Virus record (IMG/VR): IMGVR_UViG_3300007169_000056
DNA from: a virus
Lineage: Duplodnaviria > Heunggongvirae > Uroviricota > Caudoviricetes
Reading direction: 5' to 3' (one strand)
DNA length: 64,000 bases
Of the stretch, positions 1-64,000 are shown one piece after another. Within the stretch, counting starts at the first letter, position 1, and each line of letters starts with the position of its first letter. The notes below the pieces were generated by a model that saw nothing but the letters and a program-made list of their open reading frames with translations, searched no databases and was not told the DNA's origin. Position numbers and translations under genes: made by a program.

Positions 1-1
1 G

Positions 2-151
2 TTGAATATAGACAACAAGGTCACCACTTTTGATAAATTATACAAACTAATCGTGGAACAATCATATTCCGCTGGCCGTGAACAAGGCAAAAATGATGCT
101 ATTGGTTCTATAATGAAAAACCTTACAAAAATGATTTTCGATCTTAAATAA
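2..151 (+). CDS. hypothetical protein, 5'-truncated
   Basis: Open frame from the window edge to TAA at 149-151, just before the ATG at 155. Confidence 0.5.
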   Translation: MNIDNKVTTFDKLYKLIVEQSYSAGREQGKNDAIGSIMKNLTKMIFDLK

Positions 152-154
152 ACT

Positions 155-367
155 ATGAACAACTCAAATTATGCAGCAGAACAGATTGTAAACATGTTGA
201 TTAAACGTGGGTGGGTAGCTACAAACGCTTATGATGTAAGTGACTTGATCCGAGAGGCGTCATCTATCATCACAAATTCATCAATTGCAAATGTCCAACT
301 TTCAACAAGTGTTGACAACATTACAAAAACTTTTGATAGCGGTGATACATATACTTATACTCTATGA
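155..367 (+). CDS. hypothetical protein (70 aa)
   Basis: ORF track; ATGA overlap with next gene. Confidence 0.6.
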   Translation: MNNSNYAAEQIVNMLIKRGWVATNAYDVSDLIREASSIITNSSIANVQLSTSVDNITKTFDSGDTYTYTL

Positions 368-930
368 AAACTAGTGTTATTATAGTAGACGACTTTTACA
401 ATAACCCAATGGAGGTCAGGCAATATGCACTGTCTCAAGAATTCAAAGTTCGTGGTAATTATCCTGGCGCTAGAACTGGTCCAATGATAAATGATTCTAT
501 CAAAGGAACCATTCAAAATATTGTTAAAAGCACCGCTGGAAATATTACTGAATTTCCTACCGATGGATACAACGGATCTTTCCAAACAACATACGCGTGG
601 GAAAAATCATGGGTTCATTCTGATCATTGGAACAATTGGGCAGGCGTTTGCTATTTGACTCCTGATGCACCATTATCAGGAGGAACGGGAATCTTCATGC
701 ACAAAGAAACAAAATTGATACATAGACCGGACGATTCGGATTTGGCACGCCGTATTGAGGAAGATGGCAGTGATGTTACCAAGTGGGAATTGGTAGATCG
801 TATTGGCAATAGATTCAATCGATTGTTATTGTTCAGAAGCAACGCATATCATATAAGTTTGGATTATTTTGGTCGCACACTTGAAACATGTAGATTGTTC
901 CAAGTATTTTTCTTCAATACAGAATACTAA
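364..930 (+). CDS. 2OG-Fe(II) oxygenase-like protein (DUF6445-like)
   Basis: IVDDFYNNP start, HxD motif (WVHSDH), distal His (YHISL) and RLFQVFF C-terminal motif. Confidence 0.75.
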   Translation: MKTSVIIVDDFYNNPMEVRQYALSQEFKVRGNYPGARTGPMINDSIKGTIQNIVKSTAGNITEFPTDGYNGSFQTTYAWEKSWVHSDHWNNWAGVCYLTPDAPLSGGTGIFMHKETKLIHRPDDSDLARRIEEDGSDVTKWELVDRIGNRFNRLLLFRSNAYHISLDYFGRTLETCRLFQVFFFNTEY

Positions 931-931
931 T

Positions 932-2236
932 ATGTCTCTAAAAATAGTAAAAGTTGTTATCTATGGATTGGAAAAACCAGTGTCACTCAAAGTAAGTTCA
1001 CTGGTATATGAACGATTAAGATTTCCTCCACATCACGAATTTGAACATCGTGAATTTGATAGCGTTACATACACCAATGATGATAATTTTCAAAACATAT
1101 TCCACAATTGGGAACCCGATTTGGTTGTAGTTATTGGGTCTCTCAACGATTATCCTAATGTAAAGTCGTGCATTAATACATTAGGATCTAGAATTTATGT
1201 TTTATCAAAAGAAGAATGGGAACTATATGGTGTAACGTACTGGTCCGATGAATTTTTTGATAGATATATTCATAACAGCATAAACAACAATTCGTCCAAA
1301 GACAAAATTTCAGTGTACACGGCTGCATGTAACACCAAAGATAGATTATGGGTTGCATATGATTCCTTGAAGAACCAAACACATAAAAACTGGGAATGGT
1401 CGATTTATGATGATTCAAGTGACAATTATACATGGGAAGTTGTAAAAGAACTTGCCAAATTGGATCACAGAATCATAATCAATAAGAATCATAATCAATC
1501 ACGATATTCTCGTATCGGATTCAACAAATTTAATGCAGCAACCAATTGTAGTTCAAACTATATTGTTGAATTGGATCACGATGATGGTTTTACAATTGAT
1601 GCTTTGGAAAAAATTTTGTTGACACACAAAAAATTCCCAGACTGTGGATTTGTATATGGTGATTGGATAGAGATGAACCGTGATACATTTGAAGAAATGC
1701 ATTATGGGGAAGGATTTGCATGGGGATACGGACACAATTATTATACACAACACCCGTTTTTGGACCGTCAGATGGTTGTAGTTAGAGCACCCAACGTCAA
1801 TCCAGCTACTATTCGTAGACTATGGAGTATGTACAACCATCCAAAAAGTTGGAAAAAAGACGTATATATGAAAATCGGAGGTCACAATCGATATTTGAAC
1901 TGTGCTGACGATTATGAATTAATGATACGAACGTTTCTCAATACTCGTATGGTACATCTCAATCATTTTTGTTACATTCAGTACACCTACAACGACAATA
2001 CAAAAGTAAGCAATGGTGGATTGGGAGCCAAATATCACGGCGATATATTTCGTCATGTAAGATACATCCAAAACAATTATCGAGAACAAATAAAACAACG
2101 ATTTGAAGAACTAGGAAGAACTGATTGGATATACGAAAAAGACAAATCAGATAGTCTTCAAGATGTTTATCTTGGCAGAAAAAATATGCAATTCGGTGAT
2201 AAAGAAAATCAAGTTAATCTAGAATTTAAACCATAA
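932..2236 (+). CDS. family 2 glycosyltransferase with N-terminal extension
   Basis: ISVYTAACNT, IYDDSSD, VELDHDD and ADDYELMIR GT-A motifs; ATG at 932 within ORF 869..2236. Confidence 0.8.
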   Translation: MSLKIVKVVIYGLEKPVSLKVSSLVYERLRFPPHHEFEHREFDSVTYTNDDNFQNIFHNWEPDLVVVIGSLNDYPNVKSCINTLGSRIYVLSKEEWELYGVTYWSDEFFDRYIHNSINNNSSKDKISVYTAACNTKDRLWVAYDSLKNQTHKNWEWSIYDDSSDNYTWEVVKELAKLDHRIIINKNHNQSRYSRIGFNKFNAATNCSSNYIVELDHDDGFTIDALEKILLTHKKFPDCGFVYGDWIEMNRDTFEEMHYGEGFAWGYGHNYYTQHPFLDRQMVVVRAPNVNPATIRRLWSMYNHPKSWKKDVYMKIGGHNRYLNCADDYELMIRTFLNTRMVHLNHFCYIQYTYNDNTKVSNGGLGAKYHGDIFRHVRYIQNNYREQIKQRFEELGRTDWIYEKDKSDSLQDVYLGRKNMQFGDKENQVNLEFKP

Positions 2237-2239
2237 AAT

Positions 2240-3463
2240 ATGAGTGAGAGAAATATAAAAATTGTACTAAACAGCATGGTAAAAAATGAGGCATCCGTCA
2301 TTGAACGAATGCTCGAATCGGTTTACAAATATATTGACTATTGGGTGATACAAGATAATGGATCAACTGATGGTACACCAGATATCATCCGAAACTTTTT
2401 TGAACGAAAAGGAATTCCAGGCTTTTTATATCACGAACCATGGAAGTATTTTGGATACAACAGAAATCATGCACTACAAACATGTATGAGCGCACAACAT
2501 GGATGTGAGTATATTTTAAGAGTAGACGCTGATGAAATTTTTCAAGTAGATACTGATTTTGACTGGGACGTGATTCGTAGTAAAGACGCATGGAACGTCA
2601 TAGCAAGATCAGGTGGTATTGACTATTATCGAATGTGGCTGTGGAAGGCAGATTTGCCTTGGTATTTCGCTGATGATCGTCGTCATGAAACAATTCATAT
2701 GAAAGACAACGCACCATATTCGTGCGGCAATCTGCCAAGGTCATTCAGACACGTTTTGGTTGGTGGTGGTAACACATGGGTCAATCCAGATAAATTCTTT
2801 TTGGATGGTCTTGAATTAGAACAACAAGTAGTTGTAAAACAAAACTTTACAGACGCATACCATCTATTTTATGTTGGCAAATCATATCACGATGGATTGG
2901 GTTGGGAAGACGCACTCAAATATGATTTGGAATTCTCAAAAGAAATTGTGAACAGAGCATGTTTCTTTTTCTCCAGATACATTAAACGTATTGTTCCAGA
3001 ATACCCAAACGCTAATCTTCATGCTGTACCCAACAAGGATGAATTCACATATTACGCTTTGTATTTGATGGGCAATATGTGCGAGGCTGTCAAAGAATAC
3101 GATAAAGCAGTGGAATATTGGAAACAAGCATTCTATTTTGACAAAGATCGAAACGAATCATTAATGAAATTATGCCATCATTATCTAAACAGACGCAATG
3201 ATGTGCCAAATGCTTATCTGTATTCTTCTGTGGCAGTAAAAAACAACAATCCATTTCCCGATAAACGTGTGGTTTGGATTGAAACTGACGCATACGCCGA
3301 TTCCGGTTGGAAAGCTCTTGACTTTTATAGAAGATCAGCGTATCTTATGGGATATCATCAGGATGCTAAAGACGCTGGGAACTTGATGTTGTCTCCCAAA
3401 TATAGCGAAATTGTTCCATCAGAATATTTGGAACACATTCGTGGTGAATTGCAATCAACATAA
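2240..3463 (+). CDS. GT2 glycosyltransferase with C-terminal TPR-like repeats
   Basis: MVKNEASVIERML, QDNGSTDGT, RVDADE, RHE motifs; helical YYALY/AVEYWKQA repeats. Confidence 0.8.
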   Translation: MSERNIKIVLNSMVKNEASVIERMLESVYKYIDYWVIQDNGSTDGTPDIIRNFFERKGIPGFLYHEPWKYFGYNRNHALQTCMSAQHGCEYILRVDADEIFQVDTDFDWDVIRSKDAWNVIARSGGIDYYRMWLWKADLPWYFADDRRHETIHMKDNAPYSCGNLPRSFRHVLVGGGNTWVNPDKFFLDGLELEQQVVVKQNFTDAYHLFYVGKSYHDGLGWEDALKYDLEFSKEIVNRACFFFSRYIKRIVPEYPNANLHAVPNKDEFTYYALYLMGNMCEAVKEYDKAVEYWKQAFYFDKDRNESLMKLCHHYLNRRNDVPNAYLYSSVAVKNNNPFPDKRVVWIETDAYADSGWKALDFYRRSAYLMGYHQDAKDAGNLMLSPKYSEIVPSEYLEHIRGELQST

Positions 3464-3468
3464 CAAGT

Positions 3469-3927
3469 ATGATTATTCGAAAAGACTGTAACATTTTTGA
3501 TGGCGGAGCTGAGGGTATTATCCATCAGGCAAATTGTTTCAATACAATGGGCAGCGGTATCGCTCGACAGATTCGGGAACAATATCCAGAAGCATATGAT
3601 GCTGATTGTCAAACCATTCCCGGCGACTACAAAAAGCTTGGAACGTTCAGTTGGGTAAAAACCAATGATCAAAAGTTCTACATTTACAACTGTTACAGTC
3701 AGTTTCGATATGGACGAGACACTCGACATACCAACTATGAAGCAATTTATAATGGTTTGTCTGCTATCGAACAACATGCTTCACAACATGGTCTCAAGAG
3801 TTTGAGTTTGCCTCACAATATGGGATGTATGCTTGGTGGTGGTTCTTGGCATATTGTGAATGCTATTATTGAAGATATTTTCGAAAACAAGTCTATTTAT
3901 TTGTACATTTGTCGATACACCCCATAA
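3469..3927 (+). CDS. macrodomain protein (ADP-ribose binding/hydrolase)
   Basis: IIHQANCFNTMGSGIA and MGCMLGGGSW macrodomain motifs. Confidence 0.85.
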   Translation: MIIRKDCNIFDGGAEGIIHQANCFNTMGSGIARQIREQYPEAYDADCQTIPGDYKKLGTFSWVKTNDQKFYIYNCYSQFRYGRDTRHTNYEAIYNGLSAIEQHASQHGLKSLSLPHNMGCMLGGGSWHIVNAIIEDIFENKSIYLYICRYTP

Positions 3928-3969
3928 TCAACAAATATCGTTTAAATATAAAATCAACAAAGGAAAAAA

Positions 3970-4704
3970 GTGAATATTAGAAATATTGTATTGTCTATTG
4001 TGTTTATGTTTGTAACCGTTACAAACTTGATTTCTGCAACGGTAAAGTCAACCAATTCAATTACATACTACGATCACCAAGATGTAGAATCTTGGTACAC
4101 AGATAGTACCAACGTACTGTATGTGCCTCAATTTAATCCGGCAATTGGCAATCTTATTAACGTGGATGTGTATGTAAAAATGAACATCACAAACTCGTTT
4201 GGAGCTGAAAATCGATCTGGTTGGTCTGGAAGACCAGTGGATAGTCCGGACTTTATTGGTGTAATCGGTGTAACAAACAATACAACTCTTAGTTTTGGAA
4301 ATCAAACACAGTATCTAAATCGTACAAACTTTTTGTTTTTGGATGCGTATGACGGAGTGACCGATTTTTCTGGACCTAGTGGCGGCAGAGCAACTAACAT
4401 TGTGGTTGAAGTATTCAAATTTAACCCACAGCTAGTTGATGTTGTTGGATACAAAGTATGGTCTGCCACAAATTCGAATTCAGCAAGAGCGATCATGTAT
4501 TTTTATAGTGGTTCTTTTGCCGGCTTCGTAAGAACAACAGCCGGATTGGATGTGTGGACTGTTTATACCTATGTTACCGAATATAATTGTCCAGACTGTG
4601 ACAAGGATAAGGACAAAGACTGTGACAAGGATAAGGACAAGGATAAGGACAAGGATAAGGACAAGGATAAGGACACGGACAGAAGTAGGAAAAACAAGAA
4701 ATAA
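3970..4704 (+). CDS. secreted protein, choice-of-anchor-E-like domain with Asp/Lys repeat tail
   Basis: N-terminal signal peptide; PQFNPAIGNL and DGVTDFSGPSG motifs; C-terminal (DK)n. Confidence 0.55.
   Translation: MNIRNIVLSIVFMFVTVTNLISATVKSTNSITYYDHQDVESWYTDSTNVLYVPQFNPAIGNLINVDVYVKMNITNSFGAENRSGWSGRPVDSPDFIGVIGVTNNTTLSFGNQTQYLNRTNFLFLDAYDGVTDFSGPSGGRATNIVVEVFKFNPQLVDVVGYKVWSATNSNSARAIMYFYSGSFAGFVRTTAGLDVWTVYTYVTEYNCPDCDKDKDKDCDKDKDKDKDKDKDKDKDTDRSRKNKK
4600..4671 (+). repeat. 12-bp tandem repeat GACAAGGATAAG encoding DKDK
   Basis: Five exact copies plus one variant (GACAAAGACTGT). Confidence 0.9.
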
Positions 4705-4707
4705 ATC

Positions 4708-4733
4708 AACCCCCTCTTCGGAGGGGGTTTTTT
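4708..4733 (+). terminator. intrinsic terminator
   Basis: AACCCCCTC-TTCG-GAGGGGGTT stem-loop followed by a T run. Confidence 0.9.
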
Positions 4734-4734
4734 G

Positions 4735-4763
4735 TTGACATCAACGTGTTTTTTCAGTAAGAT
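4735..4763 (+). promoter_or_regulatory. sigma70-type promoter, leaderless
   Basis: TTGACA-N17-TAAGAT; ATG at 4771, 7 nt after the -10. Confidence 0.75.
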
Positions 4764-4770
4764 AACAACA

Positions 4771-5088
4771 ATGAATATTGTAAACTACATCTTAAACAAC
4801 TGGGACAGTCTTCCAAAGAGCAAGTTTGATGATGTCACCGTCGTCATCTTCAAGGAAATTAAGAATGAAGATTGGGGGTATGGACATCACACTTATGAGG
4901 GTTATGGTGTTGATAAGAATGGTAATGTCACTTGGTGTTATTCTTCCGGTTGTAGTTGTGAGGGCGGGCCTTCCACAGAAATCAAGAAGGACTTGAAGAC
5001 GTTTACAGTTGATAGTGGCATTGATCTAAACGTAGATCCATCTACTATCAATTTCAATTCGCTCGAGGTTGTATTCAATACCTATTAG
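4771..5088 (+). CDS. hypothetical protein (105 aa)
   Basis: ATG at 4771 within ORF 4732..5088; SSGCSC motif; ends in TAG. Confidence 0.7.
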   Translation: MNIVNYILNNWDSLPKSKFDDVTVVIFKEIKNEDWGYGHHTYEGYGVDKNGNVTWCYSSGCSCEGGPSTEIKKDLKTFTVDSGIDLNVDPSTINFNSLEVVFNTY

Positions 5089-5094
5089 TACGAT

Positions 5095-5394
5095 ATGAGA
5101 ATAATTACGGATCCAAAAGAAAAATATCAGGTAGTAAATTGTTTGGAAACGCATTGTTTGTACAGAAAAACTTGTGCAAATCATACAAGCGCAGGTGATT
5201 TTCGTTCCGAGGGTGGATTCAGTCCACAATTGATGATAATCAATGGACATGTTCACTGCAAAACACATGACGTTCCTCCATACGGCGGAGAATTAGACGA
5301 TATCAAAGAATGGTATCCATCCAACCATAATAAACTTGATTTAGGATCCGTATTATGGAAAGATCTTGAACAATCAGACAACTACACTATATGA
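5095..5394 (+). CDS. hypothetical protein
   Basis: ORF track; ATGA overlap with next gene. Confidence 0.6.
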   Translation: MRIITDPKEKYQVVNCLETHCLYRKTCANHTSAGDFRSEGGFSPQLMIINGHVHCKTHDVPPYGGELDDIKEWYPSNHNKLDLGSVLWKDLEQSDNYTI

Positions 5395-5750
5395 TATCCG
5401 TATACTATTACTTTTTGAGACAGTGGAACAAAATATTGGATTGGTTTTACCTTAAGTTTCGTAATACCTACAAAGTACAACCTTATGGCTATTGTCCTGT
5501 TCAAGCCGAAGGTAATTTGCCAACTGGGGAGTTTTACTATTTTCGTTCACGCTGGAGTTCATGGAGTGTTCGTATTGCAAAAACCGAAAGTGCTTTATGG
5601 GATGGTTCCGCATGGGTTTATACGGAACCTTCATATGAAGAGTATGCAGCAGGATACATTTATAAACATGAAGTGGTAAAACTTTTAAACAAAGCCGTAG
5701 AATTGTACTACAACAGTGAATATTCACGTTCCAGAACAAATAAGGATTAA
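5391..5750 (+). CDS. hypothetical protein
   Basis: ORF track; CPVQAEG..FYYFRSRW motif. Confidence 0.65.
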   Translation: MISVYYYFLRQWNKILDWFYLKFRNTYKVQPYGYCPVQAEGNLPTGEFYYFRSRWSSWSVRIAKTESALWDGSAWVYTEPSYEEYAAGYIYKHEVVKLLNKAVELYYNSEYSRSRTNKD

Positions 5751-5928
5751 ATATCCTCAAGTTGAATTTCGTGGGGTACCCAGACAATTCAATGGACGTA
5801 CTGTTATAAGATCGACCAATCATTTCACTCAAATGAACTTTCTATACAGTTTTGAGGAAGACTTTTTTTGGCTTATCAACAGTGGATTCAGCAACATGGA
5901 CGTACCAGATTGGTTCATACAGAAATGA
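5716..5928 (+). CDS. hypothetical protein
   Basis: ORF track; fills the gap to the GIY-YIG gene. Confidence 0.5.
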   Translation: MNIHVPEQIRIKYPQVEFRGVPRQFNGRTVIRSTNHFTQMNFLYSFEEDFFWLINSGFSNMDVPDWFIQK

Positions 5929-6182
5929 AAACAAAAGACAACTATAGTGTTTATATTGTTTTGTGTAAAGATGGAACACACTATACTGGAATTTCAAACG
6001 ATGTAACTGTCAGAATCAACAAACACAACAACGGAACAGGAGCCAAATACACTAAAACCAGAAGACCCGTACTATTGGTGTATACTCAATTTATCGGGAC
6101 CAAAAGCGATGCTTTAAAAGAAGAATATCGTATCAAACAGTTAAATAAACACGAAAAAATAAAACTATACACTAGTCAATAA
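5925..6182 (+). CDS. GIY-YIG nuclease (small, UPF0213-like)
   Basis: VYIVLCKDGTHYTGIS..RINKHN.G.GAKYTKTRRP..ALKEEYRIK; ATG at 5925. Confidence 0.85.
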   Translation: MKTKDNYSVYIVLCKDGTHYTGISNDVTVRINKHNNGTGAKYTKTRRPVLLVYTQFIGTKSDALKEEYRIKQLNKHEKIKLYTSQ

Positions 6183-6185
6183 TAT

Positions 6186-6326
6186 ATGACCCAATACACA
6201 CAAGATCAGTTGGATATGGTTGCCGAACAAATGTTTGACTTTGCATGTGCAAATAGGACCGACAATCTAAACAGAGATGGTTCACCGGGAGATCCGCAAA
6301 AAGGTTTCTTGAAACTGGTCAGGTAG
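6186..6326 (+). CDS. small hypothetical protein (46 aa), ends in TAG
   Basis: Read manually: MTQYTQDQLDMVAEQ...; below the ORF-track cutoff. Confidence 0.45.
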   Translation: MTQYTQDQLDMVAEQMFDFACANRTDNLNRDGSPGDPQKGFLKLVR

Positions 6327-6344
6327 CACGTCTTCCAAAGAAAT

Positions 6345-6659
6345 ATGAAAAGACATCGTAGATATCGTGAGCATATTGGCAGCAACACTTTTAGTGTATC
6401 GTCCACTCATGCAAATCAACGTATTCACGATTTTCTAAAAGGTTGGGGAACAGTCGCCAAGGATGGTAAATCCATTCTATGGGATACATACAGGCCCGCA
6501 ACCAAAAAGCAGCGTGACAAGTTGGATAGGCATTGGAAAAAGAATCCTCCGTTCTCAAAAATAATGATGCCGCTAGTCAATAAAGTATTTCCAGAAATAT
6601 CAGCAAAAGAAATCATTTCGGTTCAACCGATGATGAATCCTCCAAGTAAAGATTTATGA
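6345..6659 (+). CDS. hypothetical protein
   Basis: ORF track. Confidence 0.5.
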   Translation: MKRHRRYREHIGSNTFSVSSTHANQRIHDFLKGWGTVAKDGKSILWDTYRPATKKQRDKLDRHWKKNPPFSKIMMPLVNKVFPEISAKEIISVQPMMNPPSKDL

Positions 6660-6844
6660 AAATCAACAAAAATAAAACGGGCAGTATTTCTATAACATTC
6701 GATCCAGACGAAATGGATAGATTTTTGCATGTATGTTATAAACCATGGCAAGAATCGTCAATAAAGTATTTGCACGAACTTTTAGATCGGTTGGGTGAGA
6801 AATTTGAGAAATGGAGTGAAGCTGAATCAAAAAGCGACGAATGA
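6656..6844 (+). CDS. hypothetical protein
   Basis: ORF track; ATGA overlap. Confidence 0.55.
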   Translation: MKINKNKTGSISITFDPDEMDRFLHVCYKPWQESSIKYLHELLDRLGEKFEKWSEAESKSDE

Positions 6845-6859
6845 ATATTATGAAAACGA

Positions 6860-7108
6860 TTGATGTGTATTCAAATGAAAGACACATTTAACAGCAGTGA
6901 CAATTGTGCAAAACAATATCAAAATGCACACACAATACAAATAATTGCCGACAATGAACTCGTAGGATACGTATATGGTCCACACGAACCAATGTACGAT
7001 GGAAAATATACGTATACATACAGAATGGGTGGAATGAATTGTAGTGCCACAAGCAAAGATGACGCAATTAACAAATTGATTGGTACGTTGAGCAAAAAAA
7101 CAGATTGA
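6860..7108 (+). CDS. hypothetical protein
   Basis: ORF track; start codon uncertain. Confidence 0.5.
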   Translation: MMCIQMKDTFNSSDNCAKQYQNAHTIQIIADNELVGYVYGPHEPMYDGKYTYTYRMGGMNCSATSKDDAINKLIGTLSKKTD

Positions 7109-7132
7109 CTTTTTTGAAAAACCAAGTAGACT
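7105..7132 (+). promoter_or_regulatory. sigma70-type promoter, leaderless
   Basis: TTGACT-N16-TAGACT; ATG at 7139, 6 nt after. Confidence 0.7.
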
Positions 7133-7138
7133 AACCAT

Positions 7139-7399
7139 ATGAAGAACACTACCGAAAAATACGTTTGGGTGGCAATTAACCGAAATGGAAAGATTGCTAA
7201 AATGCATACTGAAACCGACACGTTTTATGCCATCTTTCCAAAGAAGGAAGATCTTGTGTCGAAGTTCAAGAAATGGAATCACGAATATTATAACGTCGAT
7301 GAGTCCAATTCGACTTTCAACGAATTTTGTGAGTTCAATACCAACGAAAAGTATGAAGTGACCCGAATTAGCACTTCCGAACTTCAAAACCATTTTTGA
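7139..7399 (+). CDS. hypothetical early protein
   Basis: ORF track; directly after promoter. Confidence 0.65.
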   Translation: MKNTTEKYVWVAINRNGKIAKMHTETDTFYAIFPKKEDLVSKFKKWNHEYYNVDESNSTFNEFCEFNTNEKYEVTRISTSELQNHF

Positions 7400-7411
7400 A
7401 AAGGATAAATT

Positions 7412-7627
7412 ATGGATACAACTGGAAAATGGTCGGATGATAAGCTAGAAAAAGAAAAAGAACTGTTAAGAGTCAAAATTAAACTTCTTAGCAATGATAT
7501 TCCCTTTTTCCAAAATCAAATTATGGAGAAAGAAATTGAGTTGGATAGGTTGAAGACACAACTTGAACGTCTTGAAGATGCTATTCACGTATATACACTT
7601 AAGAAAGACTCACTCGAAAACCCATGA
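7412..7627 (+). CDS. hypothetical coiled-coil protein
   Basis: ORF track; heptad-rich. Confidence 0.55.
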   Translation: MDTTGKWSDDKLEKEKELLRVKIKLLSNDIPFFQNQIMEKEIELDRLKTQLERLEDAIHVYTLKKDSLENP

Positions 7628-7848
7628 CTGTAGCACAACTAATTGAATCATTAAAGAATTACCCACCTGATTTGCCAGTGGTGGTATCTGGGTATGAAGG
7701 TGGATACAATGATGTAGACACGTTCGAAAACATCAACATTGTTCTTGACTATCATACAGCATGGTATTATGGTAGACATGAGGATGTTGAAAACATCTAT
7801 AAAGAAGACCCCAAAAAGAATGCAGTAGCAGCACTACGCATTGGATAA
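7624..7848 (+). CDS. hypothetical protein
   Basis: MTVAQLIESLKNYPPDLPVVVSGYEGG, a common phage small-protein pattern. Confidence 0.65.
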   Translation: MTVAQLIESLKNYPPDLPVVVSGYEGGYNDVDTFENINIVLDYHTAWYYGRHEDVENIYKEDPKKNAVAALRIG

Positions 7849-8131
7849 AATTTCGAACACTCGTTCGGTGTAGTTAACCGATAGTAGCCGTAAAATCCGT
7901 TGCCTTGTAAGACCATGGTGAGAGTGGGAAAGAAACAAGTAAGAATGAAAAGGGTTTTGATAGTTCTGAACGTTGCTAAGGCGTTAAACGGTCTCTACGA
8001 ACAGCAAGCAACGTAACTGTTGCAAGACGGCTCACACTGAAATACGTGTCGCAATGAGAGGATGCGAGAGCAGAATAGTTAAACCGACGAAAGTCTGCCC
8101 TCTCAACAATTTTCTATAAACGATCATATCT
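7849..8131 (+). ncRNA. candidate structured non-coding RNA
   Basis: Longest gap without a long ORF in the early region; about 45% GC by hand count over 7861-8100; several nested complementary segments. Confidence 0.5.
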
Positions 8132-8449
8132 ATGAAGATAACATACTATGAAATTGGATATACTGGATCTGTGCATGAACGGTTCATAGATACAGAAAAT
8201 AAAAACTATGTGTCTCATACAGACAATGATGTGACGTTTAAAGATACATATACCGACCATTATTGGGATGAAAAAGAATACGTCGTAACACGTTCTCGTT
8301 TATTTGAAACTGTTAGACAAGAACGAGTTGCTGCGTATAAAGAAGAAATTGCAAGATATCAAAAAGATTTGGCAGTATTTGAAAACAGTACCAGTTATGA
8401 ACATTACTGGCAGCTTTTGAAAGAAAATCGGTTGAAAGAAACCAGTTGA
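8132..8449 (+). CDS. hypothetical protein
   Basis: ORF track. Confidence 0.6.
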   Translation: MKITYYEIGYTGSVHERFIDTENKNYVSHTDNDVTFKDTYTDHYWDEKEYVVTRSRLFETVRQERVAAYKEEIARYQKDLAVFENSTSYEHYWQLLKENRLKETS

Positions 8450-8473
8450 CTTTTGATAAAGTCGTGGTAAAGT
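8446..8473 (+). promoter_or_regulatory. sigma70-type promoter, leaderless
   Basis: TTGACT-N16-TAAAGT with TGn extension; ATG at 8480, 6 nt after. Confidence 0.7.
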
Positions 8474-8479
8474 GGGTAT

Positions 8480-8767
8480 ATGAAACAAAAACCTTTGAAA
8501 TCAAAGCCGTTTCTCAAATTCTTGACCGTTAATGAGTTACAAAAACTCAATACAAATAGATTGCTTGGGGTTCTAAACTCAATTAGAGCAATTGAACATA
8601 AAGTGCGACGACGAAAAATGTCTTATGGCATATGTTGTAATTTATGCAATAGTTGGATTTTGGGAAAAGAGGAATTTGAAAGAGTCATAGTTCCTGAAAT
8701 AGCACATCTAACTGGTTATAAAAATAGAGTAAAAAAGATTTTAGCAACTCGGGAACATATTGATTGA
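8480..8767 (+). CDS. hypothetical protein
   Basis: ORF track. Confidence 0.6.
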   Translation: MKQKPLKSKPFLKFLTVNELQKLNTNRLLGVLNSIRAIEHKVRRRKMSYGICCNLCNSWILGKEEFERVIVPEIAHLTGYKNRVKKILATREHID

Positions 8768-8768
8768 T

Positions 8769-9071
8769 ATGAAAATTGACTACGATAACAAGCCGAGACG
8801 TTCTTCACCGAAAGGACGGTATTTCTTTTCTCAAAAGCAAATGAGAGAATATCGTTGGATTGAATCGCTTATGTTTGCACAAGCCAAACGAGAAAATCGT
8901 CCAATCCGATCTTATCATGGATTCGCATGTGGATGCGGTTGTGGACCTGTTCCCACCGAAGATTCGGAACATTGCTACACACTGACTGCACCAACGCCTC
9001 CGCAACCAAAAAAGCCTACAAAACGCAAACCTAAACAACAACATTTAATGTTTAGTGGAAATATCGTATGA
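8769..9071 (+). CDS. hypothetical Cys-rich protein
   Basis: ATG at 8769; ACGCGCG motif. Confidence 0.55.
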   Translation: MKIDYDNKPRRSSPKGRYFFSQKQMREYRWIESLMFAQAKRENRPIRSYHGFACGCGCGPVPTEDSEHCYTLTAPTPPQPKKPTKRKPKQQHLMFSGNIV

Positions 9072-9253
9072 AAATTAACTGTGGATGTACTACTGATTCG
9101 CTTTGTCCAGTTGCTAAAAAACTATGGAAATACAAAGCTTACAGAGGTCGTAAGGTATATTCAGATCATCGGCGGGCTGCTTTTGGTGAGACAGAGATGG
9201 ACGGAATGCATGGAATAAGTTACAGATCAAACAATTCAAAAAATGAAAATTAA
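9068..9253 (+). CDS. hypothetical protein
   Basis: ORF track; overlaps both neighbours. Confidence 0.5.
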   Translation: MKINCGCTTDSLCPVAKKLWKYKAYRGRKVYSDHRRAAFGETEMDGMHGISYRSNNSKNEN

Positions 9254-10331
9254 TCTAGAAACGTTGGATTTGACCCAATTCATGGCACATCAGCACATGG
9301 TTGCGGGTGAGGTTGTAACTTTGGTTCAGCCACAACACATTGGAACCAAGTGGACTCAGGATAACAAACATCTTCGATCCAGCGTGTGGAACAGTGAGGG
9401 TGAACTTATTAGTGCAGGCTTTCCTAAGTTTACCAACTGGGGCGAGAATCCCGAACACTTTCCTGTTCCGTCGTCACTGAAGAACTGCACCGTCGTGGAG
9501 AAGCTTGATGGTTCTCTATTGATTGTTAGCAAGTATAAGGGCCAATATATTCTACGAACCCGTGGAACTGTTGATGCTTCAACTCTGGCTAATGGTCATG
9601 AGTTGGAATTGTTCAAGGAAAAGTTCCTAAAGAGCTTGACTCACGATACACCTGATACTTGGAATGTATCGATTTTGTTTGAATGGGTTAGTCCTATCAA
9701 CAAGATTGTATTGAACTATGGTGATGAACCCGATTGGTATGTGGTGGGACTAGTTAATCACAACGATTATAGTTTGTATTCACAGTCCGAGTTGGATATC
9801 TGGGCTAAGAACAAGGGATTCAAGCGTCCTGTTACTTATACGTTTCCTAGCATTGACGATTTGATCAAGGATGTTGAAACTTGGAAGGGTAAGGAGGGTG
9901 TGGTTATCTATAGCCCAGTTGGTATCCACAAGCGAAAAGGTTTTTGGTATCTTACGCTTCATCATTTAAAGTCTGAGCTATCAAACATTGAAAAGGTTAT
10001 GGACGTATGGTTGGAACAGGGTATGCCTGACTATGGTACTTTCTACAACTATATCTTTAACACTTTTGATTATGAACTTGCCGAACAGTGCAAGGGTATG
10101 ATCAGCAAGATTGTTGATGCCAAAAAAGAGGTAGACAAGATTGTGTGGGGAATGAATTTGTTTATTAACACTAGACTACGTTCGTTGCCTACACGTAAAG
10201 AACAGGCACAAGTTGTTATTGCTTCGTATGGAGAAACGAACCGAGCGTCGTTTCTATTCAAGATGCTCGACAACAAACCTCTTGGAAAAGAAGAGTATAA
10301 AAAGCTGATGTTTCAGGTTTTGAAGAAGTAA
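9243..10331 (+). CDS. RNA ligase, T4 Rnl1-like
   Basis: FPKFTNWGE, motif I EKLDGSLL, FEWVSP..IV and KEGVV motifs. Confidence 0.85.
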   Translation: MKINLETLDLTQFMAHQHMVAGEVVTLVQPQHIGTKWTQDNKHLRSSVWNSEGELISAGFPKFTNWGENPEHFPVPSSLKNCTVVEKLDGSLLIVSKYKGQYILRTRGTVDASTLANGHELELFKEKFLKSLTHDTPDTWNVSILFEWVSPINKIVLNYGDEPDWYVVGLVNHNDYSLYSQSELDIWAKNKGFKRPVTYTFPSIDDLIKDVETWKGKEGVVIYSPVGIHKRKGFWYLTLHHLKSELSNIEKVMDVWLEQGMPDYGTFYNYIFNTFDYELAEQCKGMISKIVDAKKEVDKIVWGMNLFINTRLRSLPTRKEQAQVVIASYGETNRASFLFKMLDNKPLGKEEYKKLMFQVLKK

Positions 10332-10339
10332 AAAACAAA

Positions 10340-10368
10340 AACCCCACCTTTTGGTGGGGTTTCTTTTT
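10340..10368. terminator. bidirectional intrinsic terminator
   Basis: AACCCCACC-TTTT-GGTGGGGTT with A run before and T run after, between convergent genes. Confidence 0.9.
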
Positions 10369-10738
10369 ATACACATACTGTAGATTGTTTTTCTGCCAGA
10401 TATTGACGTTGAGCCTCAATTTTAGCTTCTTTCAATTCCAACAACATTTGTGTTGCAAGTGTTTTCAAACCGTAAAGATAAAACGTTTGATAATGTTGTT
10501 TCAAGTCATAGTGTTTGAACAACTTTGAATAACGTTCATTGTTATTCAATGCCTCATTGATTTTATTGGATGCTGTGATATAATTCAACGTAGCATCATT
10601 CAACAGTGGAGCAGCAACACGGGTATAGTGTTTTCGCATCCATTTATAGTCACGGATCCTTTGACTGAGCTGTTTATAGTCGGACTTCCACTGAGTGCGG
10701 TAAGCTAGGTATTCTTGTTTGTTAGTGAATTTGTTCAT
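10367..10738 (-). CDS. basic helical hypothetical protein (123 aa), co-transcribed with pth2
   Basis: ORF track; FTNKQEYLAYRTQWKSDYKQLS; starts 4 nt after the pth2 stop. Confidence 0.75.
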   Translation of the reverse strand: MNKFTNKQEYLAYRTQWKSDYKQLSQRIRDYKWMRKHYTRVAAPLLNDATLNYITASNKINEALNNNERYSKLFKHYDLKQHYQTFYLYGLKTLATQMLLELKEAKIEAQRQYLAEKQSTVCV

Positions 10739-10742
10739 ATGT

Positions 10743-11150
10743 TTACATTAGTTTAAACCGCCGGGTTATGTGTTGTATTTGAGATTTGGTGGCGGGACCA
10801 ATTCCCAAAGCCGTAATGGTAGGTTCTCCGTTGTAGAAATTGCTACAACCGCTGTCAACCACACGATAAAAAGAAAGACCAGCTTCTTGTGCCAAATGTT
10901 CAGCACGCAGAAGCTGGTCTAAATTAGATACTTGCAGACAGACCTTGGTTCCAGGCGAAGCTGGAAAATCACTATGGTAAGCTGCTATTGAAGTAGAATC
11001 CTTGCATTGAAGAAACGCACCAAGGTATGCGTGTCCGGCTTGAGAAGCAATTTTGCCGGTAGACATGCCCAAGTCTGTTCTGACAAGAGCATACAAACGA
11101 TAGGTTTCGTCAACCTACGTTTCTGGTTTGATCTAAGAAATATCCATCAT
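10743..11150 (-). CDS. pth2: peptidyl-tRNA hydrolase, Pth2 family; ATG at 11150 is followed by two in-frame TAG codons (alternative start TTG at 11096)
   Basis: YALVRTDL.MSTGKIASQAGHA, VVDSG and TALGIGP Pth2 motifs. Confidence 0.85.
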
Positions 11151-11157
11151 ATGTTGT

Positions 11158-11186
11158 ATCATGTCATACATATGTGCCTTCGTCAA
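11158..11186 (-). promoter_or_regulatory. sigma70-type promoter of the pth2 operon
   Basis: TTGACG-N17-CATGAT with TGn extension; ATG 7 nt after, same geometry as the other promoters. Confidence 0.6.
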
Positions 11187-11221
11187 GGAAAATCCTCGTT
11201 TTTTCATTCTAAAAATCACTA

Positions 11222-11250
11222 TTGACTTTCGTTCACGGACAGTATATGGT
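11222..11250 (+). promoter_or_regulatory. sigma70-type promoter, divergent from pth2
   Basis: TTGACT-N17-TATGGT; ATG at 11259. Confidence 0.5.
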
Positions 11251-11258
11251 TGTATATC

Positions 11259-11444
11259 ATGGACTTATCTAAAATTTACGCTGTCGTTTATGAAAATGAA
11301 TACAACAAACTGCCAAAGTGGAAACAATATGCTATAAAAGAAGATATTGCCAAGAAAAAGCAATCGGGAATCTGTGAAGACTTTATCAAAGTCGTAATTC
11401 AAAAAGCAGAAAAAGACTATGAACAACGTTCAACAAAGGCTTGA
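11259..11444 (+). CDS. hypothetical protein
   Basis: ATG at 11259 within ORF 11250..11444. Confidence 0.55.
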   Translation: MDLSKIYAVVYENEYNKLPKWKQYAIKEDIAKKKQSGICEDFIKVVIQKAEKDYEQRSTKA

Positions 11445-11468
11445 CTTTCTCTAATCTCCTGATAAGAT
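11441..11468 (+). promoter_or_regulatory. sigma70-type promoter of rIIA
   Basis: TTGACT-N16-TAAGAT with TGn extension. Confidence 0.7.
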
Positions 11469-11492
11469 GGTTGGGTAATCGAAATCTACTCT

Positions 11493-13787
11493 ATGAAAAC
11501 TCTCGAAAATAATCGTATTCTCACCGAATCCACTCCGTTTACTAGCTACCAATTTGGTATTCGTAGTGAAGATCTGTCCCATATTTTCAGTGTACTTCGT
11601 AATCAGATGTACTCTGACAAGATTCTAGCAGTGATTCGTGAATACAGTACCAACGCATATGACGCTCACGTTGTTGCTGGTATCAAGAACACTCCTATTC
11701 GAATCAGCCTTCCCAATACGTTGTTTCCCGAGTTCAAGGTTCGTGACTACGGACACGGTTTGAGCGAAGAGGATGTAAAGAATGTTTATGCTTGGTACGG
11801 CTGTAGCACCAAGCGAAACGACAACGACACCGTTGGGCAGCTTGGATTTGGTTCCAAGAGCGCTTTTGCTTACGGGGATAACTTCGTAATCACCAGTTAC
11901 CACGGCGGCAAGAAAACCGTCTATAACGCCGTTATCGACCCATCCAAGAAGGGTAAGATCAGCAAGCTCCATGAAGAGGATATGGCTCCCACCGATAAAA
12001 CTGGTGTGGAAATCACTGTTCCTGTGAAGAGTTGTGATTTTAATCAGTTTGCAACCAAGGCCCGAGCATTTTATGTTCACTGGGACGTTCGTCCTAGCGT
12101 GGCTGGTTATGAAGACAAGTCTTTTTGTTATGATATCAAGTCTGTTCTTGAGTCTAATGATTGGAAGATTTTTGAAGACCATAACAACATGGCTAACACT
12201 AGGTTGCTTGCACTGATGGGTAATGTGACCTATCCTATTAGTTTTTCAATTATTAACGAAAACAGCTCCAAATCAAATGATCCTAATGTTCAGACCAACA
12301 ACAACCTGCTTTCTCAGTTTCTCGGAAGAAACTATAACAGTCTGTTGATCAAGTTTAATATTGGCGATCTGGAAATCAGTTCCAGTCGTGAAAGTCTTCA
12401 ATACAGCGAACATACGCTCAAGAATATTTATTCACGAATCAATAACGTTATTGATCATATCAAGAAAACTATTCTGGATACGTTTGAAAAAGAAAAGACT
12501 ATCTGGGATGCTAAAATCCGGTATAACGAATTTTTTGAAGTTTATGGTTCCAAGTTTTATGGCTTCGAAAACCGTATTGGAACTATTCGTAACCAAGGGG
12601 TTGATATTACTAACTCCATGTTTCGTGATGTAGAACGTTGGTGCAATATCAACGGATTGATTAGCGATGACACTTACAAAAATCTTATTAACAGCAAGAC
12701 CCCAGTTGCAAACGATCCTGTATTGACCATTTATACTCACAGCACTCGGTCTGGAGTTGGTTGGCGAGTTAAGCAGGCTCATTGGCACTCGTCGTCGGAC
12801 GTGGTGGCTCGAAAAAACACCATGTTGGTTATCAATGATATTGACAAGACCTCCCTCACCACCAAGTGTATGTCAAAGTTGATTGAGAAGTATAATCAGA
12901 CCGTATCTACGGTTTATATGTTGAAGTTTACTAGCAATGCTTTTTATACATCGTTTATCAATCACTATAATCTTGGAAATCTAAACATTCCTCGTCTTTC
13001 CGAGGTGTTTGAGGAAGTTAAGGCTGAAAACAAGAGGGTTCGTAAGCCCAAGTCTGAACTTACCCGTGTCAAGGTGGATAGTCTAAGTACCAGAAATCGT
13101 AGATATAAGTTCGAAACCGAAGCAGAAATTGATTTGACCACCACAAATGGTTGTTATGTTCCTTTGTTCGACGGTGAAATCAATCACAATGATAAAATTT
13201 ATACCCTGAGCAGTCTTACTGAAGCGTTGGAAGAATTGAACAAACATTTTTTTGTTTCGTTTCCTGTTAGCGGATCTCCTGTGTATGGATTCAACCGTCG
13301 TGTTATTGAATCCAAGTCTTTTCAGGCCAATAAAGCCAATTGGAGAAATTTGGTTGAGGAGGCTATTAACGTGGTTAATACGCTCAAAACCAATGAATAT
13401 TACGAGTATCTTGGATACAAGAACTTTCTGAGCCATTGTGAATATGGATTGGAAGCCAAGGCTGCTAAAGAACTGTACAATCTTCTTAATAACAAGAATA
13501 CGAAGATTGCAAAGTTTTTGAATACGGTTTCAAAATACCAAAACGGAAATTATTCGATTATTTCGAATATCAGTAGAAATTTGAATATGGAAGAACCCAT
13601 CCATAAATTTAATGATTTGTCTAAGAAATTTGATGATGATTATAAAGAAGCAATCAGTAATTATGAATTGTTTATCCACATTGGCTTTGTTCGTGGTTGG
13701 CGATACAATCACAATTATTTTATGTCGGAGATGACTGTTCTTGCCAATTACATCAATAGCATTGACAAGAACAACAAAGCAGTGTAA
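11493..13787 (+). CDS. rIIA: rIIA-like protein (N-terminal GHKL ATPase)
   Basis: YSDKILAVIREYSTNAYDA, VRDYGHGL, GQLGFGSKSAFAY, ISSSRESLQY; directly upstream of rIIB. Confidence 0.9.
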   Translation: MKTLENNRILTESTPFTSYQFGIRSEDLSHIFSVLRNQMYSDKILAVIREYSTNAYDAHVVAGIKNTPIRISLPNTLFPEFKVRDYGHGLSEEDVKNVYAWYGCSTKRNDNDTVGQLGFGSKSAFAYGDNFVITSYHGGKKTVYNAVIDPSKKGKISKLHEEDMAPTDKTGVEITVPVKSCDFNQFATKARAFYVHWDVRPSVAGYEDKSFCYDIKSVLESNDWKIFEDHNNMANTRLLALMGNVTYPISFSIINENSSKSNDPNVQTNNNLLSQFLGRNYNSLLIKFNIGDLEISSSRESLQYSEHTLKNIYSRINNVIDHIKKTILDTFEKEKTIWDAKIRYNEFFEVYGSKFYGFENRIGTIRNQGVDITNSMFRDVERWCNINGLISDDTYKNLINSKTPVANDPVLTIYTHSTRSGVGWRVKQAHWHSSSDVVARKNTMLVINDIDKTSLTTKCMSKLIEKYNQTVSTVYMLKFTSNAFYTSFINHYNLGNLNIPRLSEVFEEVKAENKRVRKPKSELTRVKVDSLSTRNRRYKFETEAEIDLTTTNGCYVPLFDGEINHNDKIYTLSSLTEALEELNKHFFVSFPVSGSPVYGFNRRVIESKSFQANKANWRNLVEEAINVVNTLKTNEYYEYLGYKNFLSHCEYGLEAKAAKELYNLLNNKNTKIAKFLNTVSKYQNGNYSIISNISRNLNMEEPIHKFNDLSKKFDDDYKEAISNYELFIHIGFVRGWRYNHNYFMSEMTVLANYINSIDKNNKAV

Positions 13788-13822
13788 TCTGATATACGTA
13801 CAAAATAACAACTAATATAAAT

Positions 13823-14833
13823 ATGAACTATAGCATCAGTCTGTCCAATGATTCATTGACCGCAGTTTTTACCGGGGGCACTCCGGGCGGCGTTCGAATT
13901 CACACAATCAATAGTAGCCACCCCTCTTGGCAGGAGGCTATCAATGTCATCACCAGTGGTGGTGACGGTGCAACCCTAGAAAAGTTGATGTCGGTCAAGG
14001 AAACCATTGTTCGGTTCTCACACGGTAAGATTACCGTGAGTGACAACGAGGTTCTTTATGACGGTAAGCCTATTCATGGGTTTGTTGTCAGTCGAATTCT
14101 TGAGTTTGCCAAGAATAATCTTCCGTACCAACCTCTTGTGAAGTTTTTGGAACGTGTTCGCTTGAACCCTTCGGCTCGTAGTGTCGAGGAACTTTACAGG
14201 TTTTTGGAACACCGAAAGATGCCTATCACTCCCAACGGTACTTTCTTGGCATACAAGAGTGTTCGAGCAGATTATACCGACCATCATACGGGTACTATTC
14301 GCAACAAGGTTGGTGATTCGCCCACTCGACTTGAGCGCAATCAAGTCGATGATGACGCCAATCGTGGTTGTAGTTATGGATACCACGTTGGAAGTCTTGA
14401 ATATGCTCAGTCGTTTGGTGGCGGAGAACGTCACTTGATGATTGTGGAAGTCGATCCAGCTGACGTTGTGAGCGTTCCTTACGATTGCAATTGTCAGAAG
14501 CTTCGTTGTACTTGGTACACGGTAATTGACGAGTTCAAGCATGTTCTCGACGACAACTATTCTACTCAGTATCACGATGATTCTGATTACGACGACGAAG
14601 ACGACGACGAGTCTTACGACGATGATGATAGTTTGACCGTGGATGATGCATATTCATATGGATACGATCAGGGATATGAGTCGGCACTACACTACGATGG
14701 TTATGACGACACCCTTCGGCTTCCGACCGAAAATTCGGATTTTGATATTATTGCCAACGTAAGTGACCTGACTTTGGCATACGAAAATGGTTACCATGAG
14801 GGTTACGACAAGGGTGTTATTGACCGAAGTTAA
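13823..14833 (+). CDS. rIIB: rIIB-like protein with acidic C-terminal tail
   Basis: NPSARSVEELYRFL, FLAYKSV, CSYGYHVG..Y and VEVDPADVVSVP motifs. Confidence 0.9.
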   Translation: MNYSISLSNDSLTAVFTGGTPGGVRIHTINSSHPSWQEAINVITSGGDGATLEKLMSVKETIVRFSHGKITVSDNEVLYDGKPIHGFVVSRILEFAKNNLPYQPLVKFLERVRLNPSARSVEELYRFLEHRKMPITPNGTFLAYKSVRADYTDHHTGTIRNKVGDSPTRLERNQVDDDANRGCSYGYHVGSLEYAQSFGGGERHLMIVEVDPADVVSVPYDCNCQKLRCTWYTVIDEFKHVLDDNYSTQYHDDSDYDDEDDDESYDDDDSLTVDDAYSYGYDQGYESALHYDGYDDTLRLPTENSDFDIIANVSDLTLAYENGYHEGYDKGVIDRS

Positions 14834-14847
14834 TCCATATTAGTGTT

Positions 14848-14879
14848 AAACCGGAACAAGAAATTGTTCCGGTTTTTTT
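14848..14879 (+). terminator. intrinsic terminator
   Basis: AAACCGGAACAA-GAAA-TTGTTCCGGTTT followed by a T run. Confidence 0.9.
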
Positions 14880-14880
14880 G

Positions 14881-14909
14881 TTGACTAATCGGATAATCTA
14901 TGATATAAA
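14881..14909 (+). promoter_or_regulatory. sigma70-type promoter, leaderless
   Basis: TTGACT-N17-TATAAA with TGn extension; ATG at 14916, 6 nt after. Confidence 0.7.
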
Positions 14910-14915
14910 AACAAC

Positions 14916-15929
14916 ATGAAAGTAGCAACTATTGAAAAAATTTTGGATGTTAGACCTCATCCCAATGCGGATTCGCTTGAACTTGCAACCATCAAGGGGT
15001 GGCAAGTATGCATCAAAAAGGGTGAATTTAAGGCAAATGATTTGTGCATTTATGTCTGTGTTGATAGCATTTTTGAAGACAAGCCCGCATATGAGTTTCT
15101 TCGTAACAAAGGGTTTCGTATTCAGACGGTCAAACTTCGTGGACAGTTGAGTCAGGGTATTGCGTTTCCTATGAGTCTGTTCAAGACTCTAGGACATGAT
15201 ACTGTTGTATTCAGTGAACCGGAAATTGTTGGAAGCGACGTGAGTTCATATGTTTACGCAAGTCACTACGAGAAACCTCTGCCCGCACAGTTGGCCGGTG
15301 ACGTGTATGGTTACATGCCTGGGTTTTTGAAAAAGACTGACGAAGATAATATCAAAAACAATCCGGAGATTTTGGACGAACTTCGTGGTCAACCATATTA
15401 CATTACTGTTAAAGTGGATGGTTCAAGCAGTACATACTTCATGAAGGATGAAGAGTTTGGTGTTTGCAGTCGAAAACTACATTTGAAACCCGATCCAAAA
15501 AACAGTTTTTGGAGAGTTGCTGAGAAGTATGGTCTGCAAGGCAAGTTGAAAGCATCAGGACGTAACTTGGCCATTCAGGGCGAAGTTTATGGCCCCGGAA
15601 TTCAAAACAATCTCCTAGGAGTTTCTGAAGTTCAATTCAAGGCATTCAATTTGTTTGATATTGACGCAGGCAAGTATCTTGGATGGAAGGAATTGCAGGA
15701 ATTTTGTTTCTACAATCACATTCCCGTTGTTGATATTATCGACATTGGTGAAAATTTCAACAAGACTTTGACCGAATTGCAAGATTTTGCTAACAACTTG
15801 AAATATGACAATGGAAACCTTGCTGAAGGTATTGTTATTCGTCCTACTGTAGAGATGGATAGTACGATCCTCAAAGGAAGATTGTCAGGAAAGATTATCA
15901 GCGAACCATTTGAGTTGAAATATGGGTAA
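14916..15929 (+). CDS. RNA ligase, DRB0094/Rnl2-like family
   Basis: N-terminal HPNADSLELA OB-like domain, KLRGQLSQG, motif I KVDGSS, QGEVYGPGIQ, EGIVIR. Confidence 0.9.
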   Translation: MKVATIEKILDVRPHPNADSLELATIKGWQVCIKKGEFKANDLCIYVCVDSIFEDKPAYEFLRNKGFRIQTVKLRGQLSQGIAFPMSLFKTLGHDTVVFSEPEIVGSDVSSYVYASHYEKPLPAQLAGDVYGYMPGFLKKTDEDNIKNNPEILDELRGQPYYITVKVDGSSSTYFMKDEEFGVCSRKLHLKPDPKNSFWRVAEKYGLQGKLKASGRNLAIQGEVYGPGIQNNLLGVSEVQFKAFNLFDIDAGKYLGWKELQEFCFYNHIPVVDIIDIGENFNKTLTELQDFANNLKYDNGNLAEGIVIRPTVEMDSTILKGRLSGKIISEPFELKYG

Positions 15930-16113
15930 AAACTATCAATATACAATATACATTGCTAGTGTATCTTCCGTCCAACATTTGGAAGAGGTTATGAATGAAT
16001 ATGCCAAACGTGGATATCGTGTTATAAGCGTTTCACGTACAGACAATGTATTATATGATGGCAATATTCAAAAATATACACTGTACTTAGAAAGAAAACT
16101 GAAAGATGAATAA
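15922..16113 (+). CDS. small hypothetical protein
   Basis: ORF track; overlaps neighbours. Confidence 0.6.
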   Translation: MGKNYQYTIYIASVSSVQHLEEVMNEYAKRGYRVISVSRTDNVLYDGNIQKYTLYLERKLKDE

Positions 16114-16567
16114 CATTGTAATTACGGTGGGGGCACCTGGCAGCGGAAAATCAACTTGGGTTGAAAAATACAAGACCACTCACCCCTATATGACCTTCTT
16201 GAGTAGTGATGCACTTCGTGCGGTTTTTGGTAAAAACGAAAACGATCAAAGTGTTAGTGCTCAGGTATTTCGTCATATGGAGAACGAAGTGGATCGACTC
16301 CTTGCGGAAGGCAAAGATGTTTGTATCGATGCAACCAACATGCATCGTAAGGCACGTAAACCTTGGGTTGACTTTGCAAAGAAACATGGAGCAATGCTTA
16401 CTGCCTATGTGTTTATTGTGGATCGTGAAACGTTGATCGACCGAAATCAAAAGCGTGGGGCAGCGGGAGGCAGAAACGTTCCGGTTGATGTGATTGACCG
16501 GATGTTGTCCAACTACGTAACACCCTCTAAAGAGGAGGGGATTTTTCAGATTCATTTTGTCAAGTAA
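16106..16567 (+). CDS. polynucleotide kinase-like P-loop protein (AAA_33)
   Basis: GAPGSGKST, SSDALR, IDATN, RNQKR motifs; no phosphatase domain. Confidence 0.85.
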   Translation: MNNIVITVGAPGSGKSTWVEKYKTTHPYMTFLSSDALRAVFGKNENDQSVSAQVFRHMENEVDRLLAEGKDVCIDATNMHRKARKPWVDFAKKHGAMLTAYVFIVDRETLIDRNQKRGAAGGRNVPVDVIDRMLSNYVTPSKEEGIFQIHFVK

Positions 16568-16574
16568 ATCTATG

Positions 16575-16603
16575 TTGACGAATAACGGTTTTGTATGTAT
16601 AAT
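16575..16603 (+). promoter_or_regulatory. sigma70-type promoter, leaderless
   Basis: TTGACG-N17-TATAAT; ATG at 16611, 7 nt after. Confidence 0.85.
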
Positions 16604-16610
16604 ATGACGT

Positions 16611-17003
16611 ATGAAACCGTATTACATTTTTTTGGATGACATGAGAAATCCACATGACGTTGTTTGGGAGCAAATTCCTAACAAACCATGGACGATTGTT
16701 CGCAGCTATAATGACTTTGTACAATATATCGAAAACGTAGGTTATGCACCAGAGTTTATTTGTTACGACCATGATTTAGCGGATAGTCATTACAAGAGTT
16801 TACCACATTTGAACAAATCATATGGCAAAATAGACTACAATAGTTTCAAAGAAAAGACTGGTTATGAGTGCGCAAAATGGATGGTACGATACTGTATCGA
16901 ACGTGGTATTAAACACCCACCTTATGTCGTTCACAGTATGAATCCAGTTGGTAAACTAAACATTATCAGTTGGATTGAGAGCTACAATAAAAGCATAGGA
17001 TAA
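16611..17003 (+). CDS. cyclic-phosphate-processing receiver-like domain protein
   Basis: IFLDDMR, IVRSYNDF, YDHDL, KTGYECAKW, HSMNPVG motifs. Confidence 0.7.
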   Translation: MKPYYIFLDDMRNPHDVVWEQIPNKPWTIVRSYNDFVQYIENVGYAPEFICYDHDLADSHYKSLPHLNKSYGKIDYNSFKEKTGYECAKWMVRYCIERGIKHPPYVVHSMNPVGKLNIISWIESYNKSIG

Positions 17004-17010
17004 CCTAAAA

Positions 17011-17550
17011 ATGAAAGCTATAGCCGCAATGTCTGAAAACAGAGCCATGGGAAAAAATGGAGGACTTCCATGGCCAAGTATTAAAGAGGATTTCAAGTGG
17101 TTCAAAGAATTTACCATGGGTAAAAACCTTGTGGTAGGAAATTCCACGTTTCAAACACTACCACAGTTGAAAGGACGCAACATCTATTTTATTAGCCGTC
17201 CCAAAGCAAAAACCCCAGAAGACGATCCTGTTGGAGACTATAGTTATCATGTAAATTCACATGGAACAATTGGTAGGCGTATTTGTTATTATCAAGAAGT
17301 AATACATGGTGGCACTATGGTAGATATAATAACCGGATATGAATCTCGATGGTCCATAGACGATCCAATTATCGCAGGAGGCGCCAAAACATATGAATTG
17401 TTTCTACCATATATCACTGAGTTTTATGTAACTCACGTCAAAGGCAGTTATGATGCTGACACCTATATGCCGGTGTTTGAACGTTTATTTACGAAGCGAG
17501 AAACACTAAAAGAATTTGACGGACATAGAGTTGTTAAGTATAGTAAGTAA
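17011..17550 (+). CDS. folA: dihydrofolate reductase
   Basis: IAAMSENRAMG..GGLPW, DFKWFKEFT, IAGGAKTY, ADTYMP. Confidence 0.9.
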   Translation: MKAIAAMSENRAMGKNGGLPWPSIKEDFKWFKEFTMGKNLVVGNSTFQTLPQLKGRNIYFISRPKAKTPEDDPVGDYSYHVNSHGTIGRRICYYQEVIHGGTMVDIITGYESRWSIDDPIIAGGAKTYELFLPYITEFYVTHVKGSYDADTYMPVFERLFTKRETLKEFDGHRVVKYSK

Positions 17551-17551
17551 T

Positions 17552-18025
17552 ATGAAATTTTTGCCCATCAATGAAGGAACGGATCATGTAAATGTTTACA
17601 GCAAAAGTAGGTTGGAATTGGGTAAACAACTAAGCAATTTTGCGTATTCTCCATTCACATGTGAAGACGGAAAATTCAATAGCATAGAGGGATATTGGTA
17701 TTGGTTGAACTGTGGGCATGAAAAGTTGAAAGTTTTATACGGATTTGATGCAAAAAAGTTTGGGCAACAACATGTTAAATCAGAAAGATCCGATGAAGAA
17801 TTTGTTCGAAAAATAAAAGGTGCTATTGAAAATAAAATCGATCAAAATCAAAACATTAAAGACAATCTTCAAAAAAGTCATTTGCCTTTGACACACTATT
17901 ATTACTACGGTGACATAAAAAATCCTAAAATTGTAGAACTACACCAATACCAATGGATAGTGGATTGTATATCAGACATACGAAGAAGACAACAAACATA
18001 TGAAAACCACAGAGGACTTAAATAA
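17552..18025 (+). CDS. NADAR-like protein (T4 gp30.3-type)
   Basis: HVNVYSKSRLELGKQLSNFAYSPF..FNSIEGYWYWL; ATG at 17552. Confidence 0.6.
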   Translation: MKFLPINEGTDHVNVYSKSRLELGKQLSNFAYSPFTCEDGKFNSIEGYWYWLNCGHEKLKVLYGFDAKKFGQQHVKSERSDEEFVRKIKGAIENKIDQNQNIKDNLQKSHLPLTHYYYYGDIKNPKIVELHQYQWIVDCISDIRRRQQTYENHRGLK

Positions 18026-18209
18026 AGAAATAGATTCGCGGTGTGGCGTCAAATTATTGACTCAAGACGAGGCAGTCGAAGCTATGATGCGACCTATTAT
18101 CGCTGCAAATCGTGAACAACAAACAAAAGAACGACATGTTCGTTTGTTGGATACGTGCAATAACGTGAGAAAACAAAATCAACAAATGCGTGAGTTGAAG
18201 AAAAACTAA
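18000..18209 (+). CDS. hypothetical protein
   Basis: ORF track. Confidence 0.5.
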   Translation: MKTTEDLNKEIDSRCGVKLLTQDEAVEAMMRPIIAANREQQTKERHVRLLDTCNNVRKQNQQMRELKKN

Positions 18210-18277
18210 TAACAAAGTTCTACAGTATGTAATAAGATACGTTGATTATCTCAATAACCCATATTTATTAACAAACC

Positions 18278-18667
18278 ATGAAATCAATTATACTAACACT
18301 CATTTTGTCGGTATGTACAATGCAGACATTATTGTCTAAAGACAATTTATTGGAAATTCCAAAGCGATATGAATCTGAATTGTTGTTGAGTACCAACAAA
18401 TATTCATTTGCAACTAACGCATTGTCTTCATATTACAAAAACTATCCTGTACTAGCAAGTGATTTGACCGTTCTTACAATCAAACACGATCAAACAAATG
18501 CAAACCGGTACATTACGTTTTTCAATGAACGATCTGGCAGACGATTCAATACAAATTTGTTGACACCGGCTGCGTTAAGTTCCGTAACAATAAGAATCAC
18601 GGCATCGGATCGACCACAACCAATTCAAATACAGTCATATGCAGGAGTCGATCCGAATAGACCATAA
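18278..18667 (+). CDS. hypothetical secreted protein
   Basis: N-terminal signal peptide MKSIILTLILSV. Confidence 0.6.
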   Translation: MKSIILTLILSVCTMQTLLSKDNLLEIPKRYESELLLSTNKYSFATNALSSYYKNYPVLASDLTVLTIKHDQTNANRYITFFNERSGRRFNTNLLTPAALSSVTIRITASDRPQPIQIQSYAGVDPNRP

Positions 18668-18702
18668 ATGTATTAGAATTTTTAACAATACTTATCAAAG
18701 TT

Positions 18703-19476
18703 ATGATCATAGATTATATTATTGGATTATTTCAAAAATTGCGAACATCTAAAAAAGCAAAAATAACAACGATGTTTGAACAACCGGTAAAACCCAACTC
18801 GGTTGTTATTTTGGTACCCGTTGCACATAGTATCGAACCCGCTGTTGATGAATCATTACGAAAATTGGAGTCGTTTGGTTACACGGTTCGTAGAAAATAC
18901 GGTTTTAGTGCAATTGATCAAGGTCGTTGTGCAATGGCACAAGAAGCATTGGATGATGGATTTGAACATATAGTTTGGATTGATGCAGATGTAGCATTTT
19001 GGCCTTACGATGTTGAAAAGGTTGTTAGATCGGGTCTAAAATTTGTAAGTGCCCCATATAGTGTCAAGGGTTGGCCAGCATTAACCACCGAATTCGTTGA
19101 TAAAAAAGTTATTCTTGGTGAAAAGGGTGGATTATATGAAGTGGTTTATGCTGCCACGGGGTTTATGTATACCCACCGAAGCGTATATGATGCAATCGTT
19201 TCTAATGAAAAAATGAAACGAGTAAAAATCTGGGGTGGTCAATACGAAGTCTATCCATATTTTTATCCTATCCTACACAACGACGAGTATCTTGGAGAAG
19301 ATTTTGCATTTTGTCATCGATTAAGAAAAGCTGGTATCACACTGTATTGTGATACAACAATTAGATTGGCTCACATCGGAAAGTATAGTTACAGTTTTTC
19401 ATTTTTAGAAAACGGTGTAACAAAAGAACCAACTTCAATATCCTATACGAAAACCGATAATAAAACGTATAGTTGA
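18703..19476 (+). CDS. GT-A fold glycosyltransferase-like protein
   Basis: AIDQGRCAMA, WIDADV, ATGFMY, GEDFAFC, LAHIGK. Confidence 0.75.
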   Translation: MIIDYIIGLFQKLRTSKKAKITTMFEQPVKPNSVVILVPVAHSIEPAVDESLRKLESFGYTVRRKYGFSAIDQGRCAMAQEALDDGFEHIVWIDADVAFWPYDVEKVVRSGLKFVSAPYSVKGWPALTTEFVDKKVILGEKGGLYEVVYAATGFMYTHRSVYDAIVSNEKMKRVKIWGGQYEVYPYFYPILHNDEYLGEDFAFCHRLRKAGITLYCDTTIRLAHIGKYSYSFSFLENGVTKEPTSISYTKTDNKTYS

Positions 19477-19505
19477 TATAATACAATTTTCAACTCAAAC
19501 AACGT

Positions 19506-19540
19506 ATGCCAGCATAAAACTATGCTGGCATTTATTTTGC
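19506..19540 (+). terminator. intrinsic terminator
   Basis: ATGCCAGCATA-AAAC-TATGCTGGCAT followed by a T-rich tract. Confidence 0.85.
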
Positions 19541-19546
19541 AAAAAG

Positions 19547-19575
19547 TTGACACATATTTGGTTTTGGTGTAGTAT
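19547..19575 (+). promoter_or_regulatory. sigma70-type promoter of thyA
   Basis: TTGACA-N17-TAGTAT; ATG at 19588. Confidence 0.75.
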
Positions 19576-19587
19576 GTAGAGACTAAT

Positions 19588-20709
19588 ATGAACGATTACG
19601 AAGAAAAATATCTGGATTTATTGCGTGGAATTCTTGAAGAAGGTGTTTATTCAAAAAACAGAACAGGAATCAATACCTACAAATATTGGGGTGCACAAAT
19701 GCACATCAACCTACAAGAAGGATTTCCATTACTCACCACAAAGAAAATGCACTGGAAGAGTGTAGTGCACGAACTATTGTGGATGATTAAGGGAGACACC
19801 AACATTCAGTATCTTCTAAAGAACGGCGTTACATTCTGGACCGAATGGCCCTATCAAACGTATCTTAACCATTGCAAAACACTCACCGAACCCGATTATG
19901 ATGTTCATACCGAGGATCTTGAAAAAAATTGTGTACGTGAAATGACACAAAAAGAATTTGAGCAAGAAATCATTAACGATGATGAATTTGCCAAAAAATG
20001 GGGAAGTATTGGGCAATATGGTTATGGTGGTATGTGGAGAAACTTTCCACATCGTATTAGCCCAATTGGTCAAAACAATGGTGATCACATGATTGTCAAA
20101 GGTTGGTCTGTTGAAACGGTGGATCAACTTACTAATGCAATCAATGATCTGAAGAATAATCCAGATAGTCGCAGAATCATTATTACCGCTTGGCATCCAT
20201 ATCATAGTAATAACCGAGAAGATGCTCTATTGCCAGCATGTCACAATTATATTCAGTTTGGAACTGAACAGTTGACTTTACAAGAACGAGTAGAGATTCT
20301 ACAAGCCAGAGTTGGTCCCGTGAATCTACCAAAGTCAGAAACTTGGGTTATTCAAAAATTGAATGAAGAAAACATCCCAGTATTTCGTTTAAATTGTTAC
20401 TTCAATATGCGATCATCTGATACTTTCTTAGGTCTACCATTTAATTGTGCATTTTATGCGTTGTTTACACATTTAATTGCAAATCAACTTAACATGATTC
20501 CAAATCAACTAGTATATAGTGCGGCAGATGTTCATTTATATGAAAATCATTTGGAACAAGTTAAATTACAATTAACCAGAGATATTAAAGAATTACCACG
20601 ATTGAATATCAAGACGCCGGGCAAATCAATATTTGATATTAAGTTTGAAGATATCGAAATTATAGATTATAACCCACATCCAGCAATTAAAGGTGAAGTA
20701 GCAGTATAG
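19588..20709 (+). CDS. thyA: thymidylate synthase
   Basis: NRTG, FPLLTTKK, ELLWMIKG, SRRIIITAW, PACH, RSSDTFLGLPFN, HLYENH. Confidence 0.95.
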   Translation: MNDYEEKYLDLLRGILEEGVYSKNRTGINTYKYWGAQMHINLQEGFPLLTTKKMHWKSVVHELLWMIKGDTNIQYLLKNGVTFWTEWPYQTYLNHCKTLTEPDYDVHTEDLEKNCVREMTQKEFEQEIINDDEFAKKWGSIGQYGYGGMWRNFPHRISPIGQNNGDHMIVKGWSVETVDQLTNAINDLKNNPDSRRIIITAWHPYHSNNREDALLPACHNYIQFGTEQLTLQERVEILQARVGPVNLPKSETWVIQKLNEENIPVFRLNCYFNMRSSDTFLGLPFNCAFYALFTHLIANQLNMIPNQLVYSAADVHLYENHLEQVKLQLTRDIKELPRLNIKTPGKSIFDIKFEDIEIIDYNPHPAIKGEVAV

Positions 20710-20789
20710 TTAAGTTAAACAACCCAATAGTAATTATTGGTGGCTACAGTTATCACTGTCACATCAATTCTTAATAGAAAAAAACAATC

Positions 20790-21263
20790 ATGAATCCTAA
20801 ATTAGAAGAATACTTGTTGAATAAGTTTCCAAAACTGTATAAACACGACTTGGAATGTCCTTTCAACGAATGGAAATTTGAATGTAATGATGGTTGGTTT
20901 AGACCACTTTTGTGGCTTAGCAATTATTTGCAGAATTATATCGACCAAAAAAATACATGGGCAGAAAAATATCCAAACGATCACAAGTGTGTTGAACAAA
21001 TTAGAGTTGTGCAGGTAAAAGAAAAGTTTTCGACTCTTAGATATTATGTTGAGGGTGGAGACGAACGTACAAGCGAAGTCATTTCGTTTGTCGAATATAT
21101 GTGTGGTAATTTCTGTGAATATACCGGTCAAATTGACGATGTTGGTTATTCAAATAGGGGGTGGATGAAACGATTTCATAAATCCTTGACGAAGAACCAT
21201 GCCAATTTTAATCCCGTGGATGATTCTGAACTTTTGGCTATTCTAGAAGAAATCAAAAAATGA
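20790..21263 (+). CDS. conserved hypothetical phage protein
   Basis: ECNDGWF..QVKEKFSTLRYY motif. Confidence 0.7.
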   Translation: MNPKLEEYLLNKFPKLYKHDLECPFNEWKFECNDGWFRPLLWLSNYLQNYIDQKNTWAEKYPNDHKCVEQIRVVQVKEKFSTLRYYVEGGDERTSEVISFVEYMCGNFCEYTGQIDDVGYSNRGWMKRFHKSLTKNHANFNPVDDSELLAILEEIKK

Positions 21264-21598
21264 AATTACTAGCAGGAATCGGATTATTGTTGATTGTATA
21301 TACAGTTGGATGGCATCAACTTCATGGTCAATTCATTCATCCGTGGTTTAAAAAGTACGAACCATATTTGTTGTTATTGAGTATTCCAACAACCTATTTG
21401 TCTATCAAATCGGTAAAATTCATAAATGATTACTTCAATGGTCAAATGTGGCCCAATCGAATATTGACATTCAGTTTGGGAATTATACTATTCACCGTTT
21501 TGACTTCTATATATTTTGATGAAAAGCCATCGTTGAAAACTGGAATCTTGATCGGTTTATCAACTCTTACGCTCATACTTCAAATATTTTGGAAATAG
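21260..21598 (+). CDS. small integral membrane protein
   Basis: Three to four hydrophobic segments. Confidence 0.7.
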   Translation: MKLLAGIGLLLIVYTVGWHQLHGQFIHPWFKKYEPYLLLLSIPTTYLSIKSVKFINDYFNGQMWPNRILTFSLGIILFTVLTSIYFDEKPSLKTGILIGLSTLTLILQIFWK

Positions 21599-21599
21599 A

Positions 21600-21782
21600 A
21601 TGAATACCACCATCGTTCAAACAGAAAACGGCGATTTCTACAAGGTAGAAACAGAAAAATGTGTAATATGTTCTGTAGACACTCAAGTGCCACGATCAAT
21701 GTCTATTGACTTTAGAAAAAACTACGTAGAGGGGTGCGGTCAGTTGTGTGAAAAGTGTGCCACTGCCCATTTTGTTGATTGA
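21600..21782 (+). CDS. small zinc-finger-like protein
   Basis: CVIC..YVEGCGQLCEKC. Confidence 0.6.
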   Translation: MNTTIVQTENGDFYKVETEKCVICSVDTQVPRSMSIDFRKNYVEGCGQLCEKCATAHFVD

Positions 21783-21806
21783 CGATCCGATGCCCTATGG
21801 TATACT
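21779..21806 (+). promoter_or_regulatory. sigma70-type promoter, leaderless
   Basis: TTGACG-N16-TATACT with TGn extension; ATG at 21813, 6 nt after. Confidence 0.8.
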
Positions 21807-21812
21807 GGAGAT

Positions 21813-22493
21813 ATGCCTAATTACATAAAAACTAAATTGGCCGATATTACCAAAAACTCTAAAAACGTTACCGAATTGGAGTTTTTGTTGGATGTTCTTC
21901 CGCCTTTGTCGGAAAACGGACCTTGGATTGCTGGAGGATCGTTGTTGCGTACATATCTCAACTTGGGATTGACCACCGATATTGATATTTTTTTTAGGGA
22001 TGAACCACAATACAAAGACTACATTAATAAATTAGATGCAATAAACATGAAAAATGGTAAGTCACTAAGCAACAATTTGTTTAGAGTAGAAAAAATGGAT
22101 CACGCAGAATGGCACGTGACCTATGCCATTGTGTTCAGAAACAAAAATTACAAACTTCAATTGATTCACAAAAAGTTTTTTACTAGTGTTTGTAATCTAC
22201 TCGACTCGTTTGATTTGAATATCTGTCAAATTGGTTTTGATGGTACACACCTTTTTCACGCTGAAAACTGCATCACTGATATCGACAATAAAGAAATCAA
22301 AATCGAAACGGTAAACATTCCTCAGGTCCTATTGAAACGTCTTTTGAAATATTCTTCTTTGGGATTCAAAATCTCAGATAAAGAAATTCACAGTTTCTTC
22401 TACAAATGTAGCAAACTTCCAAATTTTAATAGTTTAGTAGATCCAAAAAACTTAACAACTATACAAAAAAGTTCATATGAAGGAATCGAATAA
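21813..22493 (+). CDS. nucleotidyltransferase (CCA/poly(A) polymerase head-like)
   Basis: WIAGGSLLR, DIDIFF, LQLI and SFDLNICQ motifs. Confidence 0.75.
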   Translation: MPNYIKTKLADITKNSKNVTELEFLLDVLPPLSENGPWIAGGSLLRTYLNLGLTTDIDIFFRDEPQYKDYINKLDAINMKNGKSLSNNLFRVEKMDHAEWHVTYAIVFRNKNYKLQLIHKKFFTSVCNLLDSFDLNICQIGFDGTHLFHAENCITDIDNKEIKIETVNIPQVLLKRLLKYSSLGFKISDKEIHSFFYKCSKLPNFNSLVDPKNLTTIQKSSYEGIE

Positions 22494-22605
22494 CCAAGCA
22501 GGTAAAGGAGATAAGCCAAGACCGGTCAATAAAAGCCAATACGATAAAAATTACGACTCTATCAATTGGGGTCATAAACCTAGAAAAAAGAAAAAAGAAC
22601 GTTGA
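22477..22605 (+). CDS. small basic protein (42 aa), GKGDKPRP family
   Basis: Read manually: MKESNNQAGKGDKPRPVNKSQYDKNYDSINWGHKPRKKKKER. Confidence 0.6.
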   Translation: MKESNNQAGKGDKPRPVNKSQYDKNYDSINWGHKPRKKKKER

Positions 22606-22630
22606 CATTCATTCTATTGAATGATACGAT
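22602..22630 (+). promoter_or_regulatory. sigma70-type promoter, leaderless
   Basis: TTGACA-N17-TACGAT with TGn extension; ATG at 22639, 8 nt after. Confidence 0.75.
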
Positions 22631-22638
22631 AGTTGTCT

Positions 22639-23385
22639 ATGAACATCAGAACTCTAATTCTCTCTGATATCCACAACAAGTGGGAGAAAGCTGAGAAAAT
22701 CATAAAGCACGAAACACCCGACAAGATCGTTTTTCTTGGCGATTACTTCGATGACTTTGGTGACGACTATCGTATCGCCGTCGAGACCGCAGATTGGCTG
22801 GCTGCTTCTTTGGGACAAAAGAATCGTATTCATATCATGGGAAATCATGATACAAACTATGCTTTTCCTCACAGAAGTTACAAGTGTAGTGGTTACGAGG
22901 CAGGCAAGGATTATGCCATTTCTGAAATCCTAAAAGAGCAGGATTGGCGTAAACTTCCTCTGTACACTTGGGTTGGAGAGTGGCTTTGCAGTCACGCTGG
23001 TGTTCACAAATATTTTTATACTAAGTATGGAAATGGAAAAGATTTCAAGACTTGGTTGAAAGACACTTGTGATGATGCTCTTGAAACTGCCTTTGCTCAT
23101 CAACCGGCCAAACCAATCATGATGGCTGGTATGAGCCGTGGTGGTCGTGAATTGCACGGTGGCATCGACTGGTGTGACGCCGACGAGTTTGCACCTATTG
23201 TAGGAGTAAACCAAATTTTTGGACACACCCCACAACGAAAGCCTCGTTGGATCAATGAAGGTTCTCCATTGTCCAAAGATTACAGCCAAAATCTGTGTTT
23301 GGACGTGAGTCACTGTAACTATTATGTTTTGCATGATAGCAACAATACGATGAATGTCCAAATCAAGTGGTATGGTGATCTGTAA
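22639..23385 (+). CDS. calcineurin-like metallophosphoesterase
   Basis: SDIH, LGDYFD, GNHD, SHAG, FGHT motifs. Confidence 0.9.
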   Translation: MNIRTLILSDIHNKWEKAEKIIKHETPDKIVFLGDYFDDFGDDYRIAVETADWLAASLGQKNRIHIMGNHDTNYAFPHRSYKCSGYEAGKDYAISEILKEQDWRKLPLYTWVGEWLCSHAGVHKYFYTKYGNGKDFKTWLKDTCDDALETAFAHQPAKPIMMAGMSRGGRELHGGIDWCDADEFAPIVGVNQIFGHTPQRKPRWINEGSPLSKDYSQNLCLDVSHCNYYVLHDSNNTMNVQIKWYGDL

Positions 23386-23387
23386 AT

Positions 23388-24047
23388 GTGACTAAGATTG
23401 TTTTAATAACACACTTCAACGAAAACGTTTCATGGGCAAGTAAAATTGTTCACGAAACGTATTTTTTTGACAAAACAAAACAATCTATAAATGTTGGATT
23501 GGAACATTGGTCTACCATGAAGTTTATTGTGGATCACTATTATTGTCTTCCAGACAGAATATTGGTTCTGCATGCCCATGAAACGTCACATCATCAAGAT
23601 TATCCGGGGTGGTACATTGCAAATAATCTAAATTGGTCATTAGACTATGTAAATGTGAATACCAGGCGGTATGAAGAACAATATTTCAGTAAAATCTATG
23701 ACTTTGAAGATATTGAAAACGATTATCGCAAAAGTTTTGATTTGTGGATGACTCGTAATTGGTCTGACATCTTTACGTCGGAGTTGGTTATGCCTGACAC
23801 TTTGACGTTTTTGGGTTATGGACAGTTTATGGTTTCAAAATCGTCGATCCTGCGTCATTCTAAACCATTTTATGAACGAATTTTGAAATGGTTAGAAACC
23901 ACAAACATAGACAGAGAACTATATATTGGTGATATCAACTGTTTTAACAGACATGCATCATACGTAAGTAGCCGGATAATCGAATATAATCTCCACTACA
24001 TATTCACCGGCAATCCTGAAGAAATACTATTGCCATATATACTGTGA
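23388..24047 (+). CDS. DUF3431-like glycosyltransferase-related protein
   Basis: THFNENVSW, VLHAHETSHH, GQFMVSK..I, IIEYNLHYIF. Confidence 0.6.
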   Translation: MTKIVLITHFNENVSWASKIVHETYFFDKTKQSINVGLEHWSTMKFIVDHYYCLPDRILVLHAHETSHHQDYPGWYIANNLNWSLDYVNVNTRRYEEQYFSKIYDFEDIENDYRKSFDLWMTRNWSDIFTSELVMPDTLTFLGYGQFMVSKSSILRHSKPFYERILKWLETTNIDRELYIGDINCFNRHASYVSSRIIEYNLHYIFTGNPEEILLPYIL

Positions 24048-24112
24048 CAAGTTGGTGACAACGACGATTAACGTTGAGTTTGTTCTCCATTTTTGATATT
24101 TTACATGATACT

Positions 24113-24334
24113 ATGAACGTACATTGTATCTATTGTAATGCGGCTCTAAAAAAATCTACAAAAATGTCATATGGTATGCTTTGTTTATGCAACGATGATT
24201 ATCGCTTTTTGAACATCGAAGAGGTTTTATTGGGATTTCATTGTGACAAAGTATATTTATTGGACGATGGATCCAATAACGTTTATGACAAACAAAACCA
24301 TGCTTTACAAAAATCCCCGGGCAACGTTGGATGA
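24113..24334 (+). CDS. small hypothetical protein
   Basis: ATG at 24113 within ORF 24074..24334; CxxC motif; overlaps clpP. Confidence 0.35.
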   Translation: MNVHCIYCNAALKKSTKMSYGMLCLCNDDYRFLNIEEVLLGFHCDKVYLLDDGSNNVYDKQNHALQKSPGNVG

Positions 24335-24908
24335 CGATACCGATTCAGACTCAGTTAAACCATCCAAAGAAATATCATCACAAATTGGATTAAACCAAAT
24401 TTTTTTCTACGATGATGTAACCAAAAGTAGCATTTACAATTTGAATAGACAGTTAGATATTGCTGCTAAATCAGTTCAGGTACTAAAGATTAGTTACAAT
24501 CTAAAATCAACACCACCAATCGAATTGTATGTTGGAAGCGACGGTGGAGAAGTATTTAGTGCATTTAGTGCTGTAGATCGTATTATTGCAAGTCCGGTTG
24601 AAATTCATACTTATGTAGAAGGTATGGCAGCAAGTGCTGCAACTTTGTTGAGTGTATGTGCGCATAAACGATATATTCGAAAAAACAGTTTCATGTTGAT
24701 TCATGAAGTACGAGGTGGATTGTGGGGACCTTTCGAAGAAATAAAGGAAGAAGTTAAAAACCTAGAATTGATTATGTCGTACATCAAATCAATTTATCTT
24801 AAACACACCAAATTCACAGAAGATGAACTGGAAGATATACTAAAACAAGATCTGTATTTGGACGCTAACGAATGTTTGAAATATGGACTTGTAGACGAAA
24901 TCGTGTAA
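24285..24908 (+). CDS. clpP: ClpP-like serine protease
   Basis: GGEVFSA, catalytic Ser (GMAASAA), His (MLIHE) and Asp (DLYL..ECLKYGLVD); start uncertain. Confidence 0.85.
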   Translation: MTNKTMLYKNPRATLDDDTDSDSVKPSKEISSQIGLNQIFFYDDVTKSSIYNLNRQLDIAAKSVQVLKISYNLKSTPPIELYVGSDGGEVFSAFSAVDRIIASPVEIHTYVEGMAASAATLLSVCAHKRYIRKNSFMLIHEVRGGLWGPFEEIKEEVKNLELIMSYIKSIYLKHTKFTEDELEDILKQDLYLDANECLKYGLVDEIV

Positions 24909-24948
24909 CAAAAACAAAATTCTTGAGTTCCGCTGTATACTTATTGAC

Positions 24949-25278
24949 ATGGGTAAACAGCGTTCCAAAGAAGGATTTGTATATATCGTAAGTAACAAAG
25001 CGTTTCCAAACTTCTACAAAATTGGTGTTACAAGCGATATAAAAAGCCGTTTGCGTACATATCAAACCGCAGCGCCATATAGAGATTACAAAATCGAATA
25101 TTACATCAAACACCCTGATTGTTACACGGCTGAACAAAAAATTCGTCAGATGATGAACCATTTTGCTTTGGAAATCAAAAACGAATGGTTCAAAGTCGAT
25201 TTGACAATTGCCAAAAATCGATTGGACGAAACCCTAGATCAAGAAGAAACTTTTTCTCTTGACTTTTATAGAAAATGA
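24949..25278 (+). CDS. T5orf172/GIY-YIG domain protein
   Basis: GFVYIV..YKIGVT..RLRTYQT..E..NEWF. Confidence 0.8.
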   Translation: MGKQRSKEGFVYIVSNKAFPNFYKIGVTSDIKSRLRTYQTAAPYRDYKIEYYIKHPDCYTAEQKIRQMMNHFALEIKNEWFKVDLTIAKNRLDETLDQEETFSLDFYRK

Positions 25279-25286
25279 GGTATGAT
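25259..25286 (+). promoter_or_regulatory. sigma70-type promoter, leaderless
   Basis: TTGACT-N16-TATGAT; ATG at 25293, 6 nt after. Confidence 0.7.
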
Positions 25287-25292
25287 GACGTT

Positions 25293-25940
25293 ATGAATGG
25301 AAGTATCATAAATAAAGCAATTTGTTTGAATCTTAATGCCAACTGGCAGCCAGTTGGGTTCAAGACTGTTAAGGACGCTATTGTTGATCTGTGTGGTTGT
25401 GATCACAATGGTAAGCCAAACTCACTTGCATTGGATATCGACTATGAGGTGGATGATCATGGTGATCCTATCATGGATTCTCCTAAGAGCATGAACCCTG
25501 TTAGTTGGGATGAGTGGATGACGCTTCCAATTCGTAGTTGGGATTTGACGGTCTCCAGTGTCAATCGTATCTACCGTGTTCCTACGGTAATAATCGCTAC
25601 CAACTTCAAGAAAATGCCAGTAAAGCATTTCAAAGGTAAGCCAAGCAAAGACGCGATCTATAATCGTGACAATGGTGTGTGTCAGTACAGCGGTAAAAAG
25701 TTGGATAGACACAACGCTACTGTTGACCACGTTATTCCTCGTAGTCGAGGTGGTGCAGACAGTTGGGAAAACTTCGTGTTGTGCTCCAAGGACATCAACA
25801 GCAAGAAAGGAAACAAGTTGAATAGTGAAATCGGATTGACTCTTCTCAAAGAGCCTTCCGTTCCTCAACCAGTTCCTATGTACGCTTTGATTCGTGAAGC
25901 AAAGCACCAAGACTGGAAACATTTTTTGGTTGAAGCCTAA
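25293..25940 (+). CDS. HNH endonuclease
   Basis: LNANWQP, IYNRDNGVCQYSG, TVDHVIPRSRGG..SWEN.V..N..K. Confidence 0.9.
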   Translation: MNGSIINKAICLNLNANWQPVGFKTVKDAIVDLCGCDHNGKPNSLALDIDYEVDDHGDPIMDSPKSMNPVSWDEWMTLPIRSWDLTVSSVNRIYRVPTVIIATNFKKMPVKHFKGKPSKDAIYNRDNGVCQYSGKKLDRHNATVDHVIPRSRGGADSWENFVLCSKDINSKKGNKLNSEIGLTLLKEPSVPQPVPMYALIREAKHQDWKHFLVEA

Positions 25941-25955
25941 AAAAAACTACAAAAC

Positions 25956-25992
25956 AAACTCTGAACGAATATTTATCGTTCAGAGTTTTTTT
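25956..25992 (+). terminator. 13-bp inverted repeat (terminator-like) with ATATTTA loop
   Basis: AAACTCTGAACGA-ATATTTA-TCGTTCAGAGTTT followed by TTTT. Confidence 0.7.
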
Positions 25993-26163
25993 ATGGTCAA
26001 ATCACAAACAATTACGATAAGAATAGATGACGACGAAATCGAATTGAATAATGAATTGATCGAGCGTTATAAATCTGCAACACGAAAACAGAGAGTAACA
26101 AAAAAGGGCATTGAAAAATTCTACAAAAAGCTGATGGATGTAATGATTAATAATCCTCAGTAA
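25993..26163 (+). CDS. small hypothetical protein (56 aa)
   Basis: ATG at 25993 within ORF 25894..26163. Confidence 0.55.
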   Translation: MVKSQTITIRIDDDEIELNNELIERYKSATRKQRVTKKGIEKFYKKLMDVMINNPQ

Positions 26164-27092
26164 AACTTGTCAACATATCTCAATCCTTTGATATAATCCT
26201 CTTGGTTTTTTATTCCGTGGAATGCAAATAACCTAGACCTATCCACAGGAAAATATGAAATATTTCGTGTATACGGATCGGCATAAGCATTTGGTATTCT
26301 AATATACGCAACATTGTCTTCGGGATGTACTACAACCGATTCTGGTTCATAATTCGTTGTCAATACATACTTGACACACTCCCCCTGTCCAGTCCATACC
26401 ATCGGTCCAATAAACCGATTGTATCCATAATACCAAAGTAACGCATTGGCTGCTCCCTCGTCTGAATAATGACAAAGGTCAATGTTTCCAGTTGAATTTG
26501 GTAATACAAACGAGTCTGTGTATTCTTTACTATGAACAAAAGTGATCCAATGTTCAATAAACGATAGACACTGTTTGTTGAAAAAGAAAAATCCAGCACA
26601 CAATTCAAATGTTGACTTTCTGCTGCGGTCAATTCCGAGCATATGTAGAACTTTATCAAGAACTAACGGACGATCATCAATATAGCAGTTATCAGTAGGA
26701 TATCTGCTATACAGTGGATAGTTGGTACATTGTTGTGACCATTCGTTCAACACCAAATCAATGTTTGGTGTTGGTAACACATCCGAATCTAAATACAAAA
26801 ACTCATCATATCGGGTGTTTAATATTGCGTGTTTACAGATGTCAGGCTTGTATGTCATCAAATACAAGTTTCGTACTGATGTAGGTTTATGACCGGGAAT
26901 GTTGAAATCAATCAAATAAGGTATAGCAATATAGATAGAGTGTAGTCGTTCGTGTTTATAATCTACAGCGCCTTCTGAATAATACAAAAGAATGTCGTTG
27001 GTAGAATACTTCAACAGGTGTTCTACCAACGATTCAATCTTATTGATATACGACTGTCCTACAGCAAACAATACGTAGGCTTTCTTTTTCAT
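26157..27092 (-). CDS. glycosyltransferase-like protein (GT-A)
   Basis: YKP, FLYLDSD, CAGFFFF, SDEGAAN, FHGIK. Confidence 0.65.
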   Translation of the reverse strand: MKKKAYVLFAVGQSYINKIESLVEHLLKYSTNDILLYYSEGAVDYKHERLHSIYIAIPYLIDFNIPGHKPTSVRNLYLMTYKPDICKHAILNTRYDEFLYLDSDVLPTPNIDLVLNEWSQQCTNYPLYSRYPTDNCYIDDRPLVLDKVLHMLGIDRSRKSTFELCAGFFFFNKQCLSFIEHWITFVHSKEYTDSFVLPNSTGNIDLCHYSDEGAANALLWYYGYNRFIGPMVWTGQGECVKYVLTTNYEPESVVVHPEDNVAYIRIPNAYADPYTRNISYFPVDRSRLFAFHGIKNQEDYIKGLRYVDKFY

Positions 27093-27110
27093 CAGTATAT
27101 CAGATAGGTG

Positions 27111-27767
27111 TTATGGTTGCTTAAATGCTTCCTGTTGTGCTTTCAAGTCAACATCGGTATATGCCAACACAGCACTTTTTGTATCAGCACATGATCTGAA
27201 AGTCACAGTTGCTCGTGTAAGAGACTCCCACGAACTTTCAACACCCTTGCTATTATTTGCATATGTCAACGTTGATGCTTTATTGATACCCAACGTAGAA
27301 CCCACCGCCCAGGCATCTTGGTTACTACCAAGATAACTAAATTGCCAATTATATTTTTCAGATTGATGTTTGACCAATTCTCGGACCTTTTTATCATTGA
27401 ATTCTGTGCTAGAATTTTCGAGGCCGTCTGTAATAATCACCATCATAACCTTGTCTGGTCGATCATTCTCATTCAAATCGGACAAATGTTGACCAACACG
27501 ATTGATGGTTTTTCCAATGGCATCATACAACGCTGTCATGTTGCGTGGATACAAATTGTATTCTGGGACTTCATTAATGTCCTTGTTTTCAAATACAGAT
27601 TCATAAACGTCATCAAACTGATATACACTTACATCACATTTACCAAGATTTGCCTTCTTTTGTTCTGCAATAAATGTTCTAAACCCACCCTCCATGTCGG
27701 TCTTGATCTTTATCATGCTTCCGCTTCTATCAATAACAAACACAATTTTTGTGTAATTACTTTTCAT
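27111..27767 (-). CDS. von Willebrand factor A domain protein
   Basis: MIDAS motif DRSGSM, TALYDAIG, ITDGLENSS, YLGSNQD. Confidence 0.9.
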   Translation of the reverse strand: MKSNYTKIVFVIDRSGSMIKIKTDMEGGFRTFIAEQKKANLGKCDVSVYQFDDVYESVFENKDINEVPEYNLYPRNMTALYDAIGKTINRVGQHLSDLNENDRPDKVMMVIITDGLENSSTEFNDKKVRELVKHQSEKYNWQFSYLGSNQDAWAVGSTLGINKASTLTYANNSKGVESSWESLTRATVTFRSCADTKSAVLAYTDVDLKAQQEAFKQP

Positions 27768-27770
27768 ATC

Positions 27771-28169
27771 TTAATTTATTCCTTTTCGTTTTTTATAGTC
27801 ATCTAACGCTGCTTGCAATGCTTCATGAGCTAAAACACTACAATGAATTTTCACTGGCGGAAGACCGCCCAATGCATCTACAATTTGATCATTAGTGAAA
27901 TTTTTTTCTAATTCTTCAATGGATCGTCCTTTAATCAATTCTGTTGCCATGCTGGACGCTGCTATTGCACTACCACACCCAAATGTCTTGAATCTTGCAT
28001 CAATTACTTTATTTGTGGCTTCATCAATTTTTAGACTAATTTTCATGATATCACCACAAGCAGCGGCTCCCACTTCACCTACAGCGTCTGCGTCTTTAAG
28101 ATCGCCTAGATTACGTGGATTCATGAAATGATCCATCACTGTCTGATTGTATAGTGTATATTCGCTCAT
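27771..28169 (-). CDS. iscU: Fe-S cluster scaffold IscU/NifU-N
   Basis: DHFMNPRN, CGD, FKTFGCGSAIAASS, KIHCSVLA; all three Cys present. Confidence 0.95.
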   Translation of the reverse strand: MSEYTLYNQTVMDHFMNPRNLGDLKDADAVGEVGAAACGDIMKISLKIDEATNKVIDARFKTFGCGSAIAASSMATELIKGRSIEELEKNFTNDQIVDALGGLPPVKIHCSVLAHEALQAALDDYKKRKGIN

Positions 28170-29374
28170 AAGCCAAGTTCTTTTAAATCTGACATAACCA
28201 TTTTGGTCACCAAATTATTGAAACTGGTTTTTGGTTTCCATTGAAAATCATTTCTAAACAATGTACTATCACCCAAAAGCAATTCTACTTCGGCTGGGCG
28301 ATAAAAATTACTATTGATTTTTACCAACACAGATGAGGGAATGTCAAGTCGTATAGCATCTTCCGTAGATACAGAAAATTCCTCATTCAATCCTTCACCA
28401 TGCCATACACCATTTATTCCAGCTATTGTAAATGCTTTTTCCACAAACTCTTTAATTGTATGAGTTTCATTGCTACTCAACACATATTCCTTGATTTCTG
28501 ATTTGTCTTTTCGATAAACATCTTGGTTTAACATCATCCATACACATTCAACAAAGTCTTCGCTGTCGCTCCAATCTCTTTGTGCATATACGTTTCCCAA
28601 CTCAATTGGATGAAAAGGAATGTTATTTTTAATACAATATGCTATACGAGCTACACCTTTTGTAATTTTTCGTGTAACGAACTCTTCACCTCGTCTAGGC
28701 CCCTCATGGTTAAATAACCAACTCTGAATTGCGTATAGGTTATAACTCTCTCTATAAACCTTCACCACTTGACGGGCAGCGGCTTTGCTTGCTCCATATG
28801 GACTACGAGGACGTAGTGGATGCTTTTCGTCTTGCGGACTGTAGGCAACATTACCAAACTCCTCGGATGATCCAGCGTTATAAAACCTACAATTGGGTTT
28901 GTACTGTCGAATAGCTTCCAAAATATCTAATACAGCTGTACTATTGGTTTGCCATGTTTGGCGAGCAAAGTCCCAGCTACTTGCTACAAAACTTTGTGCA
29001 GCAAAATTAATAAAGTAGTCGGGTTTTACCTGTTCTACTAGAGCCCCAATAGAGTGGGCATCAGTAAGATCAAAATTGACCAAATTAAACCGCTTGTTTT
29101 TGATATGTGAGAGATTTTTATGATTGTACACACTCAGTCTGCGTACACCACCGAAAATCAATGCTTTGGTATTTTTCAAAAGATAGTCTACCATATAACT
29201 ACCATCTTGTCCGGTTACACCTGTTATCACAACGACTTTATTTTCAAAGTCAGTGTCAGACACAGAATTCTTTACAAATTCGTCTCTCAAAGCTCTTGCT
29301 TCCGAGATATTTAGGATGTTGGCGGTGTCAATTTTTTTACCATGTAGGGTTTCTTTAATGTTCAGTGATTCCAT
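28166..29374 (-). CDS. gmd: GDP-mannose 4,6-dehydratase
   Basis: ITGVTGQDGSY, AAQSFV, SSEEFG, PRSPYGASK, FNHE.PRRG..FVTRKI, RDW, YRPAEV. Confidence 0.95.
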   Translation of the reverse strand: MESLNIKETLHGKKIDTANILNISEARALRDEFVKNSVSDTDFENKVVVITGVTGQDGSYMVDYLLKNTKALIFGGVRRLSVYNHKNLSHIKNKRFNLVNFDLTDAHSIGALVEQVKPDYFINFAAQSFVASSWDFARQTWQTNSTAVLDILEAIRQYKPNCRFYNAGSSEEFGNVAYSPQDEKHPLRPRSPYGASKAAARQVVKVYRESYNLYAIQSWLFNHEGPRRGEEFVTRKITKGVARIAYCIKNNIPFHPIELGNVYAQRDWSDSEDFVECVWMMLNQDVYRKDKSEIKEYVLSSNETHTIKEFVEKAFTIAGINGVWHGEGLNEEFSVSTEDAIRLDIPSSVLVKINSNFYRPAEVELLLGDSTLFRNDFQWKPKTSFNNLVTKMVMSDLKELGL

Positions 29375-29421
29375 ATTAAAATAACGTTTGTGTGTACCGT
29401 TTCCAATACATATATACGGTT

Positions 29422-29781
29422 ATGAAAGAAGAATTATTCTATTTACTTTTGACAAGCGATTCGTTTTATACGGATGTAATAAAAACGTTTCCGGGGTTGT
29501 ATTCGTTTGTGACATCTTTAAAGCAAAATGCTTCCCGTGAACATGTTGAAAAATGTAAAAACAGAATTTGGAATTTTTATGAGTCGAGTGAACCGTTCAA
29601 AAATTTGTTTTCAATTCATTACTCATCCAATAATTCTCCAAGAGTAGACGGACGTGTATTTGAAGTCAAAGACTCTTATGAGTATACACGTCTTATTCTG
29701 CGTTCTAAAAGCGAAAATTGGATCTACACAGGACTTAGTGTAGTTGAAACGGGTGACAAAATAAAAGTGTACTTCTATTAA
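29422..29781 (+). CDS. hypothetical protein
   Basis: ATG at 29422; lone + strand gene. Confidence 0.55.
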   Translation: MKEELFYLLLTSDSFYTDVIKTFPGLYSFVTSLKQNASREHVEKCKNRIWNFYESSEPFKNLFSIHYSSNNSPRVDGRVFEVKDSYEYTRLILRSKSENWIYTGLSVVETGDKIKVYFY

Positions 29782-30278
29782 AATTCGTCTTCGTCGTCTT
29801 CATCGTCTGTATCATCTACATCTTCATGTCTCATATGATACTTCTTGAAATCAGAATCTTTTAGTCCAAGTCCGTTTACAATCTGTACAATCAAAAAACA
29901 CTTTTCTTCTGTTGTTGATTTTTGTTCCAATATTTTTTGAACAATTAGAGTGGCAAACAACGCAAGTTTTGCTTTTTTCTTTTCATCCAACGAAAACTTT
30001 TTGACTGATCCGTTTTGTTGCGATGAAACAGGTTGTTTACTTTCTGTGTTTTTAACTGTTTGATTGTATATAATCCCCGGAATTTTGTTGTTATGCAATG
30101 CAAGCTGAGTGTCACGAAGTATTTGTTTTTTCAAATGTTCTTGAAACTCTTTAGAATCTTCTGACAAATTTAGTTGTTGTGCTAACTTTTTTACTTGATC
30201 CTGACTAATTTTCTTTGCTATTGAAAAACTAGACATGATGCCATGTTCCGAAAGAATATGTGTACTTGATGGATTCAT
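29778..30278 (-). CDS. hypothetical protein with acidic C-terminus
   Basis: ORF track. Confidence 0.65.
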   Translation of the reverse strand: MNPSSTHILSEHGIMSSFSIAKKISQDQVKKLAQQLNLSEDSKEFQEHLKKQILRDTQLALHNNKIPGIIYNQTVKNTESKQPVSSQQNGSVKKFSLDEKKKAKLALFATLIVQKILEQKSTTEEKCFLIVQIVNGLGLKDSDFKKYHMRHEDVDDTDDEDDEDEF

Positions 30279-30293
30279 CGGGTATAAATATGA

Positions 30294-31019
30294 TTAAAAT
30301 CTCGTTGAAAACAATTGTTTTGATCCTTGAATTATATCTGGATCAAATTGTTTGGTTCCTCTCTTTATAAATCCTTTTCCAGCTACAAATGTGCAGTTAT
30401 AACACAACAATTTGATATTTTCCAACTTATGATTTTTTGAATTACCATCTTCAAAGTTAATCAACAAAGGAATTTTTCCGTCTGTAATACGGCGTTCTTT
30501 ATATCCACACATTTCACAACATGCTTCTTTAATTTTGGAACGAATAAGTTTGTCTTTTAATCTAAAAACAGGATAGTCTGGGTGTTTTCCGTCAAGAACT
30601 TCACTAATTGGATATTTCCCACTATCAGGATCTACGTTTTTCTTTATGCCTCTGTTAAATTGATTCAACAATGTGTGAATACCATACAGTCTTGCATATT
30701 TTCTGTATGTAAGATAGTTTACTCCCAATTTTCTTGCTGCCTCTCTAGCACTTTTCGACACAGACTGGGCAGCTTCAATTTCAGATTGTAGTAAAGGTCG
30801 AGTTCCTTTGCCTCGTTTTAACTTTACTTTCAATGAGTCTTGTTTGTCACGAAGATATGGTACACCCAGTCTTTCTGCAATTTCACGTTCTTTTTCTCGT
30901 TGAATTTCTTCAACGACAGACTCTCCCAATCCTTGTAACTGTTTTATTTCTCGTACTTCATTTTTTAGCTTCTCTATTTCATCAAGAATGCTCTTTGGTA
31001 ATTGTTCTGGAATATCCAT
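30294..31019 (-). CDS. HTH plus degenerate HNH-like zinc-binding protein
   Basis: SAREAARKLGVNYLTYRKYA HTH; CEMCG..IPLLINFEDGN..LENIKLLCYNC. Confidence 0.65.
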   Translation of the reverse strand: MDIPEQLPKSILDEIEKLKNEVREIKQLQGLGESVVEEIQREKEREIAERLGVPYLRDKQDSLKVKLKRGKGTRPLLQSEIEAAQSVSKSAREAARKLGVNYLTYRKYARLYGIHTLLNQFNRGIKKNVDPDSGKYPISEVLDGKHPDYPVFRLKDKLIRSKIKEACCEMCGYKERRITDGKIPLLINFEDGNSKNHKLENIKLLCYNCTFVAGKGFIKRGTKQFDPDIIQGSKQLFSTRF

Positions 31020-31020
31020 A

Positions 31021-31332
31021 TTATTTTGAACAAGTTGGTTCTTCTTTTAGATCTACTCCGCTATCTTGTCTGAATTTGGTCCTCAAATTTTCTGCCTGTT
31101 TATGTAAACCACTGTTGGTGAGGACTATATATGTATTGTATACCTTTTCCTTTGCGTTTTTTCTGTCATATTTTGCTATCATGAAAGGTGGCAAAAATAA
31201 GTTTTGTTCTGTTTTCTTTTTGAGTTCTACTACCCTAGTACACGCTTCCATAAATGGATCATCGAAAAAATTTTCGATTTCCATATTGTATATTTCCTTG
31301 GCAGAATTAACTGTTATTTTGTGGTTTTTCAT
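31021..31332 (-). CDS. hypothetical protein
   Basis: ORF track. Confidence 0.65.
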   Translation of the reverse strand: MKNHKITVNSAKEIYNMEIENFFDDPFMEACTRVVELKKKTEQNLFLPPFMIAKYDRKNAKEKVYNTYIVLTNSGLHKQAENLRTKFRQDSGVDLKEEPTCSK

Positions 31333-32938
31333 ATTTTAGATCACCATCGTTTAACAGATCCATGTTTTTCAGTTTTTGATTTACACTGTCACAGACCTTT
31401 TCTTCCACAGTTTTTGCAACAAACACAATTTTTTGAATGCTTTTGCTTTTTGCGCTATCACGCCAAACTCTACCTGTTGCCTGTCTCATTAACACAGCAG
31501 AGTACGATGGTGAGATGATAGCTATACGTGGATATTTGCCGTTGATATCATGTAACGACAATCCGGCGCCGCCGGCCGCAATGTTGACAAGAATTACTCG
31601 TTCTTTGTCGGATTGAAAATCATCTATATTTTTCTGACGATCAACATCAGATACTTGTCCATTGACAATACATTTTGTATTTAGTCGATTAGACAACGCT
31701 GAAATGGTTTCTGTAAAATTCAAAAATACTACAACACTCATTCCGTTTTCAAGAGACTCTTCGATCATCTCAACAAACAAAGGAACTTTAACCAATTCAA
31801 CTTTTTGTCTTGCTCGCAATATAGCGGTCAACTCATTTATTCCGTCTTTTTGCTCTTTCTTTACTTTTTTACTCAACTTTGCCAATTCAACTTCCATTTC
31901 GTCATAAATCTCGTTGATTTTGTTTTGAGCATCTTCTTCCATGTCATAACAATCCGCAATAATTTGTGACTCTGGGAAATTTGGAATCGTGTCTCTTGTA
32001 AGACGAGACCCACGGTCAACAAAAATATCTTTGTTGAGTTTCTTCAATACATCAGGGTTGCCATTGAATTGAAGACCAAATCGTCCTTTGTTGACACCGT
32101 GTTTGTAGAGCCAGCTATAATATTGTCTGTTGTTCTCAAACAGTTTAAGAGCCATACCCACAGTTCTCAATTCCAGTGGATTGGTAGCATTTGTAGCGCT
32201 GCAAAACAACATTTTGTATCCAGCTTTTAGTGCTTCAAGACAAACTTTACTGTTTTGTGTACTGGCGCCTTTTAACTTTTGACTTTCATCCCAAACAATC
32301 AACGTAGACTTTGGAATCTTCCATTTAAACTCTTCAACATGAGTCTTTTTATTTTTAACATACGACGCAATCAATGAATCGGACTTACCCATACGAAGAC
32401 GTTCATAGTTTATGATACCAATCAGTTTGCCTTTCATCTTGAAATGGTTCACTATAACCCGCCTCCAACTTTCCATAACCGCTTTTGGACACACAATCAA
32501 TATGTCCATATCTAACTCACGGGCAACACCGCATGCGACGTATGTTTTACCTATGCCTACATCACTACCATCAATTGCACACCCCCACTTATTTATAACT
32601 GAACACAATTTTGATACGCTGGTAACCTGCCATGGTCTCAGACCATTTTCATTTTTGACAGTATACGGCTTTAATACAACTTCTTCTGGTTCTTTTGTGG
32701 TTTGTGGTTTTTGTTCTTTAAATGCCTGTTTTGACAACTGTGTTTCAGTCAAAAACCAATCGTTGTCCTTTTTTTGGACACCATATCCTTTGTCTTTGAG
32801 CTTGAAACTGTTGCTCTTCCAGTAAATAAAAAATGCAGAACGATACTGGGTTGGGATCAACCACTCACGTCTCCACAGTATTTTGTCACCGTCTTTTTGT
32901 TCAAACGGTTCGCCCCACTTGATATCCAGATTTATCAT
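31307..32938 (-). CDS. superfamily 2 helicase (SNF2/DEXD-like)
   Basis: LRPWQ, DVGIGKT, IVWDESQ, SATN, AGGAGLSL, QATGRVWR. Confidence 0.9.
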   Translation of the reverse strand: MINLDIKWGEPFEQKDGDKILWRREWLIPTQYRSAFFIYWKSNSFKLKDKGYGVQKKDNDWFLTETQLSKQAFKEQKPQTTKEPEEVVLKPYTVKNENGLRPWQVTSVSKLCSVINKWGCAIDGSDVGIGKTYVACGVARELDMDILIVCPKAVMESWRRVIVNHFKMKGKLIGIINYERLRMGKSDSLIASYVKNKKTHVEEFKWKIPKSTLIVWDESQKLKGASTQNSKVCLEALKAGYKMLFCSATNATNPLELRTVGMALKLFENNRQYYSWLYKHGVNKGRFGLQFNGNPDVLKKLNKDIFVDRGSRLTRDTIPNFPESQIIADCYDMEEDAQNKINEIYDEMEVELAKLSKKVKKEQKDGINELTAILRARQKVELVKVPLFVEMIEESLENGMSVVVFLNFTETISALSNRLNTKCIVNGQVSDVDRQKNIDDFQSDKERVILVNIAAGGAGLSLHDINGKYPRIAIISPSYSAVLMRQATGRVWRDSAKSKSIQKIVFVAKTVEEKVCDSVNQKLKNMDLLNDGDLKYEKPQNNS

Positions 32939-32940
32939 TA

Positions 32941-33243
32941 TCAATGACCCATTTCATTAATGTACTTAGCATGATGTGCAGCTTCATGGATGTTACAACG
33001 AACACACGCTCCATTAGGTTTAACAACTCCAATTTCAAGTTGTTCGGCCATAGATTCTGTAAATGTTCGTCCCAATGAGTCGTCGGCTCCATATCCTAAG
33101 TCAATAAGGTTCTGCATATATTGTTTTCGTGTCATATTGAACTTATATTGTACGACTCTTTCCAAAGTGTTGACCACTTCGGGTACGGAATTAAAAATGG
33201 CAGGTTTGTTAGAAACTTGACGATCTAGTATATAATATTTCAT
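32941..33243 (-). CDS. hypothetical protein
   Basis: ORF track. Confidence 0.65.
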   Translation of the reverse strand: MKYYILDRQVSNKPAIFNSVPEVVNTLERVVQYKFNMTRKQYMQNLIDLGYGADDSLGRTFTESMAEQLEIGVVKPNGACVRCNIHEAAHHAKYINEMGH

Positions 33244-33265
33244 ATGTGATAACTAATATACGCAT

Positions 33266-33304
33266 AAAAACAAACGTTAATATATTTCGTTAACGTTTGT
33301 TTTT
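33266..33304. terminator. 15-bp perfect inverted repeat (terminator-like)
   Basis: AAAAACAAACGTTAA-TATATTTCG-TTAACGTTTGTTTTT. Confidence 0.7.
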
Positions 33305-33343
33305 CAAGACAATAACATCAAAAAGATGCTTTTACAACTTAAT

Positions 33344-34285
33344 TTACTTCCAACGTAGTTCTCGTTTGATATCATCAACGATCTGTTTGTCAGAGTCATT
33401 CATGTTTTTAGAAAGTTTATCAAGCAACGAATTTAATGTTGGATTTTGTTCCGACTTGTCTGTTTTGATTTCCTGAACCGAATCAATAATCTTGTACAAT
33501 GCGTTTTTATATGAATTGTGTTTTGTTTCGTCTACCAACTTAGACATACTAATAGAGTTGGGCATGAGTCCGCGTATTAGATTTAGTATGACGCTTCCGA
33601 TCATATCAAAAAACATAAATGCGGCTTTGGCAATAGGATTGGTATTTGACAATATACGAAGAACCAAAAATATGATACCAAAAATCAATATGAACAACAA
33701 ACAACTTGCAACAAACTTTTTGAGTCCATAAATAACACCACCAAGACCAAAGAAACTATTGACTCTATCTACTGTGGTTTTATATTCATCGGCAGTTTTC
33801 GCTACTGTTTCTGCTGTTTTTTTTAGTTCGTCGTTTTTCTCACTCAGTTCTTTTTTCAATCTTTCTGTTTCTTGTTGGACACCCAAAATCTCTTTATCTT
33901 TTTCAGATAACATCTTTTTACCACGCTTTTGTTCTTCTTCAAGTTGTGAAGTGAGATCGTCTACAATCTGTTTCATACGGGCCAATTCGTCAACATTGGG
34001 GGTGCCCACTATGCTTGTAGTTCTGTTATTGAGTTCTTTTGCTACAGACACCGTTACGGGTGGATTGGTCACTTTAGACAACGCATAATCTACGCCAGCG
34101 GCTGTAGATCTAACCTGATTAAGTTTTTCCTTCGTGTTGAGTGACAAAGCGTCTTTAGCTTCTTGAACCTGTTGTTGTGCTGTATTAACTTTGTCGGTGT
34201 TTGGATTTGTCTTTTTCCACCATGATGCACACCCAGACAATAATAATGCTATGACCAATATAGGTATAACTATGTGTTTTTTCAT
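33344..34285 (-). CDS. lipoprotein with coiled coil and C-proximal transmembrane segment (spanin-like)
   Basis: Lipobox LLSGC; heptad region; FILIFGIIFLVL transmembrane segment. Confidence 0.6.
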   Translation of the reverse strand: MKKHIVIPILVIALLLSGCASWWKKTNPNTDKVNTAQQQVQEAKDALSLNTKEKLNQVRSTAAGVDYALSKVTNPPVTVSVAKELNNRTTSIVGTPNVDELARMKQIVDDLTSQLEEEQKRGKKMLSEKDKEILGVQQETERLKKELSEKNDELKKTAETVAKTADEYKTTVDRVNSFFGLGGVIYGLKKFVASCLLFILIFGIIFLVLRILSNTNPIAKAAFMFFDMIGSVILNLIRGLMPNSISMSKLVDETKHNSYKNALYKIIDSVQEIKTDKSEQNPTLNSLLDKLSKNMNDSDKQIVDDIKRELRWK

Positions 34286-34830
34286 AAATTCCTTTCTGTT
34301 TGACCTTTTGTAACTTGAAAATATTGAATCATTCGATTGATAATGTTGTCAGCAATATTTTCATACCAATCGTCTGGTTTATATTCTGTCGTACTGATAC
34401 CTTGATGTGTAGAAATCAAATCTCCTTTTTCGAATTGTTGTTGTAAAAATTGAGTGAGATCTTTTTTTAACTCATCTCTATTTTTTACAGAAAATACTTC
34501 TTGAAGAGTTTCTTTATAACTGACTCTTACTGGCTTACGACCGGTCGATCCTCCACCTTTTTTACCATGTCCCGATTTTCTCTGAGCCGCTAATTTCCTA
34601 CGAACCCAGTTAGCAATAGCTTTTCTACCACCTTTTGCTCTCAAACGAGCAGCATATTTATTACCAAGACAAGCAGCATATGGTTGTCCTTTTTTACGAG
34701 ATCCGCACGCACCAATTGACTTTCCGGATGTATTAAAAGCTTTCCAATTGCCCTTTGGGTGAGTTTTACTAAACCATTGTTTCAAATCTTCATCTAGTTG
34801 AAGTGTTTTTATCAACAATTGTTCTTCCAT
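34282..34830 (-). CDS. hypothetical basic protein, probable capsid-internal protein
   Basis: DEDLKQWF..W..G.CG..C..RRK motif shared by T4-like head proteins. Confidence 0.6.
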   Translation of the reverse strand: MEEQLLIKTLQLDEDLKQWFSKTHPKGNWKAFNTSGKSIGACGSRKKGQPYAACLGNKYAARLRAKGGRKAIANWVRRKLAAQRKSGHGKKGGGSTGRKPVRVSYKETLQEVFSVKNRDELKKDLTQFLQQQFEKGDLISTHQGISTTEYKPDDWYENIADNIINRMIQYFQVTKGQTERNL

Positions 34831-34831
34831 A

Positions 34832-35158
34832 TTATCCTTTCAACAAAGTTTTGCAATGCGAATCAGTTACTTCGGTATGTGACGGCATTCCCATTTTGTT
34901 TTTCAACATGTTCAATGCTGCTCTAGGATGCATTCTTCCAAAATTAAATCCCAAAATTCCATGTTTTTGACAGAATTTTTCTAAAGCATCAATGTCTTCC
35001 TGTGGAAATGATTGTTGTGGAGGAATTTGTGTATCTTCTCCACCTTGTTTTCTACGAACCAACATTTGATGTATAGGATCGTTTTGCGTGGCTGATATTT
35101 CACGCGCCCCAGCCATCATATTCATCATTGCTCCAAAGTTTTGTGTGTTAAAATTCAT
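34832..35158 (-). CDS. hypothetical protein
   Basis: ORF track. Confidence 0.6.
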   Translation of the reverse strand: MNFNTQNFGAMMNMMAGAREISATQNDPIHQMLVRRKQGGEDTQIPPQQSFPQEDIDALEKFCQKHGILGFNFGRMHPRAALNMLKNKMGMPSHTEVTDSHCKTLLKG

Positions 35159-37077
35159 ACATCATCTGGTTTTGGTGGATCATACAAAACTTTATTTGAA
35201 CTATCCACGATTACTTTGTATTCTTTATCAATAGCATATTTGATTACAGCAGATGCTTGTGATTTACTAAGATATTTTCTCCATTCATCGGTATGATCCG
35301 CAAAATCCAATGCAACTTCACGTCGTGTTGTCATCACAACACAACGAATATATCCATATTCAATCATTGTGGTATATACCGATGTTTGTCCGGAGTAGTT
35401 TTGATAAACCCAATTAACATCTTTACCTTTTGCTTTAGCATATTCGGGATCAGCATCAGATAAAACGTTTACAACTGCCCATGTCGCATGATCATTCAGT
35501 GGAAATCCTTCTTTCTCAATATCAATCAGTTTTCCAGATGGACTGATCCAGTAATTCTTGGATCCGGCATAAAAACCCTCTTGAATCTTATCCATAGTCA
35601 TACCTGTTACTTTGGTTATTAGACTTTTTACACACTGAATATTTTGATTTTTCATACACCCCTCCAATTGGTCACATTGATCTGGTGTAGCTTTAGCATA
35701 AAACATCATCAATTCGTGTATTCCAACTCCGCCCTCATAGTCCAATTCGTTTAAATTCTCAGACAAAAATCTTCCAAGAAATGCTGTGTTACGCCCTTTT
35801 AACTCTTTACCTCCAGCGAATCTCTTGTATTGAGATTTCATTCCTTGTGTATCATTTTTAAGTGCTGCAATAGTAAACTTTGGAAACTTTTTGAGAGTTC
35901 CCATATTGAATACAAAATCAACAAACATTTCCAACTGTTTTTTAGTCAATTGGCGGTTTCCAAGTTCTTTATAAACTTGTTCTTTTGCTTTATCCAAATC
36001 TTTTTTCAATAAATCTTCGGCTTGAGAATCTGTAATACCCTTACTAAAATCTTCTCCTTTTTGAATTTTGTGTCCGTACCCAATGGTATCACTGCCTCCT
36101 TCAAAACTTTTATGAGGAAACCACAATTTCTTTTGTTTATTATATCCAGTTTTGCCCGCATTTTCTACTGTTTTGATATAGTCAATAAACGATTGGTCCA
36201 ATTCAAGTTTGGTCACTTTTGTATCAGGTTTAGCAGCAACTTTTGATACCATAGGAGTGACGACTTTCGATACCGTGACTTTGGATGGTTTAGTAGCACT
36301 TGGTTTCGCTGATTGTGCAGCGGATCCTTTCAATGTTGCAAGACCCAAAAGACCGGCAGCAGCAATATCTTTCCAACCCTCTTCAATATCAGAAGATTCG
36401 TCGAGTTTACGACCTTCTGGTCCGAAATGATCCAAGTGATGATACACATCATCAAGATATTCGCCTGCTAAATTCAACTTAGCTTTTACCCAATCTTCCA
36501 AATTCATTTCAGGCTTCAACATATGTGCAAGTTCTTTTGCATCACTATTGAGTTGTTTAAGAGCTCCCATTGCCATACTACTGTCTTGTTCACGTATCAA
36601 TTCCAATACGGCCTCTTTGTAATATTCCTTGACAGGTTTGCTTTTGGTTTGAACTCCTGATTTTCTCAATTGTCTAGCTCTACAATGAGCTTTTTGACTA
36701 AATCCTTTTGGGTTGTTGCAATTGATACTCTTTTTGTAACTACTAGACCACTTTTCGTTGATGGCTGATTGTTCTGTATTCTGTTCTTTTTCGGAATTAT
36801 AAAACTTCAGATAATCACGAACGGTAGCGACATAATCACAAGCATGATTAAGTTTTGCTTTCACCCAATCTTCAAGATTGTCGGTGGTAGAAAACATAGA
36901 CTGTAACTTTTGACTATACTTGATAATCTTTGTTACATCACTCATTGACATTTCCGCATTTTCCAATTGTACTACCAATCTATCGTGATGGGGATTATCA
37001 TGATTTATAGGATGATCACCGTCTCCAAATCCGGTTGACATACTACGTTTCCACTGATCTTTTGTAAGTTCGTTCAT
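35155..37077 (-). CDS. modular virion protein containing a GH24/T4-type lysozyme domain
   Basis: EGGSDTIGYGHKI..GITDSQAEDLLKKDL..FVFNMG; duplicated LEDWVKAKLN module; KSINCNNPKGFSQKAHC motif. Confidence 0.75.
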   Translation of the reverse strand: MNELTKDQWKRSMSTGFGDGDHPINHDNPHHDRLVVQLENAEMSMSDVTKIIKYSQKLQSMFSTTDNLEDWVKAKLNHACDYVATVRDYLKFYNSEKEQNTEQSAINEKWSSSYKKSINCNNPKGFSQKAHCRARQLRKSGVQTKSKPVKEYYKEAVLELIREQDSSMAMGALKQLNSDAKELAHMLKPEMNLEDWVKAKLNLAGEYLDDVYHHLDHFGPEGRKLDESSDIEEGWKDIAAAGLLGLATLKGSAAQSAKPSATKPSKVTVSKVVTPMVSKVAAKPDTKVTKLELDQSFIDYIKTVENAGKTGYNKQKKLWFPHKSFEGGSDTIGYGHKIQKGEDFSKGITDSQAEDLLKKDLDKAKEQVYKELGNRQLTKKQLEMFVDFVFNMGTLKKFPKFTIAALKNDTQGMKSQYKRFAGGKELKGRNTAFLGRFLSENLNELDYEGGVGIHELMMFYAKATPDQCDQLEGCMKNQNIQCVKSLITKVTGMTMDKIQEGFYAGSKNYWISPSGKLIDIEKEGFPLNDHATWAVVNVLSDADPEYAKAKGKDVNWVYQNYSGQTSVYTTMIEYGYIRCVVMTTRREVALDFADHTDEWRKYLSKSQASAVIKYAIDKEYKVIVDSSNKVLYDPPKPDDV

Positions 37078-38108
37078 ATCTTAGATAAATATTGTTTAAC
37101 AGTAGCAATCACTTGATCTTCAGGCACGTTGTCTAAATCATCACCATACCGATTGTTCAAAAAGTCTTTAACTTGTCCTATAACCTTGCCTGGCTTCAAA
37201 TTGAATGTCTTTATGATCCATTCACCGGTATACTTTGATGTTTTGATCACGGGTACATTGAGTCTCTGTTTTTCAGATTCTACCCATTCATATTTTTGAG
37301 GAAACAACTGTTTGAAAAAGTGATCATTATCTTCAATGGATCGATGTTGATTACTTTTAATCAATTCGTCACGAATGTATTGAGCGCTTTTACGTGCTGA
37401 TCTCATTTTTTTCAAATCTCCACTGTTTAGATCAGTAGTATATTGACGAACATCAAATAATGGTGATGTTTTTATAAATTCAACAATGTCGTCTTCGCTA
37501 CGAATATTTGAAAAATTGGTGTCAACTTTACGAAATCCTAGAATTTTCAATCCATCACGAAGGTTTTTTGTGATTAAAATGTCGTGATTTTGTCCTTTGT
37601 TATCGGTAAATATCTTGAAAAATCCTTCGCTTCCATATTTGAAACCTAGTTTTCTGGACATAACACCGACCATACCCGAGAAATCATTGTATGATAAATA
37701 ATGTTCTTTTGTCTCAAAATCATCTTCCGATCCAGCTGTAATAAAATCAACATGAACCTGTTTGTCCAACTTTTGTGGAAGATACAATACGGACAAAATA
37801 TTATCGTTTGTACTGACGATTGGTTGATTGTTTTCGTCCTTTACGATATTTGATGATAGAGTTGACAATACTATGTTTCTGGTAGTCTGTCCTGTCTTCG
37901 GCAATACAACAATGTCAATATCACCATGATCCACCTTGGAGGCTAGTTTTGTGGATATGTTGAATCGATCAAACTTATTTGCCAACTTCTTTTTGATCTC
38001 ATCAAATACACTATACATCTCGTCGGTTGTAACACGTTGTGCTTTATCGCCAAACAGTTTACCACCTTCTTTCAATATACTTTTAACAATGTCGGTTAAT
38101 TTGATCAT
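37074..38108 (-). CDS. nucleotidyltransferase (PolX-like core, CCA-enzyme-like C-terminus)
   Basis: DHGDIDIVV, VHVDFI, LGFKYGSEG; YTGEWI..NLKPGKVIG tail. Confidence 0.7.
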   Translation of the reverse strand: MIKLTDIVKSILKEGGKLFGDKAQRVTTDEMYSVFDEIKKKLANKFDRFNISTKLASKVDHGDIDIVVLPKTGQTTRNIVLSTLSSNIVKDENNQPIVSTNDNILSVLYLPQKLDKQVHVDFITAGSEDDFETKEHYLSYNDFSGMVGVMSRKLGFKYGSEGFFKIFTDNKGQNHDILITKNLRDGLKILGFRKVDTNFSNIRSEDDIVEFIKTSPLFDVRQYTTDLNSGDLKKMRSARKSAQYIRDELIKSNQHRSIEDNDHFFKQLFPQKYEWVESEKQRLNVPVIKTSKYTGEWIIKTFNLKPGKVIGQVKDFLNNRYGDDLDNVPEDQVIATVKQYLSKI

Positions 38109-38743
38109 TTTTTACTCGTCTTTCTCCATCCACCGCCGTGTTTTTTATACCACTTTACAGCCCAACCATTTGCATATGCGCTTGGATATACTTTGAATCT
38201 TTTACGAGCTTCAGCTTTTGCTCTGGACCATAATGATTTGTTAGTTGGTACATTCTTTTCTGATAACAATGCCTCTTTAAATATGGTTTCCAGTTCGTTT
38301 GGATCTTTAATATCGATATCAACAGTAAAGTCTTTTTTTACAATAGGAGGTACATCACGTCTTCCCTCTATAGATCCATCCGGAGTTTTGTCAACCTTTA
38401 CAATATTATTTCCCGGAGAAGCAGTCACAACAGTACCCAATCTCGGTTTATCATTGATCGGGTGGTCTGGATCGCCCAATCCAGAAGGATTGCCGCACGC
38501 GTCTAGTTCTTTGGCCAATCCCGCTTTTTTGAGTTTAGTGTAATATTGTGGATCATCTGTCAAATGGTCCAATGCAATTTCCGTGGCGATATCAGGATCG
38601 GTAGTGTGTTCCATCTCAACTGTAGAACCCATAGCTAACTCGGCTGGATCTACATCGGCTGGTGCTGTTGCATCACCTACACCCCCAACAAGTTTTGGTT
38701 GTTGACCTTGTGCAACTTCGGGGTAAAAATCTTTGTAATTCAT
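38105..38743 (-). CDS. DUF5661-like plus DUF5872-like protein
   Basis: ELAMGSTVEMEHT..EIALDHL.DDPQYY; NVPTNKSLW..KVYPSAYANGW. Confidence 0.65.
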   Translation of the reverse strand: MNYKDFYPEVAQGQQPKLVGGVGDATAPADVDPAELAMGSTVEMEHTTDPDIATEIALDHLTDDPQYYTKLKKAGLAKELDACGNPSGLGDPDHPINDKPRLGTVVTASPGNNIVKVDKTPDGSIEGRRDVPPIVKKDFTVDIDIKDPNELETIFKEALLSEKNVPTNKSLWSRAKAEARKRFKVYPSAYANGWAVKWYKKHGGGWRKTSKK

Positions 38744-38934
38744 GGTCTATTATTTCCTTTTTGTTTATACTTTTCCGCTTCTTTTGCAGCTTGTTGCATT
38801 TTATCATATCCGTTGGATGGATATGCATAGTCAATTTGCCATCTACGACCTTTCATGGCTGGGTGACCAATCAATGGATCTTGAATTTTATCTTGAGCCC
38901 CTATTACATACCAATCGCCTTTAAGTTTATCCAT
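38740..38934 (-). CDS. small hypothetical protein
   Basis: ATG at 38934 within ORF 38740..38973. Confidence 0.45.
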   Translation of the reverse strand: MDKLKGDWYVIGAQDKIQDPLIGHPAMKGRRWQIDYAYPSNGYDKMQQAAKEAEKYKQKGNNRP

Positions 38935-39487
38935 TGTAGTTCCTTCTCTTTTTCTTTTCTTCCCATTTTTCATCCATCAACTTCTTGATAGCATCAAAAT
39001 TGCCGTACTTTTGTTCTACACGTTCACGTCCTTTTGATTCTACGGCCATGTTTTGGATAATCTTTGCAATTTCTTCTTTCTGGTTATTTTCTTTCATCAT
39101 CTCGGGGCCACCAGTCAACATATCTAAGTCTCGATAGAATCGTGGATTCTTCTTCAAATTTTGAACAACCGTTTCTTTTGCAACCATCTTGTTCTTGTAA
39201 ATTTGTTTTTTGAGTTCGTATTCTATACCCTGAATGATATCATCGGGTGTGACTTTCGTTTTGATCGTGTCCACGTCCTTTTTGTATTGTTCAGGATCAA
39301 TTTTCGACTTAATGTCTTGATCCACTGGTGGAACAATATTTACCTTGGAACTATCGGCTGGAAATGAACCGGGATTTTGGGTTACATCGGGCGAAGCGTA
39401 TGTACCAGATTGACCTGAAAGTGTGGGTTGTCCACCGATAGGTATCTGACTCATGTTATTTTCTTTGAAAAAGTCTTTATAGGTCAT
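38927..39487 (-). CDS. DUF5661-like probable capsid-internal protein
   Basis: ATG at 39487 (MTYKDFFKE); QGIEYEL..NLKKNPRFYRDL. Confidence 0.6.
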   Translation of the reverse strand: MTYKDFFKENNMSQIPIGGQPTLSGQSGTYASPDVTQNPGSFPADSSKVNIVPPVDQDIKSKIDPEQYKKDVDTIKTKVTPDDIIQGIEYELKKQIYKNKMVAKETVVQNLKKNPRFYRDLDMLTGGPEMMKENNQKEEIAKIIQNMAVESKGRERVEQKYGNFDAIKKLMDEKWEEKKKRRNYNG

Positions 39488-39492
39488 GTGGT

Positions 39493-39500
39493 ATAAATAT
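39493..39500 (-). promoter_or_regulatory. ATATTTAT candidate late-promoter motif (also 30284-30291 on -, 18261-18268 and 25969-25976 on +)
   Basis: Same 8-mer lies 5 nt upstream of two ATGs and near two more; the opposite strand reads TATAAATA. Confidence 0.45.
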
Positions 39501-39547
39501 CCAATATATATGTAAATCAAAGACTTTTTTCGATATAACCGATAGTT

Positions 39548-40099
39548 ATGATTATGAATTTCCCGACAGTAGAAATCTTGAATCAAATAGATCTTACAAA
39601 TATACTGAATAGAGTTTCCGACGAAGATTCTTTCAAACAGTATATAAACCTTTCAGCGGGAACTGAACACTATCGACTGTTAGCATGGTTTAGTCATCAG
39701 TTTAATAACAATACAATTGTTGATGTAGGTTCTTTCAAAGGATTTTCGGCTGCTGCTTTATCAAACAATCCGTTAAACAAAATTTATTCGTTTGATATAT
39801 GTGATAGTGTTGTTTTGAACCCAATTCCCGAAAACGTAAAGTTTATAATTGATAGTTTTCAGAATCATCTGGATTTAGTAAGAAATTCCCCGATCATTTT
39901 CTATGATACTGTTCACGATGGTATACACGAAACTGAGTTCATGAATTGGTTATCATATATCAATTATACAGGAACCGTGATCTTTGATGATATATATCTT
40001 AACAATGAAATGATACAATTTTGGAACAACATCAAGTACAAAAAACTGGACATTACATCAATCGGTCATTGGTCTGGAACAGGAATAGTCTGGTTATAA
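39548..40099 (+). CDS. class I SAM-dependent methyltransferase
   Basis: IVDVGSFKGFSA, SFDI, IFYDTVH, VIFDDI. Confidence 0.8.
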   Translation: MIMNFPTVEILNQIDLTNILNRVSDEDSFKQYINLSAGTEHYRLLAWFSHQFNNNTIVDVGSFKGFSAAALSNNPLNKIYSFDICDSVVLNPIPENVKFIIDSFQNHLDLVRNSPIIFYDTVHDGIHETEFMNWLSYINYTGTVIFDDIYLNNEMIQFWNNIKYKKLDITSIGHWSGTGIVWL

Positions 40100-40112
40100 T
40101 CTATATCATCCA

Positions 40113-40778
40113 ATGAAAGTTATATTATCAATCTGTGAAAATACCAACTCTACTTTTTCTAAAGAGAAAGTTTGTCTTAATTTGTTTTCCACATTCGCCA
40201 CAAACGACATTTATGTTTTGGGAGATAATTTGAGCGATGGCACTTTAGAATTCATTAAACAATTACGTCCCAAACACATAGAGAATAAAGTAAGAGGAAG
40301 AAAACAATGGATGGTTGATAAAATCAACTTTTGCATCAATAACTTTAAAGACGATGACCAACTATATTTGGTAGAAGACGACTATTTTCATCTGGCACAG
40401 TCAGACATATTAATTCAAGAGGGATTGCAACATTCTGAATATGTTACATTGTATGATCATCCGGACAAATATGGTCAACATCCACACAAAAATCCAGAAA
40501 TAGTGTCATTAGGAGAGTCTACTACTGTTTTTTTGACAAACCATAGTCATTGGAAATATACAAATTCAACAACAGGTACTTTCGCATGTTTACGACGCAC
40601 TTTATATGAAGACCGTGATGTATGGTTTAACAATCTTCAGCATGACGGGTGGTGGGACTATCTGACGTTTATCGAACTAAGATCCAAAAATAGAAAAGTT
40701 GCAACGTGTATACCAGGCCGAAGTACACATCTTCATTCGACTATAATGTATTCTCCGTTTTTTCCAACAGACATATGA
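40113..40778 (+). CDS. glycosyltransferase-like protein (GT-A)
   Basis: YLVEDDYFH, YVTLYDHPDKY, STTGTF, IPGRSTH. Confidence 0.7.
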   Translation: MKVILSICENTNSTFSKEKVCLNLFSTFATNDIYVLGDNLSDGTLEFIKQLRPKHIENKVRGRKQWMVDKINFCINNFKDDDQLYLVEDDYFHLAQSDILIQEGLQHSEYVTLYDHPDKYGQHPHKNPEIVSLGESTTVFLTNHSHWKYTNSTTGTFACLRRTLYEDRDVWFNNLQHDGWWDYLTFIELRSKNRKVATCIPGRSTHLHSTIMYSPFFPTDI

Positions 40779-41515
40779 CTATAACCACAATAATTAACTA
40801 TTGTACCACAGAATATCGATTTATCAAATCATCCATCGATTCAGTTCGTCCATTTTCAGATCGTATAATTGTTACCTATGCCAATAACTTCTATGATGGT
40901 TCCGATGAAAACATGGATATACTAAACAGAACTTTTTATGAAAACAAGAATGTCGAGTTTCTGAATATACAATACACGCCAAACAGATTCTCCAGTGTCG
41001 AGTGGTGTTCTTACTCACGAAAGTTTGCAGTCGATCAATCGTCTATTACATCAGATTATATCTTGTTCATAGATGCAGATGAAGTTATTGAATCTGATCT
41101 GTTTACTCAATTTGTTACAGACAAAGATTTTTCTTATGGTTCTGATTTTAAACTTCTTTGTTATTGGTATTTCCGAGAACCAATATATCGTGCAAAACAA
41201 CACGAAGATCCAATCACACTAATGTTTAGAAAAAATCTTCAAATAGAAAATGTGATGTATCAGGATAGAACATCGTTATTTGATAATTCAACCAACACAA
41301 AGTTTAGATGTACAACATACAAAAATAACATAATGGCCCATCACTTTTCATGGGTACGTACCAAAGAAGAAATGTTAAAAAAAGTATCGACTTGGGGTCA
41401 TAGACATGATCGTGACTGGACAACTTTGGTTGAAAATGAATTCACGCATGATTTCAACGGAACTGATTTTGTTCATGGATATCAATACGATATATTAGAA
41501 AAATCAGTTATATGA
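40775..41515 (+). CDS. GT2-like glycosyltransferase
   Basis: ILFIDADEV, HHFSWVR; ATG at 40775. Confidence 0.75.
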   Translation: MTITTIINYCTTEYRFIKSSIDSVRPFSDRIIVTYANNFYDGSDENMDILNRTFYENKNVEFLNIQYTPNRFSSVEWCSYSRKFAVDQSSITSDYILFIDADEVIESDLFTQFVTDKDFSYGSDFKLLCYWYFREPIYRAKQHEDPITLMFRKNLQIENVMYQDRTSLFDNSTNTKFRCTTYKNNIMAHHFSWVRTKEEMLKKVSTWGHRHDRDWTTLVENEFTHDFNGTDFVHGYQYDILEKSVI

Positions 41516-42207
41516 TAAAACTAAAAGACATAACGTTGGTTTGTGTCACATCGGTAAACATCGATAAATCCGTATCATCGATTTTGGACTCATCGAAGGA
41601 AATCGAGTTTGGAAAAATAAAACTCATCACAAGTGAAGATGTCGTTGTAGATTCAAGCATCGAGGTTGAAAAATGTAGAAAACTTGCATCACTACAAGAC
41701 TATAGTCATTTCATGATTTATGAACTATACAAACACATCGACACCGAATTTTGTTTAATTGTACAACACGATGGAAAAGTAACAAATCCCAATCTGTGGA
41801 ATCCACGGTTTTTGGAGTATGACTATATTGGTGCTCCGTGGGTATCATTCAAACATATGCACTGGCCGTGGGACAAGTGTAGATTCTTCGATCACAAGTG
41901 GAATATGGTTCCGACAGACAATGACGATCTTCGTGTAGGCAACGGTGGATTCAGTCTACGAAGCAAAAGAATGATGGAATCAAGTAAGTACATAAATGTT
42001 CCGTTTTTATCAGAAACAAAACGAGTAGATGATACATTTTATATACCACATGAAGATTTTTTCATCTGTGTGTATGCTCGTGAGTTATATGAAAATCAAG
42101 GGGCCAAGTTTTGCCCGTTCGAACTGGCATGTCATTTTTCAAAAGAATCGGTATTTGATGAAAATAAACATATCGAAACCTTCGGCCGGCATAGAAACTT
42201 TGATTGA
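41512..42207 (+). CDS. DUF5672 glycosyltransferase-like protein
   Basis: LIVQHDG, YDYIGAPW, VGNGGFSLRSK, HEDFF, FGRH. Confidence 0.85.
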   Translation: MIKLKDITLVCVTSVNIDKSVSSILDSSKEIEFGKIKLITSEDVVVDSSIEVEKCRKLASLQDYSHFMIYELYKHIDTEFCLIVQHDGKVTNPNLWNPRFLEYDYIGAPWVSFKHMHWPWDKCRFFDHKWNMVPTDNDDLRVGNGGFSLRSKRMMESSKYINVPFLSETKRVDDTFYIPHEDFFICVYARELYENQGAKFCPFELACHFSKESVFDENKHIETFGRHRNFD

Positions 42208-42212
42208 ATCTG

Positions 42213-42797
42213 TCATGTGCGTTCAACCAAAAATGTTTTTTTGTAAAATCCACACGAATCCCATTCAAACACAAAACTGCCTTGTAAATTAAATGGGTCA
42301 ATACATAAGTTCACTGGCCTATATCCGCCTATAGAACAGTCACAGTTTTGTGTCGTATAATCGTTTGTTATCAATATACAGTTTGCGTCTTTTAGTTTAT
42401 TTAACAATCGAGATATAGTTGTATTGTCAAGGTGTTGAAACACATCTTTTATTACAACCAAGTCATATCTACTCACATCAATAACATCGTTCAAAATATC
42501 AACACATTGAAATTGAACATTTTCTGATTGATGTTTGATTCTATTGGATTCGATAACAAAATCAACCAGATCGATACCAAGATACTTTATTCCAGTGAAA
42601 TCAAAATGTCTCATCAAATTGAAATCTCCACATCCAATATCTAAAACAGACACTACGTTATTATTTCTTACAAATTGTGTCAAAAATGTTAGATATTGTT
42701 TTGAACATTCTAAACTAGACCCCGGACCACTTTCCGTACCTCCAGACGAATTTATCCAATCTCCACGTCGGTATATATTTTCAAATGCTTCTTTCAT
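42213..42797 (-). CDS. class I SAM-dependent methyltransferase
   Basis: SGPGSS, SVLDIGCGDFN, YLGIDLV, KDVFQHL. Confidence 0.85.
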   Translation of the reverse strand: MKEAFENIYRRGDWINSSGGTESGPGSSLECSKQYLTFLTQFVRNNNVVSVLDIGCGDFNLMRHFDFTGIKYLGIDLVDFVIESNRIKHQSENVQFQCVDILNDVIDVSRYDLVVIKDVFQHLDNTTISRLLNKLKDANCILITNDYTTQNCDCSIGGYRPVNLCIDPFNLQGSFVFEWDSCGFYKKTFLVERT

Positions 42798-43606
42798 AGT
42801 AATCCATCAATATTTCTACACATTCTAGCAAATAAACTTGTACTGTTTTTTAGTGTTTCATCGGTTAATGATGCCAATCGATCATATACTTTAGATTCGG
42901 ACATATGTTTACTAAATATCCCATCGTCGCTCATATAGTTTAAATAAAACCCATTTTGATCGGTCACCTCATCGTAAAATAATCCACACCAATTATATTT
43001 GTGAAATGTATGTACTGGTTCGACATCTATAAATTCTTTGTACTGTTGTGACAACGCATATGGTTTTCTCACAGAAAATGCGTTCCAGTCATAGTTGTCA
43101 TATGACATTCTATATTCTTGTAGCCACAAATCTATAAACACAGAGTCTTTTTTTGAAATAATCAACGCATTACATAATCCATGTGTATCCCAATGATCCC
43201 ATCCGATATGGTACATACCCTCCAATCCCATGACCATTTCTTTTTTGTCAAAATGTGGGAAAAATGGTTTGTAAAATAATGTATCTATATCAGCATATAC
43301 TCCACCGTATTCTTTCAACAATAACAATCGAAATATATCTGCTCTGTGTTCTGGTCGATATACCTCCAACCCGTTACATGTATAACACATATCGGGCAAT
43401 TTATCGTGTTTTACAATGGTAAAAAATTCTTTCGATTGCTCCCACCAAATATTGTTATTTGGTTCGTGAATTATGTGCATCCATATTTTTGGTTTGTTCT
43501 GAGTCAAATAACAACTCTTCAAACACAAATAGTGAAAATATCCAAACGGTTTGTTTGCAAAGTTTGAATCCAACCCAAATATGAAATGGTAAATAGGATC
43601 AATCAT
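42794..43606 (-). CDS. GT32 (DXD sugar-binding) glycosyltransferase
   Basis: HRADIFRL..YGGVYADID, LCNALI. Confidence 0.85.
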   Translation of the reverse strand: MIDPIYHFIFGLDSNFANKPFGYFHYLCLKSCYLTQNKPKIWMHIIHEPNNNIWWEQSKEFFTIVKHDKLPDMCYTCNGLEVYRPEHRADIFRLLLLKEYGGVYADIDTLFYKPFFPHFDKKEMVMGLEGMYHIGWDHWDTHGLCNALIISKKDSVFIDLWLQEYRMSYDNYDWNAFSVRKPYALSQQYKEFIDVEPVHTFHKYNWCGLFYDEVTDQNGFYLNYMSDDGIFSKHMSESKVYDRLASLTDETLKNSTSLFARMCRNIDGLL

Positions 43607-44274
43607 GATGTTAGAGATTTGAAATTACTATCGGTTGGCCAGTTTATAGAAATTTGTTCAGCAAGTGGAGGAATACAGACATAGTATTTTAACTTATGAT
43701 CCCACAGTGTTCTTTTCTGTATCTGTATATCTATGTGTGACCACGCAACACTATTTGTTTCAATTAATGTTTTTGTTGCCTCCTTCTTTATCATGTATGC
43801 GTGAGTACACAATGGTGGATGTGATGTGGTATAAATATTTTCAGCCTGTTTATATCTCCAATTTTCGTCGGGACAACAACAATGCCCGACAAAAACATAT
43901 TGCCAATCATCCGGAAGTCTTGATTTATAGTCCATCAACTTTTCTTTAAATCCATCACATAAAACTACGTCATCTTCCAAGATCAAATATTCATCGTCCG
44001 GAAGATAACTTATAGTTTTCCATAACATGTAATGGGACAAAATACACCCTACGTGACCTTGTGTTATGTAATATGGAGGTCCATCGCCTGGCTTCCAATT
44101 TGGTTGGTCATCCATATATGGAATAACCGTAGTCAAACCAAAGTTTCTTGCATGAATACCTTCAAAAAAAGTAACATTTAATCCATGTTTTATGAAATGG
44201 TCTTCAGCATACTGTCTACGAGCCGGTGTTTCTTTTAGTGTCAGACAGATGATTTTTGGAAAGGTGTTGTTCAT
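43603..44274 (-). CDS. GT25 glycosyltransferase
   Basis: GCILSHYMLW, LILEDDV, CTHAYMI. Confidence 0.85.
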   Translation of the reverse strand: MNNTFPKIICLTLKETPARRQYAEDHFIKHGLNVTFFEGIHARNFGLTTVIPYMDDQPNWKPGDGPPYYITQGHVGCILSHYMLWKTISYLPDDEYLILEDDVVLCDGFKEKLMDYKSRLPDDWQYVFVGHCCCPDENWRYKQAENIYTTSHPPLCTHAYMIKKEATKTLIETNSVAWSHIDIQIQKRTLWDHKLKYYVCIPPLAEQISINWPTDSNFKSLTS

Positions 44275-44900
44275 ATTTTTTTAATGAAACATTGACTATA
44301 TGTAAAACTTATGTTTCTTACGTTTGTTTTTCTAGCATCTATACCGTGGACAATATCAATAAAAAAAGCGTTCAACTTTGTACGATCATTTACAAAATTA
44401 GTGTCCGGCGGGTTTAGATTTTGTCCAGGCCATATGTTGATTAATGGTGTATTGTCACCATAAGTACATCCAAGATCTTCAATAACATAATATCCCCCAG
44501 ACTTTACTCTTGGCCATAAAAGTTCGTAGCTACGAATGATATGATCGACTAAATGACTTCCATCATCAATTATGATATCAAATTGTTGATCAGGAGCAAC
44601 GTTTTTTAATGCAGATTCATCAATCTGACTTCCAGTGATAACGTTAATACGTTCGCCATAATCCGCTTTTGCTATTGGGTCAATATCAATGCCCCATATT
44701 TGTGCATTAATAAAATAGTCCCTCCATGTTTTAAGTGATTGCCCTCTAAGGACACCAATCTCTAACATACATGTCACCGACTCTCTGTATGTATTGAAAT
44801 ATTCTTCATACACATCTAAATATGTTTTTCCAGAAAAACGATGATTATCGTCATGTTTATCTGTACCGTTTATCTCCCCTAGTTGTTGAAGTATACTCAT
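44271..44900 (-). CDS. class I SAM-dependent methyltransferase (sugar O-methyltransferase-like)
   Basis: GTDK, LEIGV..GQSL..W, IIIDDGSH, GGYYVIED. Confidence 0.85.
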   Translation of the reverse strand: MSILQQLGEINGTDKHDDNHRFSGKTYLDVYEEYFNTYRESVTCMLEIGVLRGQSLKTWRDYFINAQIWGIDIDPIAKADYGERINVITGSQIDESALKNVAPDQQFDIIIDDGSHLVDHIIRSYELLWPRVKSGGYYVIEDLGCTYGDNTPLINIWPGQNLNPPDTNFVNDRTKLNAFFIDIVHGIDARKTNVRNISFTYSQCFIKKI

Positions 44901-46264
44901 AATGTTACTATTCCTGTTTTTTCGTCATTAATTCCGAAACTCACCAAAAACTTATCTTGTTGTATGACCACACCACATGGAAAAACTACTAATGGATTTT
45001 TATCTGGTAGTATTCTTTCATCGGTAGTGTTACCCCAAAGTATTGGTTCTGATGTTATTTCGACAATCCTAAATGGTGGTTTGCTTTCAAATACATACTT
45101 TCCCATAAAGTAATGACGACGGCCCCTATCCCACGGAAGACTACTGTGAAAAAACGCATGATAATAACCATCTTTTAGTATCGGATTAGTTCCTCCTCGA
45201 CACTCACCATATTTCCAATGAGATTTAAGATCAAAATGTGTAATATACTCTGTTACTACCTCACCACTCCAATTCAACTCAAGCACCACATGGGGGTTCA
45301 TTTTGTATATGCACATCAATCTGTCATCATGTACAAAATACGTCCAATTTTTTTCTACCCCGCTGTTTTGTTTGATAGATTTTCCATTAAATCCATATTT
45401 GGTGTGAATGTTGTTAATATGGGTGAACGTATTATCAAATACAAGTATTTTTTGATGTATGTTACTTAAATTTCCATAAATGTAATTTGCACAACTCACA
45501 TATATTTTATCATTGTGAGTAAACACTCTCGGATCTTCATACTGTTCGTCATCAACTTCATCGATAATGTTTAGTTCCAATTTTCTATATGTTCCGAATT
45601 CATACAAATTAAGAGTATTATGCGATATGTTGTTAAAAACAACTTTTGTATTTCTTGTTATGATATAACGATTTTGTCTGAAATCAAAAACAGCAGAATT
45701 GAATTCATGATTTTTTTTGCTATATGTGAATGGAAGAATCTCAACATTTGGCGATTGTTGATTAAAAGGAATTGCAATACGGTTTTGTTCATCAACAACT
45801 TTTTCAAAGTTAAACATAACCGTTTTGTCTTCGACGCTGATATGGTCTTTTTGAAAAAGTTCAATATGTTGCTGACCAAGTTCGTGACTTGAACAAAATA
45901 TTTTAGTAGTATACAATCCGAGTTTGCGAAGATCATTTACAGGCGGTGGGAAATTTGGTTCTGTAATTACAGATATAATATCACCCAAATCTGCTTTTAC
46001 TTTAAGTATGTATTCGCCAGAAGGATGTATTTTAAACTCACGTTTAGATACTCCACATTTGCCTTCGACCATGATTACTAGATTTTTATCAGAACTAGTT
46101 CTGAACACCATGTAGATACATCCAGAATATCGCATCACTAATATTTTGAAAACGGTATCGGTCCAAAAAAATTTGGTTCCGTTTGCATCGGATTCGACTT
46201 CGTGTGGATGAAATCCTTTTAGTTCGAACAATTCACTATCGTATATTTCGCTGTCAAATTTCAT
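44897..46264 (-). CDS. beta-propeller glycosidase/phosphorylase-like protein with N-terminal accessory domain
   Basis: YEDPRVF, EKNWTYF, RGGTNPI, VVFPCG, SFGIND (GH130-like). Confidence 0.6.
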   Translation of the reverse strand: MKFDSEIYDSELFELKGFHPHEVESDANGTKFFWTDTVFKILVMRYSGCIYMVFRTSSDKNLVIMVEGKCGVSKREFKIHPSGEYILKVKADLGDIISVITEPNFPPPVNDLRKLGLYTTKIFCSSHELGQQHIELFQKDHISVEDKTVMFNFEKVVDEQNRIAIPFNQQSPNVEILPFTYSKKNHEFNSAVFDFRQNRYIITRNTKVVFNNISHNTLNLYEFGTYRKLELNIIDEVDDEQYEDPRVFTHNDKIYVSCANYIYGNLSNIHQKILVFDNTFTHINNIHTKYGFNGKSIKQNSGVEKNWTYFVHDDRLMCIYKMNPHVVLELNWSGEVVTEYITHFDLKSHWKYGECRGGTNPILKDGYYHAFFHSSLPWDRGRRHYFMGKYVFESKPPFRIVEITSEPILWGNTTDERILPDKNPLVVFPCGVVIQQDKFLVSFGINDEKTGIVTL

Positions 46265-46812
46265 AGTAATTTTTGAGCTACAAACAAAATATTATATCCA
46301 TCGGTGATTTCATCTTTTATAACACAAAAGTTTTGAAAATGTCGATGATAATATTCGGTCAATTCACCGGGATATCCTTCGTGTTTATGGTTTGGATTAT
46401 CGGGCTGTCCGTTTTTTACTTTTTCACGAAATATATTTTTGTCGGGTATCATGATGACAATGTGTCCTCCAACTTTAAGTACCCTATTCCATTCATTTAA
46501 GATGGGAACCCAATCCTCATAATCCTCAAGCAAATGACTGCTGTACACATAATCCAACACACCATCTTTAAATGGCAGATTTTTTGTTCCATCTCCTTCC
46601 CATTGAATGGGAACATCAACATCAAATCTGTTTCGGTCATATTCAATCTGAATTGAATCCGGATTAACTGGTGATCCCTGTGATCCTACATCTATTCCGT
46701 TACCTTTACAAAAGGGCTGTGTCAATGATCGACGACAATAAGTTTCTCCAAATTGCGTCGTCATTTCCTTTGTTATTTTTTCACAATATTGTTTCATAGA
46801 AATTTGTTGCAC
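46261..46812 (-). CDS. class I SAM-dependent methyltransferase (type 11-like)
   Basis: GIDVGS, DYVYSSHLLED, RVLKVGG, NPNHKH. Confidence 0.85.
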   Translation of the reverse strand: MQQISMKQYCEKITKEMTTQFGETYCRRSLTQPFCKGNGIDVGSQGSPVNPDSIQIEYDRNRFDVDVPIQWEGDGTKNLPFKDGVLDYVYSSHLLEDYEDWVPILNEWNRVLKVGGHIVIMIPDKNIFREKVKNGQPDNPNHKHEGYPGELTEYYHRHFQNFCVIKDEITDGYNILFVAQKLL

Positions 46813-47432
46813 CGAGGGTCGTTTTTTATAACATCTAGCCGATTGTGTGGTCGTTTGATATACGCATTACCATAATGGACAAGTTTAGACGATTCATATC
46901 CATCGATTCCATAACATTTTTCAATGTCCAACATCAAATCGGGTCGAATTGTTTTTGACAACAAATATAAGTCTGATAAATGAGGACTTGTTTTGCCATT
47001 CAATGTTATAACGTCTGTATCGGTAACAGTATAGTTTTGAATTGTTTCAACTACATGGTTATAAAAACTTATAGGGCCAAATACTGTGGATCCACCTATC
47101 TGACATGTAGTGGTTACAATTTTATCACCATAATCGATTGGTTCGAATCCATAATTGATAACATCATAGTCGGTAAACCATCCACCTCTCGACGACATCG
47201 GTAGCCATCGAAGATAACACATTACTTCAAACTCCAAACCATTTACTGTTGGAAATTTTCTACAAATGGTATTAAAAGTCTCATAATTGGGATGTGATGT
47301 TACATCATCCATCATTAATACTACGGGCGTCCATCCATAATACGCCCAACTTTTACTCCACAAATCAATAAGTTTAATCTGATCGTTGTGTATTAAATCG
47401 ACCAACTTATGATAAAACGTATAAATTTTCAT
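46794..47432 (-). CDS. glycosyltransferase-like hypothetical protein
   Basis: CYLRWL, GGWFTDYDV, LVHY; lies in the glyco operon. Confidence 0.55.
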   Translation of the reverse strand: MKIYTFYHKLVDLIHNDQIKLIDLWSKSWAYYGWTPVVLMMDDVTSHPNYETFNTICRKFPTVNGLEFEVMCYLRWLPMSSRGGWFTDYDVINYGFEPIDYGDKIVTTTCQIGGSTVFGPISFYNHVVETIQNYTVTDTDVITLNGKTSPHLSDLYLLSKTIRPDLMLDIEKCYGIDGYESSKLVHYGNAYIKRPHNRLDVIKNDPRCNKFL

Positions 47433-50400
47433 TTTTCCTCTACAATAATCTCTCTGTAGTTTTCTTTTGTTTTGAAGTTATTACGGCTGTCAAAAATACA
47501 ATCTTTGGCATGACTACTATATTCTTGAATAATAGATTTATTCATCGCGACGGCGAGTGACATTGGAAACGATTGGTTTCCGATGAAACATTCTGATCCG
47601 TTTATTATTTCAGCCAATTGCAATGCGTCTTTTACTTTTACATGTTCGATAGGACCAAAATTTTCACAGAAATCTAAGTGTTCATCATCCAAACCAACAA
47701 ATATACAGTCGTTTTTTATGATGTTATATATGTCTTTCCATGGAAATGTATCATCTCGATATCTCTTGGAACGAGAAACCACATATTTTTTGGTAACGGT
47801 TTTTTCAACTTCAATCCACGACTGTGTATCATCAAACATCCCTCTCAACCCAACAAAATCTAAGTTCATATCAATCAACCTGTCGATTTTTTGCGAAGAC
47901 CTGTACGTGGAATCGTTCCAATAATACCTAAATTCGTTAAAATTGTAATCACATTGGTTTTCCGTTTCATCGGAGTATGATACGGAATGCAAATAACCTA
48001 CCTTTTTAAGAAGAGGTAGAATGAATTCGTATCGTTTGAAAGTCATTGGCTCTCTCGTACAAAATCCAGATGTCGAATTTGACTGATTGCCAATTATTAA
48101 ATGACCCCCTCCAATCGTTTTTATTGCTGGCAACGAATATATGATATCACCTAGATCTCCACTGTGGTAAAATTTGTATACACCATCTTTCGGTGGACAC
48201 CACTTGTTTTTCACCGGATGTATTGCTGCAAAATTATGTTTGTTATTGTATACAAATTTTGGTGTAACAATACTATCAACATTAGATGCTATTGTGCCGC
48301 AATGTACAACTTTATTTTTTGCCTCTGCCATTCCAAGCGTATCAACTATAACCTTCCCAGTGTCTAAATCCCAAGTAAACCATTTGTCTAAAATGACATT
48401 TAAGTCTCCGTTCAATAGGTCATAAAATGCCTGAGTTTTATAAACTGAACACGCTCCGTTTGTCCAAATATAATGTGGACTCTTACCAGAAACATCTCCT
48501 TGAGAAATGCAAGGGAAAGTTTTGTATGATGTATTTTCATCAATTCTATCGTGATTACATACCTCAACATCTGATAACCATTTCAACTCATCGTTATCAG
48601 TAGTATATTTGCTTACATTAAGCGATCCGTAACAGTAAATGTCGTTATCAATTGCTGTCTTAAATAAGTCATAATCCCAATTTTCTTTCAAAAATCTACA
48701 ATCGGATTCAACCATTAAAAAATAGTCTAATTCATATTTCTTTGCAATAATGAGGCTCTTATAAAAAGTCCACAATCCGATTGAGTCTTTATTTTTCTTT
48801 ACGACTGACAAAGGATCTTCGACTCTTATTGTATTATCCCATCCCGAATCAGAAAATAGTATTACTCCTGCATATGATTTGCTTGAATGAATGTGTTTAT
48901 AAAATGTATTATTTGCATTGGAAATATCGGGTTTTGGTATATATCCAACTATTCCTACTTTCTTTCCTTCAATTTCTTTTGGTTCAAATCTAACAAGTCC
49001 ACTGAAGTTAGACTTCATATTTTGCTTGAAGACATGATTTATAATGTTTACGTTTCGTCCATTAACGAATATATTTTCGATTACTGCTCCCAAAATGCGA
49101 TGATCATCTGTATTTGTCAACTCTCTTGGACAAAATGATTTATGCCATGTCAATTTTACCTCTGGAAGGGTTGTTGTAAATGTTATATTGTTTTGTCCGT
49201 GGCTGATATCAAACTTTATGTCAATCTCTTCATTTTTTACGCACACATATTTATTTTCGCCATAGTGATTAAACAATGTGATTGAGTAAGTGTACTGATT
49301 ATATGGATCCAATACCGAAATATGACACGATTCTTTTGTCCAACTAGATACGTTTCCGTTTTTTGATGGATCAACATTAAAATTTTCTCTTGGATAGAAC
49401 CCAGAAACCAATGAAATCTCAACATCATGTTTTCTTGAATGAACATATTGAAGTTTCATCAAAGTCTGAGCATGAGTAATAGATGGTTTTGCCCATTTGT
49501 ATGTGTTGTTTAAATGGATATTATAGAAAATGGGATCTGTTACGTTTTGTAATTCGTAATCTACTAGTCCATGATATGTTTTTGGTATAAATTCAGTGTG
49601 TCCACCATAATTTGTGACAATAACTTTTTTCCCACGATTATATGCTTCAAATATACCCAATCCAAATCCTTCGGTCCTTGTCAGTTGTATATAACAATCA
49701 CACTGATCGTGCAATGACTGTATGACATCATATGACAATTGATCTTTTAAGTACACGATAGGTGCATGACCCGCATCTGATCGGTGATTTTTTATAATAG
49801 TTTGTATTTTGTTTCTACAAATTTCTATCTGTTCATTTGAGTAATTTTTCCCAAATGTTTTTACAATCAAGATTACATTGTCTGTTCTTATAAATGTTTT
49901 ACAGAAAGATTCTATTGTTTCTTCGATACCTTTTCTTGTAATGAATTGACCAATTGTATAAAACTTATACGACTGTTTAAAATCAATACTGTTAATGTCG
50001 CCGTCAAAAAAAACTTCTCCAAATGAAGAGATTATTTGACGAAGGTCTTTGTTTTTATACGGAAACGTAACATGTATATGGGGTTCGACAACTATAGGTT
50101 TTATCACTCCACTTTTTTCAAAAGTGTCTTTGTTCCATTGTGTTGGAACACTTACGATATTAACCCGGCTTTGGTTTATACAATTTACTAACTCGACCGG
50201 AAGTTGATCAAACTCCCACACGGTTCTACCTATTACATATCTATTTGTACCGATTTTCTCTTTTGATAGAAGAGACTCCCAAATGTTTGGTGTTGTGTGT
50301 ACAATGACTGTATCATAAAAATGACCTACGGATTGATTATGTGATGTGATATATTCATCAAATTCAGTCTTTTCTACGTTCCGAGAATCATCCAAATCGA

Positions 50401-50566
50401 CAGTCTGTATTTTTACCGAAAACTTTTTTTGGATCAAATCATAAATATATCCTTTAGCAGCGTTTGCGTATCCGCTTGTACCCGATTGTGTTATATACAA
50501 AATCTTGGATTTATCACGGAGTGAACCTACATAAGTTGGTAAAATGTTGAAAACAGACTTGTCCAT
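47429..50566 (-). CDS. multidomain glycosyltransferase (GT4 + accessory domain + GT-A-like + GT9-like)
   Basis: SGYANAA/TVWE/TRKG/TEGFGL (GT4); MVESDC; HSGDLGDIIYSLP..FIGNQS (GT9-like). Confidence 0.75.
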   Translation of the reverse strand: MDKSVFNILPTYVGSLRDKSKILYITQSGTSGYANAAKGYIYDLIQKKFSVKIQTVDLDDSRNVEKTEFDEYITSHNQSVGHFYDTVIVHTTPNIWESLLSKEKIGTNRYVIGRTVWEFDQLPVELVNCINQSRVNIVSVPTQWNKDTFEKSGVIKPIVVEPHIHVTFPYKNKDLRQIISSFGEVFFDGDINSIDFKQSYKFYTIGQFITRKGIEETIESFCKTFIRTDNVILIVKTFGKNYSNEQIEICRNKIQTIIKNHRSDAGHAPIVYLKDQLSYDVIQSLHDQCDCYIQLTRTEGFGLGIFEAYNRGKKVIVTNYGGHTEFIPKTYHGLVDYELQNVTDPIFYNIHLNNTYKWAKPSITHAQTLMKLQYVHSRKHDVEISLVSGFYPRENFNVDPSKNGNVSSWTKESCHISVLDPYNQYTYSITLFNHYGENKYVCVKNEEIDIKFDISHGQNNITFTTTLPEVKLTWHKSFCPRELTNTDDHRILGAVIENIFVNGRNVNIINHVFKQNMKSNFSGLVRFEPKEIEGKKVGIVGYIPKPDISNANNTFYKHIHSSKSYAGVILFSDSGWDNTIRVEDPLSVVKKNKDSIGLWTFYKSLIIAKKYELDYFLMVESDCRFLKENWDYDLFKTAIDNDIYCYGSLNVSKYTTDNDELKWLSDVEVCNHDRIDENTSYKTFPCISQGDVSGKSPHYIWTNGACSVYKTQAFYDLLNGDLNVILDKWFTWDLDTGKVIVDTLGMAEAKNKVVHCGTIASNVDSIVTPKFVYNNKHNFAAIHPVKNKWCPPKDGVYKFYHSGDLGDIIYSLPAIKTIGGGHLIIGNQSNSTSGFCTREPMTFKRYEFILPLLKKVGYLHSVSYSDETENQCDYNFNEFRYYWNDSTYRSSQKIDRLIDMNLDFVGLRGMFDDTQSWIEVEKTVTKKYVVSRSKRYRDDTFPWKDIYNIIKNDCIFVGLDDEHLDFCENFGPIEHVKVKDALQLAEIINGSECFIGNQSFPMSLAVAMNKSIIQEYSSHAKDCIFDSRNNFKTKENYREIIVEEK

Positions 50567-50573
50567 ATGAAGA

Positions 50574-50777
50574 TTATTGTCGTGGGTTTTTGAACTCTAC
50601 AATTATATCCGGATACTTTCCAACAAACATTCTAAACTGTGCTACTTCCAACGCCGGATAATAATGTGTTTCGACGACAATCTTATTAGATTGTTCGGAT
50701 TCGTAATTGGCAAACTTAAACCATTGTTTGTGAGCCCAATTGTCCCAAATTTCTTTTAGTATCTGTTTCTTATTCAT
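50574..50777 (-). CDS. hypothetical protein
   Basis: ORF track. Confidence 0.55.
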   Translation of the reverse strand: MNKKQILKEIWDNWAHKQWFKFANYESEQSNKIVVETHYYPALEVAQFRMFVGKYPDIIVEFKNPRQ

Positions 50778-51141
50778 GTTGTGTCTTTGTTTCTAACAAT
50801 TTTCCTTCAAAAAACTTTTCTTGCAATCGACGTTTACAAAAAAATCTCTCCATATTAGCATTATCAATATCTTTTCCAACAGATACTTCATTACTAGAAC
50901 GTATTTTGTCTACCAAATGAAATGTATCTTCGTTTGCTCTAAACAAAGATCTATATTCTTTAGAGTTCATGATATCCCTCATTTTTTCATAACCAAAAGT
51001 TTGCTCTAATTCATTGAACAAACAATTGTATGCGATAGAGCTTGATTTGTGTCTCAGAGGGTCAGTACAGTTGATCATTTTGACAGCATAAATACTCAGG
51101 ATATCGAAAGCATATGCTTCGTCTACACTTATTTTTACCAT
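50770..51141 (-). CDS. hypothetical protein
   Basis: ORF track; VDEAYAFDILSI motif. Confidence 0.65.
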   Translation of the reverse strand: MVKISVDEAYAFDILSIYAVKMINCTDPLRHKSSSIAYNCLFNELEQTFGYEKMRDIMNSKEYRSLFRANEDTFHLVDKIRSSNEVSVGKDIDNANMERFFCKRRLQEKFFEGKLLETKTQHE

Positions 51142-51149
51142 GTTGATAA

Positions 51150-51338
51150 TTATCCGCCGATTGGAATGATCTTTATTTTTATTTTGTTGGCTTTGGCATA
51201 ATCATACACATTATTGTCTTCTGTGTAAGGGTATCCATTAGAATAAATTACGAATTCACGATTTGTGCATCCATTTTCTATTCTATTAAACCAAGATTTA
51301 GATCCAAACATTTGTTTTATTTGATCGATACGTTTCAT
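51150..51338 (-). CDS. hypothetical protein
   Basis: ORF track. Confidence 0.55.
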   Translation of the reverse strand: MKRIDQIKQMFGSKSWFNRIENGCTNREFVIYSNGYPYTEDNNVYDYAKANKIKIKIIPIGG

Positions 51339-52303
51339 TTTCTAAGATCTGTAAGAAGTTTACTAATACATGCCATAAAAGACACTTCTTTCAATGCACC
51401 AACAACCAATGCACTCTGATACATATATTCTGCAATGATAACAGTCGCAATTACTTGTTTTCCCGGAGCATACTCGTCAACTTTGTTATACAACAATTCA
51501 AAGTATTCGTCAAATTGTGTAATGTCCGCATCCGCAATAAATTGCCGAATCTCGTTGAACGCAGCAGGCTTTCCAATTCCATTTTTCAACTGATAAATCA
51601 ACTTTTCATGAATGTCTGTTTTAAGAGCGTTCTCCTTTGAAATTTTCAACACACCGTTGATAGAATTCTGTTGAGAAAAATTGATGACCTTACGAATGTC
51701 GGGATAATACGTGTTAACAATATATCCAATGTCTTCTGGTGTGTATGACACCTTTTCGTCATTAAGAATCTTAGTCAAATGAATCGCCACCTCTCTTTTA
51801 GAAAGAGGAGAAATCTGATATGTCTGACATCTTGACACCAATGGTCCGATAATTCTTTCATAATAGTTACACGTAAGAATAAACCGGGTAGTAGCAGAAA
51901 ACGTCTCCATCATGTTACGTAGAGCCGCTTGTGAGTTTGCTGACAAATAATCGCACTCGTCCAGAATTACCACTTTTAGTGGTTTGAAACCAGCAGATGA
52001 TGCAAAACTTTTGACCCTAGTTCTAATGTTTTCCACACCTGTTTCGTCAGATGCGTTGACATACATCACATCACAATTGATGTTTTTTGTAATCAATTTA
52101 GCCAGTGTGGTCTTTCCTGTACCAGCACCACCATAAAACAACAGATGTGGAATGTCTTTCTTTTCTTGCAAAAGAAACCCAATGGTTGTCTTCAATGATT
52201 CATTTCCAATGTAATTTTGCAAAGTAGTTGGTCGATATTTTTCGACCCACAACGAGTGTGCATTGGTTTCTGGTCTAACTTCTTCTTCAAATAGGTCATT
52301 CAT
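51335..52303 (-). CDS. clamp loader AAA+ subunit (gp44/RFC-like)
   Basis: LWVEKYRP, GGAGTGKTT, NASDE, ILDECD, SRC. Confidence 0.95.
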   Translation of the reverse strand: MNDLFEEEVRPETNAHSLWVEKYRPTTLQNYIGNESLKTTIGFLLQEKKDIPHLLFYGGAGTGKTTLAKLITKNINCDVMYVNASDETGVENIRTRVKSFASSAGFKPLKVVILDECDYLSANSQAALRNMMETFSATTRFILTCNYYERIIGPLVSRCQTYQISPLSKREVAIHLTKILNDEKVSYTPEDIGYIVNTYYPDIRKVINFSQQNSINGVLKISKENALKTDIHEKLIYQLKNGIGKPAAFNEIRQFIADADITQFDEYFELLYNKVDEYAPGKQVIATVIIAEYMYQSALVVGALKEVSFMACISKLLTDLRK

Positions 52304-52306
52304 AGT

Positions 52307-52840
52307 TTATAAGTGTGCTAACAATACATCATTCTCGACATATCCATCAAGATATTTCAATTTGTAATCGGAGTTGATTTCTTTTATTTTTGTAATGATA
52401 TCGGTCACATCAAACTGATTGCTTCGTACATCTGTTTTTTCGTAATGAAAGTGGGTCTTATCTTTCACCCAACATCTCAAATCATCAATCAATATGGTAT
52501 GTGATTTTATATAGTGATTTTTAATCGATTCTAATTCCAACAATAATGGCGAATTATAATCTCCTAGAGCAGTGTCACCACCAGAATAATGACCATCAAG
52601 CCAAAACGTACACACACATTCAACGTGTTCAAGCACTTTTGGCAAAACTTTATAGGAATCCCCGTGGATTATTTTTACATGGGGATGGAATCTAAACCGT
52701 TCACAACAAATATTGTAGTATTTTTCTGACAACTCAATAGATACTACAGATTTGTATCCCAACTCTAAAGCTTGTTCGATTCCATCCCCAATAAATGATC
52801 CGGTTTCTATAAACAGATCTCTAGGATATATGTCTTCCAC
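52307..52840 (-). CDS. methyltransferase-like protein
   Basis: FIETGS..GDG, SIEL, FWLDGHYSGG, ILIDD. Confidence 0.7.
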   Translation of the reverse strand: MEDIYPRDLFIETGSFIGDGIEQALELGYKSVVSIELSEKYYNICCERFRFHPHVKIIHGDSYKVLPKVLEHVECVCTFWLDGHYSGGDTALGDYNSPLLLELESIKNHYIKSHTILIDDLRCWVKDKTHFHYEKTDVRSNQFDVTDIITKIKEINSDYKLKYLDGYVENDVLLAHL

Positions 52841-52841
52841 A

Positions 52842-53585
52842 TTAATCAGCCGACTGAACCTTGGTCATGTGATATGTAGCAACAAAGTCGCCACAAATAA
52901 ATTGTACAGATGCAAGTCCCGATTCAGACACTTTGAGTACAGCATTTTCACAGTCTCCATTAGCATCCAAAATAGATTTGAAATACGTGGCGTTGAAACT
53001 CAATTCACTCTTGATGGTATCCTTTCCATCAACCGCTGGTACATCCAAAGTTACTCTATTACTGTTGATTGAACTATATCCAATAACCATCTGCAACTTC
53101 TTGCTCTTTTTGCCCATCAAAAATGTTAGCTTCTCTTCATCAGACAAAGCGTCCTTAGCACTTTTGAACTTGGAGGTAAAATCCTTGGTGAGTTCAATTT
53201 CTACTTCATATGGAGGGGTTTTCTTAAGACTCGATGACTTAGGAATAACAGTCAATTCAGCCGTCATAAACTGAATCTCCGTATTCACGTCTGAAAGGTT
53301 CAATGACGTGATTTTTCCATCATTCTCATTAACTGATACAGAAACCTCTTCGGAGAGTGCCTTGAGCATTTTTTCAAGTCTATCAGTTTCATAGACACCG
53401 ATCTCAACGTCATTGGTCAAATCGGTAAAATTGTTCCATACCAAATCAATCAGAAGCGTTTTGTCTTCTGTTATTGCTTTCACACTAAGTGTCTTGTCGG
53501 CAGTGCTGACGGCCCACTTTACTGCATTGATCGTCCCTTTGAGGGAGTATTTTGAAATAAACTTTTGTAGATTTGTTTTTGTCAT
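52842..53585 (-). CDS. sliding clamp (gp45/PCNA-like)
   Basis: 247 aa alpha/beta protein near the clamp loader and PolB; EIGVYE..L and FNATYF patterns. Confidence 0.7.
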   Translation of the reverse strand: MTKTNLQKFISKYSLKGTINAVKWAVSTADKTLSVKAITEDKTLLIDLVWNNFTDLTNDVEIGVYETDRLEKMLKALSEEVSVSVNENDGKITSLNLSDVNTEIQFMTAELTVIPKSSSLKKTPPYEVEIELTKDFTSKFKSAKDALSDEEKLTFLMGKKSKKLQMVIGYSSINSNRVTLDVPAVDGKDTIKSELSFNATYFKSILDANGDCENAVLKVSESGLASVQFICGDFVATYHMTKVQSAD

Positions 53586-53609
53586 ATTTGTAACTATTTT
53601 ACTTTAACT

Positions 53610-53638
53610 ATCTTAACTCATGAACAACACATTGTCCA
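53610..53638 (-). promoter_or_regulatory. sigma70-type promoter of the clamp operon
   Basis: TGGACA-N17-TAAGAT. Confidence 0.6.
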
Positions 53639-54082
53639 TTAATTATATTGTTTTGCAAATTTTTGTGGATAGTCGGTACATATAGCATAACATTGATCAA
53701 TATCTCCGTTATAACCATGTTCCGGCAACACACAAATGCTGTTTGGGTATAACTTTTTACCCGGAAATGTCCATATGTAGTTTTTATTTGTCAATACCCA
53801 GTCTTCATTAGTATGCCAAAATACATTCCCATATGTGTTGGTTTTGAGTTCATAAAACGCATCACCATTTTTTGCATGAAGCCACAACCCCGTTTTAAAT
53901 AAAAAATCATATGGTATTACGTATTGGGGTTCATCGTGTCCAAGATACCAATTATCATTAATATACCAAACATCTATTTCGACCTCATAACCCTTTTTGA
54001 AAGCATCTTGGATGTATGATGGATGGTTTTCTTTTTCTGGTTTGGGACCGCGAATGTTTCCTCTGTGTGATATAATTTTCAT
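53639..54082 (-). CDS. GDPD/PI-PLC-like small phosphodiesterase domain
   Basis: ISHRGN, EN, VEIDVW, LGHD, WLHAKN, ICTDY. Confidence 0.75.
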   Translation of the reverse strand: MKIISHRGNIRGPKPEKENHPSYIQDAFKKGYEVEIDVWYINDNWYLGHDEPQYVIPYDFLFKTGLWLHAKNGDAFYELKTNTYGNVFWHTNEDWVLTNKNYIWTFPGKKLYPNSICVLPEHGYNGDIDQCYAICTDYPQKFAKQYN

Positions 54083-54097
54083 GTTACATCATATAAC

Positions 54098-55459
54098 TTA
54101 TTTGTAATTCTTCAAAAACTGCTCCAAATCTTCGGGTGTACCAAGTCCCCACATTTTTTCTATGTTAAACGTTCTTATTTTCTTGCCATCCGCAATAGCT
54201 TCATTAAATACCGGACATACGTAAAATTCGTTGTTGACCCGAGTGTTTTTAGCAATCATTTGTTCAGCGTACTTAACATAATCACTTCCTTTTCTCCAGT
54301 AGTATATGCCTACAGTTGCAATATCGCTTATAGGACGCTTTTCCGCTACCTCCGTCACATAACCCAAATCATTTACTTTAACGTAACTCCACTTAGGGTG
54401 TGTAGATGTAAACGTCAAAATATTTCCATCCAAATCAGCAGTGGTCGATGTATAAATAAACTCTTCATTGTTCCACTCAACAAATTGGTCGCTGTTTGCG
54501 ATAATCAATGGTTCGTCTGTATCAATATACTGTTTTGCTAACAATGTTGTACACGCTGCTCCTTCTGTAATTCCGTCAATCTGAACAATTTCGTTGTTAG
54601 GACAAAAATTACTAAGTGTTTCTTTTAAGTTATATTTTTCAAAATGGCTGCGTTGTACGATGAAAATATATTTAGCTTCTACATTTAAGTTGTCCACAAC
54701 CCATTGAATCATCGGTTTTCCACGAACATCGATCAATGGTTTAGGAAACGTATATCCCGCTTTCTCAAACCGACTTCCCGCACCCGCCATTGGTATTATT
54801 ACGTTCATTTTTCCTCCTTGCCACTTTGGAACTTTTACATTTTTATTGATACAATCTATACGTTCCATGATGTGTTCATATGTTACATCAGATGGATTGT
54901 TTACTCCAAGTAAATATGATCCACTGTTATTTGCAGCATTACGACCAATAACACTATCTTCTACAATTAGAGTTTCTTTTGGTGTAAAACCGGCGTTAAT
55001 CATGGATCTCAAATATATTTCCGGATGTGGTTTGTGGTGTTTAACATCCTCGTTAGATAAATAAAAATCAACATACTCCATTATCCCCAACTTCAAAAGT
55101 GTAATTTTAACACTATCACGAATACTATTGCTAGCTACCGCGATAGTATATTTTTCTTTTAATTTTCTAAGAACCTCTATAAGTCTATTATCTGGTTTCA
55201 ATTCACGTAACATTTGTGAAGTATACAACTGTTTACGCAACCATATACTTTCAAACTCCATTCCGGACAATCCTTTTTCTCGACCGAGTAAATTCAATTT
55301 CTTGTGGGTACTCAATCCATCATATTTGGCAAGATGTTCGTCATAACTAATTTCGTACTTTGGATCAACGTCGCGTAACGCTTTATTGAACGCATCATAG
55401 TGAAGTTTTTTGGTTTCTACCAAAACACCATCCAAATCAAAAACAACTAGTTTAATCAT
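54098..55459 (-). CDS. HAD phosphatase fused to a BcbE-like sugar nucleotidyltransferase
   Basis: FDLDGVL..KPHP..EDS; IPMAGAGSRF..PKPLI..NSDQ..GLGTPEDL. Confidence 0.85.
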   Translation of the reverse strand: MIKLVVFDLDGVLVETKKLHYDAFNKALRDVDPKYEISYDEHLAKYDGLSTHKKLNLLGREKGLSGMEFESIWLRKQLYTSQMLRELKPDNRLIEVLRKLKEKYTIAVASNSIRDSVKITLLKLGIMEYVDFYLSNEDVKHHKPHPEIYLRSMINAGFTPKETLIVEDSVIGRNAANNSGSYLLGVNNPSDVTYEHIMERIDCINKNVKVPKWQGGKMNVIIPMAGAGSRFEKAGYTFPKPLIDVRGKPMIQWVVDNLNVEAKYIFIVQRSHFEKYNLKETLSNFCPNNEIVQIDGITEGAACTTLLAKQYIDTDEPLIIANSDQFVEWNNEEFIYTSTTADLDGNILTFTSTHPKWSYVKVNDLGYVTEVAEKRPISDIATVGIYYWRKGSDYVKYAEQMIAKNTRVNNEFYVCPVFNEAIADGKKIRTFNIEKMWGLGTPEDLEQFLKNYK

Positions 55460-55465
55460 AATTTA

Positions 55466-56242
55466 CTACTTCGGCGGATATATATCAGGATGTGTATGTC
55501 CAAATAACACAAACCGATTTATTTGGTTATTTTGTTTTTTAAACATGACCAGATTCGGATCGGGTCTAATACATTGTATTTGGTTTTCTATAAACAGTTT
55601 TTGTAACAAAATATGACTGACTACCGATTGGTATTTGTGTGAAAGTTCTACTGCTCGATCATACACAGAACAGAATAATTCAAATGGTTGTCTCGTAGCG
55701 ATACAGAAATTATCATCGACCCACCCTTCTCGATATCCAACATATTCGTTGTCACGTAGATAAACATGATCTACGTACAACATTATCGATTGATCATTGA
55801 GGGTTTTTATTGTATCAATATCTATTTCAGAATCCAAACACACGTCCGGACGCAATCTAATATAATAATCGTACTTAAAGTTATTTGTCAATTCGTACTG
55901 TTTTATGATTTTGTATCCACGGTTTATCTTATACAAAAAGTAAAGTGTGTTTTGTACAGCGTGTGAATATTCTAAATCATATATTTGTGTACACTGTTTG
56001 AATTCGTTAAAATCTTTTATAAATCCACATGAATATTCTGTAAATGATTCAACATCAACCGTTTTCCAATATTCATTGTATTTTTTTATACATTGTTTTG
56101 CATCATCGGTGTCCCAAAACGAGCCATGTAAATGCACGACGTGACCATCCTGAATCAACGGTTGAATCAGTTTTGTCAAATTGTCATGTACTGCATATTC
56201 AAATAAATCGGTTCTACCAGATAACAATATGGCTATATTCAT
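55466..56242 (-). CDS. glycosyltransferase-like protein
   Basis: IAILLSGR, YDYYIRLRPD, DDNF. Confidence 0.6.
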   Translation of the reverse strand: MNIAILLSGRTDLFEYAVHDNLTKLIQPLIQDGHVVHLHGSFWDTDDAKQCIKKYNEYWKTVDVESFTEYSCGFIKDFNEFKQCTQIYDLEYSHAVQNTLYFLYKINRGYKIIKQYELTNNFKYDYYIRLRPDVCLDSEIDIDTIKTLNDQSIMLYVDHVYLRDNEYVGYREGWVDDNFCIATRQPFELFCSVYDRAVELSHKYQSVVSHILLQKLFIENQIQCIRPDPNLVMFKKQNNQINRFVLFGHTHPDIYPPK

Positions 56243-56640
56243 AATTCAAAAAACGACTGTGCCGTTTCATCTACATAATCGAATGTCTTTATACATTTCT
56301 TGTTGGTATCTGTGTACAGATCATGTGGATCGATATAGAAATATCCGATTTTATAGTCTGCATATGCTACCGTTTTCAATTGATAATAAAGTTTTACGTT
56401 GGATTCATCGTTGCTTCTAAACTCGATGTAGTATATTCGTAAATCCGTTAGTCGATACAATTGATTTTTTGGAATTACAAACGAATTCAATTCAATTTGT
56501 TTATCAGTGAATTCAATGTATGGACCACGACCACCAATAACAACTCGTTCATAACCATTGGATATTAATGTACCAGATGATGTATATAGTTTCAGGTCGC
56601 TGCCTGATTCTGGTATTTGTAATAGACTTTTTCTTTTCAT
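56239..56640 (-). CDS. conserved hypothetical protein
   Basis: YERVVIGGRGPYIEF..YYQLKTVAYADYK. Confidence 0.7.
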   Translation of the reverse strand: MKRKSLLQIPESGSDLKLYTSSGTLISNGYERVVIGGRGPYIEFTDKQIELNSFVIPKNQLYRLTDLRIYYIEFRSNDESNVKLYYQLKTVAYADYKIGYFYIDPHDLYTDTNKKCIKTFDYVDETAQSFFEL

Positions 56641-56643
56641 AAC

Positions 56644-59310
56644 TCAAAAATCAAAAAACTCAGACGCTACCGCACTATTTTCGTTTGGATATTCCCACTT
56701 CAATACGTTATAGAATTCAAGAAGTTTGCTTTTCAATTCTTGTTCATACATAGCGTCTCTATCGATATATTTATCGACAAAATCCAAAATTTGTTTTGGA
56801 TCGGTACCGTCGGCTTTCATAGCAATACAGTCCACACCAAACTCGTTTTGTCTTACATATACCCACTTGATCTTCTGACCGTGGAAAATTGGCGGTACTA
56901 CTTTCGACAGTCCAAACTTATCAAGAAGATCATTATAAACCAACGCAGCTTTTACTTGTGCTGGGGTGCCGCTCAATATCTGAAATGGTTGTCGTTGTTT
57001 TGGATTGTAATCCTTTTTCTTGTCACCACTACGAAACTTAACACTTGTATTTTTTGCAATATCAAATGTTTTTAGACTCTTAATTGACGATTTGAAATCC
57101 AAGATTTTTTGATCAACCACTTCTCTGTCTGTCTTTTTTAAGAAATCCATGAGAATTTCTCCCATGAACTTTCTAAATTGTGGTGGAAATGATGTTCTAA
57201 CAACGTCAATGCCCTTGACTTCTAGTTCATCACATACCAATCCACCTTTATTGATGATCAATTGACAGTACCGTTTTTTTGCAAGCCAAAAACTCGTCTT
57301 AGCAATAACCTCCTGTTTTGCGTCAAACCGATGTCGTTCAACATTGAACAATTTCTTTGCCATTATGCCGAACATTGTATTTACATACTTTTGTGCATCA
57401 GCAGTGACTTTCAAAATAGCATCGGTCATTTGCTTTTCATCGTTGAGATTTACATCAGGCATGGTTTGTTGAATGATAGGTAACGCACTTGCAAAACAAG
57501 AATCGGTGTCTACATAAATAACATGATCTCTGACGGTGTTGTCTTTCAATACACCACGATAATATTGGTTGATTGAACGATTAGCAGTCTTAATAATGTC
57601 CACACCTGTTAGTGTTACAGCCTCAGCATTGTCCTTATCATAAAATCGAAAGACTGGAAGACCAAGACATCCGTAAATAGAGTTGAGCAAAATCTTTTGC
57701 ACCTTCTGACGAAGATCATAAAACTCATATAACTCATGGTTTCCCTCATTATGATACTTGGATGCCAACTTACGCATTTCTTTACGTTCATTGAACCACT
57801 TGATAAGAATGCTTGGAACAGTTCCTTCCTGACCAACTTCTTTTGGAAGTTTATAGATAGCACCATTGCTAGCAATGCTCATATTGGACTGAAACAACAA
57901 ATTCTCCAATTCATCTTGAGTATATACAATATTACCAATGTAATACTTACTCACTTTTCGTTGTGAGAACATACGAGCATTGTACAAATACAATCGTTGA
58001 TTGATGTAGTCTTCTACGGGTGTTTTAGATTTGGTGCTGTCACTTAAATTTTCATAGGACTCTATCAATTCAGCCTTACGTTCATCCAAATAACAATCAT
58101 CATATTCGATACGATTGATTACTCCTACTTTAGTTTCAGGAGATATGTTAAGTGAGATGATGATATTCGGATACATTGATGTAAGATCCAAATCATAAAC
58201 CCATTCGTAACGACCAGGCACAGGACTTTTAACATAAGCTCCCTCAAATCCTTCTTCTCCGTCTTCCAATCTCTGTTCATATTCGTCTCGACCCTCCATT
58301 GGTTTATTAGGTGCAACACGTCCTTTACGACGCAAGTACATCAGAATAGCACCCTCAAGGTATCTTGAAGATGTTCCAAATTGTTCGTATCCAACGTGCC
58401 CAGTATGGCAAATACTACGAGCCAAGTCGATGAATTGTGTCTTTTTGTCGATTGCCACAACGATTTTAACGTCGTTCAAGTTATAATCAATGTACTTTTT
58501 AAGATCTGCTTTATACAAATCATTCAAACTACCATGATACGTAATCTTTTCGATATTAACAACTTTTTTACCAATAGCACCCAATGCATAAGTAGGCTCG
58601 TTCTTACCACTAAACTTCTGATATAGCGTAAGATAGTCAAGACAGGAAATACCAGCTACAACCATTCGTTTAGAAAATGTATTGTAATAACATTCCTGAA
58701 TTGGACTCAATCTTTTAGCAAAAGCTCCACCCATGACTCGTTTGATACGATTATACAAATATGGAACGTCAAATCCATCAATATTCCATCCCGTTACAAT
58801 GGTTGGTTGGATTTCTTCCCACTTATTCATGAAGTAACTGATCAACGACTCTTCATCTGAAAAACTCAATACAGTCGTGTCGTCGGTTTCATAATTTTGG
58901 AGCTTTTGTTCCTTATCCAAAATCATGGCAATATACTTTTTGCTTACGCTTTCATACAAGGCAATAGCGGTGATTTCCTTATCTCCTTCTTCGATATTTG
59001 GAAATCCTCCTTCGCTGTCAACCTCGATATCGAAAAACAAAATACGGTGTCCTTTAGATGGTTCGTCACTATCTTCGTATGCATCAATCAGAACTCTCGT
59101 TTCGGTTGGTACGTCGCCTTCAAAAATACTAGGATCGTTTCTATTAAAAAAGGTAACCTTTTCCAATTCATCACCGTATACAGAACGATATCTTCCGCCA
59201 GCTTTCTTACGATATGCATACTTAGGCATCTTAAATTGAAGATAACCCTTTTGATCGTCCCACAAATGGACGATTTCATTCTTTTTGTCGATATAAATGT
59301 TTTGATACAT
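56644..59310 (-). CDS. polB: family B DNA polymerase (gp43-like)
   Basis: FDIEVD, GWNIDGFD, YNLND exonuclease motifs; DLTSMYP, KILLNSIYG, YVDTDS, KKRY, KGID. Confidence 0.97.
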   Translation of the reverse strand: MYQNIYIDKKNEIVHLWDDQKGYLQFKMPKYAYRKKAGGRYRSVYGDELEKVTFFNRNDPSIFEGDVPTETRVLIDAYEDSDEPSKGHRILFFDIEVDSEGGFPNIEEGDKEITAIALYESVSKKYIAMILDKEQKLQNYETDDTTVLSFSDEESLISYFMNKWEEIQPTIVTGWNIDGFDVPYLYNRIKRVMGGAFAKRLSPIQECYYNTFSKRMVVAGISCLDYLTLYQKFSGKNEPTYALGAIGKKVVNIEKITYHGSLNDLYKADLKKYIDYNLNDVKIVVAIDKKTQFIDLARSICHTGHVGYEQFGTSSRYLEGAILMYLRRKGRVAPNKPMEGRDEYEQRLEDGEEGFEGAYVKSPVPGRYEWVYDLDLTSMYPNIIISLNISPETKVGVINRIEYDDCYLDERKAELIESYENLSDSTKSKTPVEDYINQRLYLYNARMFSQRKVSKYYIGNIVYTQDELENLLFQSNMSIASNGAIYKLPKEVGQEGTVPSILIKWFNERKEMRKLASKYHNEGNHELYEFYDLRQKVQKILLNSIYGCLGLPVFRFYDKDNAEAVTLTGVDIIKTANRSINQYYRGVLKDNTVRDHVIYVDTDSCFASALPIIQQTMPDVNLNDEKQMTDAILKVTADAQKYVNTMFGIMAKKLFNVERHRFDAKQEVIAKTSFWLAKKRYCQLIINKGGLVCDELEVKGIDVVRTSFPPQFRKFMGEILMDFLKKTDREVVDQKILDFKSSIKSLKTFDIAKNTSVKFRSGDKKKDYNPKQRQPFQILSGTPAQVKAALVYNDLLDKFGLSKVVPPIFHGQKIKWVYVRQNEFGVDCIAMKADGTDPKQILDFVDKYIDRDAMYEQELKSKLLEFYNVLKWEYPNENSAVASEFFDF

Positions 59311-59316
59311 AACTTA

Positions 59317-59547
59317 TTAACTAATACCCATCTTGAGTTTCAGACTGTCATAAATAGGCAATGCTGCCTCTGTAACGGATGATTGTGCTTGTACGACTCG
59401 ATCAATCAATGCTCGGTTATCAATAGATGTAAAAAGTGTTGGTTCCAGTTCGATACCTGATATAATTGGTGTTGTCAGTTTATTGACAATATACCAAAGC
59501 ATCGAAATTTCGTCGTCGTTCAATGATTGGAGTTGTTCAAGATTCAT
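59317..59547 (-). CDS. hypothetical protein
   Basis: ORF track; first gene of the polymerase transcript. Confidence 0.6.
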   Translation of the reverse strand: MNLEQLQSLNDDEISMLWYIVNKLTTPIISGIELEPTLFTSIDNRALIDRVVQAQSSVTEAALPIYDSLKLKMGIS

Positions 59548-59553
59548 CCAATC

Positions 59554-59582
59554 ACAGTATCAATCAAGATGTTGCGTGTCAA
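59554..59582 (-). promoter_or_regulatory. sigma70-type promoter, leaderless
   Basis: TTGACA-N17-TACTGT with TGn extension; ATG at 59547, 6 nt after. Confidence 0.75.
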
Positions 59583-60346
59583 TTTATTCTAACACCGCGA
59601 ACTGTCTTATCGATTGTTATAAATCTAAACTGTTTGGCAGATTCTTCAACTGTATTAACGTTCAATAGATATGATTCAGAATCGGTATTCGCTGTTTGTT
59701 TGATCGTAAAAATATTGCCTCGTTTAATAGAAGTCTCTACGCCTCGTCCTTGAAACTTTGGTGCTGGTACAACTACAGCTGTATGATTTGATTTTACAAT
59801 CTCTTTCTTTTTAGAAGAATTGTCTAACAGCGTGGCGGATCCTTCAAGTACAACAACAATTGTTGTGCGATCATCTGCACTTATAACATATTTTCCTTTA
59901 GACAACACGATAGAAGCCAATGATGTAGCAACGATTGCAATGTTTTCGTCGCCAGATTTTTGATCAGAAACCACTTCAAGTTCTCCTTCTATCAAAGACA
60001 AAGAACTGTTAAATGTTGTGTAACTTGTCTTAGATGGCAATCCATCGATGTTTGAAAATGATTGATCAAAATTATCAAGTGTCAAGTGAGTAGATTCTTT
60101 GGATCTGATATAGACGTCATTAGACAAAAATAAGGTTACGTCCGAATTTGTTCCTGTTTTGATTGCATAATTTTGGTTGTTGATAGTGTATGTCTGACCG
60201 GATAATGGAGAATTAGTTGAGAGAGTATTATTCACTACATTTTCTAAAGATACAGTACCGGTTTGTTTATCTACAAAAAATACTCCTTGAGAATATAAAT
60301 TAAAAGCAGTTAAAATGGATAAAAGTGAAATGACGAAAGTTTTCAT
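59579..60346 (-). CDS. secreted FecR-like domain protein
   Basis: Signal peptide; IKTG.NS..L, LIEGEL, VVVLEGSA pattern. Confidence 0.55.
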   Translation of the reverse strand: MKTFVISLLSILTAFNLYSQGVFFVDKQTGTVSLENVVNNTLSTNSPLSGQTYTINNQNYAIKTGTNSDVTLFLSNDVYIRSKESTHLTLDNFDQSFSNIDGLPSKTSYTTFNSSLSLIEGELEVVSDQKSGDENIAIVATSLASIVLSKGKYVISADDRTTIVVVLEGSATLLDNSSKKKEIVKSNHTAVVVPAPKFQGRGVETSIKRGNIFTIKQTANTDSESYLLNVNTVEESAKQFRFITIDKTVRGVRIN

Positions 60347-60360
60347 ACGTGAATATATAA

Positions 60361-60389
60361 TGGACTTTTGGTTTTGGTTATGATATCAT
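60361..60389 (+). promoter_or_regulatory. sigma70-type promoter, leaderless
   Basis: TGGACT-N17-TATCAT with TGn extension; ATG at 60396, 6 nt after. Confidence 0.65.
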
Positions 60390-60395
60390 ATAACT

Positions 60396-61301
60396 ATGTC
60401 TGAAAATATAGAAGAAAAAAAGAAAAAATCGGTAAGCTTTTCCCAGTATGCTGGATGGTTCAAATGTGCACATAGTTGGTATTTGAATTATCTGAAAGGT
60501 TTAAGAGTGTATGAAGCTAGTCTAAACACCTGTTTCGGAACTGCAATTCACAATACTATTCAGAATTACATCAAAACTCTGTATACGGAAGGTCATGAAA
60601 AAGCAGATGAAATTAGTTTGGTTACCGAATTCCGTAAGGAATTTCGTAATGAGTTAGACGAAAATAAAGATAAACTAAAATATACTGAGGAAGAATATCA
60701 AGAATTTCTCACCGATGGTGAAAACATTCTCAATACATTCATTAGTTCTACAAATCGTATGAAGCATTTTCCGAGTAGGAAATATGAGTTCATTGGCGTT
60801 GAACTTCCCCTTGAAGTTCCTATCAAAAATAACGTGAATTTTATTGCGTATGTAGACTTGATCCTGAAAGATAAAACCACCGGTAAATATAAAATTTGGG
60901 ATTTCAAAACCAGTTCGCTTGGTTGGAACAAGTATCAGCTTGCAGATGAAAGCAAGTTTTCACAGTTACTCTTGTACAAGGCGTTTTATTCAAAGAAATT
61001 CGACGTTCCATTGAACATGATTGATATTGAATTTTACATTTTGAAGAGAAAACTGCTTGAAAATGTAGATTTCCCACAGAATCGTATTCAGATTTTTGAA
61101 CCGTCTCATGGAAAACAACACATTTCTAGTGCATTGACGACGTTTACTCAGTTTGTAGACGAATGTTTTACACCGGATGGACAATACAACGAAAACGGAC
61201 GTTATCCAAAAAATCCCGGAAAAAACAAGAAGAATTGCAAATATTGTCCTCATTACAAAACAAATTGTGATGCCAAAGAAGATAAATCAGAAAAAGAGTA
61301 A
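60396..61301 (+). CDS. PD-(D/E)XK nuclease (RecB/Cas4-like exonuclease)
   Basis: SFSQ..C, FGTAIH, VEL, YVDL, IWDFKT, QLLLY, CKYC..C. Confidence 0.85.
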   Translation: MSENIEEKKKKSVSFSQYAGWFKCAHSWYLNYLKGLRVYEASLNTCFGTAIHNTIQNYIKTLYTEGHEKADEISLVTEFRKEFRNELDENKDKLKYTEEEYQEFLTDGENILNTFISSTNRMKHFPSRKYEFIGVELPLEVPIKNNVNFIAYVDLILKDKTTGKYKIWDFKTSSLGWNKYQLADESKFSQLLLYKAFYSKKFDVPLNMIDIEFYILKRKLLENVDFPQNRIQIFEPSHGKQHISSALTTFTQFVDECFTPDGQYNENGRYPKNPGKNKKNCKYCPHYKTNCDAKEDKSEKE

Positions 61302-61349
61302 ATAAAAATATATACACTGTTAACGAATATATATGTATTGTTCAAAGTT

Positions 61350-61574
61350 ATGTCAAAATCGTTAACAAGCGTAAAAGTAGATAAAGAAATCTACGAACAA
61401 TTCAAACAACTATCGTCTTCAAAGAAGTTTTATTTACAAGATTTAGTGAACAAATCGCTACATCTGTTTGTAAATGATACCAACTTTAGAGATCAAATTT
61501 ATAACCACCAGATATCACAATTGTCTCCAGAGAGTCAATCTGTGATTACTTCTGTTGCATCTGAACAAACATAA
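61350..61574 (+). CDS. ribbon-helix-helix-like small DNA-binding protein
   Basis: LTSVKVDKEIYEQFK..LQDLVNKSL. Confidence 0.55.
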   Translation: MSKSLTSVKVDKEIYEQFKQLSSSKKFYLQDLVNKSLHLFVNDTNFRDQIYNHQISQLSPESQSVITSVASEQT

Positions 61575-61575
61575 T

Positions 61576-62118
61576 ATGGACAAGAAAAAAATTCTATTAC
61601 TTAGTGATGATCTTAGAATGAATAGCGGTGTTGCTACGATGTCTAAAGAATTAGTACGTGGCACCATTCATCATTACGATTGGGTCCAAATAGCAGGTGC
61701 TCGGGATCATCCAGAAGCCGGAAAAGTTATTGACGTTCGTGATCTAATGAAAAAAGAAACAAATGTTTCTGACCCATATTTAATGATCTATCCGGTAAAC
61801 GGATATGGAAACGAAGACATATTATACTCAGTTATGGCAAAAGAAAACCCAGATGCAATCATGCATTTCACAGATCCAAGATATTGGGATTGGTTGTATG
61901 CTATTGAAAAAGAAATTAGAAAGAAAATACCCATCACATATCTTAACATTTGGGACGATTTGCCCTATCCGATGTGGAACAAACCTTTTTATCAAAGTTG
62001 TGATGCTTTGTTTAGCATAAGCAAACAAACATATAACATCAATAAATGGGTATTGGGGCCTGAAAACTGTACAACTATCAATGGAGATCTAGATAAAGAA
62101 GGAAAGCTATGCCAGTAA
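61576..62118 (+). CDS. GT4 glycosyltransferase, N-terminal half
   Basis: KILLLSDD..SGVA, FTDPRYW, YLNIWD, SISKQT. Confidence 0.75.
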   Translation: MDKKKILLLSDDLRMNSGVATMSKELVRGTIHHYDWVQIAGARDHPEAGKVIDVRDLMKKETNVSDPYLMIYPVNGYGNEDILYSVMAKENPDAIMHFTDPRYWDWLYAIEKEIRKKIPITYLNIWDDLPYPMWNKPFYQSCDALFSISKQTYNINKWVLGPENCTTINGDLDKEGKLCQ

Positions 62119-63089
62119 AAGGTAAAACACTATTGCATTATGTTCCACACGGAATAAATGATGAAACATTTAAGCCTCTGCCTTCCAATGACAAAGAATT
62201 GTTGGAAGGAAAAAAGAGATTTTACAATGGTAAGTCATATGATTATGCTGTATTTTTCAACAGTCGAAATACAAAACGAAAACAAGTATCTAATTTGTTG
62301 TTAGCATTTCGATTGTTTTGTGATTCTTTAACAAAAGAACAATCAGAAAAATGTTGTCTTATTTTACATACCGAACTAATAGGACAACACGGACATGGTA
62401 CTGATCTTTTGGCAGTTAAAGAATCATTGTGCAAGGACTATCCCGTGTATTTTTCACAACAAAAGATTTCAGCAAAAGATATGAACTTGATGTACAATCT
62501 AGCTGATGTCACTGTTGGTATCGCAAGTAACGAAGGATTTGGATTAAGCGTAGCAGAATCCATCATGGCCGGAACACCCGTTATTGTGAATGTGACCGGC
62601 GGTCTTCAGGATCAAATTGGACAAGTTGACGAAAACGGCAACCCAGTAGAATTCACAAAAGAATTTTCTACAAACAACATCGGTCGTTACAAAAAACATG
62701 GATCATGGGCCAAGCCTATTTGGCCAGTTCATCACGATATGCATGGTAGTAACCAAACTCCATATATTTTTGATGACATGGCATCGATTCCAGATATCGT
62801 TGAAGCTTTAATGTACTGGTACTTGGCGGGACCAGAACTCAGAGAAAAGTGTGGAAGAGAAGGAAGACGGTGGGCCCTAAATGAAGGTGGGTTAAATGCA
62901 AAAAACATGTGCAATCAATTGATTGCTGCTATGGACTATACTATTGCAAATTTTGAACCAGAACCGTCGTTTTCGATTCACACCACTGATGATTATATCA
63001 ACAACATTCAACCGGATAACCACATCGGTATGACATTTCCATCACCAGATGTAAATAAAATCAAAGAACAACTTAAAAACTTAACATGA
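62109..63089 (+). CDS. GT4 glycosyltransferase, C-terminal half
   Basis: YVPHGI, SRNTKRK, NEGFGL..ESIMAGTPV..TGGLQDQ. Confidence 0.8.
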   Translation: MPVKGKTLLHYVPHGINDETFKPLPSNDKELLEGKKRFYNGKSYDYAVFFNSRNTKRKQVSNLLLAFRLFCDSLTKEQSEKCCLILHTELIGQHGHGTDLLAVKESLCKDYPVYFSQQKISAKDMNLMYNLADVTVGIASNEGFGLSVAESIMAGTPVIVNVTGGLQDQIGQVDENGNPVEFTKEFSTNNIGRYKKHGSWAKPIWPVHHDMHGSNQTPYIFDDMASIPDIVEALMYWYLAGPELREKCGREGRRWALNEGGLNAKNMCNQLIAAMDYTIANFEPEPSFSIHTTDDYINNIQPDNHIGMTFPSPDVNKIKEQLKNLT

Positions 63090-63646
63090 ACGTAAAAAAA
63101 GTATCAGAACACGCTAAAATTCCATCCAAAGCATCGTCACTGGCTGCTGGCTACGATCTATACGCCATCGAAAGTCATGTTTTGAAGCCAGGCGAAAGAA
63201 AAATTTTCAAAACAGGTATAGCATTAGCAATTCCAGAAGGAACATATGGACGTATTGCACCACGAAGTGGTTTAGCCGTAAAACACGGAATTGATGTACT
63301 CGCAGGAGTCATTGACGCAGATTACCGAGGTGAACTTCTCGTTGCATTAGTGAACCATGGAGATAAAAATGTTACACTACCGATTATCAAAGATGGAAAA
63401 GAAACAGCCATAGCTCAAATCATCTTTGAAAAGTATTCGGACTACACGTTCACAGAGACCGATAATCTAGATGAAACAGATCGTGGAACAGGTGGATTTG
63501 GAAGTACCGATGCACAAAAAAATCCAGTCAAGTCGTCGCCAAGAACATTGGAAGACTTGTTAAAGATCAAAGAAGCACAAATTAGCGTAGGTCAGAAATA
63601 TTCAGAAGCTATCAGAGAACGAGACAATAAAATTTTCAACAAATAA
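63086..63646 (+). CDS. dut: trimeric dUTPase
   Basis: AGYDL, RIAPRSG, GVIDADYRG, IAQ, RGTGGFGST. Confidence 0.95.
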   Translation: MNVKKVSEHAKIPSKASSLAAGYDLYAIESHVLKPGERKIFKTGIALAIPEGTYGRIAPRSGLAVKHGIDVLAGVIDADYRGELLVALVNHGDKNVTLPIIKDGKETAIAQIIFEKYSDYTFTETDNLDETDRGTGGFGSTDAQKNPVKSSPRTLEDLLKIKEAQISVGQKYSEAIRERDNKIFNK

Positions 63647-63648
63647 CT

Positions 63649-64000
63649 ATGAGTAAACCATTATGTGTTATACAAGCCCCAGTATTTAGCCGTAGCGGAT
63701 ATGGCGATTGGGCAAAAGAAGTCGCAAAAAGCATCATTAGATACGATAAATTCGATGTAAAAATCGCAGCTACAAAATGGGGCGCAAATGTACTCAAACG
63801 CAATGTAGAGGATTTGGACATGTCGGATCCAATGAACAAACTGTTGTTTGAAAAAACTATTCGTGAACCATTGAATAGACAACCAGACTTGTTTATTCAA
63901 ATTTCTATCCCAAATGAATTCAATCCTATTGGAAAATACAACATTGGAATGACGGCTGGTATCGAAACCACAGCAGCACCCGGTGAATGGATCGATGGAC
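63649..64000 (+). CDS. GT4-like glycosyltransferase, 3'-truncated
   Basis: Read manually: MSKPLCVIQAPVFSRSGYG..PNEF..NIGMTAGIET. Confidence 0.75.
   Translation, partial: MSKPLCVIQAPVFSRSGYGDWAKEVAKSIIRYDKFDVKIAATKWGANVLKRNVEDLDMSDPMNKLLFEKTIREPLNRQPDLFIQISIPNEFNPIGKYNIGMTAGIETTAAPGEWIDG

What the first reader, a model, noticed from the sequence alone, without database searches (positions are those of the whole stretch)
10743..11186. Amber-gated peptidyl-tRNA hydrolase: leaderless ATG, two in-frame TAGs and a hairpin precede pth2
Seen: on the minus strand a promoter (TTGACG-N17-TGa-CATGAT) lies 7 nt before the ATG at 11150, the same geometry as 11 other promoters here. The frame reads ATG ATG GAT ATT TCT TAG ATC AAA CCA GAA ACG TAG GTT GAC GAA ACC TAT CGT TTG TAT GCT (MMDIS*IKPET*VDETYRLYALVRTDL) and runs straight into the Pth2 domain. 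The ambers are at 11135-33 and 11117-15. A hairpin (AAACG-TAGGTT/AACCTA-T-CGTTT, 11122-11095) contains the second amber and buries the alternative TTG start. TAG is otherwise a rare stop in this window. Known: Pth recycles peptidyl-tRNA after drop-off, minigenes (lambda bar) generate drop-off, RF1 reads UAG, and prfB senses its own factor level by recoding. Inference: Pth2 output may depend on UAG readthrough (suppressor tRNA or low RF1 activity), or on termination at the 5-codon minigene melting the hairpin and exposing the TTG. Either would be a termination-stress sensor.
Basis: partly seen in the sequence, partly recalled or inferred. Interest (0 to 1): 0.8.

Follow-up and report, generated by a model that had tools for sequence, protein, structure and literature searches.

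The report
Stop-codon-gated phage peptidyl-tRNA hydrolase gene
A giant-phage gene for a tRNA-recycling enzyme (Pth2) can only be made in full if two early UAG stop codons are read as amino acids; about 90 related phage loci keep this lock, usually beside a phage tRNA that reads UAG, which gives these puzzling tRNAs a concrete target.

Summary

Comparison decides the reading. Of 95 related loci, 92 keep an in-frame TAG 5-46 codons before the Pth2 core. Nearly all have an in-frame ATG mini-ORF in front. 65 carry a tRNA(CUA) upstream on the same strand. The one TGA-gated locus has a tRNA(UCA) instead. Where relatives have a sense codon at a TAG position, it is Gln in 5 of 5 cases. The genomes are not recoded: in this record and in a complete 354-kb relative, pth2 is the only such gene.

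The hairpin/TTG restart and RF1-sensor half is not.

Caveat: this 171-kb record, about 49% complete, holds no tRNA at all.

In 17 distinct relatives the tRNA(CUA) gene lies inside the translated leader, in frame and open. That hints at feedback.

This scan has noted the same module on other DNA many times. I found no paper describing it.

The parts
11181..11186 (-). -35 hexamer TTGACG of the operon promoter
   Evidence: TTGAC is kept at the same place in L003 and L007. In the own record the TTGAC-to-start distance peaks at 34-36 nt.
11158..11166 (-). Extended -10 region: TGa plus CATGAT
   Evidence: Relatives have TGt-GAAGAT and TGa-CACGAT at the same offset.
11133..11150 (-). Five-codon mini-ORF ATG ATG GAT ATT TCT TAG. 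It starts about 7 nt after the -10, so the start is predicted to be leaderless.
   Evidence: In-frame ATG mini-ORFs ending at TAG occur in nearly all relatives with enough upstream DNA. The transcription start site is inferred, not mapped.
11133..11135 (-). Amber codon 1 (context TCT TAG ATC)
   Evidence: It is kept in L003-L007. L008, L073 and L009 have ACA TAG ATT.
11118..11132 (-). Five-codon linker (IKPET) between the two ambers
   Evidence: L003 has IKPET, L008 IDSPT and L007 INDADT. In other relatives the linker is 20-40 codons or contains a tRNA gene.
11115..11117 (-). Amber codon 2 (context ACG TAG GTT)
   Evidence: The ACR-TAG-GTN context recurs in most of the 92 TAG-gated loci.
11097..11114 (-). 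Codons VDETYR. They are translated N-terminal residues that lie upstream of the only canonical in-frame start.
   Evidence: They are conserved as D/N-x-T-Y/L-R in relatives, with synonymous changes.
10743..11096 (-). Pth2 domain, 117 codons plus TAA. The first codon is TTG, read here as an internal Leu.
   Evidence: PF01981 scores 87 bits against a cut-off of 23, covering profile positions 3-115 of 115. PDB Pth2 chains match at E about 1e-10. The AF2 model has pLDDT 93 and TM 0.81-0.88 to 2zv3, 1wn2, 3erj, 1xty and 1q7s.
10743..11150 (-). Full readthrough ORF, 135 aa if both TAGs are decoded
   Evidence: P0121.
11095..11122 (-). Local hairpin that contains amber 2 and the first two bases of TTG
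   Evidence: There is one compensatory pair against L003. L007 folds weakly, and the hairpin is absent family-wide.
10367..10738 (-). Co-transcribed 123-aa helical partner gene, 4 nt after the pth2 stop
   Evidence: A homologue lies just downstream of pth2 in 83 of about 87 loci. No family was found.
10337..10364 (.). Bidirectional intrinsic terminator that closes the two-gene operon

Best explanation
Pth2 here is an amber-gated gene.

How it is read:
- A promoter places the transcript start at or next to ATG 11150.
- Ribosomes start there and meet UAG after 5 codons, then a second UAG 5 codons later.
- Only if both are decoded by a UAG-reading tRNA, most likely inserting Gln, do they reach the Pth2 domain. 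The 123-aa partner gene, 4 nt further on, is probably reached by coupling.
- Output should therefore rise roughly with the square of suppression efficiency, so the gene reports and responds to suppressor-tRNA activity.

Context: the locus is a compact, tRNA-less version of a module that is widespread in large phages with standard-code genomes. The module is tRNA(CUA), amber-gated pth2, then the partner gene.

Status of each step:
- Shown: the anatomy, its conservation, the linkage to suppressor tRNAs, the stop-anticodon match, and the absence of genome-wide recoding.
- Inferred: the transcription start, the actual readthrough, Gln insertion, and that this phage has a tRNA(CUA) in its unsequenced half.
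- Speculative: the purpose. One idea is that Pth2 clears peptidyl-tRNA produced when stops are overridden. Another is that it caps suppressor activity.
For: 1. Both TAGs, the mini-ORF and the promoter are kept in L003-L007 (88-93% aa) at dS 0.46-0.58 and dN/dS 0.10-0.14.
2. 92 of 95 loci have an in-frame TAG before the core, from 74 distinct leader sequences. Almost all have an in-frame ATG 1-20 codons before the first TAG.
3. The codons between the TAG and the core change synonymously, so they are translated.
4. tRNA(CUA) lies upstream on the same strand in 65 of 95 loci. This includes the nearest relative with context, L118 (82% aa, two TAGs, tRNA 0.5 kb upstream).
5. The only TGA-gated locus (L019) has a tRNA(UCA) 2.7 kb upstream on the same strand.
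6. Relatives with a sense codon at a TAG position have Gln in 5 of 5 cases: P0024, P0036 (both positions), P0092 and L058/59.
7. The genomes are not recoded. The own record is 94.7% coding under code 11. G001 is 91.6% coding under code 11 against 92.0% with TAG as sense. pth2 is the only ATG-short-TAG gene in both.
8. In G001 the single tRNA(CUA) sits beside pth2, apart from the main tRNA cluster.
9. A non-adjacent suppressor has a precedent: in G005 the tRNA(CUA) is 27 kb from a TAG-gated pth2.
10. The domain looks functional. The Pth2 fold is recovered, and Lys15 and Asp81 are invariant and align with K18 and D86 of 1xty.
Against: - No tRNA of any kind is found in the 171-kb record by ARAGORN (default, intron and relaxed modes) or by Rfam tRNA. 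The key to the lock is therefore missing from what is sequenced, although the record is only about 49% complete.
- Nothing is experimental. The transcription start, readthrough and the inserted residue are all inferred.
- TAG still ends 9 of 258 ORFs here and 31 of 523 in G001, with no excess of back-up stops. A strong suppressor would therefore have a cost.
- The suppressor tRNAs have A73 or G73 and varied acceptor stems, so they may not all carry the same amino acid.
Confidence: 0.72

Rival explanations
1. Translation and termination of the 5-codon mini-ORF melt the hairpin and expose TTG 11096. The 117-aa protein is then made by restart, and the ambers are true stops.
For: TTG 11096 is the only canonical in-frame start after amber 2, and the resulting 117 aa cover the whole Pfam profile. 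The hairpin pairs the first two bases of TTG. It shows one compensatory pair against L003. A few relatives are annotated as starting with M at this position (P0011, P0025, P0029).
Against: The codon is CTA in L003-L006, and CTT, CTC or TTA in most other loci, with no ATG, GTG or TTG between the TAG and the core. The six codons before it are conserved as protein. The hairpin has z -1.3 on 66 nt here. It is weak in L007 and absent family-wide: mean z -0.32, and 9% of leaders below -2. This model does not explain the linked tRNA(CUA), the TGA/UCA match or the TAG-to-Gln swaps.
Confidence: 0.07
2. A readthrough gate without a phage suppressor. The two UAGs are passed by near-cognate host tRNAs, or by a host suppressor, when RF1 is limiting. 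Pth2 would then report host termination capacity, which is the reader's RF1 sensor.
For: No tRNA lies in the 171 kb held, and none within 3 kb of pth2 in the nearest relatives L003-L007.
Against: Two consecutive ambers would make basal readthrough very small (this rests on general knowledge of readthrough rates, not on a test here). The record is about half a genome. The next-nearest relative, L118, and the same-layout genome G001 do carry tRNA(CUA). In G005 the tRNA is 27 kb away. A relaxed ARAGORN run finds a possible tRNA at the very end of the contig, which suggests a tRNA region begins where the record breaks.
Confidence: 0.12
3. The leader is a relic. The real product is the 107-aa form from ATG 11066, as gene callers annotate, or the gene is decaying.
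For: About half of the top 120 database homologues are called at 106-108 aa from this internal Met.
Against: The 107-aa form lacks strand beta-1 (residues 2-6 of the model), which solved Pth2 structures include. The upstream codons evolve under purifying selection. The short calls are what a standard-code gene caller must produce when it meets a TAG.
Confidence: 0.05
4. The phage uses genetic code 15 (TAG = Gln) genome-wide, and pth2 is just one recoded gene.
For: TAG is a rare stop. The TAG-to-Gln swaps match code 15.
Against: Coding density is already 94.7% under code 11. No other gene is split by TAG in 171 kb or in the complete 354-kb G001. TAG terminates real ORFs.
Confidence: 0.03

Closest known systems
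Stop-codon recoding in phages with phage-encoded suppressor tRNAs (code 15 TAG to Gln, code 4 TGA to Trp; 'code-change modules'; Borges et al., bioRxiv 10.1101/2021.08.26.457843)
   Same: A phage tRNA reads a stop codon. In-frame stops are proposed to delay or condition translation of certain genes. TAG appears to stand for Gln. TAG is a depleted stop.
   Different: Here the genome is standard-code, and a single small operon carries the in-frame stops, always within the first codons. The target is a translation-quality enzyme, not lysis or structural genes. That paper does not mention a hydrolase.
prfB (RF2) autoregulation through an early in-frame UGA
   Same: There is an early in-frame stop in a translation-factor gene, and its passage depends on the state of the termination and decoding machinery.
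   Different: prfB needs a +1 frameshift and senses its own product. Here the frame is unchanged, and the sensed molecule is a tRNA encoded beside the gene, not the gene product.
Lambda bar minigenes and Pth
   Same: A very short ORF ends in a stop, and the biology is linked to peptidyl-tRNA hydrolase.
   Different: bar minigenes are separate toxic elements that cause drop-off. Here the mini-ORF is in frame with pth2 and continuous with it in relatives that carry Gln codons. Drop-off was not tested.
PTH2 of jumbo phages as described by Iyer et al. 2021 (PMC7824862)
   Same: It is the same enzyme family in the same kind of phage, and it sits next to RNA-repair genes. An Rnl1-type ligase is convergent with the operon here.
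   Different: That survey does not mention in-frame ambers or suppressor tRNAs.

Membership tests
Pth2 peptidyl-tRNA hydrolase (PF01981) | Full-length match to the family profile above the curated cut-off | tested here: met
   87.1 bits against a cut-off of 23; profile positions 3-115 of 115.
Pth2 peptidyl-tRNA hydrolase (PF01981) | Pth2 alpha/beta fold | tested here: met
   AF2 model with pLDDT 93. Foldseek gives TM 0.81-0.88 to 2zv3, 1wn2, 3erj, 1xty and 1q7s.
Pth2 peptidyl-tRNA hydrolase (PF01981) | Active-site Lys and Asp (K18 and D86 of S. solfataricus Pth2; their role is recalled from Fromant et al. 2005 and was not checked in a paper here) | tested here: met
   K15 and D81 align to K18 and D86 of 1xty and are invariant in 42 homologues.
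Pth2 peptidyl-tRNA hydrolase (PF01981) | Hydrolysis of N-blocked aminoacyl-tRNA | not testable with these tools
   This needs an enzyme assay.
Stop-codon-recoded (code 15) phage | In-frame TAG in many genes; genes fragment under code 11 | tested here: not met
   94.7% coding under code 11. pth2 is the only TAG-interrupted gene in 171 kb. The same holds in the complete G001.
Stop-codon-recoded (code 15) phage | Phage-encoded tRNA(CUA) | tested here: inconclusive
   None in this half-genome. Present in 65 of 95 related loci and in G001 and G005.
Amber-gated pth2 / suppressor-tRNA module (this scan's recurrent finding; no paper found) | In-frame ATG mini-ORF, then one or two TAGs, then the Pth2 core with no other canonical start | tested here: met
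Amber-gated pth2 / suppressor-tRNA module (this scan's recurrent finding; no paper found) | Cognate suppressor tRNA in the same genome | tested here: inconclusive
   Not in the 171 kb held, and the record is about 49% complete.
prfB-type autoregulatory recoding | A frameshift at the stop, and the product acts on that same stop | tested here: not met
   The frame is continuous. The product is a hydrolase, not a release factor.

The most novel reading that the evidence does not exclude
The gate may be one half of a self-regulating suppressor-tRNA circuit. In 17 distinct relatives the tRNA(CUA) gene, once two of them and once with a long insertion, lies inside the translated leader between amber 1 and amber 2. 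It is always in frame and free of TAA and TGA.

The proposed logic is this. Without the suppressor, ribosomes stop at amber 1, and the naked precursor folds and is processed into tRNA. With the suppressor, ribosomes read on through the tRNA sequence. That hinders its maturation and yields Pth2 and its partner.

On this view the window shows a derived form in which the tRNA has moved elsewhere and only the double-amber sensor remains. Pth2 and its partner would be the governor of suppression.
Probability: 0.25. Interest if true: 0.9.

Novelty: new variant of a known kind. Interest (0 to 1): 0.7.

Why it matters
- Suppressor tRNAs in phages that use the standard code have had no known target. 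A conserved, single-operon target gives a testable purpose.
- It would be a natural example of gene control by a tRNA that overrides a stop codon, which is a design used in synthetic biology.
- It shows that standard gene callers systematically truncate this gene to 106-108 aa.
- It links stop-codon override to peptidyl-tRNA recycling, beside RNA-repair genes. That may bear on how large phages take over or protect translation.
- The tRNA-inside-an-ORF relatives offer a direct test of competition between translation and tRNA processing.

Tried and rejected
- Genome-wide TAG recoding was rejected.
- Other amber-gated genes were sought. An ATG-short-stop-long-ORF scan shows no TAG excess over TAA or TGA, and only pth2 stands out.
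- Initiation at UAG by an initiator-like tRNA(CUA) was rejected. The 53 distinct tRNAs nearly all pair position 1 with 72 (49 of 53 G1-C72/A1-U72) rather than showing an initiator-type 1:72 mismatch, and most (42 of 53) have a CU-CUA-AA anticodon loop. In-frame ATGs are also conserved.
- A family-wide hairpin was rejected.
- A second promoter at the TTGAC inside TAG-GTTGAC was considered. No usable -10 is conserved (read).
- Back-up stops after TAG-ending genes show no enrichment.
- Assigning the suppressor's amino acid by similarity to G001's other tRNAs gave no clear nearest tRNA.
- Megablast against GenBank phages gave no match.
- The single-protein locus search in viral contigs gave nothing. 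The alignment-based search worked.
- Pfam on the TAG-joined ORF pair 4771-5391 found no family.
- P0002 and P0006 contigs gave no DNA because the sample file was too large.

Full report
**What is in the window**

All features are on the minus strand.
- TTGACG lies at 11186-81.
- A 17-nt spacer follows, ending in TGa.
- CATGAT lies at 11163-58.
- Seven nucleotides further on is ATG at 11150.

From that ATG the frame reads MMDIS, TAG (11135-33), IKPET, TAG (11117-15) and VDETYR. It then reaches TTG 11096 and a 117-codon ORF ending at TAA 10745-43. The whole span is one frame of 136 codons.

The 117-aa part is a complete Pth2:
- PF01981 scores 87 bits against a cut-off of 23 and covers profile positions 3-115 of 115.
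- Solved archaeal and human Pth2 chains match at E about 1e-10.
- The AlphaFold model has pLDDT 93 and superposes on 2zv3, 1wn2, 3erj, 1xty and 1q7s at TM 0.81-0.88.
- Lys15 and Asp81 align with K18 and D86 of 1xty and are invariant in 42 homologues. Their catalytic role is recalled from the literature and was not checked in a paper here.

A 123-aa ORF follows 4 nt after the stop (10738-10367). A bidirectional terminator at 10364-10337 closes the operon.

**Where the window comes from**

The window is part of a 171,680-bp IMG/VR viral record that is about 49% complete and has 37% GC. It shares 63 of 258 ORFs, at a median 41% identity, with a complete 354-kb phage contig, G001. It is therefore a fragment of a jumbo phage.

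**Promoter and leaderless start**

The scan tool flags 11186..11158. In the whole record the distance from TTGAC to a called start codon peaks sharply at 34-36 nt. Twelve genes fall there, against about one per other distance. The pth2 mini-ORF sits at 36.

The same TTGAC-N17-TGn-hexamer-N7-ATG layout is kept in L003 and L007. Many distant relatives show a clearer TTGACA-N16/17-TATAGT or TATACT, about 7 nt, then ATG. The transcription start itself is inferred.

**Comparative test of the ambers**

The nearest relatives are L003-L006 (93% aa) and L007 (88%). They keep the mini-ORF and both TAGs at the same positions. This holds although the gene has diverged to dS 0.46-0.58 with dN/dS 0.10-0.14.

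It cannot be the start there.

An alignment-based search gave 12 viral and 80 metagenomic loci. Of the 95 loci that could be analysed:
- 92 have TAG as the in-frame stop 5-46 codons before the conserved RLYA(L/I)VRxDL core;
- one has TGA;
- two have TAA.

These loci represent 74 distinct leader sequences. Most have no canonical start codon between the TAG and the core. Almost all with enough upstream DNA have an in-frame ATG 1-20 codons before the first TAG. From codon frequencies alone I would expect roughly one in four.

The TAG context is conserved at the nucleotide level as ACR-TAG-GTN.

Half of the database homologues are annotated as 106-108 aa from the internal Met. That form would lack strand beta-1. 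It is what a standard-code gene caller must produce on meeting a TAG.

**Link to suppressor tRNAs**

ARAGORN finds a tRNA with anticodon CUA upstream on the same strand in 65 of the 95 loci. Many of the remaining loci have too little upstream DNA to judge.
- L118 is the closest relative with context (82% aa). It reads MNIKEM-TAG-VSNIVETPT-TAG-V... and has tRNA(CUA) 0.5 kb upstream.
- In the complete G001, 24 of the 25 tRNAs lie in two groups, seven plus a tmRNA within the first ~43 kb and seventeen in a dense cluster in the last ~18 kb, but the single tRNA(CUA) sits alone about 200 nt before the mini-ORF of pth2.
- L019, the only TGA-gated locus, has a tRNA(UCA) 2.7 kb upstream on the same strand. 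Stop codon and anticodon therefore change together.
- In G005 the tRNA(CUA) is 27 kb from its TAG-gated pth2. Adjacency is therefore not obligatory.
- The 53 distinct tRNA(CUA) sequences are 74-78 nt long and mostly encode CCA. 49 of 53 pair position 1 with 72 (47 G1-C72, 2 A1-U72), and 42 of 53 have a CU-CUA-AA anticodon loop. They are elongator tRNAs, not initiators.

Where relatives carry a sense codon at a TAG position, it is Gln in five of five cases. These are P0024 against L017, P0036 at both positions, P0092, and L058/59 with CAG seen in the DNA.

**Not a recoded genome**
- Under code 11 the record is 94.7% coding. TAG ends 9 of 258 ORFs.
- No other gene is interrupted by TAG.
- G001 is 91.6% coding under code 11 and 92.0% with TAG read as sense.
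- A scan for ATG-short-stop-long-ORF shows no TAG excess, and only pth2 stands out in either genome.

**The hairpin**

The hairpin exists. On 42 nt it has -11.4 kcal/mol and z -2.55. On 66 nt z is only -1.3.

L003 keeps it with one compensatory A-U to G-C change, made of two synonymous substitutions. L007 folds weakly. Over 74 distinct leaders the mean z is -0.32 and only 9% fall below -2.

I read it as a local feature, perhaps a by-product of the conserved ACG-TAG-GT and ACN-YTN-CGT codons. It is not part of the mechanism.

**The gap in the case**

The record holds no tRNA at all. ARAGORN in default, intron and relaxed modes found no tRNA(CUA), and Rfam RF00005 found no tRNA.

A relaxed ARAGORN run gives one possible tRNA at 171224-171304, about 400 nt from the contig end. 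That fits a tRNA region starting where the record breaks. Whether this phage carries the key therefore remains open.

**An extra observation from the relatives**

In 17 distinct leaders the tRNA(CUA) gene lies between amber 1 and amber 2, or between amber 1 and the core. L066 has two tRNAs there. L081 and L090 have a tRNA plus a second one with a long insertion.

In all 17 the pth2 frame has no TAA or TGA across the span of 39-127 codons. The other two frames are closed in 30 of 34 cases. Taking each locus as independent, the product of open frames over three is about 1e-7. The loci are related, so this overstates the case. Still, the spans differ in length and in which frame crosses the anticodon.

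The simplest reading is that ribosomes do translate across the tRNA sequence. That suggests a choice between processing the precursor into tRNA and translating it into Pth2, with the choice set by the tRNA's own activity at amber 1. This is an inference.

**Literature and earlier notes**

Four full-text searches found no description of an amber-gated pth2.
- Borges et al. describe suppressor tRNAs, code-change modules and recoded lysis genes. They do not mention a hydrolase.
- Iyer et al. note PTH2 in jumbo phages among RNA-repair genes. They do not mention ambers or suppressors.

This scan's own notes hold many independent sightings of the same module in other genomes. I reached my reading before opening them, and I re-tested the main claims on my own loci.

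**Verdict**

The suppressor-dependent gate is well supported by comparison, at confidence about 0.7 for this locus. The hairpin/TTG restart is not supported. Function and feedback remain hypotheses.

Noticed in passing
window 10367-10738 (-): The 123-aa Lys/Arg/Tyr-rich helical ORF 4 nt after pth2 has a homologue directly downstream of pth2 in 83 of about 87 related loci. Pfam, PHROGs and the Atlas give no family. It is a third conserved part of the module, and its translation is probably coupled to the gate.
   Followed up: partly
G000:C1:132787-133173 (outside the window; L001 1498-1899, minus strand): The same phage record has a second Pth2 paralogue of 133 aa. It has a normal ATG start and no in-frame TAG, so the phage has one gated and one ungated Pth2.
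   Followed up: partly
L012, L009, L014, L046, L066, L074, L085, L091, L095, L099, L101, L102, L081, L090 (leaders upstream of pth2): tRNA(CUA) genes are embedded in frame, and open, inside the translated pth2 leader. L081 and L090 also carry a second tRNA(CUA)-like gene with an insertion of about 150 nt.
   Followed up: partly
L013, L014, L074, L076, L082, L083, L092 (0.65-1.7 kb after the TAG); also L054, L086, L081, L069: ARAGORN reports tRNAs with eight-base anticodon loops (four-base 'anticodons' such as gcaa, gaaa, acac) just downstream of pth2 and its partner.
   Followed up: no
window 9243-10331 (+) and 10337-10364: An Rnl1-type RNA ligase gene (PF09511) converges on the pth2 operon and shares its bidirectional terminator. 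This suggests a tRNA-repair and ribosome-rescue neighbourhood.
   Followed up: no
window 4732-5394 (+): Two ORFs in the same frame are separated by TAG plus two codons (...NTY, TAG, YD, M...). This is probably plain adjacency. No Pfam family spans the join.
   Followed up: partly
G000:C1:171224-171304 (end of the record): Only under relaxed ARAGORN settings, a possible tRNA-Ile(GAU) appears about 400 nt from the contig end. A tRNA cluster may begin where the assembly stops.
   Followed up: no
whole record, e.g. window 8446, 14881, 16575, 21779, 59582: Twelve genes have TTGAC exactly 34-36 nt before their ATG, so leaderless or near-leaderless transcripts seem common in this phage.
   Followed up: partly
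G001 (L020-L037) and G005 (L131): Both related jumbo phages encode their own tmRNA as well as 25-41 tRNAs.
   Followed up: no
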